From Raillietiella orientalis (lineage: Eukaryota), in assembly GCA_036172245.1 (NCBI GenBank), contig JAYWIR010000025.1, positions 1,426,001 to 1,490,000 on the forward strand: 64,000 bases of DNA. Reading direction: 5' to 3'. The position numbers and the translations under genes are program-made. The notes beneath the pieces were generated by a model that worked only from the letters and a program-made list of their open reading frames with translations, did no database searches and was not told where the DNA came from. Below, piece after piece: positions 1-64,000 of this stretch (the stretch's first letter is position 1; every line of letters begins with the position of its first letter).

Positions 1-3000
1 CAGGGTTGGACCTCAACTCGAAATCTATTCAAAGAGATCTTCACATCGGTAACAACCGAGAAAGGTGAACGCAGAACAAGGAGCGTGCCCACCGTTCCTT
101 GAGCACCGGAAAAAGCACAAAACACTGTTTTTCCTGGAAGTGTGGAATTATCTTAGCAGAACTGCCGCAGAGAGATAAACAGATATCCTCAGCATGAGGA
201 TTTTTTTTTTCTTTGGTAAGGGAATTCAATTTTCAGGTTGAGCTCTCGATATCTCCTGCAAGGAATTCTCTTCCTATACGATTCCTAAGAGCAGTGTCTG
301 GAACTCATCATGATGCTTTCTCTTGTTATCTTTTCGTGAATTAAAAGCTACTGACGTTTGCAAAGAGCATTATGCGTTCAGTTAATGCCTCAACAGCTCC
401 GGAAATATCTGAATACTTTTATGGACTCTTCAGCTGGGAGAAAGCTAAAAATTGGCATGATGGATGAATAGCTACTACATGATATTTGTGAGCGGTAACG
501 CTGCTATTTCTTTGATGTTGAGAGTGCTTTTTAACAGAAAGCATTCTAAATAAATTGAAGGTACATTTGATCAACGCCTGATAGATGCATTTTATTAAAC
601 GCTTCATAGAGAACAAAGATGGCCGATGAACATTTCCTGCCCAAGTCTACGATATGCTCCCTGGCCAAAGCAGAATGTCGGGATGTTGCTTTGAAGAATC
701 CATGCAATCGAATCCTCCGCTCTTTTAGTACTTACTGATTTTGGCAAAAGTATTTGGGATTCTGCGGAAAACAGAGTTCGGCCACATTTGCTTTTCCGTC
801 GAATATTTATGGAATCTCTGAGATCACACAGCGTTACCAGGCGTTTCTCTTTCTCTCTCTCCTTTTCAGCAGGATTGCACTTTTTTTTGCCTCGGTGCCA
901 AATACATGTGTTTCCTGGGGTGTTCGTTTTCGTCATTTCGAAGCGATGCGATTCCCGTGCGCGAACGCCTTCAGGCTCGTCTTGGCAAGAAGACTTCTTT
1001 CATGAAGTTGCGCGGAGGTCGGGTCACTTTTGCTAGAGTGCCTCCTGCTATCTCGAAATTGGGCGTCTTTTGTTTTGCTGCCTTTCGATCCCTCTGCTAA
1101 CTCTCCGGAAATGTTTCCAACAGTCGTGAACTCTCAGGTCGTGCATCATATAGCCTGAGCACATCAGCTTAACAGCTCCAAGCATTCGTAAACAAAGTCA
1201 TGAACTCTCAGGTCTTTCGTAGGAAGAATTTCTACGTTAAATGAATTATTAAGCGTTCAATCATTAACCTTTAATCACAACTCGATCACTTTTCCTATTT
1301 CTGCAAAGTTTCATGCCCAGTGGTATAGAGTGCGGCAACTCAAAGACCATCGATTTATGGAAGGGAAAAGTCAAGCAGCAAGGCAGAGCGATCGAATGGC
1401 AAAATCAAAGCACTTGATTTTGCCATCCAGATTCATTTATGCGCTTTGATAATAAGATTCAGGAAATCAGCCAGACTGACTTTTCCGTCTTTTCCGCAAA
1501 ACGCAACCCGATAGCTTGACGAATTTCATCACCATCCATTTACGGAGAATCGGGCAAACAGCTGAATAGGCCATAAAAGGCTAATTTTTAAAAAGTCATG
1601 AGAATTCCCACTAAAGATTTGCATAACATTTAGAAGATGGTTTTAATTTGGAGCACTCGGGGTCATTTAGAAAAAAAACTTTGCTCTAACCAACGGATCT
1701 TTAAACCGGCTTCAGAATTTGTCCTTAGCTACCCTGCAGTAAGTTCCGATAGTGAGGTGAATATATTCATCTCTCCAGTGGAAAGAACACAGAAGTGATC
1801 CTCCAAAATGATGTGGTAGGATCAAATTTTCCGATATCTCCAATTTGATCAACTATTTATGACTGTATATTACGTCGTGGCTGTATCTGTACGTACATGG
1901 TACGTGCAAGTTCTTCGAAAGTTTCTAAATTCAAGTAGCATTACTGGAGAAACGCAAAGCGAATCGCGTGCTTCGCTTATTTCGTTGGGAGCTGCGTTCT
2001 TGCTGGACCACAGCTTCCCGGTGGTTGCATTTCCCTCCTGCCAAGGTATACGGGCTCACAGAACCGATGTCAGCCGGCTGCATTTCAAAGCACGTTGGAA
2101 ACCGTAGAATGCTTCGGTGCATTGAGAGTACGACGGAAAGCTCCTGTAGACAGAATGACTTCTCTCCACGGACGGATTCTGAGCTCAATTTTTGCTTCAC
2201 TAAGCGTTATCCCGGTGAGAGCGCCGTTTGCGAAGTGCTTCAGAAAAGGCGTTTCCAGATGATGACGACAGATGCAAGCAAGCGCTTCCGTCGACGATAT
2301 CCACGCTTTGGGGAGATTTTTCTACTTTGGCCGATGCAACGGCGCACTTGGCTGTGGAAAGCACAACGCGGTTAAATGTAATTCTGCTCAGTTTTTGATG
2401 TTGTCGATCCGCAAAGCGGACGGCAATTTAAAGATCTCAGCAGTATCGGAAAGCAAACCGACTCCATCCCCAATGGCAAAGAGTGCCTCACCATCACGAT
2501 GTTTGTTCTCCCAAACTGCTATCTTTCATTCACGTACTGACAAAATGGAGGATGGTCAAAACCCAATCCATCAAGACTTAAGCGCAAGCCCAAAATGAGA
2601 AACATCACTGATCGCACAGATGAAGAGTACTTTTGATTCTCGTTGATGTTTGACAAATCTGACCGTCACACACGTGTAGAAATTCACAGCTCCCAAATCC
2701 TGCCAACTAGGTTAACCGAGCTCAAAAGAGGTCAAATGCCTAGAGGATACACCGCGAACGTTTCCATTTAACTAACAGATAAATGTCGCTATGATGGAAC
2801 AACACGGATTGTGGTAGCCGGGGCGCAACTGGTCATCAAACTCTAGAGAGCGAGCTGCTGAGGTGGGAGAACTGGAGTCTGTGGTAGAAGCGATGGAAAG
2901 AACGAAACAGGAATCTCACATGTGACAAAGAACAATCTTGTATACCAAGTACGTGACCACCCAAAAGAAAAAATGCTCCGAGACATGCTCAAATTGGTTA

Positions 3001-6000
3001 AATGCACTTGGGAGTTAATTTGATCAATGAGCATCATCGCACAGAGGTACAGCAGAGCCCAGGCCAGGGCAGACCACGGCAACATATCACTTTCCCCAGA
3101 CGCAAGCTGCACTCATCTTTGCCGGTGAACTGAACAACTCTTACAGCTGGAACGAATGTGCCTCTGAATGGTGGGCAAAACTTCCGAAGAACTCACTCTT
3201 GGCTTGACCACGAGCTGAAAGGTAAAAATGTTACCTGCTTTCCCGAAGCAGCAGAAAAACTGGACGTGCTGGAGTCAGTTCTGAGACCCCCTCCAAAGTT
3301 TCGCATGCCTGGGATTAGGGCACAAACCGAATGTGATTACGAGAACGCTTCCTCACCCACCATGGTCACCCAGACACGGGAAGTCATGGCGCGGGAGAGA
3401 ATCCTGGGAAAAATGCGGGAGGAATTCTGTGCTCGGAGCACGACTTGCCGGACAAAAATCTCCCGCGCCCTGAGCGGAGCCCAAATCCTACCTCTTACAG
3501 CTGACCTAGAAAGCGTTCCCAGAACCTGAGGGTAATGGCTTCATGAATCTTCGAGAGACGCGGGGTCTCTCGCTCCCTTGGTCCGCCTTCGTTTCATTCC
3601 GAGTACTTATCTTCGGTGCCAAGCTGCGCGATCACTCCAGCCGATTTCCTTTTGCTTGCTGTCGGTGCTGTTGATGTTGGTGAATTCATTGATGCCCTGC
3701 CTCCTCTACGATGCACTGAGGAGCAGCATTGTTCTCATTGAGATGTTTTCACTCCGCCCTTTCCTTGCCCTGGGATTCATGGAAACCCATTCTGCTTTAT
3801 GTTTTCTTTCCCCGAGACAGCTCCCCGTTGGTTTCCGTTTAGCCCGTCCAGGGCGGTCGTTCCCACCAAATGGCCCGCTCGGAAAAATCGTCATCGCGGC
3901 TCGGCAGAAGCAGAGCAAAACACCCTTGACGCTCTTCGGCTTCAGCTGCAGTGTTACCACCGCGTCCGGCAAGTGTCGCTCCAATTCCGTCTGGTCGCGC
4001 GCGGCCACTCTTCGAGGCTGCGTGTATCCAACCGGCCTTTTTTGCGCTGCCAGATGCAGAAGATCGCACAGATCGGGCCGAACTGAAACGACGTTTTGAA
4101 ACATCGACTAGCCGCACGCACACACACGGAAGAAGGAAAAAAAGAAGGCAGAAGAAACTCCGCATGCCGGGTCCGCCAAGACTGCTCCAGTGCCAAAAAA
4201 AAAAAAGATTTCCCACTAATCAGAAGGCCATTTTTCTAGTCAACGTCTTCGCTCTGCGCCTACTCTGGAAGGTGCTGCGTCCACGGCACACTCAGTCTAG
4301 GTGCCACCATTTTGAAATGTATTTCAATTGTGTCGGAAAACCTGCATGACCAGATCATTACTAATCCAATGACGTATGGATTGCAGCTAATGGCCTTATC
4401 ATTTGATCGAAGAGTGATTTTTTCCTAGATGTAAATAAGTGGGAAATCGGGAAAAATGGCGAGTGAAGTGCAAAATCCAGCTGATGATTTATAGCTCTGA
4501 AGTAACTTCTCTCTTGAGGGCGCACTCGCGGGGTCTGTGAAACCATTAGCCTCATTTTTTGCTTTGCTTACTAAATTTGAAATACAGAGCTCACATCTCC
4601 CTGCTTTGCTCGCGTGGTCCTCTAAGATATCTTGTGTGCCTGAGTAGAAGTCTTGCTTCCGTTGGGACCATGGGCCATATCGCAAATGATGATCCCTGAC
4701 CGCCTCTGCATTGGAACATGCGAAAATTGAGGGATTGAGCGTATCCAAGGAACAAGGGAAAATGATGCTCGTGAAATGCTCGGGAGATTTCTTGATCCTC
4801 GACTCTCGAAAAAATCTACTAAAAATCCACTAGCAAAAGGAAAGACTAATGAAGGACATGTGCCGTGCCACTTGTCTTTCGAGCCGCAGGAGTTTGCTAG
4901 ATGCTACTGCTAAAGCTCCCGAGCACTGTCAGAAGAAATCTTCTTTAAGATGGAAGATGCGGGTCCAGTGCCTTGCATTCGAGTCGCATTGGTTTCTTTG
5001 AAAACATTTTGACATCCCATGTACGTCATTATCATCGGTAGACAAATGTTTCCTGCCTGATGCGCGTATGACAATCATTTTTACCATGGTTACGGCTCCC
5101 CAATCCACCCAGCCGCAAAACCAGCGCATCCGTCGCATAAACCAGCATCCCTTGAAAATTCCCAAGTTGCCATAACAGATGGCATGACATGTAAGTTCAC
5201 ATCACTGATTTCCACTTCGTGCACGAAACTGATCGATGCAAAGTCTTCGTAAATCTGAAAGGCACCTAGCGTCATCTCACGAACCAAGCAACTCATACGG
5301 GAGAAGTTTAGGAGTCTGCATTTAGCTCATAAGCAAATGCTTATTTACTAAGTCGAGAAATCTGTCGAAGAAGGCCATCGCATTCTACAACTCGCTGTTA
5401 TTGTTTACAAGGACAGACTCGTATCCTCACAGGCCGCATAGCTGTCCTTTTCATCGAAGTACGTTCATGGAGCTTCCTATGCCGGCAAAATAAACAAACC
5501 ACCAAAACAACAGAAAACAAAATACTTGGAAAATTCTAATGCAAGTCACTCCGGCAATCCCATGATTATCTAAACCAGTGAGCTTTTACCTTTGATGGAA
5601 AGGCGGGTAAAACGAAATCCATCCTCACACTGCTCTGCAGCTGAAATGGGGGTGCGACGTAGTACACAGGGGCTTGAACTCGTACGAAGCCCGAGCTTCG
5701 CATACCACCCTCTGAGCAAACTCTTGCCATGTGTTCATCTACTTCTCCACCTGCCCTTTGACCCAGTTTACGCTTTCGTGTCGATCGAGTGTAAGACACA
5801 CAATTCGGTTCTGAGCTGCCGGAAGAGCTTGCATCTTATGATCCTCCATACGGACCGTTTTCTGTATTGTGGGTTTGAAGGTTCCTCTGTCATGACCAAT
5901 CCTGTAGCATTCGTAAAGCCCCAAGGCAGTCTTGCGTTTGCTTTTTGTGAATTATAAGTGATTCGCTTGCTTTGCCGTCGACAGTCTTTTTTTCTAGCAC

Positions 6001-9000
6001 AATTTTCCATCGCTGCTTTAATCAGTAGGCAGCTCAATTGGTGGTACTTTTTAATTGACCAAATGTGAACAGAGGATTGCTTTGTGTGCGACTAATCGTT
6101 TGAGTGAAAGAAACCGAATTGAGCCGTGGAAGCATTCTTTCTCTCTCATGGTGAAATCCAAAATTAATATATATACCTCTTCATCAGAAACGCAGGCAAC
6201 ATAATCACTACTTACAAGATCGAAATGCTACCATCTTTTCTACTATAAGAAAGGAAAGAATGATTCTCAAGTTTAAGTCAGTTTCCTTGAAAACACAGGC
6301 TTAGCACGGTGGACGAAGACGTGAAAAACAAAAAAAGTCGAACGTGTCTGCATAGATGAAAGGCAAACCGTGTTTGCTACACCTTTAGCACCATTTGCAA
6401 CATACGTGCACACAGAGCCCGGTGCTTTATAGAGCTGTTTTGCACGCACACCTAAAGGATGGCCTTTTTCCTACCAGATGATGCGAAAACAGCACAACGA
6501 GCTGTATGCTTGATTTCTGTATAAGGACGTTCTGAAAAGTGTTGGCATAACAGAGTCGAAGAGATGCTTTGACCTGCACAGTGTCAGTGATAGGTCAAGC
6601 CGCTTCTCAAATGAAGGCACAAGGATGGAACGACCTCTGACATCGAGAATAGAAAACAGTATTGAAGTTGTAGACGCCATATTCGAGAACAGCAGACAAC
6701 TTGTCCTTGCGGAAACTGCCTCATAGTCTGTTATCGCCCAGCAAATTTCGATCATTCACTGTGATCCTGGACGCAGCGGACTTTCTAAGGGATGGTTGCA
6801 AAAAAACCTGAAGACTGAAACGAAAATGTGCTTGCTCGGAATATTTCCATCTATACGGACAAGAGAAGGGGCATAATCGCTGGTGGTGAGACTCGGATTC
6901 ACCATTTCAAGGTGAAAAGGAAAAAACTGATGGAATGGAAGCTATTAGCAACTACCAAACGTTCCAAGATTCAAGACTGGGCCAACTACTGGTAGACCGG
7001 AATCCTTTGAGGTTCCAGGTGGGCCCGTTCTAACTCATATTCATTAAAAGAAGAAGCCATGACCAGTACTGTACAATGCCAAATGTTGCATGAAAAGCTG
7101 AAGCTCGTTACCCCACTTTTCGATCTAAAAGACAAGACAAGCTCCCTAAATGTCAAGTTCACCTGCATAGCAATGTCCGTATTCATCCTTCGAGATGCAG
7201 AGCCCAGGCTCTGGAACGAACATTGTGGAGCATCTAAAGGTATGGGACTGGTGTGTCCTCACGAGTCTAATTTCGGTTTGGACTAATAGACTGAAAGTTT
7301 AAGGAAATTCCTTTCCAATGGCAAAGCAACGAAAAGCATGGTGCAATCCTTTTTGTTGTACATTTCTTTATACATGAGTACAGATGTTTGGGAGATGGAC
7401 CAAGAGTATCCAGGAGGGAGATGATTTTTCTCAGGGAAGGCAAAAAAATTGCTTACATTCCATTCTTTGAGACGAAAACACGGAGCTTGTATCCACTTTT
7501 TGGTTTGCCTTTGGGGTTTTGTCTTCTGAAAGCATTCCTTCACGAAGAAACTCTCCAACACTACATAGAGAATTCAATTTTCACTGTACAGCACTAAATA
7601 TTCGGTTACAAAATTTAGAAAATAAGCAAGAAAAATTAGTGTGAGAAGCATTCGCTTTTAATTTTCACGCCGATTCTGTATGCATGGGCTGAAATTTGTA
7701 TTTACGTAAACCTATATTGACACGCAAATGACCCTTGGTAGCCATATTGAAGAAAGGAAAAGTATTCTTCATGTTTTCCATACATTGTCAGATTTTACAT
7801 GTGGTTCCCTTTTGCTCTATATACCTAGTAGAATCAATGGATGTAAAGCCTTTGAATCCCATGATTCCTCTGAATTAACCGTCAGAATAGATGCCATTCG
7901 ATCATTTGGTGATGCATCGGTTGGACTGGGAGTTTGCCCTTATCGATTTAAATGGGCGTAGGTAAGTCCTCCTGATGACTTTGACTTCTCCGGTCACTGT
8001 GCGATGATGTTCCTTTGTCCTGAGTTCTGTCATGGCCTTTTCTAAACCTATCCTCCTGATCCCTGTTGATGAAATTCACCCAAAAGACACTAGAATGCTC
8101 CATTTTCTTCTATGATTGCTCTACCTTTTTAGCCTCAGCTTTTTTTCTTTTTTCTCTCCGAGGATTGAAATAGTCCAGCGAATTTTTCCTTTCAGCCCTT
8201 AACGCAGATATCGCATGGCAGCCCCGAATGCAGCGAGCTGATGTAAAAATGAGACATTTCTAGTGGGAATCAGCAAGTTTCAGAATACTTCATTATTTAG
8301 CAAACCCATCGTTCGTTAATATCGAATGTCGAAAACTTGAGGGCTGCATATCCACGTTCAGAATAGCTACCTCGTTCGAATCAAAGCTAAAGTATGCTAA
8401 ACATCGAAAGTCAAGAACAGCTTCCTCATCCGAAGAATCCAAAGCTGCGGAATTCACCACCGACGATCCCTGGGATGCAGAAAATTCAATTTTTGAACCT
8501 CTTCTCATCTGGAGCAAGTCATTCCCCGCAAATTCATCTTTCAGGCATCCGCTCCGAACGCTTGCGAGCCTTACAGAAATGTTCCTGATGGTCCCCATGT
8601 CTTCCGCCTTATTATTTTGAAATTCGGATGAGTTCCTTTAAAGGCGGCTAACTGAAATCTTAGAGCTGTTGCGAACATGGCATGCAGCCATTTTTATGCC
8701 ATTCAATTTGCATACGAGCGGGAGTCACCCTTGCATGCAAAATTAGGTTTTCCCGAGTTGCATTCCAAATTCCTTGCCTGCAAGTTTTATGGCGTTGATC
8801 AGCAGCCCGGTTCTCAGGCGCAGGCACAGAAATTCGGCACCGGCTAGGTGTGTTTCGAAACCCATAAGTTTCGCGAGCAGGAGACGGGAATCTGCGGGAA
8901 CAGAGTGACAGCGGAACAGCGAAGGTGGAGGAAACCTACCATCCCCACCCACCCCCGCTGGATGAAATCTTACAGCTCCATATCTGTACTTCATAAACAA

Positions 9001-12000
9001 CAGCGCACCGGCGAACGGACGAAGTGACTTTTACTCGAGCTGGAAGCACCCGGCGGAAGAAAGTTTTCATGCAGCTTCCTTTTTCACAATGGTGCAGATG
9101 TCCGAAGAAGACATTTTCATCCTTCAGGTCCTCCGGCTTTTTTCAGGGGATTCACTCCACCTACTGTTTCCCCTTTGTACTTCTGTGGTGTTCTGGAGCT
9201 TTCATCAGAGCTTCCTTTTTCTGTTCTTCTATTTCAAGGCTTCTTCCTAACCTTGGAGTGAGCAACGCAAGAAGAAAAAAAAAAAAACCGAGATAATTTA
9301 GCAGCGAAAGAAACATCATTTCAGCCGGATGAGGAGGTGATGCAAATGCAGAAAGTAGAAAGGGGTGCAGAACCAGGCACAAAGTCGATATTTCCTTTCA
9401 GAAGATCATTTTGTATTCCCGTGTTCTGTGCTCTCACTTTCATGTGTCCTTTTCCTTGGTAATGAAGATCAGCTTTCAAAAAACATGAAATGCCAAGATG
9501 GAAGGGATCGATTTACCACGCGATTACGACTGTGCCTTCTGCGAGCCGAGCTCAAATTATAAACGATCAGAGCGTTTTCCATCAGAGAAACTTTTTTATG
9601 GATTCGTGCCTGGCAAGTCAGCGTTTTAGAGAGGGAAATGGCTATCATGTAAATGAATAGTGAAACTGCGGGTACACGATGATGTACGTTTTTTTTTTTT
9701 GTGTGCCCATTTTACATAAAAGGGGGGCCAAATCGTCGAACGCGCTGACACGGTGCGTCGACGATCTGGCTGTTTGCACTCCCGGCGGATCCCGGTGAAG
9801 ATTCATTCCTTTCTGGACGTCGGTAACCATTCCTTCCTCTCTGCGAGTGCAAGTGCCGTGCCACCAACGTGTGTCCTTAGTGATTTCGCACAAAGCCTTA
9901 GGTGCTCCGGGAATTCCGCAAGACTGGTATCATTTCACAGAGGAACGACACCAATTAAAAGCTACAGCGATCCAAACATTGTGAAAACGGACACCTTAAC
10001 TACAGTTCCAGACCGTCCCTCCCCATTTCCACCCCTAATAATTGAGGCGGAGAGCATTACCTTCTCCTGCAGCCAAACTGGAAATTCACCCTCGAAAACG
10101 CACATTTGCTAAACGCTCGTACACCCGTGAGTTCATCATACTGCCCTTCCAGAGTACAGCGGCGAGTTGTTTCCTGAGGAATGGACGGAGCCAGAAAAAA
10201 TCTTCTTCCAGCCTCTTTGGGACGGGAGGAGGCATGTTCCTGCGCGAAACTGCCTGCGTCTGGACCTCGAGATGACTTACGGGAACGAAACTTCGAAACT
10301 ATGTCACATCCGAGAACTCCTAAAGTATTTCGCCGGTCACGCTTCTAATTGCCAAATTACGTCACGTTTTCTACAGCTATCATTTCTATTGAAATTAGCC
10401 CAGTTGCGACGAAGAGCATAATTAGATCCGCCATCGGAGAAAGGATTTATTTAATCTTCAAGGACAGAATCACTTTTTTTTTTTTTTTTTTGCTTTTCTC
10501 TCCCGAAACTCGAGAGGATTTCGCTTTTGTCTTCTCACCGTTGGGGATTCGTAGGCGGGCAGAAAGCACACCCTGGTCGATCCGTGAAAGCAGCACTTGC
10601 TAGGAGAAGGGTCGAGAGACTTGGAGATGTGCAGGGATCCATGCACGCTCGAAAAAAAAAAAAAAAAATGAAAATAAAAAGGATTTGCTGAAGGCACTAG
10701 CCATAACGGCAAGCAAACACTTCCCTTATGTTCTCTCAAATAATCTTCAACACCTCTTAAACGCCTTTATGCTACTTGGAAAAATATCGGTCCTCCGCTT
10801 CTGAGCCCAGCGTGCTCCAATTTGGAAGACATTTCGTTTTCCTTCGGTTCCGAGAAAAACAGTAATTTTCTTCTTGACATTACCACTCCTGAGATCTCCT
10901 AATGTCTCCCGATTCCTAGATCGATCGCTTCGAAATTGTCTTAGAACGACGTAGGTTTAGATTAATGATTGCTAAATCATACATATTCGAAATCATCTGC
11001 GGATGCTTTGGAATGTATGATTGAGGTAATGGCATAAAGTGGTATCGGGAATTTAATTTTAGCGGCCGAGGCTCAAGCATCTCTCACTTGCGAATTCCCG
11101 TCAGCAGCCCGCTAGTGTATCTGAATAGTCAAGTGAACTGGAGGTTTCTAATGTTGAACACTGGATTCGGAAGCACCGAAGCCTCCGAGGAGAGAGCAGA
11201 AGATGCCCTGGCCACTAATTGCGCAAGTAGGCAAGGCGGAAACCAAAACTCTCCGAGTGTTGGGTACCCCACCGAGCAAGGATTCCCAGTTTCTGAGAAC
11301 CTATTTGGCATACCTGGGGTGAAAGCGCCCAATCTTATCGCAGAATTATGCATTGCTGCTCGCGCCTTCTAGAAAAGTGCACAAGTTCCGGAGTCCGTCC
11401 AGAGAGGCGTGCACAGAAAGGAGGATGAGGGGGAAGCCACAGAATTCAAGGTGGCTAAGACCAGGTGGAGGTGGGATGCCAGCTTCTTTTTCGAATTGTT
11501 TCACCGCCACGTCACCGGAATTCCTCGAAGATTGCCGTTCTCGGTGCCTATATCGGAAAGGTACTCACCAGAGGCGGTTCCAAACTTAAACCATCTTTCT
11601 CTCATTGCTTCGCCTTGGATAAAGTGGGAGGAATCCTTTTTTGGACCCTGGTGACACTCCGATTACATGCTGACAAAAGGATTCCAGGAATTCAAAATGT
11701 TATGCCCATGGGGTGGGGAAACTGGTATCCTTCGTGCAGTGGACCAAATAGGACTTTCACATTTTTTCTCGAGTAAGTTTTCGCATTGTGACTCACTTCG
11801 ATTTGCGAACTTCCATAAATAATTTCTCCAGAAGTTATCTTCCATGAGTCGAAGCAAATGGCAGGCAGCAAAAGAATGTGAGAGATGAATATTTATGCAA
11901 AGCAACCATAAAACTCAGATCAGAGGCACCGCAGCTTCGCAAAGGTTCTCAGAACGCTCAGAGTTTCACGTAGTGATGGGAACATTTCTGATCCTCCTTG

Positions 12001-12616
12001 GCTGTGACACGTGGATTCGTCGCCCATCGCCCAAACAGTTGCAAGAAGCAGAAGCTGGAAGTCAGGGAAGAACTTTCGGGAAGGAGCTCATAAGCTGATC
12101 TGATCAGCCTACGCGCGCTCATTTTTATCTTCCGTGGGGATTCAACACTACTTCTCATGCAGCTGTTTCTTAGACACGAACAGGAGAAACGGCAGTTTTG
12201 ACAGTTCGTTAGAGGGTGTGGAGTTTCTCTGGAAAACGTTGGAATTTCGAGAGGTGTCCTTTAATTCCAAATCTTTGGACTCTGGTTCTGTACATCCATT
12301 CGTTAAATCTAGACACCTTCGGTGGCTGTTTCACCTAATGAACGGTTAGTGGCAGTTTTCTGGGCAATGATCCTTTTAATTACTACACTTTTGATCTTCT
12401 TTGAGTCTCCAGTGTAGGCTCTTTGCAGAAAACTCTTGTTCAAGAGTTCGCCCTTCTCAGTTGGGAGAGCCCTTTCCTGGCTGCTGATCCTTCTGTTTTA
12501 ATTCTCTGAGCTGACCGTTTGGTCCCCGCATTCTATCTGCACTACTCCTGACCACCATCAGTCATTCTCCAATACACTCGTGAGCGGGGGAGCTGTTCTG
12601 ATTTGGGGTTCCATCC

Positions 12617-12630
12617 GTTGCCTAGGTAAC
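12617..12630. promoter_or_regulatory. Candidate RFX X-box motif
   Basis: GTTGCCTAGGTAAC fits the X-box consensus GTNRCC-N(0-3)-RGYAAC. No associated gene was identified, so function is unproven. Confidence 0.3.
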
Positions 12631-15600
12631 GACGCTTTCCTATGCAACATTTCTAAATTTCTAGATCTTTGGACGTGCTCCTTGCTTGCCATTTCCAGGA
12701 AGAAATATACGTGCCTCGTTATGATCGTTCATTCTTAAAAATTCTTGGACATCCACATATTCACCTAAATATCTCTTTTCTGGATCTGCAGAAGTGTCGA
12801 CTGTCAGTCGCGCTCTCTCACCAATGACAACGAGGATTTTTCACAGGTGCCGTACCCAGATATAGTGTTTCTCTTGGGAGCATGGGCTAATTGCTGCGAT
12901 GAAAACTTTTATTTCAGGAACGAAATTAGACGTTTCTGAAGCCACCGCGTCTTTTTGAAAAAGGTTGAAGAACACTTCTGTCGCACAAGTTTCATGAATC
13001 CTTCTGGTGCTCATGATGTCTCTAGGTTGAAGCGAACCGGCGTCTGGAATTTCGTCTCTCGCCCCTTCTTTGCAACCGAGGTCTCAACGATTCTATGGGG
13101 GCTCAAATGGTCGAAGACCTCTCTGATTTTTTTTTAAGCTGTCTTCGGACCGGCAGCATACTGACCTAACTTGGAATCTCTCGCGTTTTAGAGGTTACCA
13201 AGCAATCCCTGGACTCAGCAACATAAATACCAAATATCTAAATCCTCCGTTGAACCGCTGATTACGAATTGCGAAGGGAGTAAGTGAAGATGGCAGTTTT
13301 ATCTGAAGATAAAGTTTCACTTCCTGCTCTAGCTCATAGGAACATAAACAGGTTCGATGTTCCTTTGATTTACTGGAATCCATCGTGAATTCTATTCATC
13401 GCATTCCGCTTGAGACGGTTTCCTTCTAGAAAGGTGGACCATGGCAAAAAGGAAAAAAAAAAAAGTGTTTTCAAGGAACTTTCGCCACGCAACTTTGACA
13501 TCTCGATTCAAAAAGCGCAATGCAGGAGCAAGGTCTTCGCAACGTGGACCAGAGACCTCGTGGAAGATTAGCTGCACTAACATATTATATAACAGATGAT
13601 TCGGGAGATTTTATTTCATGTCTACTGTTGAAATTATTTTGCTACTAGTTATTTCTAGGAAGAAACACTTGAGAATAAAAAAAAATCCTTTGACGTTTCC
13701 TGTTATTTAGTGAAGTCAAGCCAAGTGGAAATAGTATCATGCATTTTATCTATATATTGTGATGCTGTAATTGCTCTTTCTTTAAGAATCTTTTCTGCAA
13801 TATTTCAAGAATTTGAGCGCTGCATTTCTATTCGATTTATTAATCTGTTTTTAAATTCATCTTCTACTCATCGTAAGAACAGGAAAACATCTTAGTTCTC
13901 CAGGTCTCAGTTAACAGAATCCACATGGAAGGTGCCGATGTTTATGCATCCATTATCATTGCCTGCACTGAAACCACTGCTATTTTCCCTTTGATCATTC
14001 TCAAGATAAAACATCCTCTAGATAATTCCCAGCATTCCCATCATGGAAAACTTTTCATTTCTTTTTTTCGAGCTGGTTATTGCTTTAAAAGCTTTCGGAA
14101 TAGTGTTTTCTTTTCAAAAAAAAATAAAAAATAAAACTGAATGAATGCTGTATTCTTTTCAACTGGACCCTTGGTCATCGTAGCAGAGCAGAGATAAGAA
14201 CTCGTATCTGCCTACCGCCCCTATGTCTGTCTTTGTCTTCTATTGAAAGACAAATTATTAAACTCTGAAACTGTAATAAATACTGCAGGAATTGATATTA
14301 ATGTCGTTATCAGATGCACATAAGGTCAAACAAAATATTCTTGCTTTTGGAGAAAAACTGGTTATGCACTATTGCAACACACGAAGGCCATCAAGATAGC
14401 AGATGTGTTAACCATAACGTTTTTTGAGGGCACATCATAGAGGCATTCTTCCCTCGAAATGCAAATCCACCAGGAAGAGATTAACGGTGCTGGTTTCTAT
14501 GTCTATTGGAATTTTGAGTATGGAAACTCCTGAACGAGAGGTCTCCAAGCCTCATCTTGTTCTGCTCCAAACGTCTTTTCAGTCAGGACCGTCACAAGTG
14601 GCACGAACAAAATTTCTGAAGATTCTGGTAGGCGAAAAGTCCCATTAAAGAATGAAGATCAACCCCACCAACCATTTTGGTTTTGCAGAGGAAGAGCGTT
14701 TTCGCTCATGGGTTCAGGGGGAAAACGAAATGCTCATTCATGCTAATTATGTGTCACTTTCACCTCTGTGTAGCGGTCAGTGCCTGAAAGACTCATGAAG
14801 ATGCACCACGTAGCTATGGTTTCACAAGAATAGGCCGCAGCGCATAAAGTATAGAAATTTTGAATTTCTGTCGAGGGAATATTTCACATTTAGCCAGTGC
14901 AGTTCATCTGTCAAGCTATTTGGTACGTCTACATTGGAGGATGTTTGGAATGACACTTGGCGGTCAATTTTTGAAGATAGCACATGGTTCTCACGGAATC
15001 GCTTCCTTTTCAGTTTGCTAAACGGATGATGGCAGTCATCTCGAGAGTGTTTTTTACTTTCGAGGCAGTGCTCAAGTGAGAAACTATGAGTTGACAACGG
15101 AATTATCATGTGTGGACTTTACATTCAGATGCGTGAGCTTAATGTCAACTGCAAGATTTTTTTTACTAACTAAATATTCGAATTCTCGTCAGGTATTTTG
15201 CGTTCACAAAGATTCCCTTTCTGTTTTGCAGTGAGGATATGGAGAAGCGAATCATTTCGGACATCATGGTCAGCCACGACCTTGAAAAGAGAAAACCATA
15301 CTCACGAATATCGATTACATTAATCTTGCGATGCCTTCCAATTTTGCCCTCGGAACTGTCTTTTAAGTTGCAGATATGTTTTATAGAATTCTCATGAATG
15401 TGCTTTTGGCATTCCTCCTTATTTGGGAAGTGTTTATCGAGATGCAATTGAAGCTTTCTCCTGAGTGCTTCCAAATAATGCTTCTCAGCAAGCATCCTTT
15501 CAGCTTTCCTTGCATTTTAGAATTTCGCTATTGGGCTTTTCAATCGGAAGTCTTCTTTGTTTGCAAAGTGCCCGTCTTTCAAGTCCAAAAAGGGTATGAC

Positions 15601-18600
15601 AATGATAGTTTGTGATGTTTCTCTACGGAGCTACAACGTTGATAATAATGATGGTCTTTTAAGCATAAATCAGCCGCGGCTCTTATTTCCGTGGAACTTG
15701 TGAAAGGACATTTTAGAGGCACCGTAGTGAAATGGGAGTAAATAAGGCAGCAAAAAAAAAAGGAATGGCTGGACAAAAGAGGAGGGAGGACCTTCAATGG
15801 AATAGATAGCTCGTACCTGATGCACTCAACAGAACGCAGTAGCCAATGGAGGAGGGAATCGTTTAGTCGCGCGGAATTTTTTTTAAAGACAGGCTTACAG
15901 ATTATTCGCCCTTGCGGCTTTTGACGGAATTTACGAAAAAGAATTCGAACGCAACTTGGGCTTAAGTACCGTAAACTTCTAGATGCTTCCAACTGCCCCC
16001 TTTCTCGTGAAAGTCCACGATCTATGTATTTCTCCTCAGGACGGTTTTCTACAGTCTTGTGAATTTTGAAATTACGACACACAAAAAGCCGTAGCTGGTG
16101 CTCCTTTGGACATCTTCATTTATTAAGAAAAGTTGGTTGTTTAACAAGCAATCGGGAATGTTGCTCGATTCTTGCAAGCGTTTGAGAAAAGCAAATTTTT
16201 CCCCGAGGCGGCTTCAGCGCCATCTCTTGGCAAAGTGAAGTGAAAGAGCGATAAGCGATAATTTCCATTCAACTCTTTCCACTACCGAAGTAGAGGAGAT
16301 GGAAGAAAAAATTCCGAATGCAATGCCTCCTTCGTATGCTCTGTACTGTTCTCTCTTGCAATTCTGGAGACTGGAGCAGACAAACTTGATGACTCGAGTG
16401 TGTCCGTTTTCGTTACAGATGCTGCGCGGAAGTGCCACCTGTCAACGCTTTCCAGTATTGGTGGAAGAAATCCTCTCCGGTGCCGCGAACATTCTAGAGT
16501 AACTTGCGAAATCGGATTCAGAAAATGGACTTTTCGGAAGAAATTGACAAAGAAGTCGGCGGAGGACATCTTCTTCGGCAGGTTAGTGCTTTCGCGATTT
16601 CTTCAGTGCCTTCGAACCGGAGACTCGTTTCTGAGATTTCTTCAAGGAGCAACGGAGAGGAAGAAAGCCGCCTTTCATCGACTGCCTTCTACCAAGTGTC
16701 TTCGTTGGGTAAACGGGTCCTGCTGCCGATTTTGCTTTCTGGACTCGTACTGTCCTGGAAAGGAAACGATTATCGGAAGGATTCGCGAACCCAACTTCCG
16801 ATCTCATGAAGTGAGTTGGGAGTCTGTGGCTCCACGGGAAAGGAGAAACTCAGTCCGAAAATGCCATAGGAACGAATTTGAGTTCGCATTCGTTTTGCCT
16901 ACATCTCATGTGCTCGTTGGCAGTGCTCAATTTGGCAAACTCTGACTGTCTAAGCTAAGTCAAACTCCTGATGGATGAGTCCATTTTGTCTGCCTAAGTG
17001 GCTTGCAGACTTTTAAAATTTTATTGAAAAGGTATTTATCAGGTTGATAAACGATGCCCGAAACAGCTGTTGCGTGGAAGCATCCATCCTTTTTTGAAGC
17101 CGTTCTTTTCAGTGTGACTTCATCACACTGAAAAGAACAAGGCGAAAATTTAAATTGGACCGAGAAGAAGATTTTGCAGCTGACCATGAAGTACAGGGAA
17201 GTCCTACACCTATTTTGCAGCCCGCATCGGTGGTCGCAAGGAAACGAACAGCTGAGGTCGCAATAGAAAAACCGAATCGCGCAAAGGTGATGGATCAGAA
17301 TTGATGGAAAGCAGGCGAAAGTGTGACTGAAAACAGCATGCGACTACATCCCGTCCTTAACTTCGGTGTTTCCATAAAGATTAGAACCAATTTGTTATAT
17401 TGCCGTTTTAGTTGAAAATAGCACAAACCGATCGTGTTGAGTAATAAACTTCATCATGTCACAGGTAGCATGCTCAGATGTTGACGGTCTATCGAAGAGC
17501 AAAGAATCTTCATGACCTTTCCGAGCCTAATAGCATTTTCAATGGATTCACGCATACACAAATACACATAATTAGTCCAGTCTCATAATATACACTCCTC
17601 AGAAGGCATTTCTGGAATTTAAAGCTGAGGAAACCATCAGAAATGTTGGTACACTGAACACTCTTAACAAAACCCAGAGCTCCAGCACACTGCTTGTTAC
17701 TGTTATAACGAACGAAGAGTCTCGTGTGGCGAAAAAGAAAGAGGAAAATGGCTGAACCTAAAGATTCTCAGACCATTAAAAAGAGTTTTTTTTGTTTCCC
17801 ACTCGCTCTCCCCTCATTGCAAACATCTCTCAAGAAATGATGTCGTCAGGAAAGTGATTGATGCTGTGGTAGAAGATGTTAATCTTCTTATTTGAAGGGA
17901 AATGTATCTACTGGTTCAAAACATTTAAATCGCGAAGACCAGAGCAAGGATTCTAAGTAAGCTGATTCTCATGGATGCTGCACGCTATCAGCAACACCGT
18001 AATGGAAACTCGAGCCCCACCCAAAGTTTGAGAAGTCCAGGAGCACATGTGCCTTGTTCACCGTCGCAGCATTTGGCAGCCTTCCGGTCAAAAATCCAAG
18101 ATAAAAATGCCAATGCCTTCCACTCTCTAGAGGAGGTTTGTCGTTCTCAGAACAGCAGCTGCGAGTTTTGCAAAAGACGCCTAGTTTCGAAAGAGTTGTA
18201 GTCGGATTCTTTATCCTAGCAACAGCAGAAACAACATGAAGAAGCAATGAAGAAGAGAAAATATTAGGTGATGGGATGCAGAAAAGAAATATTAGAGATC
18301 TTTGGGAACAAGCTGATTCGCTCACTGGCTGGCTGCAACTCTCTGATCACAAGTCCGTTAAGCATGTTAGAACTTGTTTATTTAGAAATACGTCCACATG
18401 GAAATATGGATACGTTGGAATGCTGAAAAAGTAGCTGCTTTTCTTGCAAAAAAGGAAGGTCTATACTTTTCTATCAAAGCACACTAGCGATTGATGATCA
18501 TTCGAAAAGTGCATGCACAGAGAGCTCTTGTATTTTTAGATCCCTGTTCGTAGAGCAGAGTGTTTAGATCTGCCCGTCCCTGATCCACTCGAATTCTGCA

Positions 18601-21039
18601 TCTTCGATTTTACTAACCGGGCAGTAGCATAATGAAAACTGGGCTACACAAAACAAACCCTGAAATAAATTCCAGAACGCATTCGGTAACCAAGACGTGC
18701 GTAAGATGCACTTGCTTTCGTTCCAATTGTACAGAAACGTAATGGAGAGCATAAAAGAATGAAATACTGGAAAGAGAAACATTCCTCTAAGAAGCAAACG
18801 GAAACTCGGGAGGTGGTATTCGTGTACAGCCAAACAAAAGGAAAGAGCATGATGCTGCGAGCATCTTTAGTGAATGATTTCCTGCATCTAGAAATGGAGC
18901 AACGTGCATTCCCATTGTGATAACACTGGAGTCAGTAAATCAAAACATTGGATCTCCATTGCTTCTGAGGATACCCCGCCTGGTCACCTTTCCTCACTTT
19001 ATGTGGCCATAATGCTGCTTCCTTGCGAACATAAAGTTGGTGTTGTCTTGATGATTAGCTCGCAGCTCTCGGATGCTGAGCTAATGCTCGTCCAACGGAA
19101 GGCAATTGCTTTTCTTAGCTCAGACTTGCGTTTCACTTTGTCTGAGCCACGAAGATAACGGCGAACTGCACCTCTCTCCCTTCCTTTAACTCGTTTCCTA
19201 CGAATCCTTCGATCTAGATAATTTTCTACAACAGTTTGAGCTGGGTGTGGGTATGCTCCACGGTACCAATGATTTTGGGAACACGAATCAACTTCTAAAC
19301 CCAAGTATTTTTTTGACCGGGAGATTGTCTGTCTTGGTGGCCAACGGCTTCAACTCCTAGCAACAACAACGGCCGATCTTAGAAAAGGAAAATGTCTCGT
19401 GAGAATGTTCAGTGCAACACCTCGAATTTCCATGGCAGCACAAAAGGAGCAACAAACATTCTTTCTCTTTGCAGCACTCTTAGGTCTGTTTGCTTGCATA
19501 AACCCACAGCGAACGCCTGCTTTTCACTCTCGTGGGCGCTCAGCTTTTAAACTTGCCCGAGATGATGGCGTCGTATGAACAGGTCATGGAACTCAGATAG
19601 AAGCGTGTCTCCTAAGATAAACAAAGTCAACCGTGGTGATTATGATGAGTAATTAACTTTCCTCGTTTAGAAACTTCCACTGGGAAAGTTTTGTTTATGG
19701 GGAATGGGCTGATTGTAAATATAGGTGGATAGAATGAGGAGGAAGGATTCACCAATGTCTTAGTGGAAGAAGAAGTGTTTCCTTAAACGGTTGGTAGACA
19801 AAAAATCATGAGCTGCGGCATGAATACAATGATTTCTCCTGCTTAGAAGCACTTTTAATTAGACTGCCAAATTGTCAACAAGTCACGTGTTTGCATAGAG
19901 ATAATTGTAAAGATGGATCGATTAATCATGTAGGCAGATAGATGTGTTTCTGTTCATTCTCCGTTCGAAGCAGTTGTTTGAAGGCAAAACCGATAAACGG
20001 TGGTCGTCGATGAGGTTTCCTAGCCGCTAGCACTAGCAAACCGTCATGAAGACGAAAGTCTAGTAGAGTCTTGAAGTCACTCCAAGAAAGTCGATCCTTT
20101 CACTTTTCCAAAGTGAGAATATAAGTTGTATCTTGGTGTATTCAGGATTTTATCTGCCCATCTTTTTTTTTTTTTTTCTCAAGGAAATTCTCCAAAGAAA
20201 ATGGGAGAAGCAACTAAAGGTACAAAATAATCATGAGATGATCCAGGAGCCCACTGCTTGGAAGATCTTGCGAAGCCTTTCGAAATCGCGTGAATGCAAA
20301 GTCACTTCAGACTCTTCGTGTCTTCTGACATTTTCGAAAAACAAATTTCCACGTGCTCTGCTGCTCTTCCCTTATTTCTTCCGTTGGATCTCATGATTCT
20401 CTCCTCTGTGACCAGCTCACTTATTTCCACAGATCTCTTCTGATCCTCATTGAGTTTCGTAGAGGAATCCGCGGTTGCTTCTCAATAGCTAATACTCATT
20501 TGTGCAGTTGGCTCAATCCCTATTCGTATCCTCCAAAATCTTATGCCTCAGTAAGCAGCTATGTAGAATTCGAAATGCTTCCACGAACGAATGCTCTTAA
20601 ATGAAAAAGGAACGTGAAAAGAAATTCTGTAATCGGGGAATTCTTCTCCAGCTTCCGATCTCTTACAGCTTACTTTGAAGATCTATTTCTATTCACTCCA
20701 GCTCTCATTTCTCTTCCGAGTTTCGAGAATGCAAGCAAGCCACAAGACCTACTTGAATAAAGTTATAGGTGGTTAGATCTCTCCTAGATGCTGGAGACGT
20801 TCGTATGCATCCTGTCCACTCAAACCTGAGGTCTCTTCAGAATCTCTCCGGGGCATCAAATTCTCTCTCTGCTGAAGGATTTCGTATTCAGATTTGGTTT
20901 CAACGGATCTTCTTGCATTCGATGCAGGTCCTTTAGGCACAGTGGGAAAAGCCACTTTCCCCTTAAGGATTAATTTCATCTATTGTCTGTCCCCCGTCCG
21001 GCCTCTTATTTTATAAACTTATTGTCTGTGTACCTGATA

Positions 21040-21136
21040 AACCAATCTTTTAAATGTCGATCGAGGAACTCTGTGTGTTCTTCGATCGGCAATTCAATCA
21101 GATCGAGGAACTCGATCGACATTTAAAAGATTGGTT
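21040..21136. repeat. Perfect 26-bp inverted repeat with 45-bp spacer
   Basis: AACCAATCTTTTAAATGTCGATCGAG (21040-21065) and CTCGATCGACATTTAAAAGATTGGTT (21111-21136). Confidence 0.9.
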
Positions 21137-21274
21137 GAGGGGAGCGAGGTGAGTATCTCGATCGAGGAACTGACGTCACTGCTAGATTGAGTGTACGAGC
21201 ACATGCAGCCGGATGGGCGAAGGAGAGAAAATTGAGAAAACGAAGATGCGAATCCAGCCCCCTTTCATATCAGT

Positions 21275-21419
21275 TCAGGATGCAGTCTATCTGATCAGAA
21301 GTTCAATAGACAATAAAATGTAAGAACGTGATCCCAGTTCGGCAAATAACCGGCCCGGAAGCAACGCACCAGGACATGTTGAAAGAGCACAAACCTCGTG
21401 CCTCGATCGAGGAACGCTG
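21275..21419 (+). repeat. Direct repeat copy 1 (about 145 bp; partner at 22128-22271)
   Basis: Aligns nearly colinearly with 22128-22271; shared blocks include GGCAAATAAC, GGCCCGGAAGCAACGCACCA and CCTCGTGCCTCGATCGAGG. Identity is roughly 80% by eye. Confidence 0.85.
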
Positions 21420-22127
21420 GAAAGTCATGATACGGATCACATCACGGGTTCATAATGGTTTAAAAAAAGACCATACCAACAAAATGGGAAGTGTGCCTTT
21501 TCTTAATCCGATCTTTCAAATCTTGGCTTGCAGATTCTAAAGAGCGAACGGAGTTCTGTTTTCTGATGGGGAGGGAGGGAGGATCCATGCGGTGTCTGGC
21601 AAATCGGAAAAGGCAGAGGAATCGCAATTTTCACTTAAACAGCAGCGCTTTGATCAAAGATAAGGCTTTGCATTTCATAAACCCATGCGTGCAAATTGCC
21701 AGTCATATGATACAATCTTTGTTTGGTTCAACTTGGATTGTAAAGCGGAAGTACATGAAATTCCACTCTTCAGCAAACTGCTTCTCGCTGCCGTTCCGAG
21801 AAATACTCTGAGGCGTTTGTTTCGTGAACTCATCTTTTCAACAGCACCTTTGCATTCTTCACGCATGCATATCGAAAAGTCGAATGACATTCATCCGAAA
21901 TTTAAAGCATGTAAAGATCATGTAGACAGCGCTAGATAAGCTTATAAAGATTCAATCAAGATGAGATTAGTTAGTCGGATTTTTACTGCTTCAAAAAAAA
22001 AGAGAATTTTCTTTGCATCTTTTGCAAGCGTTTCAATCTCTTGAAGAGATTGAAGCGATTGATCTCTCTATTCTTGAAGAACTCTCACGAATAAAAAGCA
22101 GCTTTACTTTTAATGGTCTCGTTATGC

Positions 22128-22271
22128 TCAGAATGCAGCCGACCGGATCGGAAGTTTAATAAACAACGAAATGTGAGAAGGTGACCCGAGTTTGGCAAAT
22201 AACTGGCCCGGAAGCAACGCACCAAGGCGTGTTGAAGAGCACCATCCTCGTGCCTCGATCGAGGGACGCTG
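22128..22271 (+). repeat. Direct repeat copy 2 (about 144 bp; partner at 21275-21419)
   Basis: Same alignment as copy 1; the similarity also shows in track ORFs 21328..21540 and 22181..22366 (QITGPEATHQ). Confidence 0.85.
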
Positions 22272-22551
22272 CAGTCGGAAGTTTAACCTCTCCACGTCAT
22301 TGCGCACTGGAACCACATGGCACATGGTCATGCAGACGTTTGACATGTGGGATGATGTCACAGTGATCGGAAGATCCGAGTGAAGGTAGTGAAATGAAGG
22401 TCAGGCAAAAAAGGTCAGAAACACTGGAGTGGAAGTGACGTTTGCTATAGGAGTGATCAGATGAAAAGATTCCTGTCGTCAAGGGAGAGTTTTACGGGTG
22501 GATTTTTCAGCCTTTTTTTTTTTTTGGAGGAAATTCCAGGACATTCCGCTA

Positions 22552-22636
22552 TAACTCGTGGCTTTCCTAATTTCGTGATGAAGAGAGTCAAATTAACTCT
22601 CTTCATCATGAAATTTTGAAAGCCAGAGTTAATTTG
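22552..22636. repeat. Imperfect hairpin / nested inverted repeat (about 80 bp)
   Basis: TAACTCgTGGCTTTCctAATTTCGTGATGAAGAGAGT pairs with ACTCTCTTCATCATGAAATTttGAAAGCCAGAGTTA around a short loop. Confidence 0.8.
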
Positions 22637-23049
22637 AAACTTTTGTTTTCAAATCTTGATTAAATGCCTCCGTCAGCAGAATTTCGTCGAGAAATCCGGT
22701 TATTCGCTAGAAAAAAAAAAAAAAAAAACATCCCGGTTTCCAACCTAGATATGCTGGAATTTTCCATCACCTTTGAAGTTTCTGGAAATGCATCCGACTT
22801 TTCATCTTATCCTCATTGAAGATTCAAAATCTGCAGCTGTGGTTGCTTTTGAACCTTAAAACTAATTCTGTACACCAAAGAACTAGAATGCGCATGAAGC
22901 TGCTGAATTATGCTCTTCCTCCAGTCCTACCTAAACAGGTTTTCCCCAGAAAATCCAATATTCTTCTTCAGCAAGCTTAGTACTTACCAATTGCCTAACA
23001 TTATAGGGTTACTGAACTTCCAGTCGCTCATAGCATGAGAGATTCAGAA

Positions 23050-23867
23050 CTTGGGATTGGCTGAACCATGCTCGCAGGCTGTTGGCCTTGGAGCCCTCCT
23101 CTGTATCAGACCTCCAGGATCTCACTGGAGTGTTTGCTGCTACCACTAAGATGGGCTCCGCCGGCGGCCCCGGGCGAGCTCGGGCCAAAACCCTTCTGCG
23201 CGCACCGTCACTACCATCCCACTCATCGGAACCCGGCCGCCTGGAACTTTTCTTCCTGGAGTCCTCCGGCGGCGCAACGCCGGAAGACAAGAATGGCTCT
23301 GTCCCGGCGGCTGGGGACAGACTCGACGCTCGCGAGCCATCCATCTTCAGGGCCGGTTGCTTCGGCAGGTAAGTCGTTACACACTCCTTAGCGGATTCCG
23401 ATTTCCATGGCGCAACCATCCTGCTGCCAACACGTTTCGCATCGGGCGCCGCATCCCCCGGCGTATGGCTCATCCCACGGCTCCAGTTCCGCTTACCGAA
23501 GTTGACGCATCAGGAGCTCAGGGATCCTAGCTGCAGGCAAGCCGGACTTTTCATCCATTTCATCCATAGGTAGAGGTCATTTCGTCTCGAAAGCCCCTGA
23601 TCATTGCCTTTACCGGATGAGACCCACCTCCTTGCTTCCGCTCCAACGAGCGCCATGTACCCTGAGGCCAACTTTGGAGGGAGCCAGCTACTGTTAGGCG
23701 GTTCGATTCGTCTTTGGCTCCTGCCACCGACTCCTATGACCAGTTTGCAAGGGTTGGGATAGGATCCGTCAGCATCGCTGCTCATCCTCTCCACCAAGGT
23801 TCCCCCCCCCTCCCTTTGGCTTTGTTTGACCAGGCATAGGCCACCACCGCCTTCCTGGTCCCAGCGC
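23050..23867 (-). pseudogene. Isolated, highly diverged 28S (LSU) rRNA fragment (domain II and adjacent region, including the GTPase-associated centre)
   Basis: The minus strand contains colinear conserved LSU blocks: CTATGCCTGGTC, AAAGACGAATCGAACC...AGTAGCTGG, GTCTCATCCGGTAAAG, GGTAAGCGGAACTGG, GCCATGGAAATCGGAATCCGCTAAGGAGTGTGTAACGACTTACCTGCCGAAGCAAC...CCCTGAAGATGGATGG, ATCTTAGTGGTAGCAGCAAA. It has many indels and no flanking 18S, 5.8S or remaining 28S sequence. Confidence 0.92.
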
Positions 23868-24053
23868 GAAATTTGGCTGTATGGCTGTAAAGATGCTGCG
23901 ATCGCCGTATTCCTCTGAATACAGGAATATCCTTTGAAAGCTGCGAAACTGAAGATTCGCTTTCCTTTGTTCAACTGCTTTCCTGCTTCATTCGCGGATT
24001 GTGGCGGAAATTGTGACCCACGCTGCCATGAGTTGATAGGAAAGCAAGAACAG

Positions 24054-24069
24054 GAGAGAGAGAGAGAGA
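24054..24069 (+). repeat. (GA)n microsatellite
   Basis: Run of about 8 GA units. Confidence 0.8.
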
Positions 24070-27000
24070 ACCATACACACGTGCACACACATTATTTGTT
24101 GAAATGCAGGGATTTCAGCATCCATCACTGAGCTCGATCCATCCACTCATCCCGAAGCGTTTCCTGAAAAAAAGCTCTTATCATGAAGCACACCTCGCCT
24201 CCTCACGTTAGGAATCTTTCAGATGCCGTCAATCAACTCAGTCATTTCGGTGGCAGTAATTCTTTTTTCTTCTGCTGCATCCGTTGTTCTTTGCTTCGGA
24301 TTGAAAGCTTCATTTGCATTTCGAAAACATGAACTACCTTCCTAGTCCATGTTCTGCAGCTCTGGTGTTCCAAGAAGTATTTCTGGGCACTGTTGCTCTG
24401 AATAGCATTCGGGCGATGGGGCTGGCAGGACGAGAGATCTCTGCCGTTCCGTATGCGATGAATCACCTGAAGAAATGTTCCCAAATCATAAACATATCCG
24501 GGACGTTTTGCAGCGGAGAGACGCCTTCATGAGGCGTCCAACACGTGGCACAGTTGAAGGGGAGGAAAGAAGCATGTATCCTCAGATCTCAGATTTTGGA
24601 TTTGACCTTCAAACGGTTGCAACAAGTTGCGTGGCCGCCACGGAGGAATGGAAAGCGAGGGTGTGTGGAGAGAGAAGCACGAACAAGGGATGCAAACCCC
24701 TTCCTTCTTCCAAGCAGAGAAGATCCGTGCACCTCACGTGTTTTAATTGGAAAATTGAAGGAGATGGATTTGCAATCTCATGTTCCATTTTCAATGAAGG
24801 AAATTAAGGATGTATGATGACTAGAAAGTTTGTTTGTTTTTTTTATTGCTTCATAGTATCTAATTTATATGTTTAAATTTCATTTTGGTAAAGTGATGTG
24901 AACATTTTAACAAATCAATTACTGTTTAAGTAAATAATAGTTGATATATTTCACCTGGAAACTTCAGATTACATAGGTAGCATGGCCTAGCGAATATCGA
25001 TTAATGAGTCCATTTATTAAAAAGCTCCAATTATTCATCCCCCAATATGCAAATCGGATGAATCATCATTCGTAGAAGGGATAGATGAAAAATTCTGTTG
25101 CCCATTTTGCTTTACGCGCGATGTAAAATTATGGTGATTTCATAATCTTCTTTCCTCAGAAGGGCAAGTGATCCTCAAATTGACTTAAGATGATATTCAT
25201 TCAGAAACAAAGTGGATTTCGGGATGTTGGATACTTTTAGCAACGCAATTAATTTGCCATCAGTAATTCTAAAAGTTGCCTAAAAGTCCTAAAAGGAACT
25301 CCCAAAATTTTTGATCCCTCCGCAGGTCCTTAGCAGATTCTGTCAAGGTCAGCTTTTTATTTCAAGCATCAATGAAAGAGTTGATTTTCCGATACGCCCA
25401 GTTGCTGAAGTGTGCAGAAAAGAATAGCCATATCTTCAAGAGTTTAGTGTACGATCCTTGTTGCTGGCGATTCGCTATCGGTGCCACACGGGGTGCACCA
25501 AGGTTCATTCCCATTAGTCCAACTGAAGACAACTACTAGCTCGTGATGCACATGGATACATAGCACTTGGATGCACATCATTGACGTGCAGAGGATCATT
25601 GGCAGAAGACTTAAAACAAAAAAAGACAGACGGGACAACCCCATAGCAGATTAGAATAAGACAGAGGAGACGAAAAATCTGAAACATCCAACTGTTTTCG
25701 TAACGAGACCCTTTAGAATGCACCACACGAACTTGCAAGACTTTTGCCATGCCTGACATCAGGAGCATCGGGCCTAATTCCGGGATTTTTTTTTTGTTAT
25801 CACTCGTGCTAGGGACTGAGTAACTGTGATCATGTCCTAGCAACTTTAGCTGCTAGTTACATTTGAAGTCTTCGTATGTTCTGTTCTAAAGTGCCTTGTG
25901 TGCATCCGAAACAGCATCCACACCATCCGAACTCGAGGAGCTTCCAAATTTGAAAGCTTTTCATGATCTATGAGCAGCAAGACCAAACCGATTCATTCCC
26001 CTTCAGGAGTCGGGTTTTTTAATCATGAAAGAAAATCCTGCCGCGGAGAGCATGTTGGGCGACCCTCCATGGGAAGGTGAAGAAGTACTTAATCAATCTT
26101 CGCTCCGACTTTTCTGCAAAATTTGAACAACCACTGCAGATCCAGAGCGCCTTTTGGTCTCCATTCACTCGCTGATGCTTTCTTCGACATCCCTCAACCT
26201 TATGAAGGATCCCAACAAGGTATACATTCGTTTTAAAAGAACAACAGAAGGGACTTCGGTCCTGACCAGTGAAGATCACTCTTCGGGAGCAGCAGAAGGT
26301 TTTGGGATGAGACCGAAGACAAGAAAGAGAAGGTGTTCAAGCAGTTTATTGTTCATCCTCTCGTTCTGGTCAGGGAATTCCATCACTGAACAAAAAAAGT
26401 CAAAGAAATTGTTTCATCCCATCAAACCCATGAGCTTCTCGCACAGTTTCATCAATGGTGTGACAAAGAGTGGGAGTACAAATAAGGCAGCATGACTCCA
26501 TGGTCACGAGGAGCATCATCCCATGAAAATCACCAAACCCTTTACGCTCATGAAAGAAAGCAAAGTGGGCGTCGGAGATTTTCCGTCGACATTTCGTTAA
26601 GCCACATAAATGCTAGCGGCGCCGCATCGTCTTACGTCACGAGATCATCAGTAATGGTTAGAACTGTGTGGGAAAGAGGAAAGAAACTGTTAATCGTGGA
26701 AGATGAGTCATTTTTTTGCTCTGGAACTGGACTCCAGTAAACAGTACAGCCGAACGAGAAGGAATGAGTGTATTCCAAGAGCGGTTGTTGGATTTGGAAA
26801 GGTTTGCCGCAAAATGCGTTCAGATTCTCAAATCTTCCAGTTGCAAGTGGACCACTGAGTCCAGTCTTCCAAGAATCAAATGAAGGTTAATTTAATGTGG
26901 TCGATCTGAGCCATTCTCTTTCTATTTGTTTTGCCATTTTGAAGATGGCTTCGGTTTTGTGGATTTGAGAAATGATAATATCAACGATGAATTATTAGGA

Positions 27001-30000
27001 CTGTTCCTCCAAGCAGTTTTCGTAGCAGCGAAGCATCTGTAAGGAATGCTCTCATCATGCACGACAAGGCTCTTGAATAGTTAACGATATGCAAAGTACA
27101 ATACACTGGCGGATCAATTCTTAATCTCAATACTTCTAGTGTATTTCGTCCAGCAAACACGACCTGATGAAAAATAAATTTTACTTGATCCAAGGCACGC
27201 TATCACGGACTCCTCAAATTCCATGCCACGTGCATCTGGATAGCAGCACTCTTCCGCTTCCTGTACCGAAACATGAAATCGCAGGAAAAATGCACTCCAG
27301 CGGAGGCTGCATCCGCAATTTGGGATTCCGTTTTTCCGAGTCTTGCGAAACGGATCGCGTTCTTTTGCTTCCAAATTGGAAATCGTCGAAAAATGATTTC
27401 GTGGGGACGCCGTCGAGATGCCTCGCCCCACCACTGTAATGGTGAACCCAAGATGTGGCATGGGATAAAAGGAAGCAAACGAATCGTGGACGGAGAGCTT
27501 GGAAACGAGAAGCTTGCATCGAACATTCGTAGGCAGAATTCAGGAAGCGGAGATGAATTAGAAGAAAATGAAAAAAACGGATCCAAAGCAGGAGTACTAT
27601 GAAAGGCACTGAGAATTTTCTCTGCATCGTCATGAAAGGGTGCTTCCTTTCAGACAGCTGCTGTTTCCATAAGCGAAACACCAGGCACGGTGTTCGGCTC
27701 AAAGCCAATCAAGATGGTAAAAACAGAAAAGAGATTCTGTTGCGTGTTTGTCAAGAACGGAATTTACTCTCGGCAATTCAAAGCGTCACATGGCCATTCC
27801 AAATTAACGTGCGCTCCAGTAATTACCAGCTGGCAAGATGACCGTATGGCGGAGCAATAAAAGGAGCTGTAGGGCAACGAATTGAAAGGAACACCCAATC
27901 TGATGAATTCATTCATCTGCGTGGATGTTTTTATCAGAGTGAGTGTTCGCATTTTCCGTTTCCATTATCAGGTGGTTTTGGATCACGAAATTTCCGAAGA
28001 TCTCGAGACAGACCCCAGTTGACATTCAACAAATGGGGAAGCGAACTCTTTGGTCGAGGAGCTCGGATTGACCACTCAATAAAGGCTACAAGGAAGAACA
28101 AGCGTTTTCGAGCTTGAAGCTTCGGGCTGCAAAGAGCGTTTGGCTCTCATCCGCATCATGAAGCACAAGCACGGCCGATGTGAGAATTGGAATTCACCAC
28201 TGAATGTAACGAACGAGAGAGTTGATGAGAGGTCATTATCATTTATTCACCCACTAATCCAAGTCACGATTATGTAACATTGCTAAGTGCCTTTGTTCGC
28301 AATCCGAAGTGAAAGTAAACTCTTAGTTTCATGCAGCCAAACAGATGACGACTTCCCGATGATGGAAAACAACGAATAGCCTCTGTTCTTCTACAAAGCA
28401 TTGGTTTAAAATGAACCGCAGAGCTCTCTTTCCATAAGTTTCGCTTTTTCGAATTTCATCTCGCATCCTGTCCTGAATTAGTGAGTTCTTTTCGTGTCAC
28501 TTTGCGGTGCTCCTTGAAAATCATAGGATTGAACACTGCAGATTCGACATAGTGAGTGCGAAGATGAAAATCCATGGCAGACTTTCCGAACTGAAGAAAC
28601 CATCCAATGGGTCGACAGCGAATTCTCACTCTTAAGCAGAAGAAATTTTGACAAGGCTGATAGGTACGGTTCTGAGAACATGGCTATGGGTACATTGTTT
28701 TTGAGCCTGATGGGAAGCTGTTTTTGTCTCCCCGCCTCACCCCACCCCTGCTCTCACCCTCTCAGAGTAGCCTCTAGAACTCAAGAAAACTCAGTCCACT
28801 GTAACAAAACAAGTACCAGTTTCCAATGAGCTGGTTTTGTATGTCACCAAGGATGATGGAATCGCTCCAAGGGCGAGGCACCTGAACCGTTGTTCCTGAT
28901 TCGAGGTGAACGAGGAGCTCAAGGAATAAAAGGATTGAAGCCAAGAACGGAATGCTTTACACTTCTGACATGGAATTAGCAGTTTAGATGATGGCAGGCA
29001 TAGATCTAGGTAGTGTATTTTGTCGAGTCTTGTGAACCAGTGCTAATTTTCAACGTTCTCAGTAATATGGAAACTGACAAGCAGTGCTGAAAGGCAGACG
29101 ATGTACAGTGTATAGGTGTATATGATCGGATCCTTAATCATTGCTTGCCATGTGAAAGAAATGGATTAGTCACGAATGACAGCATCTTGTCAAACTGTTT
29201 TAATCAAAATTACCAGTTGATCACAGCTTTCATTGCATGGTTTCTGCGAAAGTGCATTTGAATGGCGTTTCCCAAAGATGATTGAATGGCATGCCATTGA
29301 TGACTCATATTTACTTATTTACTCCTAGATGACATTTTCAGCGTCATCGAGCAGGAAAGCAAACATGAATTGGTTGGTAATGATGGCAAACAGGATTGCC
29401 AGAAATATGTGAAAATCAGAGAGGAGGTGCATTAGAAAAAATGCAGATTTTCGAGAAGCTTGGAACTGTGCCCATCTTTTCAGAATGCATTCATTCATAG
29501 GTGGAAAGCACAGACGAGAGGAAAACACCAAAGGAAGAAGACAGTGTGGGAATAAAGAAGGCTGAAAAAAGGGTTGAGAGAGCCATTCAAGCTTATTAAC
29601 GCATCGCATTTTCTGCCGGGACTGAAGCGGCCAGCTTGAAAAAGACTTCAGCGGAGAAGAGGGCGAGAAATCAGTTCTCGGTGTTTCCAAAAGAAGAAAA
29701 AAAAGGACTCGGCATGCCTGATTCCAGTCTAGAAGTCTTCGCGTTGTCTTTGGTTTCAGAGTAATGTGCTTCTTTTGCATGAAAAGAAAGTGGACAGAAG
29801 GCCTTTTACTCTGAAAGTCAAATACGAAAAGCGAGGAATGAACCACGTGAGATGATTTTTCCACAAATGGAGTATGCATCGAAAATTTTTAGCAGTCGGG
29901 GAAAACTGTGAGAAATGTGCTGAGGGTGTGGTAGGCATTGAAATGGATAAAGGGGATTTCCTGTCGCTTTCGTGGAATGAAATTTAGGGAACAAGATGGC

Positions 30001-31291
30001 GGATATCCATACACGCTTGATCCAATTAAAGCGATGACGATGATTTTCGGTTTTTGCATGGCACTCTTGAAAATGAAACTTGCGGCTGGATGTGGAAGAA
30101 AATTGTGCAGGACGTTCATCCACAGAGTAGTGCTGGCTCAAAATGAGTCAAGCAAGCAATTTTTGTACGTAGGATGTTTCACGTTCTTCATTGGCATTTT
30201 TAAAAGTAAATTAAAATAAGAATCTGAAACAAATATATGACGGTGGACGTGCTTAGGATATGCATTATGTAAGAATGGAGAAAGCTACTCCGTAGGATCA
30301 AACGTGCCTGTTTCTCAGACTCGAAATTTCCAGGTCATCCCATTTGGACTTTCAGGTAGCTGTTTGTACTGTAGCTGCCAGGTACCCCAAATTTAGAATC
30401 CTCCTCTGCAGCTTGGATTAGGAGACGAATTACTTTGCTTGAGAACTTGAGTTGTTGTTTCCAGCCAAACATTCACCAGCATTTCCTTGACGGTCACAGT
30501 TTGGTGATGGACACACTGAGCACATCACATGCATAAATCCACTTTGGTGACTGCAGCTCTCGGAATGCGCAGGCGTAAATTGCTAAAGCTGGTCAGATTT
30601 GGAAGTAAGTACCTATTCATCCCATGTGAAACGTGCGTGACGCATTCGTCCTCAAGAATCCATTGCATCTCAAGGGGGAAAGCAGCCATCTTGAGAACAT
30701 GATCAGTCCCCAACGCACCACTGTGTAGATTTTTATCTACACGTATCTTGAGTAGTGTCCCATGATCTTTTGAATTTGCTGTTGACTGATGCCTTGCTTG
30801 GGATCAAAGTTAACACACGATGAGCACAGTCTCGGAAAGCTTCAATAAGGTTGCTGAGAGGGACACAACAGGCAGCAACTGCTCCATCAGAGCACGTTGG
30901 AAGACTCCAGCAAGTATCAATGCACAGCTCATTGGACGAACAGCTGAAGTAGAACAAAGTGCATTATTTATGAAAGGACTCATCTGACGTTGTTTCCAAG
31001 AACGCTCTTATCTGCGTCCAAGGTTCCAAACAAACAGTACAATTTGTTGTGGCCGAACTGTAATTGCTCTATTTATCATGAAAGCCGGTACATGTTCCGG
31101 TGTACGTATTCCTACTCAGATTATGCATGATGGGATCGCAAATGTAAGGGAAAAAGGAAAAAATTGGATGTTTTCATGAGTTGCTTATCGGCAGAATTCA
31201 TTTGCTGATTGGTTATTCGCTGTCGAAAGAATTCTTTCTCCGAAATGTCGCAAACCTCTTCACTTGAGACAGAAGGCTCTTTGCATTAAAT

Positions 31292-31311
31292 ATGTGTGTG
31301 TGTGTGTGTGT
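31292..31311 (+). repeat. (TG)n microsatellite
   Basis: Run of about 9 TG units. Confidence 0.85.
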
Positions 31312-34104
31312 TTCAGTCCATATTCGTTGTGATATTGTTTTTCTTGAGAAACCTATTAGTGTGGAATCGTTGAATTCTGGGTGTTGGCACTTATCCGCGA
31401 GGTGCGTAAACACGTACGCACGCAGAAAGCGTTTTAGCAAACTCGATGAAGCATAATGGCAGATGAATTCCTTCACAGAAAGATCTCAGCCCGAAAGAAT
31501 TACCGATCTGCGAATTTGAACTTCGGTGGCTGCAGTTCCTTGAAATAATTTGAAAGACTCTTTCAAGTCATCCAGACTTTCTTCTCACCCATCACATTGA
31601 AATGACATGCTCTTTGAATTGGATGTGTTAAGATCTTGATTCCGGATGCTCGCATCCGATAAAGTCCAAATAAAACTCCGAGGAGCAACTCACCCCTACA
31701 CACATACAAGCACAAAATCAAATTCATCTGAAAAACATTTTAATTCAATCATAAACTTCTATTGATTTGCATATGAGTACTTGCTATTAGCTCTTTTGCA
31801 AGAGGATGGACAGATGCATGCGATCTTTCCTTTAATGAATTGAAACTGAAACGAAGACTGCATAAGCGTAAAGGCAGATAAATCTCGGACGAATAGTAAT
31901 ACAAGGAAGAAAAAAAAAGTCATGAAAATTAAAATTTTCAAGGAATAGAGAACTTCTTAAGTATTTAAAACGTGCAGCATTTTGCACTAAAGCATTTTTC
32001 ATAGCCATTTTGTTTCATAAACAGAATTCTTGGACGATCCTTCTGCTCCCAAATAGTATCGAGCAAGAGCTTTCTTCTTAAGAAAATAAGTATAGCAAAC
32101 TACAAGATTATAAATAGATTATAAAGGGAATCCAATTAATTGGTGCGAAGCAAACCACCATCGCAAGTCTTCTTGGCTTCTGGGGAGAGTACCTACCTCT
32201 CCATCGTGGAATTCTGTACCACTAGAGTCCAGACGACAACTCCCCTTCTGTTCTCACTTCAACTGATACAAAGAGTGAATATGAGACTTCATCGATTCGG
32301 GACTGTCTGCTGCATGGCAAAGAAATGGCTCCTCTCTCAACTATTCGAACGTGACGCATGCAAAGTACCCTCCAGAAACTCAATTGGGCTCATCACTTAG
32401 CTCAGTGCATCCCTTGAATCAGAGTACGTTTGTTCCGCATCTCTGGGGTGTTTTCCTGTTCTCTTCCTTTCGGTTTTTGTGCGTTCTCCGACGGACCCAG
32501 ACGGGACGCCAGGCGTAAAGCACACGAAAAATGAGATGGCTCTTCTCAGCGGTGTCTAAACGCTCGACTTGAGCCAAGATGGTAATTTTTCTTTTGAAAA
32601 AGCGTGTTTCATGGGTACCATTTCATCACAGTGCCAACTCAGCAATTCAGAATCCTTGGAAATTTTGGGTTCGAGATGATGATGCGTCATGTATCTTTGT
32701 TTACAAACTGTCCATTGAGAGCACTTCAGTTTTCGAAAGCCATGAACTGCTCCAAGGCACCGTAGCATCATGAGTCACCTGCAAGAAATCCGCGGTGCTC
32801 GCATGAACACCGTGCAATATTTCTGTTCTGCTACTCCAGCGGCCGACTGAGTGCTTGAGATGAAGAATGAAGAATCCCGAATCATCGAGAACCCCCGCGA
32901 TACAGACTGTTCGCACCAGTGGAATTTCCACAAAGCCACTGGCGAGCCACACCTCGGAAGAAAGTACTGAGCTCATGACGACAGTTCAGTGCTTGCATCT
33001 TGTAAAAACATTCCTTTGCCAGAAATCAGAAAACGACTGTCCTTCAGTGACCGAGGCATGAAACAGTAGACCTGCAACAGGATTTCCTTCTGGTACGAAA
33101 ACGAAATCTGCAATTCGACAGCTAAAGGAAGATTTGTTTAATCTTCTTAAAAGTGAGTCCTGCAAGATGGCAGTCGCTTGGCTGATCTTCTTGGTTCTTA
33201 ATTGGGATCTTCTAGGAACCCTTCAGTTTTCCTTCACAGAGGAACTCCCCGAGTCGCTTGGTGTGCTGAACGTTCTGCGAGTGACTGCATTTTACAAAAA
33301 TTATTGAAGCCACTTAGAGCAATGCAGTCCTTGTTTGCCTTCTTCGTGTACAGTATTTATCTTTTTTCGTGAGCCCCCCTCACGTGCGAGTTGACAAAAG
33401 ATTGTAGCGAAAGCGGAAAGTCAGTTCTGGTTCGATCTATTCGTTGAGACGAAAACGGGACGCCGTTTCGTGGTCTCCAAAGTTCCAAAGCTTATTTTTT
33501 CCCATCGCCATGGCAAGTCCATCTCTCATCTCCCCGCGCTCCTTGCTCCTACACAGATGCAAAAGAGGATTTTTGAGAAGGTAAAAACTGCTCCCCTCTC
33601 CGTCATAGACGGATGAGTATTGCCTTTCCTTCACCGAATGAATTTCGAAAGCAAATAAACCGGAAGATTCGATTCATCCCGATGTATGAGTCCATGGTGG
33701 AAACGGCATGCACTCCTGCAGCAGAAATACTGTTGCATGAAAATCAACTGCGTTGAATTATGAACAGCGAAAAAGCTTTCCCCAAACAACCAGGCTTGGG
33801 GAAAATGCCACTGAACAAGAAAAATGACTACTGAGCTTTATGACTTTAAATTCCATGAATCTCTAATCTTGTGTGCTTATTAAAAACGCTTTCACATAAG
33901 AGGATGTGCAACTCTCTGAGTTCACCAGCAGAGGCTTCCTTGTTTCACTAATCACATTCAGGATGAATGCAAATGATTTTAGATAATAAATCATCAGAGT
34001 TGCCCTCACGTTTCGCTTTCAAATCGGGAAATATGACTTTGATTCTGTGGACCAATACTTTTGGGGTAAATCAAAATCTGGGAAAATAGTAACATAGCCT
34101 CCTA

Positions 34105-34125
34105 TGTGTGTGTGTGTGTGTGTGT
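34105..34125 (+). repeat. (TG)n microsatellite
   Basis: Run of about 10 TG units. Confidence 0.85.
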
Positions 34126-37100
34126 CGTATACAAAGTGAGGCATAAGCATTCAGGACAAAATTCTCCATCCGAATGCAAAACACATGTTGACTGCTGACT
34201 AGAGGATGAAGAACAAAGATGGGAAAATAAGGTGGAAACCCACCTAGGAGAATTTCAAGCTTTTAAAGTAGAGTCTTTTGCTTGCCGTGGCTGTGACAAG
34301 ATGTACGTCACGCCTCCATGTACCTTATTCTTCTCGGAAGGAAAAAACAAATACTCATTGCACATCGAACTGCAGGTAGATGAGATAAAGGCTCACTGCT
34401 GTCGAAATTCTCGAAACCCTTCCGAGACACCATTCTGTTTTGCCTTTCTTCGGTGACACTTTCTTAGAGGGTAAGGCATGTCGAGAGGACTGCCGCACCT
34501 TTCAGACAATAAAAGGAAACCATTTAGCGTTGTACACAAGCAAATTTTTATGCATTTAGACAATGAAAATGGCTGGATGGAGTCATACTGAGCCACAGCT
34601 TCGAGAAAATTCCAAAAGAAAAGCAACGGCCATGATGGGGAAGGAGCTCTTTTATCTGCATTGAATTGTCACCGTATGTCCGACGCAGTGCAGTAAGATT
34701 TGTACCGGCCACGCCAAGACGTTTATTTAAAAAATAAACCACAAATCAGAGGGAAACAAAGTTCCCTGAGTGCAAGAGATCCCCAAAATGAAACAGATGT
34801 TCATTGAGGATGGCCACCGCCACGCGGGTCGGCTTCTTAAAAAGTAGGGAACGGAGGAAGGAGGGGGACAATAAATAAATAAAAAAAGACGGGAAGGTAG
34901 GGACAGGGGTCTTTGGTTTTATTCGTTCCTTTCTTTCTAGAAGCGGCGGTGTATGGTGACAATCTCACTGATGACTTCTTCTGGCACTTCTTGAGGCCAG
35001 CTTGCAGCCGTTCTCGTGAAGGCGGCTGCCATTCTGGTTGGCCTCCTTTCGCTGCGAACGTGACTTCAGCACATGGCGGACTGTCACTATGGAGAGGATG
35101 CAACGGGTTGTTGTGATCACAGCGCCCGTCTTCAGCTCGTCCTGAGTGAAAATGTGCCCCAGGAAGTCCGAAGCGGGGGGTTTTTCCAGGGGTCGACAGA
35201 GCGCCGAACCGAGTCCCCGTCACATGTCCTTCGGGGGACATCAGTCCAACAGGAGGTGCAGGGGCGATTCTATCTCCTCGCACCTGAAACAGTTCAGGGA
35301 GGCAATTCCCATGGCCTGGTTTCCGGCTGCAGAGAATAAAATAGAGAGGAAGAATGTTTGGAATTGTGAATTCCGCAATTCCTTCTTCGAAGGTTTCTCT
35401 TTTTTTTTTCGAGTGGTTCCTACTTAAAAGAATACCAAGGAATGCGATAAGTTGCACCGAGAGGCCGAAACGCTTCCTGTGCCTTCATCATCATCTCGCT
35501 GATGCTTCAACAACGAGGAAGAAAATCTGAGTGCTTTAGAATGTCTTCAGCCACTCTTTGAAAAACAGGTCTTTAAGCCAAATATTTGATCAGCAAAACG
35601 CATGTAGGATTTTTCTTGAATTTCAACATTCACTCGGCAATCCTCCAAAGATGCTCTCTACATCCTGGTACTGATGAGTTAAATGGCTTATTCTCCGTAC
35701 CTCTTGAGTTTTTCAAACCTCCAGTTGGCTGGATGGAAAGAGCACCTTGACCTGTGTTTCTCCTCCTCCCTCCATTCCTTGTAAAACTTTAGAAAAAGCT
35801 GAGGCCCGGTTCTACAGCAAAAATATCAGTCATCTTCCCCGACGCAGTCAGTTCTTTGGACCTCACGACCAAGAGATGGTTGCAACGACAGTCGCTTTCA
35901 TTAAAGCAAAAGGCACTCTTCTTGGACGGTTTCAAGTTTTAAGTAACTTTGAAACTGCCATTTCTTCTCGTGAGTGAGCGAAGATCAGCATATCAGACCA
36001 AAGCTCGTGATGGATTCGAAGTGTGGGTCCTTCTCCAAATTTTCCTTCTTTCGTCTCTTGCAGAATAAGATCCGGTAAAAAAAGTAAAAGGTCATCATTG
36101 GCACTTGTTTGTCAAACTGCACTTGGGGATGTGAAGATCAAAGGCATATATGTAAACCTAGTGACGTGGGGATGGAGGAGACAGCTTGGTAGCCGCAGTG
36201 CACGTGGCAGGAAACGTACTACGATAAAACCCGGGAGCCGAAGAGAGACAAAGCGCTATCCGAACTTTTATGGTTGGTTTATGTGCTGTGCCATCCCGGA
36301 AGTCGATTTCTGCAACACTTAATCGAGTGAACACTCCGTGGCTCAGAGTGCTTCCTCAGAAGAAAAAAAAAAAAAAAGGAATTGCCATCTTTACCACGCA
36401 TCCTCGATTACGTGTCATATGGCCCAATGAAGTGACATGTGGGTCCTCACTCATAACTGAGGCCTCCACACATTCGTGCAGAATAGCAGACGTGGGCACT
36501 TTTTCTTGCAAGAGGCTGGCTTTCATTTCTTCTCGTAGTCTTCATATTCTTCGAGTAACCACAGTTTTATTGCGGGACGCAGGGCACTTTTCAGTTCTGC
36601 TGTGGGCCTCCGGCTTTCTCCACGGGATGAATAAACACCACACTTTCACATGATCCTTGTTGGCAGGGAAACGGTCCATGTTGCCTTCCATGCCTGGAAG
36701 ACCTATCTCCCTTTTCGATATTAGAGTGACTGTTTTATTTGGAAGTAGGAGTCATCTTGATGTTTGAAGTTTTCGAATCATTTGGAAGCTACCATTGCAC
36801 TTTTAATTTTTCATCATGAATTCCGCACTACGGTTTCGGAAATGGGCTATCTGATGAAGAGTATAAGCGATGGCAATCGTATTTCAAGATGCCAATGATT
36901 GCAGATCCCAAGAGCAATTGTACTTCAAGGGATGATTCGAATTATAGACGGATTAATTAAGGATCATTCATTGCAAATGCTGTTCAGAATAACATCAGCT
37001 GATGGACGTTTTAATGATGACTTTTCTTGTATTCCGCACCACGGACGTATCTTCATTCTATAAAATTAATGGTGGATGAATGGATACTCATAGCCGGAAT

Positions 37101-40100
37101 TATAAAAGGTTCTAAAGACACGCTTCAATTTATGGATTTTCGCCCAATCTGCATTTCACTAATCAGTGCTCAGGATAAGAAAATCGAGATAAATTATCAT
37201 CAATCTTTGGATCCGGTCGAGTGGTACTGATGATCCAGCTCAGCTTCAAATAGCAACTTACTATGTACAGTGAAACTCCCTCTTACGTCAGTCAGTTCTC
37301 ATGGGTGGACAGACATTTGATTTCCGTAATAGGTGTGTGTGGGAAAAAAAAATAAAATTTTTTTTTCTTGTGTTTTTGGCCAACTTTAATTGCTGCACCC
37401 TGATCGAAATGGTCGGGACCTGTGAAAACTAAGACGCTCCATACTGGGTAGAAATTTATTTAATTCATACGGTGTTGAAGTCCATCCCGTGATTCGGATT
37501 CTCAACTTCCAAACCGGAAAGAGAGATCGAGGCGTCGGCCAGTCAGACTTAACCGCTAACCTATGCTGAACAAAAATTTCTGCTGCTGAATTATTGAATC
37601 CCTTTTACATGCTACCAGAGGAAGATACGAAGGATTTTTCTCAGCGGAAGATTCGGGGGCTCCATTCGTGATTAAAGTTCCATTTATGATTAACCAAATG
37701 CTTGTGCTGCATTCGATGATCTGTCGTGCGTTCTTCAACGGTCTTCTTTCCAGGAAAATGAGTTTCAGGAAACCATCGCTTCGCGGCTTGACGACAGTTT
37801 TCAAAGAAATAAACTCCCTAAGAAAACTTGGTAGATAAAATAAAAATGTGTGAGAGCATTTGAGTAGCCGAATTTGGAGGGGGATTGGGGGAGAGGAAGG
37901 GGCAGTTTTCGTTATCCGAGCTCAGGTTGGATGAATTTCTGAAAGGCATGCTCCCGATGGGAGCAGCTCCAGTGAAGCTGCCCAAGGATCATTTGATCGT
38001 TGAGCCAACTGAGGATTCCCCAATACGAGGAACTCTCCATTGAAAGTTCTGTCTGTCTTGCAACTGACTTGCAAAACTGTTGTCTGTGGATTTTAGAAAA
38101 GGGGCGTTGCCTCTCATTTGCTGCTGCTTGCACGTCCTCTTGCACATGGGAAGGCAGGCCAGCAAAGATCTGTTCGGACTTCAACCTCTTTGTGTGGGCG
38201 AGTAAATTCCTGCCTTTTAATTAGGTGCGCGGTGTTTCCACACGTGAAGATCTGATGGACAGATTCCAAGATGCGTTTTCTTGATGCCAAGAGCAGACTC
38301 GGTACGAATGCGCTTCTTTGAGAGCGATGAGCTCTCCCAGTGATTGTCCATGTGGTGATCTGAGCTTTCCGATCCCTTACTTACTTATTTATGTAGCACA
38401 GAGAGTAGCCTTCATGGATGGTAGTGGATACCCCCAATCGAGCACATGGATGCAAGAAAAGCATCTTGAAAAGGCTTTTCCTCCCGAGATGTGTATTCCA
38501 ATAATGCAATGGAGAAAAATTTTCCGATTCAAATTTTGGATCTTTGCTTTCCATGTTTGGGAAATTTCGCGCAGATGACGTGCAGCTGTCTCCAGGAACG
38601 CACTCGCTGAAAGATTTCTCCACGTGGAATGAAGTTTCCTTCGGGAAGGTAGGCGTTTGGTTCCCGGAAGACTAAGTATGTTGTTGTTTTTGTTAAAAAA
38701 AAAAAAAAAAAAATTCAGCTTCCCTCACTGTGTCTTTGCCTTAGCTTCATCTGGAAAATTCCAAGTACCACATTGCTGTCTCCTTCGCGAAAAGAATATT
38801 CCATGTGTCTTCTCTTCTTTATTGTAACTGCGCTCAAAATTATGACTAGTAATACTTTAGGGCTGATTCACCTCTTCCCTCTGAAATGATTTGACAAGGC
38901 AAAATGGAAGTACCGAATAAACGGTTCCCTAAGGATTTCTTTCAAAAAGCTTTTTTCCCTTAGGGCTAATAAAGGACAATAAAGAGAACGCTCGTGAGTT
39001 TTAGTCCGCCTTGGCATTCATTACGATCCAAAGAGCAACTGCGTGCAGCATAGAGCAGCCATGGAGAACTTCGAATTAACTGTTTTCGCATAAATGTTAT
39101 CTCTAGATAAGCAATGCTGCGAATGTAACTTTGTTGTTAGTCAATACATGAAGAGCGCATTTGTAGCGTGTCACGATGGTAAACGGTTGCATGGAGCCAA
39201 TCGACTTGTACATGTCAGTACATGTCGGAAAGGGAAACCGACGTGTGTGTACAGACTTGCTGTACCTCTAACAGTGTCAAGTGCAGCTTCCCATCCCACT
39301 GCACGCGCATGCCGTTCATTTCATCGATGCGATCTCCTCACCCCACTTCCGGGTTGCACGTTGCAGATCTTCGACTACGTCAGAGGATTCACGTTGGAGA
39401 ACGTAAAGGGAACATGCGCGGTAACAGGAAAGGAATTGCAAGCTGCAGATTCATTGGTCCACTTTCTCATAGGAATCATCTATAGGATAGCAGTTTGAAA
39501 TTCCAAAAGGCTCCAGCATAAGTTCCCGAAAGCACCACTCGTTTTCCACCTGTGAAGCAGAGCCGGCACAAAGCGGTCTTCTTGCGAGATAGCTGCAAGC
39601 GATCTTTCAAGATTGCTTCAGTTTCACCAGCATGCTGCTCTCTACTCACTCTTTCTTCACCTCCTTTCCTTCCTGCTCGCATCCCCAGTTTCATCTTCAG
39701 ACAATTTGTTCATTTCTGGCTCTCCTTCGAAAGTGCATCGACACAATAAGACAAAATTCATTACAAAAAGCAGTTTCTTGGTCCTGCGAAGTGAGCTGCT
39801 GGCCAGTTGCTTTCACTCTCAGCAGAGGAGACGTGTCGGCGCCTCCAGGAGTCATTGCTTTCTTAAACCTATTTCCTCCAAAGGTTCTTTTTTTTCTTTT
39901 TTACAATTCCCCACTCCGGAGAGGCCCTGGATTCGATTTCAGTTCCTATGAATTCTATTTGACTTTTTGCCTCCTGGTCAAGAAGCACCGAGTGGACTTC
40001 GAGCTTAATGGCATTCGTTAAAGTCCAGTAAGGCAGGATTTGTAGGAGGAAAGGATGCCTCTCCCACGGAGTTCCGGCCTGTGCCGCTGCCAGATTTCAC

Positions 40101-43100
40101 TTCAGGATGAGTTGACTTTATGTCTTGCGCTCGTGGAACGGCTGCCATGACCAGCAAGCTGCCCGATTGAATGGCAGCGGAGACAAACATGGGATCACAA
40201 CGAAACCGATCCGGCGTCGAGGTTGAGGTCACAGGACCTTTAGAGGAATCAGTCTTTTGATTGGCTGCCATCATTCCCATCCGAGCTGGCTTTCGAATCC
40301 TCTGTTCGATCGCTTTCAAGGAGAAGCTGCGATGAGTCACTGCGCAACCTGCCAGCTGCTCGTCTTGCGTCCGGACGCCGACAGAACTCATTCGATTACG
40401 TCTTTCCTCTATTCGAGAGCTTTGCGATTATCAACGCAAGGGCAAAGATAAAAAATAAAAAAAAAAGCACCGCTTTTCTCTGTCTCTTTCTTTCCAGTCA
40501 TTCCTCTGATGCCGATACCTGGTCGAGATTTTGCACAACACTCACGGATCGTTATCGGATGTTCTGAACCTTCCCACTCATCAATCACTGCATCCTCGAG
40601 CACCAGTTTTCAAAGATGTGCTGCAAGTGCCTGCCAAACGAGTGAGCTCGCGTTACTTCTCGGTTCCTCGGACCGCACGACTTTCCGATGAAGATCGCGG
40701 ATGGCGCATCCAAACCCAGTTTTTCTGATCAAGCGCTCTACGAAGGCTCGAAGATGATGGCATGACCCTCAACACCTAGTCAGAGAGCGCGGAGGCTGTT
40801 TCGTTCTTGCAGCTGCTTTCTCTTCTGCCATCCAGTCAGAATCTCACCCTCCTTTCTGTTTCCTATTTTTCCACGATGAGAGGTGCATGAGGAAGAAGAT
40901 GTGTAGAAGAGGTGTCCAAACACCTGATCAGCAGACATCTCCGGAGGGAGAGTTTGATGGAGTTTCTTTTTGATTGCGTTGAGAAGCATCCGGAAAGAAA
41001 GGGATGCACTTCTTGGATGCTTTCTAGGTCTCTCGCGCTCAAGAGGCCAATCCTTTCGTCGCCTCGTCGGAGGATCATCTCGTCTTTTCCAGGAGCGCCA
41101 GAAGGCCCTGAGCAGGAGCAGACGCCGCGGCGGAGCAGTCTGCAGCGCGAAAGTGACCTCCTTCCAAGACCTCCTCCCCCTCCTTCCCCCAAATCCTCTG
41201 TTACGCAGGAGAGCACCAGAGGCTGGTGCTGAGAAGAGAACCTCAGATAAGGAGGAAGCGTGAAGGGAACTCTTCACAGAAAACCAGGCAGTTTGCTCCC
41301 TTTGTTAGTGTGTTTCACTTTCCTATTCGTGGAGGCATCTCTTAGCCAGGGGCTCGAAGATGGGGTCGGGCCGCTCACGCGTTGGCTCGGTCGAAGCCCG
41401 TCGCTAGCAATTCTGCCCTCTGGGACTTTGGGGGAGTTGCATGAAAGGGAAAGAGCGAAAACCTTTGCTGTTGAGAGGGAAGGAGGAAGGACATAAGAAG
41501 AATTCAGATCATTCTTGGATTCTCCCCATTCCGAAGCCGGGGACGAACATGATTGTACCTTGCACTGCCACTTGGGAGCCATTTCGTGCACGTGATGCGG
41601 TCCAGAAACGCTGCGAGAGGAAGAGTCGTGTGCATCAGTCTCGTAGGTTTGCAAACGAAGATGCCCCACCTTTTCTAACCTCTCCGCCTTAGACAATATG
41701 ATGTATATAATTGCGATTTTCATCAGTAATAAAAATTTGTGACGTAAGTTCAATACCAGGAGATGATAATGGGATACAAGAATATGACAATGAATTTGAG
41801 GTCCTTGAAGATTATGAATTTATGAATCCCCGTGACCCGGATGAAGTACATTCTTTTCTTTTCAGGAGGGTGCCGTAAAACTCGAACGAACAGGACTCAG
41901 AGAGGTCAGCGAGTCAGCTTGACCTCCAGGATTTGGGAACTCCCGCATCCCCAGTGGCGAACTTTCCTCAGAGGTACACATGCCATTACAACCGCCAAAT
42001 GTCACAGGCGGAAGCCTTTGCTCGTTGCTCCACAAGGCTGCCAACCTGTGCCGATCATCTGAATGCATCTGCTCCTATTAAAACATCAAAATCTTTCGCC
42101 ACAACTTTTTGATCATCAGTTACTTCTCAAGGACATTCCTTATGACCTCTGCATCCTAGATGGAAGCATTTCTCGATTGTATTCTTCCGCCTCTCTTTCA
42201 CGCGCTCTCGGCTGCGCTCACGAGATGCAACGATCTCGACTGGACCGCACCATCTTCATCGGGCATTTTGACTCGCGAAAGGTTGATCCCTGCTTTACGT
42301 GCGTCCGTTTCGAGTTCTCCGTTGGAACCCTTCACGCTGGTGAACCATACCTCTGCGTTTCCTACCACCGGAGGTGAGCGCTCTTTCACTGCCATCGAAC
42401 GGAAACCTTTCGAACGAGGGCTGCCGGCAGTCCGCAACGCACCAAGAGGCTTCGAAGCAAAGGTACTTTGATTATCATCGGTCGAATCCCACTCGGAGCG
42501 CTTATATATTTTTTTCCTTTTCCTTTGTGCCTTTTGACGTCCACATTTTCCACTCGGAATCCCTCGACAAATAAAAAACTCCGAATCAAAATGAGAAGGA
42601 CCGAATTCGATCGACCGACTCGGTCGTCTGCTTTCCTGGGCTGCTGGTGACTCGTTCGGCGCTCACGGAAATTCGCCATCCAGACTGGAGTGAGGGCAGC
42701 AGTTACCGAACCGCATTTTTTTTTTCTTCTCATGGGCCTCATGCTGCCTCATCTGGGCAACGGTTTCCACGGGAGCTCCCTTTTCCAGTCCGTGCATGAA
42801 CGAATGGAGAATCTTCCTTCCTCTCCACTCTTGAAGTCGGAGCAATTTGGGAATTGTGGATGTTATGGGAATTGGAGCTTTCTCCAAAAGGCAACCCGAG
42901 GGAATGAAACGGTTGACTTTGACTTTTCGAGAGGTGTACTCAATTCAATGTTTTTTTTCTTCACTGACTGGATGCCTTGAGGGTTTCCTTATCACTGATA
43001 GGAAAAAATCAAAACAAATTTGCCGCAATGAATCGGAAAAGCGGCAGTCCGTGCCTCTTACAGGTGAGATCGTCTTCTGGAATCGGGAATTTCTGCATGC

Positions 43101-44872
43101 ATACATTTCGCCAGAGCACCTGCCACCACTTTGTAATCGCTTTGTAAAGCATTAGTCTGAGTATCAGTAGCGAGGACAACGATCCACAGCGACTTTCCTA
43201 GGATCATGGCTGCTTTCAGCTGCTACCTCCGCATCTACCACATGCAATTTTCACGCCCAATCAACTATGCTCGACTGAATCAGAAGATCACGCAAAAACG
43301 TGATGAAGAACGCATCTTCAGCTGAGATCATCGCACATCACTTGCATTTCTGTTTTGGTAAAAGTTCCCTTACCCATAGTAGTTCCACAAGACCTCCTTT
43401 TCTAGATCGTAGGAATGCGGCGGGTGTGTATACGCAGTCGACCTTTGGACAAATTAAACCTCGACACCGCCTGGTTGTCGTCGAATGTCGGTGTCGGGGA
43501 CAGGTTCAGCTCGGAGCCTTGCATGCTCATCACCACCGCCTCGTCGCCGCGCTGGAATTTCCGAACTGGTTTCGCACACTCTGGAATGCACTTGCGACCT
43601 TCACTTGTGCACAGACCTCCCCGACTTCTCCTCCCCCGCAGCCTCTGGAGCGAGCAGCGAGGAGCACACAGAGAAAAGGAGCCACTCGGAAAAAATTCGG
43701 CCAATTTGGCCGGGCGGGAAGGAGATGAAGGTCTGGCGGAAGAGGACGTCGGACTCATCTGCCGACCAAAAACAGCACAACGGGCAGCGGCCAGACGGAA
43801 GCGTGCTGCAGGCATGCAGCAGCAAACTGCCACTGAAGTCCGAAAACCATAAATCAGAGTGTTGCACGCGGCCAGCGCATCGGAATTTTGGCTAACACCA
43901 TGATGTTCGATCAGACACCTGCCGTGAAATCCCCACAGCACGGCAAACGGCACTGTACCAGAATACCATGGATCCAGTTAGTGTTGGTCTGATAGAAGGA
44001 TATTTAGTTTTGAATAAAGCTGATCCATTTCAAAAGAGTTCGCCAAACGTGAGGATGAGAATGCAGTTCGGAAAAAGGGAATTTAATGTCTTGTTGAAAA
44101 CAGGGGGCGCATTCAAAAGGTCGGATCCCTCAAAAAAATGAAAAAAAATAAACGATCACTCCTTTCTATTCGTTTTCTGCAGTTCAACTTTTTTCTGCTA
44201 TTTTTTTAAAAAAGAAAAAAATTATGTTGGCTTCAGAACATTCAAGAAAACATTCTGAAACATCACTGTTTCCGAGGTCGTCCTGGTTTCATCTGGAAGT
44301 GTCTGAGAGTTGGCCAGCGTTCGACTGCCCAGCGCTAGAAGTTGATGATCTGCGCTCATTTCATGAGTTGCATAGGAAGGCTTCCTGAAGCCGACTGCGC
44401 CACTGCACTCGAAAGCCATGAAGGCGGGGATGCCTACCTAGAAATCTTAAATAAGATAAATCAACAAATAGGCAGCGTTCTGTTTTTACAATCCGGTGGG
44501 GGCAAGGAGGGGGAATTTCGAGGAGAAGTGCAAAAAGTTCATTACCATCTGTCCCATACTTGAGGTCTATTGAAGATCTGGAGTGAAACCAACACAGGTT
44601 ACCACCACAAATATCGTCTTTTCTTCACCTCACGTTTTTACATCTCCTTCGAGCCAAGAAACCACGGTGGAGAACCAGCTGCTCTCCTGTAGAATTTGTC
44701 CGTGCATTTTCAAAGCACTGAGAGAGAGGGTGCTGAAGACTATGCGGTTCTTCTGAGGTGTCCTTCACAATGCTTTTCTTCTTGACGTTTGTGATTTAAG
44801 AAATGCAAAAGCATGGTCGAGACACTTCACATGCCATTCTCAAGAGGAGAACAGCCATAGGAAGAATATTCT

Positions 44873-44897
44873 TCGCTTCTTGGCTAAGATCAAAGTG
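44873..44897 (+). ncRNA. U2 snRNA 5'-end remnant (Utopia target-site fragment, non-functional)
   Basis: TCGCTTCT-TGGCTAAGATCAAAGTG matches the arthropod-type U2 5' end ATCGCTTCTCGGCCTTTTGGCTAAGATCAAAGTGTAG with an internal deletion in stem-loop I. It abuts the retroelement, and U2 is the established target of Utopia elements. Confidence 0.75.
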
Positions 44898-46714
44898 GGT
44901 AATGATTTTCACGGGTGATGAGGGAGAGCTGTAAAGCAGAGACTCCCTTGGAGCATGCTAACGACTTGGTCATCTTAGCAGAAACAGAAGATGACCTTAA
45001 GCTCAGGCTACGTCGTTCGGAATATCTGGCGTCTCGTTCCAGCTTGCCCATCAATCCCTTCAAATGTGCCGGTGTATTCCACTTCGGGAAGACTCCTCGT
45101 GGGTCGGGGGACAACTGTCTGGAAATTGGCAGCGGATCAGTTCCAAGCATGTCGGGATCTGGTGCATGCAGATACCTAGGAAAGCCGTTTGGAATTGAAC
45201 TCTCCAATGCCGTCCGGTCGAAGGAGGACATGCTGCGCAAAGACGAAATTCCCTTGACATCTGGACTTTCTCCCTGGCAGGAATTGGATGCTATGGAAGC
45301 TTTCTTTTTTCCTAGCCCCATGCATCTTCAGAGGCTAGGAACGCATCTAAAATCTGAATGGAAGTTCGTGGGCAGGGAGATTAGAAGGATGGTGAAGGCT
45401 GTGTTGCATCCACCTTCAAGAGTTGCCAATCAGTATCTCTACGGGAATCGGAAGGGATGCCTGGGCCTGATGTGACCTGTCAGATGAAGCAGGCATCTTC
45501 ATCACTGATAGCTGCTTCAAGCTTCTAAGATCCTCCTATGTTGCCTCCAAGGATCTTGTCAAGCAGTCACTCCGAGAGGTGGTACTTAAGAAGAAACACC
45601 TTCCAATGACGTCCCTGGAAGTTTGCTCTCTGGCAACGCTGCAGGGAAAGTCTACGGGATTTGTGGCAAGAAGCATCTGGATCACGGGAAGGCGAGCTTC
45701 CCGTCGCAGCTTGGAGCTCTGAAGATGGAGAGAAACCAGGATTCAAGTTGGAAACCTGTCGTTTGATGCAGCAACGAGGAGGGAGTGCACCGCGGCAGTG
45801 AGTAAACGTACAAAGGGAACGCGCATGGCTGGAATGATCTACGAACACCCAGATCAAGGGAAGGCCATGCGATGCACTGGACTGCATCGTTCATCCAGTT
45901 GCTTCTTAACAACTGAAGATTATCTTTGCTTCGCCGACTTCTGGCTCATCCATGCGGCAAGACTGAACCTGCTTCCGATTCGGGGCGTGTCAAGGAGGTC
46001 CCAAGGATCATGCCGACGCTGTGTAGCCGGACTGATGATGGGATGAAGCCTTGCCTCACATTTTGAATCACCGCATGACGCATTCTTTTCTATACACAGC
46101 TAGTCGTGATGCCATCGTCGACAGGTCATCGGCAGCGGCGAATAGCGCAGGGTGGAAATTGGTGTCGGCAAACGAGACTGTTCCTGGGTGAACTGACCTG
46201 GGCACCTGTGTAGCCAGGAGTTCAACCTAAGTTCTGATGTGGTGTTGCAGCAGGCAAATAGGATGGTTATCCTTGAAGTCTCCGGTCCATTCAACAACAT
46301 AGAAGAGCTATTCGGTCTTACCAGAGTGGAGGGGGGAAAAAAAGTGCCAGGAAATTCGCTTCGCTGCTCTCGAAAAAATCACTTCAGGCTGAAGTGTGAG
46401 GTGCATTCATTGTAGGTACATTAGGATAGTGGGACCCTCGGAATGATGAAGTCATTTGGGAGTTGGGTATCCCATAGCGGTATGCGGACACAATGAGGTA
46501 CTTGATGTCAGACTCACGCATCTACTAAACGCACCTTCTAGGACATCCTCCAGATGATGCCGTTAATCAGCGTAAAGGAAGAATTGCTACAAAGGAAGGG
46601 AATCTCTCATCGAACTCATGAAGATTAAACAGCCTGTGAGACAAAGGAAGACAAGTACGGTAGAGCCAGTCAGTTCATGCTTTTATATATTTGTAAGACA
46701 ATATTTGAAATAAA
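44898..46714 (+). mobile_element. Decayed, 5'-truncated Utopia-like (NeSL clade, RLE-type) non-LTR retrotransposon
   Basis: Conceptual translation across frameshifts gives the RT C-terminal half (LEHANDLVILAE as a degenerate YADD motif, INPFKC, RYLGKPFG), thumb/linker segments typical of Utopia (LSPWQELDAMEAFFFPS, ANQYLYG, DSCFKLL, SIWITGRRASRR, PDQGKAM, FADFWLIHAARLNLLP), a CCHC knuckle remnant (CRRC...EALPHILNH...DAIVDR), an RLE core (SDVVL...ILEVSGPF) and a C-terminus (FIVGTLG*WDPRND...RIY*THLLG) ending near 46545. There are multiple stops and frameshifts. AATAAA at 46709-46714 is the likely 3' end. Confidence 0.9.
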
Positions 46715-49700
46715 ATCTCTACGCAAACTTCATGAAAAGCTCAGCATTCTTTCCCAAGGAACGCTAAGTTTCTTCCTGGATAGCTTTCGACAAAACGAAG
46801 CATAAAACTGGAGATGTCTACTAAGTACCCGTATGTAAATAATGAACATTTCTTCTCCTGATACCAAAGTAGTCTTTGGCTTCTCTGAGCAGGTTATTTC
46901 GAAACAATCTCTGCCGCACCCGGGGGGGTCAGCGGATGCAGAACGCGTTGCGCTCACCATCTCTTCTTAGATGCATGCGATGTGCATTGGCAGATGCGTT
47001 TCCTGGAATATGAAGCGTACCAGGCCACGGCAACAGAAAATTCTACTCACAGCTTACGTTGGTGAAGATTTCACAAACCCGAGATACAGTTCAGACCTCG
47101 TGTAGCAGGCAGCACTCATGAAGTGTTGCTGGGTGACTCCCTGTTGCCAAGGCGGAAAAGCATCACGAAACGTTAGAGTGGCAACCTCTTGCAAACCAGT
47201 AAATTCACTCAATCGACAAACACGAGGTGCACTTGCGTTTCCCTTTCCCCATCATACGTTTCTTCTCGGTGTGACGGGGAAGAGAATGGGAGTTGGCAAA
47301 AGAGAATGCAGTGCGCATGCTGTGTCTAAATCAGCAGCCAAGTGCTCGAAAAGAAATGTGGCATGGAAGCGATCCGTCAAGTCCGCCGAATTACATGACT
47401 CCACTGAGATGTAGAAGATGGGTCTGTTCCATCTTCTCGTGATTGCCCCTTGGTTCGATGCAAATATTTGCAGTTCTGCGCAAACATTATTATGAAATGC
47501 TGTTGTTTACCGAAAATTAACCGAGTCTGTGTTTGCGTACAAATTCTCTTAAGGGGATGAATAAACATCATCGGTGCGTCTTGCGCGTTTGCGCAAACAT
47601 AATTTTCCATTTCGAATCCTCGGAGGAATGAATCGATGTACTCAGGATTACTATTTCCACCAAAGGTGTTTCAGAAAAGAACTGCTGCTTCCGGGAGGAA
47701 GGATGCATAAGTTCAAGAGGAAGAATATGCTGAGATGACAAGCATTTATCAGTTGACGGAGGTTTTCCCTTCTCTTAAGAAAACGCCGTGTTTTGTGAAC
47801 TCCGTGGTAAACGGCCCTTTTTTATTTATCAAGGATGAGAGTGTGAGTTTGACGTAGGCCGAATGTATCTCGGAGATTATCATAAAAACGCGTTGAGCAT
47901 TCTGGTAAGTCATTCAAGACTGTCAAAGAAGGAATCCCTTTTTATGATGAATTGATCATATCAGATCACTGGCATCCTTAGGCAAACCAATGTTCCCATC
48001 CGAACAGTAAGAGATTTACTGGGACAGCAGCTTCCTCAGGAAAATTTTGCAGTTGCAAATGGCCAACTCATACATCAGATTGCCTTTCTAAGAACACTTT
48101 GCAAACGGAAGCATTCTTGAGATGTTGAGCGTTCGACAGAAGAATTTTTTTTATCCGTTCAAAAGTTGAAACAGAAGATGTGAATCTTTAATGCTTCGTA
48201 ATAGTTGGCGTCTAAAATCCATAACCCACGGAACCCAAAACTTCGGCTAATCCCGTAGAGTTTCTTAGCACAACGCAAATGAGCAAAACGTTTGCAAAAT
48301 TTCGGAATGTCTCAATCGAGCTCAACTCGAGTATTTCTTCTTTTTTTTTTCCACTAAAAAATTTTGTAGAAGTTTTCGAACTGATCAGACGAGTTTTGCA
48401 AGTAGCTTGAAAGGTTCTTGTAGATCATTCGGCTCCTAGGATGTTCTTCAGTTTCCCGGAAAAATTGCTCTGATTTTTCAAAACTCTTATCCGAGAATCC
48501 TCCACTGAATTCAAAGAGGTCTTCATGACAGTATGAGAGAGAATATGGATGTCTGCGATTACTCCCTCAGACTGGTGAGGAGAATGGACCACGGGTTTTC
48601 CAAAATTGATGACAGCCTAATTAATTCGGACTTACTCAGAAACAAGAACTTTGCAGTTATGAAGAAGGATTTCAAATTTAGTCCTTCGGAGCCTAACATT
48701 CTCGCCGTCTCATAATCGACTTCTCTAAATGCACTAACTCGAGGATGTTAGAATTGCGAAGCATTTCCATTATGATGACTATAGTCCTTTCAAGGCGTGG
48801 CGTATCCGTGACATGCAGGATCCGTGTCACACTTGGAGGTCGACAGACGGTGATCCAGGTACTTATCTGAAAACAGGTTTTCTGCTTTTCTTAAAAAAAA
48901 GCCAGAATCAATAAGTATAGAGAGAAGTATAGAGCTTCCAAACTATTGGAGCAGCTGCCAACGGGTCAACTTTTGCATCTTAAAGAAGCAAGTTTCCATG
49001 GAAGGAAAACTGAGAATAGGTAACAGAGCCTGGTTCGAGGCATAACAGGGGGGAGGGCTGGTTTTGAGGAAGAACATCTGAATGACAGGCACAAAATCCT
49101 CAAAGCTCGGTGAATTTTCTCGAGGACCATTGCAGAAATGACCTCAAGCTAGTTTGAAAGTGCCGTACTCGGAAGCTGAACGGACTGTGGGAGGAAGCGG
49201 AAAAGAGTGGAATCCTGAACTGAAGGTTTCAGTCCTGACAAAAAATAGGAACTAGAGTTAAAGGCAGGCTCCATTCAACTCGATCTCTTTAAGCGTTTAA
49301 AAAAATTGACCCAAAATGCAGCAAAAGGAAGGGAGGTGGGAAAGGCAGGCAGCCGGGTTCATCCCTCCGTGTGCCCTAAGCACAGAAAAGTGGAAAGTGG
49401 CAACCTGAATCTTCATAGTTGTTCCAAAGCAAGCTTTGATGCTCTGGAAAGGTTACGAAGGGTATCCTTGACTGGAAAGTGTCCAGAAGTTTTCCCAAGC
49501 ATCCAAAGCTCATACTTGGGGGAATGTGATTGTGATGTCCATCATCCTTCAATCAAAGCAATTCATGACTTTCACTGGATTTTTTTTTTCCTTCCAGTTC
49601 TGCTCACTGGTGCCAGTTATTTTAGGAAATCTAAACTTGTGGACTTCTTAATGCCACTATTTTTTAAGAATATTTTTTCCAGTTTCAATAAATGACTGTG

Positions 49701-49964
49701 CTAGAATGACAAAAGTTTAAAGGGGGTAGCTGCAATTTGAAATCATTTTCAAGATTGAAAGAATATCAAATCACGTGATATACAGATGCAAAGAATGGCA
49801 AATAAATCTCTCAAATATTTTTGAGACTACTTGTGAAGTAGCAAAAACTTGGTGGAGCACATGGCAAGGGATTTTTCTTTCATTTTATTAATCCTTTGAT
49901 GTCTGTGATGACTATGAGTGATTAAGAAAAACAAAAAAAAAGGGCAGAAAAGATGTGAAAATGG

Positions 49965-50665
49965 AAACTTCGGAGAGAAGTGGAGCTTAAGCCATACACA
50001 GTGTATCTGCTGGACTAATTCCACCGATGGTAAGAGTTTTTTCTCTTCTTGAGTATGGAGTCTGTCTGTCAAGTTCTGTATGGATGTGGGCAAATAAAAT
50101 TCAGGACAGAAAATAAGACTCCACAAACACTTAGAACGTTTCAGTATTTGAGATTTTGGGTAGTCATGTACATTTTTAGACAGTATATTCAAAATGTTCA
50201 TTTACTGCATTTGAAAGAACAGATGCATCTATTGGCACAGCAACATCCCTAAATAAGAACCAGAAATTTCGAGATGTAGAATGACACGGAACCCTAATAG
50301 CATTTCTAGAGATTCAGAATGCATTTTCATGTCTTGTCTGACATCTATGAAACATAGATCGAACAAATCCGAACGGAAAAACTTTGTTGCTTTGCCAATA
50401 GATGCCTCTGTTCTTTCAAATGCAGTAAATGAACATTTTGAATATACTGTCTAAAAATGTACATGACTACCCAAAATCTCAAATACTGAAACGTTCTAAG
50501 TGTTTGTGGAGTCTTATTTTCTGTCCTGAATTTTATTTGCCCACATCCATACAGGACTTGACAGACAGACTCCATACTCAAGAAGAGAAAAAAATCTTAC
50601 CATCGGTGGAATTAGTCCAGCAGATACACTGTGTATGGCTTAAGCTCCACTTCTCTCCGAAGTTT
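49965..50665. repeat. Long inverted repeat: arms 49965-50245 and 50385-50665 (281 bp each), 139-bp spacer
   Basis: The arms are reverse complements, with 4 mismatches found by eye. Mirrored ORFs in the track confirm this (49827..50201- vs 50429..50716+; 50049..50252+ vs 50345..50581-). Confidence 0.95.
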
Positions 50666-53600
50666 TTGTTTCTGTGCACTACTTTTCCGAGGAATGCACA
50701 GCATTTAACATCTTAGTGAAATCAAACGGTTCCTATTTGGTTTCTTCCCATTTCTGACATGATTTTAATTGGAATAAGTGGGAAGTCTCTCGTGATGCTC
50801 AAAAAAAAAAAGGGTCAAGATCCCCTGATAGAAATGAATTAAAGGTTAGCAAAGGTTTTCGCCAAAGGGCCTTACTCTCGCTGATGTTGAGCAACCGTGC
50901 AAAAGACGAATGGTGAATTTCCCGCAAAATGAATACTGACTGATCGATGTCATCTCGTGCTTTTCCTTTCTAGATCTGCAACTGTGCGGATATAACTAGT
51001 TCCTTGGTTCCAAAATTGACCGGTTAGCTGACCTTGACCTGAGAAAACCGAGTGTCCAGGTCTTTTCGCGAGCAGGTTGTTTTGCATTACTTCACTCGTC
51101 AGCGCAGTGCCATGAAGCTGTGACAGAAAGAGAGGGGTCGTGTACTCCTTTTCCACATGGATGTTAGGACCATACACCCCTCCAGCACTTCTGGTGTGGG
51201 CTGCTGGTTTCTGCATTTCGAAGTCCTCCAGACGGATTCTGAGCCTGCGGGGCAATTGTGCTCGGAAAGTTCGTTTCTCCATTCATTCCGACAAGACTTA
51301 CTTTCCAAGTTTTTCGGCCTCCGACTTATACGGTGTTATTTTTCAAGCATGTATCGAATTCTCATCTCTATTTTCAAGATAAACTTAAGCATACAATTCA
51401 GTGTATTGCCATGTAAATGCATTTCTCGCATCGTAAAAACCACGGTCCATAATAATGAACAAAATCAGCATTTACGGTCCTTTAATCCCGATTTCCAATA
51501 CTGCCTGGCACAAATTAAGAGGTGGTCCAAAGCATTTTGTTTCCGGTGATCTTTGGAGAAATTCTGTTAGAATGGAAATATCTGTGACCATTTCTGTGTG
51601 ATCTGTTCGGAGCCAATCTTAGTTTTGGTGTCTGCCTAAGGAAGGTCGTCCGTTTTCAGCGCTTTTTACATATTATCTTTCCATTTTATGACCATTTTAT
51701 CTTGACTTTGCATTTGAAATTTTTGGCACCATTAACTCTGTGATCTTCTCCCTTGGTTTGAACAATTGTTTTCAGAGTCCACTTATTTGCAGTTAAGTTC
51801 TGCAGCACTAAGTCTAATATCGCGAGGTTGTTTTGTGTGTACACTTGTCTTAGAGACATCGTTATCTTTCCTTATGCTGCAAATTTAATAAACATACACG
51901 ATTTTTAATTCAATCTTCTCATAGTGTCCGGGCTGGCAATCAATTTCATATGACACTTGTACGATGACCAATTTGCCGTTCACGTGCCCTGATGCACTCC
52001 CGGTGTCATTCTCGTTTGTGGTGCTTCCTTCGTGAAGGCTTTGACGGTTCAAAACGGAATTATTGTGTACAATGGTGGCCTTTAGATATCCCCCGAAAGG
52101 GAAAAACGCAGTCGTGTTAAAAGTAACTGAGTCAGAACCAGTCTTTGACTTGGTGGTTTTTGCACAGTTGCTTACGTCAAGAGGCTGTGAGAACGCTGCC
52201 CACTGAAACACAGTGATGGTACGCTATAGGTAGTACTTAGTTACGAAAACAAAGTTATTCTGGAAAAGGCGCTTCTTCACTAACACATGTGTAGCACAGT
52301 GACACTGTTTAGGTGGTTCTCTTTGGTTTTCTAGAGCATACACCCTTTATTCTCTATAGGCACTGCCAATGGCATCACATCACAAGGTGCAGTGTCTATC
52401 ATCTTCTGCTGTGACGTCCTTATACCTACTCTGTGCACTCAGCAACATCCTTGGTCGATTTAAACTGAGCGGAGTGTTTGTGGTTTCCCTGGTCATGGAA
52501 TCTTCAAGCACACTGTATTATAAATGATTGCCCGGTTGTCCCATGTCATTTGATTAGGGCTCACGCACATCGGGTGTATAGTACAACATAGGTGCCGAGT
52601 TATCTCCCCACACATTATAAAAACTGCCATCCTTTGCAAAAATCCGCTCCGGGAATACACCCATTCCGTACCCCCTTCAGTTCACAGACTATTTTTTCGA
52701 CTTCATAGCACCAGCTTTGTGATGTACAGATCACCGAGCTGTTTTGCGTTGTCACTCACTCCGAGACTGCATCCATGAATCAACAGCACTATGACAACGG
52801 TAAACTGAATTTCCGATAGCACGGATTCTTTTATCTCCAGTTGCAGGTTATGTACCTGATTTTGAAGGCTCCAGGAATGCTGGTGAATTCGAATCTAAGC
52901 ACGACCTCAAATTACTAAATGACAACAGGCAAGTGTGGAACACTGGGTCCGACTCGTGAATCGTCAGTTCCTTCCATCGTACCATCCCTGGCTCTTCTAT
53001 TACATGGAAAGGGTTGAGCATCCTCCTCCACCGAGGCATCTTGAAGGTTTTCTTCTTCTTTTTTTTTTTTTTTTAATCAGCGTAGCTACTTTTTAATTAG
53101 ATTTGTTTGAGTGCCTGTCTGCGTGCACATAAAGCCATGTAATTCTGTTAGTTTATACACTTATGTTTGAGGGACCTCGCTCTAAGAGAACAGCGCTGCC
53201 GCTCTCTTCTTTAACAATACTAAAATTAGAAATGCATTTCTTCGGAAGCAGCATGAAGCATCGACTCAGTCTTAGATGGAACCGAACTAGATTACTGTTT
53301 TAAACACTTTTGAGAACCGTTAGAGGAAATGTTTACCCATTCCGTAGAATTAGATGAATTCATTACTGCTCGTTTCAATGCTCAAAGCACAATCCGAAAA
53401 CGAAGATCTACGGAGTCTGCTTTCGGTGAATCTGCCCGCCAATAATCCACTGTACCAATTTTCTTACTGCTACGTGAAACACATTTGGTTTCCGGGTGGC
53501 TGATATTTTGTTCGGCCGATAAAACGAAAAAAATGCATAATGATAGTGTATCTATTCCACTTTCTTATATCAGTATCTGTGGACTCCCCCCTTTCCCCCA

Positions 53601-54390
53601 GCCCCTGGATTAAGAACGTCCACTCCAAGTATTGATTTTCTCAGGATATGAGTGCTGAAAACAAATGTGTGGCTTCGAACACACACAAAGCCTTAAGCAA
53701 CAGAAACTTGCTCATGTTTCATACTTCACAGTTGAACATAACGTAATGACAAAATTCCAGCATAGTCAATGACTGCAAGATTCTGGAACACTTTCCAAGA
53801 TTCATTTCTGTCAAAAGTCAAAACACTGCGATCATGAAAAAAATTTCCTTATAGCAAAGAATAAAAGATCCGATAAAAAAATTCATAGATTCATTCACTC
53901 ATTCTACTGAACTGCTTTTGATTGCATCACCAGCTGATGCAGTTCTGAAACACATAATTTTCTCCATGAGTATATTTTGAAACGAATGTTTTGAACAAAA
54001 CGATGAAGAAAGTAAACACTAAACACTTGACACAAAAAAGAAAAAATTCTTCCCTTCAACACATCAAAGAGAGGGAATAGCGGCACTGTTGGAGGAAGCC
54101 ACCATGAAATCAAGCATAGAATAGGCATTCCACAACATTCCCCCAATCAATCCATTTTTATGAAGTCTACATGAACTTTACTTATATACATTCCATATCA
54201 GCAAACCAATCTGCAAGGAAATAAATCTGACATTTCAACAGCCTGGCAATCCACCCATCTCCAAACTAGTTAATGACAGCTAAACAATTTTAAGCAATGA
54301 ATGCTGACAAAATAAAATATGCATCATTTAATGAACATGGAATGCAATTCACCGGGCACAAATCTGTAGAGCACAATCTGGCCAAAAATC

Positions 54391-54682
54391 TCAAACTTTT
54401 TGTGACCTTTGCTTGCAAGGCTTAAAGAGATCATCAATTTCAGCAAAGAATAGAGGTAAGGCATCATCGATGATAGACATGTTGCCACAAGGTAACCTCA
54501 GTGTTTTTGATGACCAGCTTTTATGGAACTTAATCATACCATCTTTTGTAAGAAGATCAGTCTGCTTAAAAAACTTAAACAACTCTTCTGAGCTATCATA
54601 CTGCAGAGAGGAAGATAACATTTTCAAAGGATACTGACAGTTTACTGAGCTGTAGGCGGAGCTGAGAACTTGTACTGCTTTG
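54391..54682 (-). CDS. SAC3D1: SAC3D1-like terminal exon 5
   Basis: KAVQVLSSAYSSVNCQYPLKMLSSSLQYDS...QKV-stop. Acceptor ATTTAG at 54683; the frame joins track ORF 54391..54627. Confidence 0.8.
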
Positions 54683-55622
54683 CTAAATTACAAAATTTGC
54701 AGATCTGATTTTCTGAATCACACAAACCTTCTTAAAGTGGACAAATGTGGGTACAGGGCTAAGCAAGCAGAAGGAAACAGTTGTTTCATGTTACGGAAGA
54801 CAGAGACCCAGTTTCCCTGTCTGTTCGCCAAGCTTATCTTGAAAGAAGTTTGCAAATGAGGATGACATCGCAAATATTTGGGAAATTGAAGTACAGAATT
54901 CAAGGAAAACTCAAAATTTAAATGATGCAAAAGGAACAAGGAGACAACTTTGGCATTCAATGTAGATTCTACATCCATAAGCACCATTAACCGATCTAAG
55001 CATTCTTGTAGGTGCACAGTATTTAAGTGGTCATCATAATATTGACTGGTTGTGTTGCCAAACCTGGGAACCAATTTAGCAGTTGATTGTACAGACACTT
55101 GGATCTCACTTGTATTGAGAAAATAAATAGAATAAGGTTGCTCCAAGAAGAATCTTGCTGGCAACTTCTCCTTGCAAGTTCTGCATTACCAAATCCTTGC
55201 GAACTGCACGAATCCGGTCAAATAAAAAATCATAAATCAAATCATAAGACACATCTGGATTCTGCATAACTCTGAAATGATGATAAGGCAAACACTGTGC
55301 CTCATATACTTGCCTACCCAGCAAATACTGCATGCATTTGAAAAGAACCTCTGCTGGTCTGATCTCAGATGGATCTGATAAATCTTGACCTGCAGAAGAT
55401 CTCTTGTACTCTTTCACAACTTTATTTGGATCAGCTTCATAATGTGCTCCTTCTTTTCTCTCCAAAACATGAAGCATCCTGTGTGTCTCTCTCCTAAAAA
55501 CTGAACTTATTAACAAATAACACAACAGCAACCATTTACCAACACATTTCCTTTGTGGAACACATCTGCATGCAAGTTCCCTTGACAAAGGATGAATTGG
55601 AAGTTCTGCATTTATATGCCAT
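54391..55622 (-). CDS. SAC3D1: SAC3 domain-containing protein (SAC3/GANP family, SAC3D1-like), 5 coding exons, about 350 aa
   Basis: Manual splicing gives exons 55622-55540, 55493-55314, 55271-55110, 55063-54728 and 54682-54391, totalling 1053 nt with one open frame. The product contains SAC3/GANP motifs: VKGTCMQMCSTKE, RETHRMLHVLE, VVKEYKRSSAG, EIRPAEVLFKCMQYLL, YDFLFDRIRAVRKDLVMQ, HLNTVHLQECL, GNWVSVFR, VLSSAYSS. The short length and lack of an N-terminal extension favour SAC3D1 over MCM3AP/GANP. The start ATG at 55622 is tentative because an upstream exon is possible. Confidence 0.88.
54728..55063 (-). CDS. SAC3D1: SAC3D1-like exon 4
   Basis: FGNTTSQYYDDHLNTVHLQECLDRL...GNWVSVFRNMKQL...HLSTLR, in track ORF 54718..55164. 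Acceptor TTCCCAG at 55064 and donor GTTTGT at 54727. Confidence 0.85.
55110..55271 (-). CDS. SAC3D1: SAC3D1-like exon 3
   Basis: VMQNPDVSYDLIYDFLFDRIRAVRKDLVMQ...FYLFSQY. Acceptor TTTCAG at 55272 and donor GTGAGA at 55109. Confidence 0.88.
55314..55493 (-). CDS. SAC3D1: SAC3D1-like exon 2
   Basis: RETHRMLHVLE...KEYKRSSAG...IRPAEVLFKCMQYLLG, part of track ORF 55106..55588. Ends at a putative AG|GCAAGT donor. Confidence 0.85.
55540..55622 (-). CDS. SAC3D1: SAC3D1-like exon 1 (MAYKCRTSNSSFVKGTCMQMCSTKEMC)
   Basis: Encodes the GTCxxMC..E motif in a frame not shown in the ORF track. Followed by donor GTAAAT at 55539 and a 46-nt intron ending TTTTTAG at 55494. Confidence 0.75.
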
Positions 55623-58600
55623 TAAGCATTGCTTCAATACAATTACTCCATGGAAAAGGATGACTTTGGATAAGTAATAATGATTTTTACTTTTTTACGA
55701 TGATTTTTAATCCATGAAAGCATTTATCTGAATTGAATGAGACAAAACGATTATGAAAAAAACGGGGGGTTTTGGACATTGAACAAATATTTCCTACTTC
55801 ATTTGTTTGACACTATTTGAAAACTCTTGATTTAACTTTGAATACATTTCAGACAACATAAGATGAGAACGTCTCTTGGATAATGAAGCATTCAAACTCC
55901 ATTACCTTAAATTTGCTAACAAGACGAGGAATCTTACCGGTATTTTAACCCACCAGAGTATCTACAATTTAAATTTTGCAAAAGTGGCTGAATCCAAATG
56001 CTAAAATTCTAGAATGCATCACCACATGCATTCAATGATCAGTCAGCAAACAAATACTTTGCGACAAAAACCCGTTCATTATAGTATGGCATGCAAATGA
56101 ATTCACGCAACTGAATAAAAACAAAATGTTTACCATAAAAAACTCTGGTGGATTGGAAAATGCTATAAACTGTTTTTCAAATATGGAAACCAGGCATTTG
56201 CGTGCACGAGAGCTTGCAACATATGTTCAGCATTCCTTTTTTTTAAAAAAAAAATTTTGGCAGACAATTCCTGGTCTACTCGAATTTCCGGTTTCTAAAA
56301 CCGTTAAATTCACAACTTGAAAGTGGAGTTTGCAGAGAGGGAAGTTGATGGACATAGGATAACGGTGCCCGCCATGCTGAGGTGCCCGCCATGTTGTGTT
56401 CCAAGAGGAGGCTCAAGTGAGCCTCCTCTTGGAACACCAGTGCCCTAGAAAAATAGGGAACACCTATTCAAGAAGGGCTTTGCTTTATGAGGACATGATC
56501 CATGGCCCATACTTCACAAAACACTCATCTGGAGAAGAATCACAAACAGCGTCAGAAAGTTATCCTCAGGAAGTGATACAAGGTCTTCGTTGAAGTCAAG
56601 GGATGACATCCGTAGGATGGACTTTCACCGTCAGCAACATCTGTGGAGCTCTAAACCTAAGAAATCTGGAAGTAGAAACGCCCATCTCGTACATCGTCGT
56701 TTTGTCAGATCCAATTGAGATCAGACTTCAAAGACTAAGAAAACTTTTGTTTATACACACGGTCCCATGGAAATGAAAAGTTATTTATGCAAGCATCCAT
56801 CCATGCCGAATGAAAAGTTTCATTCTTAGGAAGCACTTTTGACGCTTCATTCTTAGTGGACCAAGCATTCAGGTAGTGTTGAGCTTTAGAATCTGGTTTG
56901 AATACTCAAACCATCTTTTGTTTTCATGATGGGAAGGCTCTGGTCAACTTTTCCATCTCATCTTGCACCGAGCAGCTCCAGCTTCTTCTTGCCAAGTCTT
57001 CAGACCACTAAAGGAATTTATAAAAGGCTCGTAGTGCTTTTTCTTCTTTTTTTTGTTTACATGAGGTCTTAGTGGGAGGTGAGGTCTTTGAAAGTCTTCG
57101 AAACCTTTTGGTTGTGACTGCTAACGTGCAATGAATTCAGCCACCATGGGTGAATCAAATTTGATCTTGGTTTGCTTTAAGAACTTCATGTATTTGTGGA
57201 TGCGTGGTTTATGTGGATATCATACCTTAAGTAACCGTTAGCCCATTTGCAAGTGCAACAGTAATTTCACACTGAAATTGCAATACATTATCGAACCTCC
57301 TGGTCAACGATTCTATTTGTAGCACCTTGGAAGCGGTCTTGATTGCATCTATCTTTGGGTGACGGACTCTTTATTTATTGCATGATCATGATTGATGGAA
57401 TCACTAAATATGCTTTATGTCTAGTTGAAAGTGTTTCATGGTTTTTCCTAAAGAACGAAGATGGATTACTTAAAGATTAATTATCAAAAATGTTTTGTAA
57501 TGCTGCTAATCATCATAGGTCAGAAGTCCTATCACGAATCATCTATTACCACAGCAAAGAATAAAGTGGTCCTTCGAGATTACCTTCATGGGACTCCATT
57601 TTCGAAGGTTACATTTTTGCAGTTCATGTATTCATTCGGTTTATACATTCTTTTCATGTATTCAGTTTTCAACGGTGTTTCTAATGCAAGGCAGGCTCTC
57701 GTAGTTGGAATCTATGACTTGTCTGCTGCTTCCAAATTTGTTTATTAGATACAGACATCATAGAGCAGTTGTGAAATAAAACTGTTTGTGGGGAGGAAAG
57801 AAGGCGTAGCAAATTCTGGAAAGACTGAATGTTCAGAAATGACATCAGAGGGAGAAAAACAAATAGGAATCTGATTTGGAAGGCATCTTCCTTGCCTTCA
57901 AAAACTAGGGACTTTTTGCTGTTGTGTGCCAGTTAGTAAAAAATGTGGATCAGTCTAAAAATCCTCTCAACTTTGAAGAACGTAACGAACGAATGTAGTT
58001 GTTCGAGACGGAAACTTCAGGGTCGGTACCATAAATGTGAGTGTACTGTTCAACCATGTAAACATTGCAAAAACGGAAAACAACTCTACAGTAACGTTAC
58101 GTTTCGTGCGTACCTATGAAAATTTAAATGAGAACTTGAAGGATCCTGACTCTTGGATTTCTGGTTGAGAGATAGCAAATTTTGTACACACTTGAGATCT
58201 CCTGCAGAAATAGTATTTCAACAAAAAAAGAAAATTCAGATCTCACCTCAAACTTCACCTTCTCAAAAACAGCTGAAAACTTTGGATATTATCATGTATC
58301 CAATATTATACTTATTAATTTTCATTATACTTATATTAATTAGAGTTCCGTTTCCTTATGTGCAAAAATCATTAACTTCCAGGATCTGTTTTTTTGATGA
58401 AAGAGTGTGGTTGACTGCATATAGAAGGATTGTAACAGCAGTACTCTTGTGCATTCGAAGGGAAAACGGAAACGTAACACCTTTACTAAAATAGTCAAAG
58501 AAAATGGATGCAGAGTGCAATTCTAGAGAAAATATTGTCGTCTTCTCAAGATTACACTTGAAAAATTTATTGTACATGAATTTAATTATTTCATGTATTT

Positions 58601-61600
58601 GCATATAAAATAATTGGACAGTCATACAGATCAAATGCTGCAATATAGCCTCCTCATACAAAAACGAGCGTTCTTACAGAAATGTGAAAACTCTCGTTTT
58701 CTTTCTATGCTTCCCCAAGACTTGCTCATACAATAAGTACTACAACTATTATTTGCGAATTTTCAAATGGCAGAGCAACTTTCGAAAAATTCCACGCACA
58801 GATCTACATTCAAGTCCAGAGTACTCTGGCCAAAGATGGTGAAGACCTGGTACTTCATTATTTTTTTCAAAAATGCCGTACTAAATAAATGCAATCAAAA
58901 AAAGGAAGCATACAAGACAGACATCTTTATTATCAGATGATGGCCGGAAATATTGCTGAGGGTCTTTCCGCCAAAATCAAGATGATGTCAATTTTCTACA
59001 AAGTGTCGAGCGAAGTAAGACTCCTCACAAGGTGATGCCGAACTGCATTTCGCAACAAAGTCCGGTCCAGAGTAAAAGATCAGTTCACTTTTTTCGACCA
59101 AGCCACCTGAATTCCGAAACCAAGTGAAGATGCCTCACACAATGAGGGCATACGAAAGTAGATGATGCCGAGTAGGAATGTTCGACAGAAACCACAAGCT
59201 GACTAATTATGCCATCCGTCTGCTCGAGGTACCGGAAACCAGTGGTCAAGGACGGCCCGAGTCCACAGACGACTTTTCGAGTCTGGAGGATGGTGGAGCA
59301 CGGGAGTGGTTGGACGAAGGAGGTCGCATGCGATTGCCGCAGCTAGCTCTGCGGCGGCAATCTTCCGCGGAGCAAGCAACAGATGGGATCGTCTTCGCAC
59401 GTCCTGGGGAGGAAGATTGCGTTCCGGACGATGCGCTGAAGACTTCGCGCCGAATCGAAGTGACGGCCGTGGCTCCTGCAGGCAGATCGTTTCAGGTCTG
59501 GCGAAATCCTCGTTCTCTCCGACAGCTTGCCTTTCCGGCTCTCCTGTCTCCTGAATTTCATTTGGGTGGCGGGTGGGTGGTTGCAGTGCTTGCCTTGGTA
59601 ACGCGGATTCGCTCGCAAGTGCATAGAAGGGGTTGCGGAGAGAGAGATGCTGGCGTGTAAGGCTCCCTGTGCCTTCCTTGAACAGTTGGGCTTGAAGTGA
59701 CGGTACTTTTCCACTCATCATGAAAAAAACGATCGCACTGAGCTGAGTCACCCGAGGCGAACAAGTGAATCCGCAGGGGGAAAGGTTTTTGAAACTTGGA
59801 TGTGAACCCTCTCAAAAAGGGGGCACGAGTGAGTGGGTGAGTTTGCACAGACTTTGGCAACTCTCAATGCATCACGAGGGGAGCTGCGAGAATGTAGAAG
59901 ACCGGAGTACAAGGGGAAATTCTGAATCAAGAAAAGGAAACATTGGTTCACATTCGTGTTTATGGTAGCCCACGAATCTAAATCTACCGTGACCTCGAGG
60001 ACGCGAGTGCCTTGCTGCCTTCCCACGTGTTTTTCTTTTACTTCAAGGGAGCGGACTAACCAACAGCTTTCTTGCACACGAATTCTGATAAGAGGACACA
60101 CCGAGCGGATCCATAAATCTCAGTGCAGAGCAAACTCTTTTGAAACGTGGAATTTCCATCATGGAATCGTCAAATTTGTGTAGTCAGCTGACTTAAGGAA
60201 CGGAGCACGATTGACTGTCTCTGCTCTATCTCTGCAAAAATCACATGTTTGAAATTTGGAGAAGCATCCTTTTTGTCTTTCGTGTTCTTATTTCAGAAAT
60301 GCCCGGAATCCTGTATAAGGAAGATAAATAGCTTTCACGGAACCAAAAGGTAACAGCTACCCAGAGCAAGTCGATGCAGCGTGTGTTCCAAAGTGAGAAC
60401 AGTGGTTTATTTTTCCCAGATAATCCGAGTTAAATGGAAACAAAGAACAGAAGATCAAAAAGGAACGATCAAAAATTAAAAGCACAGCGCTGCACAGCTC
60501 TTTCCATGGCAACGGTTCGAATAACGGTTGACCATTCGGCTACAGTCTTCTCGACGATTTCGAAAAGAAGCACAATCGTTCGCTGAACATTAGTTTCTAT
60601 TAAAAATCAATCTTGGAAGGGCAAAAACTTCCCCGAGAGATGTATGCATCCAATGGAGGACCCACCGAATCGAATAGAGAGCGTATGAAAAAGTCCCAAA
60701 ACATTCCTAAAAAAAAAAAAAAAGATAATTCCCGAATGCAGATTCTCTCAGTAGGATACGGATGCTGAGCGGCAGAGAATATCGTAAACAAAAAAACCGC
60801 AGAAAATGATTCTGTTTCATAATGGACATTTCATTTCATCGTGAATTCGTGGATGGATTGGAATTTGCCGATTTAGATCAAAATTCCGGTTCACAAGTTC
60901 CAGTTTCGAAAAATGGACTTCAGGCAGCTCTTGTAATACAATCTCTGATTCTACGAACTCGCATCTAATGATCTTCGTTTGAAAAGTCCTTCTTTTCTGC
61001 ATTTCTTGCTCATTACACAAGGAATGGAATGAAGATTTCTCTAGAGTACCATGTGCAGAGGATGGGAAGATACGTCACTGGATAGCACCATCTTTCTTGA
61101 TTAAATGCGGAGATCTTTCCGTGATTTGAAGGAAGTCTTTAGCGCCAGTGAGGATTCGGGGTCGAATGATTAGACGTTCGTTTCAAGCTAGAGCTGAACG
61201 CTTTTCAGCGCCATGTGATGGCACTGAAAGCTTTCGTGATACAGTCAGTTTCCCTCGTCAGTACTTTTGGAATTTCCGTAATATGCATGAATTACCCTTC
61301 TTGGTCTCGGTTTCCATGATCCAGGGGCTGCCCTGTCTGCTTCTTCAGGATCGTGGGTATGTGGTTGGGGTGGTGTAACCATGAGTACGCATATGCACTG
61401 TCCATACAACGAGTAGAGCTGGCAGACGGATCCTTTTCCGGATTGACTGCTTAAGGGTGGGGTGGAAGACTTTTGTCCTCAAGCGTTTCCGTTTTACCGA
61501 ATGCCACGAGTTCCGAAAGGTGTTCCTACATTTTGGAGCATCAGTCCTTTGACGGCGGATGAAAGTCGAGCGAGCCACTGAATGTGGATCCTATCGGTAA

Positions 61601-64000
61601 TGGATTTAAAAGTTTGGAATAAATCATCTCCTCCATATCCACCAAATGCAAAAGTTCAAAAACCACAGCTATCCAGAGGCTTCCAGTCAGGGATAAAATG
61701 CGACTTCCAGTGTACGTTTTCGTGTCTTCCGTTCCACTCACATTTCTCTAGAGCATTCTTATGCAAGAATGTTCCAAGACCGTGACCTACCTCGATGGGC
61801 GCGCAAAAGCACGCACAGAGGTCGGCCTTTGTGTGCTGAGGATGTTCTGAAAAACCGGCTTGTGGATTTCATCCCTGTCCTGCAGGCCATCGAGTCGGTT
61901 TTTGGCGGTAGAGCACCATAGTAGCGGCTCGCGTTGAGCTCCTGCACAATCTTTCTGCTGCTTCCTAAAGTTTCATCTAAACCAAAACATTCTTCGAGTC
62001 AGAAGTGAAAACAACGCCTGCAACGGAAATTCTCATCAACTAGAAGACTCGAATTCCCATGGAGAGGCTTTTTCCTATCAGGAGCTTGGTTTCCACTCAT
62101 CCCAGCAATTGCTTGGGTACCTTGAAACCTCCACAGTGGACCTCGTGCGGTCCACTCTTCCGGCCTGTTTCAGCAGAATGGAAAACAAAAATCCTTACGG
62201 TATTTACACCCTTAAGTTACCAACAAAATGGCCGTCTTCCTGTTGGGTTCATCGTTGAGAGATGATAAGAACGTATCCAAACGAAGAAAGGAAAAAGGAG
62301 TCTGTATGGGATGCCCTGGTAACGTAATCAAAGTTTCATTAAGGAAGGAGGAATGTGATTTCATGGAATCTGCCACTCGGCACCATCTCTATACTTTAAG
62401 ATTGCAGATTAGTGATGCTCTTTGTTCCTGACCGCTTAATGAAATAATTTCCTGTCGGGAATGAACGACCATGCGAATAACCGCGCGATCTTTTCGATGC
62501 ATAAATCCACGGCGTTGTAATGAAAGAATTCGAAATAAGTTCTTTCGATTCGCTCCTGGTTCGAATTCAAGAAGTGCTGCTACATGAATAGGCGAATGAT
62601 TCCAGAAAACAAACTTGTTTGCTTTGGAAAATTCCAGAGCTGGCACCAAAGAGTTATCCAATCAAAACGGGACGTGCTCTCGAGAGTGCCGGTGTTTCGG
62701 ACTTTCCCGAGGAAAACGAGTGAACTGCACACTTCTGATAACGAACGCCCCTCCGGTGGGAGATCCCGGAAAGTTCACGATGGCTTAAGCAAACTGAGCG
62801 CTAAGGACTGAATGCCCAGAGAAAGCGTTTTCGGCACGACGTGCTCTGAGTAGCTGACGAAGAGTGAGCAACGGTGGACTATGACCGTATCTACGTTTCA
62901 CCGGTCAGCCTCACCTAGCAACAACCTGTCGCCATGCCGAGATTGCCGCATGCAGCGTCGTGCACCTTGGCGAAGGAAGAGTTCTCACGCGTTTTCGTGA
63001 ACGAGAATACGAAACTGGAAGAGCTGGGGACGGGATTCGGGAAGGAAATTCAGCGAAAATTCGAGTCCGCGCCCTTCCCCTTTCCCGAAAGAAGCTGCTT
63101 CCCCGTACCGACGACGGTATGCAGGTGAATCTGAAGATTCGAGCCCGCGGTCCACAGGGAGGGGTCGAGCTCGAAACGTCGGCAGGGAGCAATCTCGCAA
63201 TCCAGCCTTTCCTCCGATAGCATTCCGACAGCTACAGATTAAATCCTCCTTTTCCCATCAGCGAGCATTTTCCTGAACGGATGCAGAGAAAAACGATGCA
63301 GATGAGGACGGCACGTAAACAAAATTTATCCTTGCAGTTACGTCTCTTCACATCATTTCGAATGCACGGGCGCACCAAAATAAGGGGGGTCGGGAGAGGG
63401 GGGGGAGAAGGTAAAAAGAAAGAAAGAAAGAAAAAAAAAAAAAAAATCCAGTTTTACACATTTCTGCGCTCGGCTTATCGACAGATTTATTTACTGTGAC
63501 CTCTCTGTGCTTGCCCTTCCAGTGCACACCGAGCGTGCGGAAAAACCAGCCTGCGAGAGAATGGCGTGCTGGAGAGATGGCGGCAAACAACACGTTTCGT
63601 GTGGACACTTTGTCTGGCCGCTACCCAAGAGGGCGCTGTACCGAAAAGGCGCATTGTGATCGAAACGGTATTTAGGAAGGATTCAAAAACCAAAGACTGA
63701 GAAGAATGGGCCGCCCTTGTGGAAATGAAAAGTGAATCTCATGATGAGAAATACATATAGGTCACCTTGAATTAAGCCTTCGGGCGTCGGGAAAAAAGGA
63801 TTCACCGGTTTCGTTTGTCATTCGCGCTGTTGCTAACAACAAGGGCTGTTTGGAGAGGAATTCTCGGAGGAGCAGCGCGGGCTCGCAAGTCTGGATAACG
63901 GGAACGGAAAATAAATAAACACAAGGAACGCCGCTCCCGACACTGCCGGGCATGCGCAAGGAACGCAAAAGGAAACTTTGTTCCACCCAGGCTTTATTTT

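Follow-up and report, generated by a model that had tools for sequence, protein, structure and literature searches.

The window analysed here, by which we mean the whole 64-kb stretch of DNA, was scanned against Rfam, and the eukaryotic large-subunit (LSU) rRNA model RF02543 (LSU_rRNA_eukarya) matched its minus strand at 23070-23991 (207.2 bits, E 3.5e-52, model positions 665-1888). The match passes the gathering score of 50, identifying the sequence as a homolog of eukaryotic LSU rRNA, and was the sole match above gathering score in the window. A separate Rfam scan of 22900-23440 scored the 3' part of the fragment at 156.5 bits against the same model and traced homology down as far as position 22975 or so, which corresponds to about 1625 in the model. 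Credible homology runs over about 22975-23875, from domain II helices through domain III, and is somewhat longer than the interval 23050-23867 first assigned to the fragment. It covers about positions 800-1625 of the 3401 in the model, and its extent is given here together with that of the uncertain sequence next to it:

22975-23875, minus strand: LSU (28S-type) rRNA-derived core, truncated at both ends (RF02543 about 800-1625, BLAST to natural rDNA loci, alignments)
23876-23991, minus strand: doubtful 5' extension (RF02543 model positions 665-800, low posterior probability)

In alignments with natural sequences, 23876-23991 showed no convincing resemblance to natural rRNAs. A cmscan search at E values up to 1 found no further rDNA-like stretch in the 64-kb window, and when the whole window was compared by BLAST with 90 rDNA loci, 23325-23722 was the only stretch that matched. 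The preliminary description had called this a lone, strongly decayed LSU fragment, and the single Rfam match in a window that holds no other rDNA bears this out: within the 64 kb, the fragment is rDNA-derived sequence lying outside a tandem array, as an orphon does. It has a G+C content of 58-60%, compared with 37-47% around it (42-44% in the flanks), and the flanks are unique, non-coding DNA. The observed/expected ratio of CpG was similar inside (0.78-0.84) and outside (0.75-0.89) the fragment; ratios of 0.75-0.89 argue against a heavily CpG-methylated, vertebrate-type genome.

Several other features were observed in the window. About 250 bp from the 3' end of the fragment lies a foldback, MITE-like element (22500-22733) whose terminal inverted repeats end in T13 and A19. 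Its inner palindrome (22559-22625, with 33-nt arms) gave weak, sub-threshold matches to several miRNA-precursor families on both strands. Upstream of the fragment there is a local direct duplication of 145 bp with 84% identity (21275-21419 and 22128-22271). Pfam assigned two ORFs on the minus strand at 54721-55621 to SAC3/GANP (E 6.4e-27 and 2e-09); a PDB sequence search gave SAC3D1 and GANP as their nearest, though distant, solved relatives (E about 1e-09), and a protein atlas returned only family-level matches from mixed taxa for this exon. No word-sharing relative of these ORFs was found among the longer proteins of a large protein collection, which suggests that the host belongs to a poorly sampled lineage. 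Three weak, sub-threshold Pfam matches may each mark an exon: RNA polymerase Rpb1 domain 1 at 15169-15516 (minus strand, E 0.0014), a TMC domain at 49830-50201 (minus strand, E 0.008), and a telomerase RNA-binding domain at 58150-58491 (plus strand, E 0.005). The last of these, a TERT-like ORF, had no sequence match in the PDB.

Direct reading of the sequence confirmed that all of the motifs and indels named in the preliminary description exist, with coordinates accurate to within 1 base. Within the fragment they are arranged as follows:

23847-23852, minus strand: 5' strand of a long-range helix, AGGCGG (ccgcct on the plus strand), compensated relative to AGATGG/CCATCT
23696-23701, minus strand: 3' strand of the long-range helix, CCGCCT (aggcgg on the plus strand), followed by a 3-nt insertion and then GTAGCTGG
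23487-23501, minus strand: hairpin CTTCGGTAAGCGGAA, read as the reverse complement (the start given earlier, 23486, was one base off)
23794-23819, minus strand: hairpin CCAAAGG...CCTTGG, with CCAAAGG at 23813-23819 and CCTTGG at 23794-23799 (reverse complements)
23550-23567, minus strand: 9-nt tandem duplication, ttcatccat on the plus strand at 23550-23558 and again at 23559-23567
23420-23433, minus strand: 10-position deletion directly 5' of CAGCAGG, with its junction at 23426/23427 (Rfam and MAFFT alignments)
23232-23295, minus strand: G+C-rich expansion-segment insert of 59 nt, at a site where the Rfam consensus has none

The helices mix intact and damaged pairing. In the AGGCGG/CCGCCT helix, two neighbouring pairs are both compensated relative to AGATGG/CCATCT. 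In the hairpin CTTCGGTAAGCGGAA a single pair, 23498/23490, is compensated (C-G in place of U-A), and 3 of the 10 pairs carry the Rfam mark for non-standard pairing. The CCAAAGG/CCTTGG hairpin combines one compensated pair (G-C to A-U) with one A.C mismatch or bulged A, and a run of nine Gs (C9 at 23802-23810 on the plus strand) has expanded its tetraloop to 13 nt; the Rfam alignment places 13 bases in this loop where the model has 3. The tandem duplication adjoins a 6-position deletion in a conserved single-stranded stretch, and the deletion 5' of CAGCAGG leaves five base pairs half-deleted, as read from the NC and CS lines of the Rfam alignment. At the expansion-segment site, three of the natural sequences described below (L078, L082 and L083) have variable inserts of other sequence.

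Natural sequences for comparison came from two scans. A scan of metagenomes for CCGCCT, set in the conserved sequence around it, yielded 76 contigs, eight of which were scanned with Rfam and proved to be complete or partial eukaryotic rDNA operons. Of the 76, those reaching 200 nt or more 5' and 600 nt or more 3' of the motif gave 61 unique sequences, which we aligned with the fragment; having been chosen by CCGCCT, this panel of 61 says nothing on the frequency of that variant among eukaryotes. An RNAalifold consensus of the alignment contained 238 pairs; 187 of them were standard in no fewer than 90% of the panel sequences. Searching prokaryote assemblies for the GCCGAAGCAAC context yielded 13 eukaryotic rDNA contigs (L078-L090), short LSU contigs that contaminate thirteen assemblies or MAGs filed as bacteria. 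Twelve of these 13 served as the nearest group. The other, L081, was left out, as it has 13 nt 5' of the motif and 44% standard pairs; those 13 nt of 5' context are joined to a 49.7-kb contig that may be chimeric. The BLAST set of 90 loci comprised the 76 metagenome loci, the 13 genome-contig loci and one viral-contig locus (L001; universal LSU motif), which does not contain the fragment's region and was excluded from counts.

In a tree, the fragment fell into a clade with L078, L080, L082, L083 and L084 (support 0.90), to which it is 70-74% identical. These five eukaryotic rDNA contaminants of bacterial assemblies have GCCGAAGCAAC in common with the fragment but, unlike it, carry the AGATGG/CCATCT and TTTTGGTAAGCAGAA forms and keep 96-100% standard pairs. 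All 12 of the nearest natural sequences have AGATGG/CCATCT and TTTTGGTAAGCAGAA and are without the fragment's variants, so the source lineage is absent among those 12. None of the 90 loci, whether from metagenomes, genome contigs or the viral contig, was a close relative of the fragment, the best identity being 74%. The GCCGAAGCAAC group, to which the source gene was probably related, is itself probably arthropod-like, as is the host animal. Some motifs of the fragment had been likened to pancrustacean 28S; the likeness holds in that two of the nearest relatives, L082 and L084, additionally have GCCTGGTC and GTCTCATCCGG in common with the fragment, but a pancrustacean identity is only compatible with the data. 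One contig with the GCCGAAGCAAC context belongs to an assembly that bears the name of Candidatus Erwinia dacicola, an olive-fly symbiont; this rDNA contig is probably insect.

Judged from its sequence, the fragment is non-functional today, a dead copy. It retains homology to functional LSU rRNA in both sequence and secondary structure over model positions of about 800-1625, but in contrast to a functional gene it is partial, and neither its conserved positions nor its helices are intact. Its bit density against RF02543 was 0.22 bits per base, about a quarter of the natural value (0.76-0.83 in the natural operons L009, L060 and L062). At the 103 columns that are invariant in the 61 natural rRNAs, the fragment had 17 substitutions (16.5%) and 2 gaps. 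When each natural rRNA was left out in turn and put through the same test, 50 of the 61 had no substitution and 60 had two or fewer (1.9% or less). The terminal branch of the fragment measured 0.44-0.49 substitutions per site, compared with a median of 0.038.

Base pairing told the same story. Among the 187 supported pairs, the fragment kept the commonest pair at 95, a standard pair reached by one change at 23 and a standard pair reached by two changes at 13; 31 pairs were broken and 25 gapped. Standard pairs made up 81% of its 162 complete pairs, compared with a panel median of 98.9%. MAFFT misaligns the hairpin with the G run, which makes the broken count from our own structure (31/162) a few too high; a second count, taken from the non-standard marks in the Rfam alignment, gave 46 of 212 fragment pairs as non-standard or half-deleted. 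The two estimates concur that about one pair in five is broken. Separately, the metagenome contig L026 was an outlier within the panel: where the other 60 sequences are invariant it had 12 substitutions and 3 gaps, only 81% of its pairs were standard, and its branch was long (0.40). L026, which was retained in the panel although apparently decayed, could be a further rDNA copy in decay or the product of poor assembly.

Some of the fragment's differences nevertheless come in complementary pairs, as the preliminary description had claimed. Relative to the consensus of the 12 nearest sequences, 99 pairs were unchanged, 23 had a one-sided change that left them standard, 9 had a two-sided change that left them standard, and 31 were broken; measured against the wider panel, the number of two-sided compensated pairs was 13. 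Four of the nine (23847/23698, 23498/23490, 23091/23066 and 23089/23068) fall at pairs that are invariant or nearly so in the nearest group: 23847/23698 is GC in the fragment and AT in 10/10 group sequences, and 23498/23490 is TA in 58 of the 61 panel sequences and in all 12 of the nearest group. The other five two-sided changes are those at 23456/23314, 23448/23322, 23306/23227, 23305/23228 and 23209/23160. Simulated random decay of the group consensus (model A) produced only 1.7-4.8 two-sided changes, and at the divergence that fits the fragment (d 0.18-0.22) the probability of nine or more was 0.001-0.013. The excess of helix-preserving changes over random decay is thus real, and the shortfall under model A implies that the fragment's compensated changes arose under structural constraint, before decay set in.

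What did not hold up was the use of this covariation as a sign of an unusual history. Each compared with the others, natural members of the nearest group have 4-23 two-sided changes, and members of the wider panel have 8-65 (median 33), compared with 13 in the fragment, so that natural lineages equal or exceed it. When natural sequences, rather than a group consensus, were subjected to random decay at d 0.15-0.18 (model B), the simulated numbers of same, one-change, two-change and broken pairs (98-105, 17-19, 10.5-10.8 and 29-34) came close to the observed 99, 23, 9 and 31. Covariation in the fragment is therefore no higher than in simulated decay of ordinary rRNA. The AGGCGG/CCGCCT form of the long-range helix itself occurs in natural rRNAs: in the panel, which was selected for CCGCCT, 28 of 61 rRNAs pair it with AGGCGG, and in a further 31 the partner strand is AGGTGG, the G.U intermediate. 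This shows that the variant is natural and recurs across the tree, although its frequency is not given by a panel selected in this way. Moreover, group-invariant sites had changed at equal rates whether paired (58/274) or unpaired (46/199; p 0.65), indicating that most of the divergence arose free of structural constraint; together with model B, these rates describe a sequence that diverged without regard to rRNA structure or function, as expected of an orphon.

The divergence had also been described as running towards higher G+C, and here the observation proved correct. At the 473 columns invariant in the nearest group, W-to-S changes occurred at 53 of 228 positions and S-to-W changes at 32 of 245 (p 0.004), and eight of the nine two-sided changes turned an A-U pair into G-C. 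At the strictest invariant columns the bias was gone (9/66 versus 5/37). Natural lineages also drift in composition, as shown by 3 versus 10 such changes in L078 and 37 versus 7 in L086, with 0-10% of such columns altered compared with 22% in the fragment. The W-to-S excess is not what plain neutral decay predicts in surroundings of 42-44% G+C: it needs either a G+C-rich source lineage, which is the simple explanation, or biased gene conversion during a multicopy phase.

The most far-reaching reading would see in the fragment the final remnant of a G+C-rich rDNA lineage of its own, be it a second paralogous class or foreign rDNA acquired long ago. If true, this would mean long concerted evolution with G+C-biased conversion, a history that would explain why W-to-S changes are in excess and why the fragment has A-U to G-C compensations absent in the 12 nearest sequences; we regard it as unlikely. 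Had the fragment come from a second, divergent class of rDNA, or from a 28S-derived multicopy family, it would have passed through concerted evolution and G+C-biased conversion before it was orphaned, and the G+C-ward bias at group-invariant columns, the direction of the double changes and the G+C-rich island that it forms amid poorer flanks all fit such a past. However, the window contains no second copy, the fragment has no close relative in any of the three sets of loci, natural lineages shift directionally in composition as well, and the bias fails to appear at the strictest invariant columns; this reading strikes us as quite improbable. Integration of rDNA from a foreign eukaryote (parasite, symbiont or prey), with decay afterwards, is a highly improbable origin. 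Such an origin would sit well with a source that is not tied to the host and with a G+C content distinct from that of the flanks, but nothing in the data requires it. Genes for rRNA are commonly richer in G+C than the genome around them, and the CpG ratio is alike in the fragment and outside it. Decayed, dispersed rDNA derived from a genome's own copies is, moreover, documented in humans (PMC5381670).

It is also very unlikely that the fragment is a recent copy of an extremely long-branched host 28S, with most of its differences present in the working gene. This simpler option had been offered alongside the exotic ones in the preliminary description, and it gains from the SAC3 exon without a word-sharing relative among longer proteins, according to which the host is apparently poorly sampled. 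A working gene, however, would have to tolerate the 16.5% of invariant positions that are substituted here, when 60 of the 61 natural rRNAs, the long-branch L073 included, stay at or below 1.9%; it would also have to function with about one pair in five broken, with core-helix deletions and with a tandem duplication. As for the account first proposed, the decayed lone fragment with compensated changes that predate the decay stands, and the exotic forms of it are unsupported, for an ordinary source followed by 15-18% decay suffices. Given that a natural source with this amount of neutral decay reproduces every count, neither a second rDNA class nor a foreign donor is needed.

We therefore consider it very probable that the fragment is an ordinary old rDNA pseudogene, or orphon: an internal piece, about 900 nt long, of a nuclear 28S-type gene, derived from an ordinary source and subsequently subject to neutral decay. 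The source would have been an ordinary functional LSU rRNA gene from a lineage fairly rich in G+C; the host's own 28S is the simplest candidate, on an assumption of parsimony. This gene would already have had its lineage's compensated helix variants, AGGCGG/CCGCCT included. A piece of it would then have moved from the rDNA array into unique, non-coding DNA, where the displaced copy would have gained about 15-20% substitutions regardless of structure, along with the indels that decay would also have brought: the expansion of the G run, the 9-nt duplication and several deletions in core helices.

The piece may have been displaced by capture at the DNA level, by unequal exchange or by retro-copying. 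Of the marks of an rRNA-derived retrocopy or SINE, neither a poly(A) tail nor a target-site duplication was seen: on the rRNA strand there was no A-run after the 3' end, and no flanking direct repeat of at least 11 nt bracketed the fragment, although both ends are blurred by decay, which could have erased such marks if they are old. Pfam detected no reverse-transcriptase family in the 93 of 177 ORFs (at least 85 aa) that were scanned. We also considered a piece of 28S carried by an R1/R2-type, rDNA-specific retrotransposon and rejected it, as no reverse-transcriptase ORF adjoins the fragment among the scanned ORFs. The end of the fragment near model position 1625 lies well 5' of the region that R1 and R2 target.

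Dispersed and highly degraded rDNA of a genome's own origin has been documented in humans (Robicheau et al., 2017, PMC5381670). The human orphons and the fragment are alike in lying off the array, in being truncated and strongly diverged, and in heading towards random sequence. The fragment is unlike the human orphons described there in that it belongs to a non-vertebrate-like genome (CpG observed/expected about 0.8) and in that it derives from within the 28S only, without remains of spacer, 18S or 5.8S.

Displaced and decaying pieces of rDNA are a known by-product of the turnover of rDNA arrays, and as one of them the fragment is of little consequence in itself. Since all functional lineages show compensated differences from a textbook consensus, such differences do not single out an rRNA with an unusual past; decay is better gauged by how far universally invariant positions have changed and by what proportion of pairs is broken.
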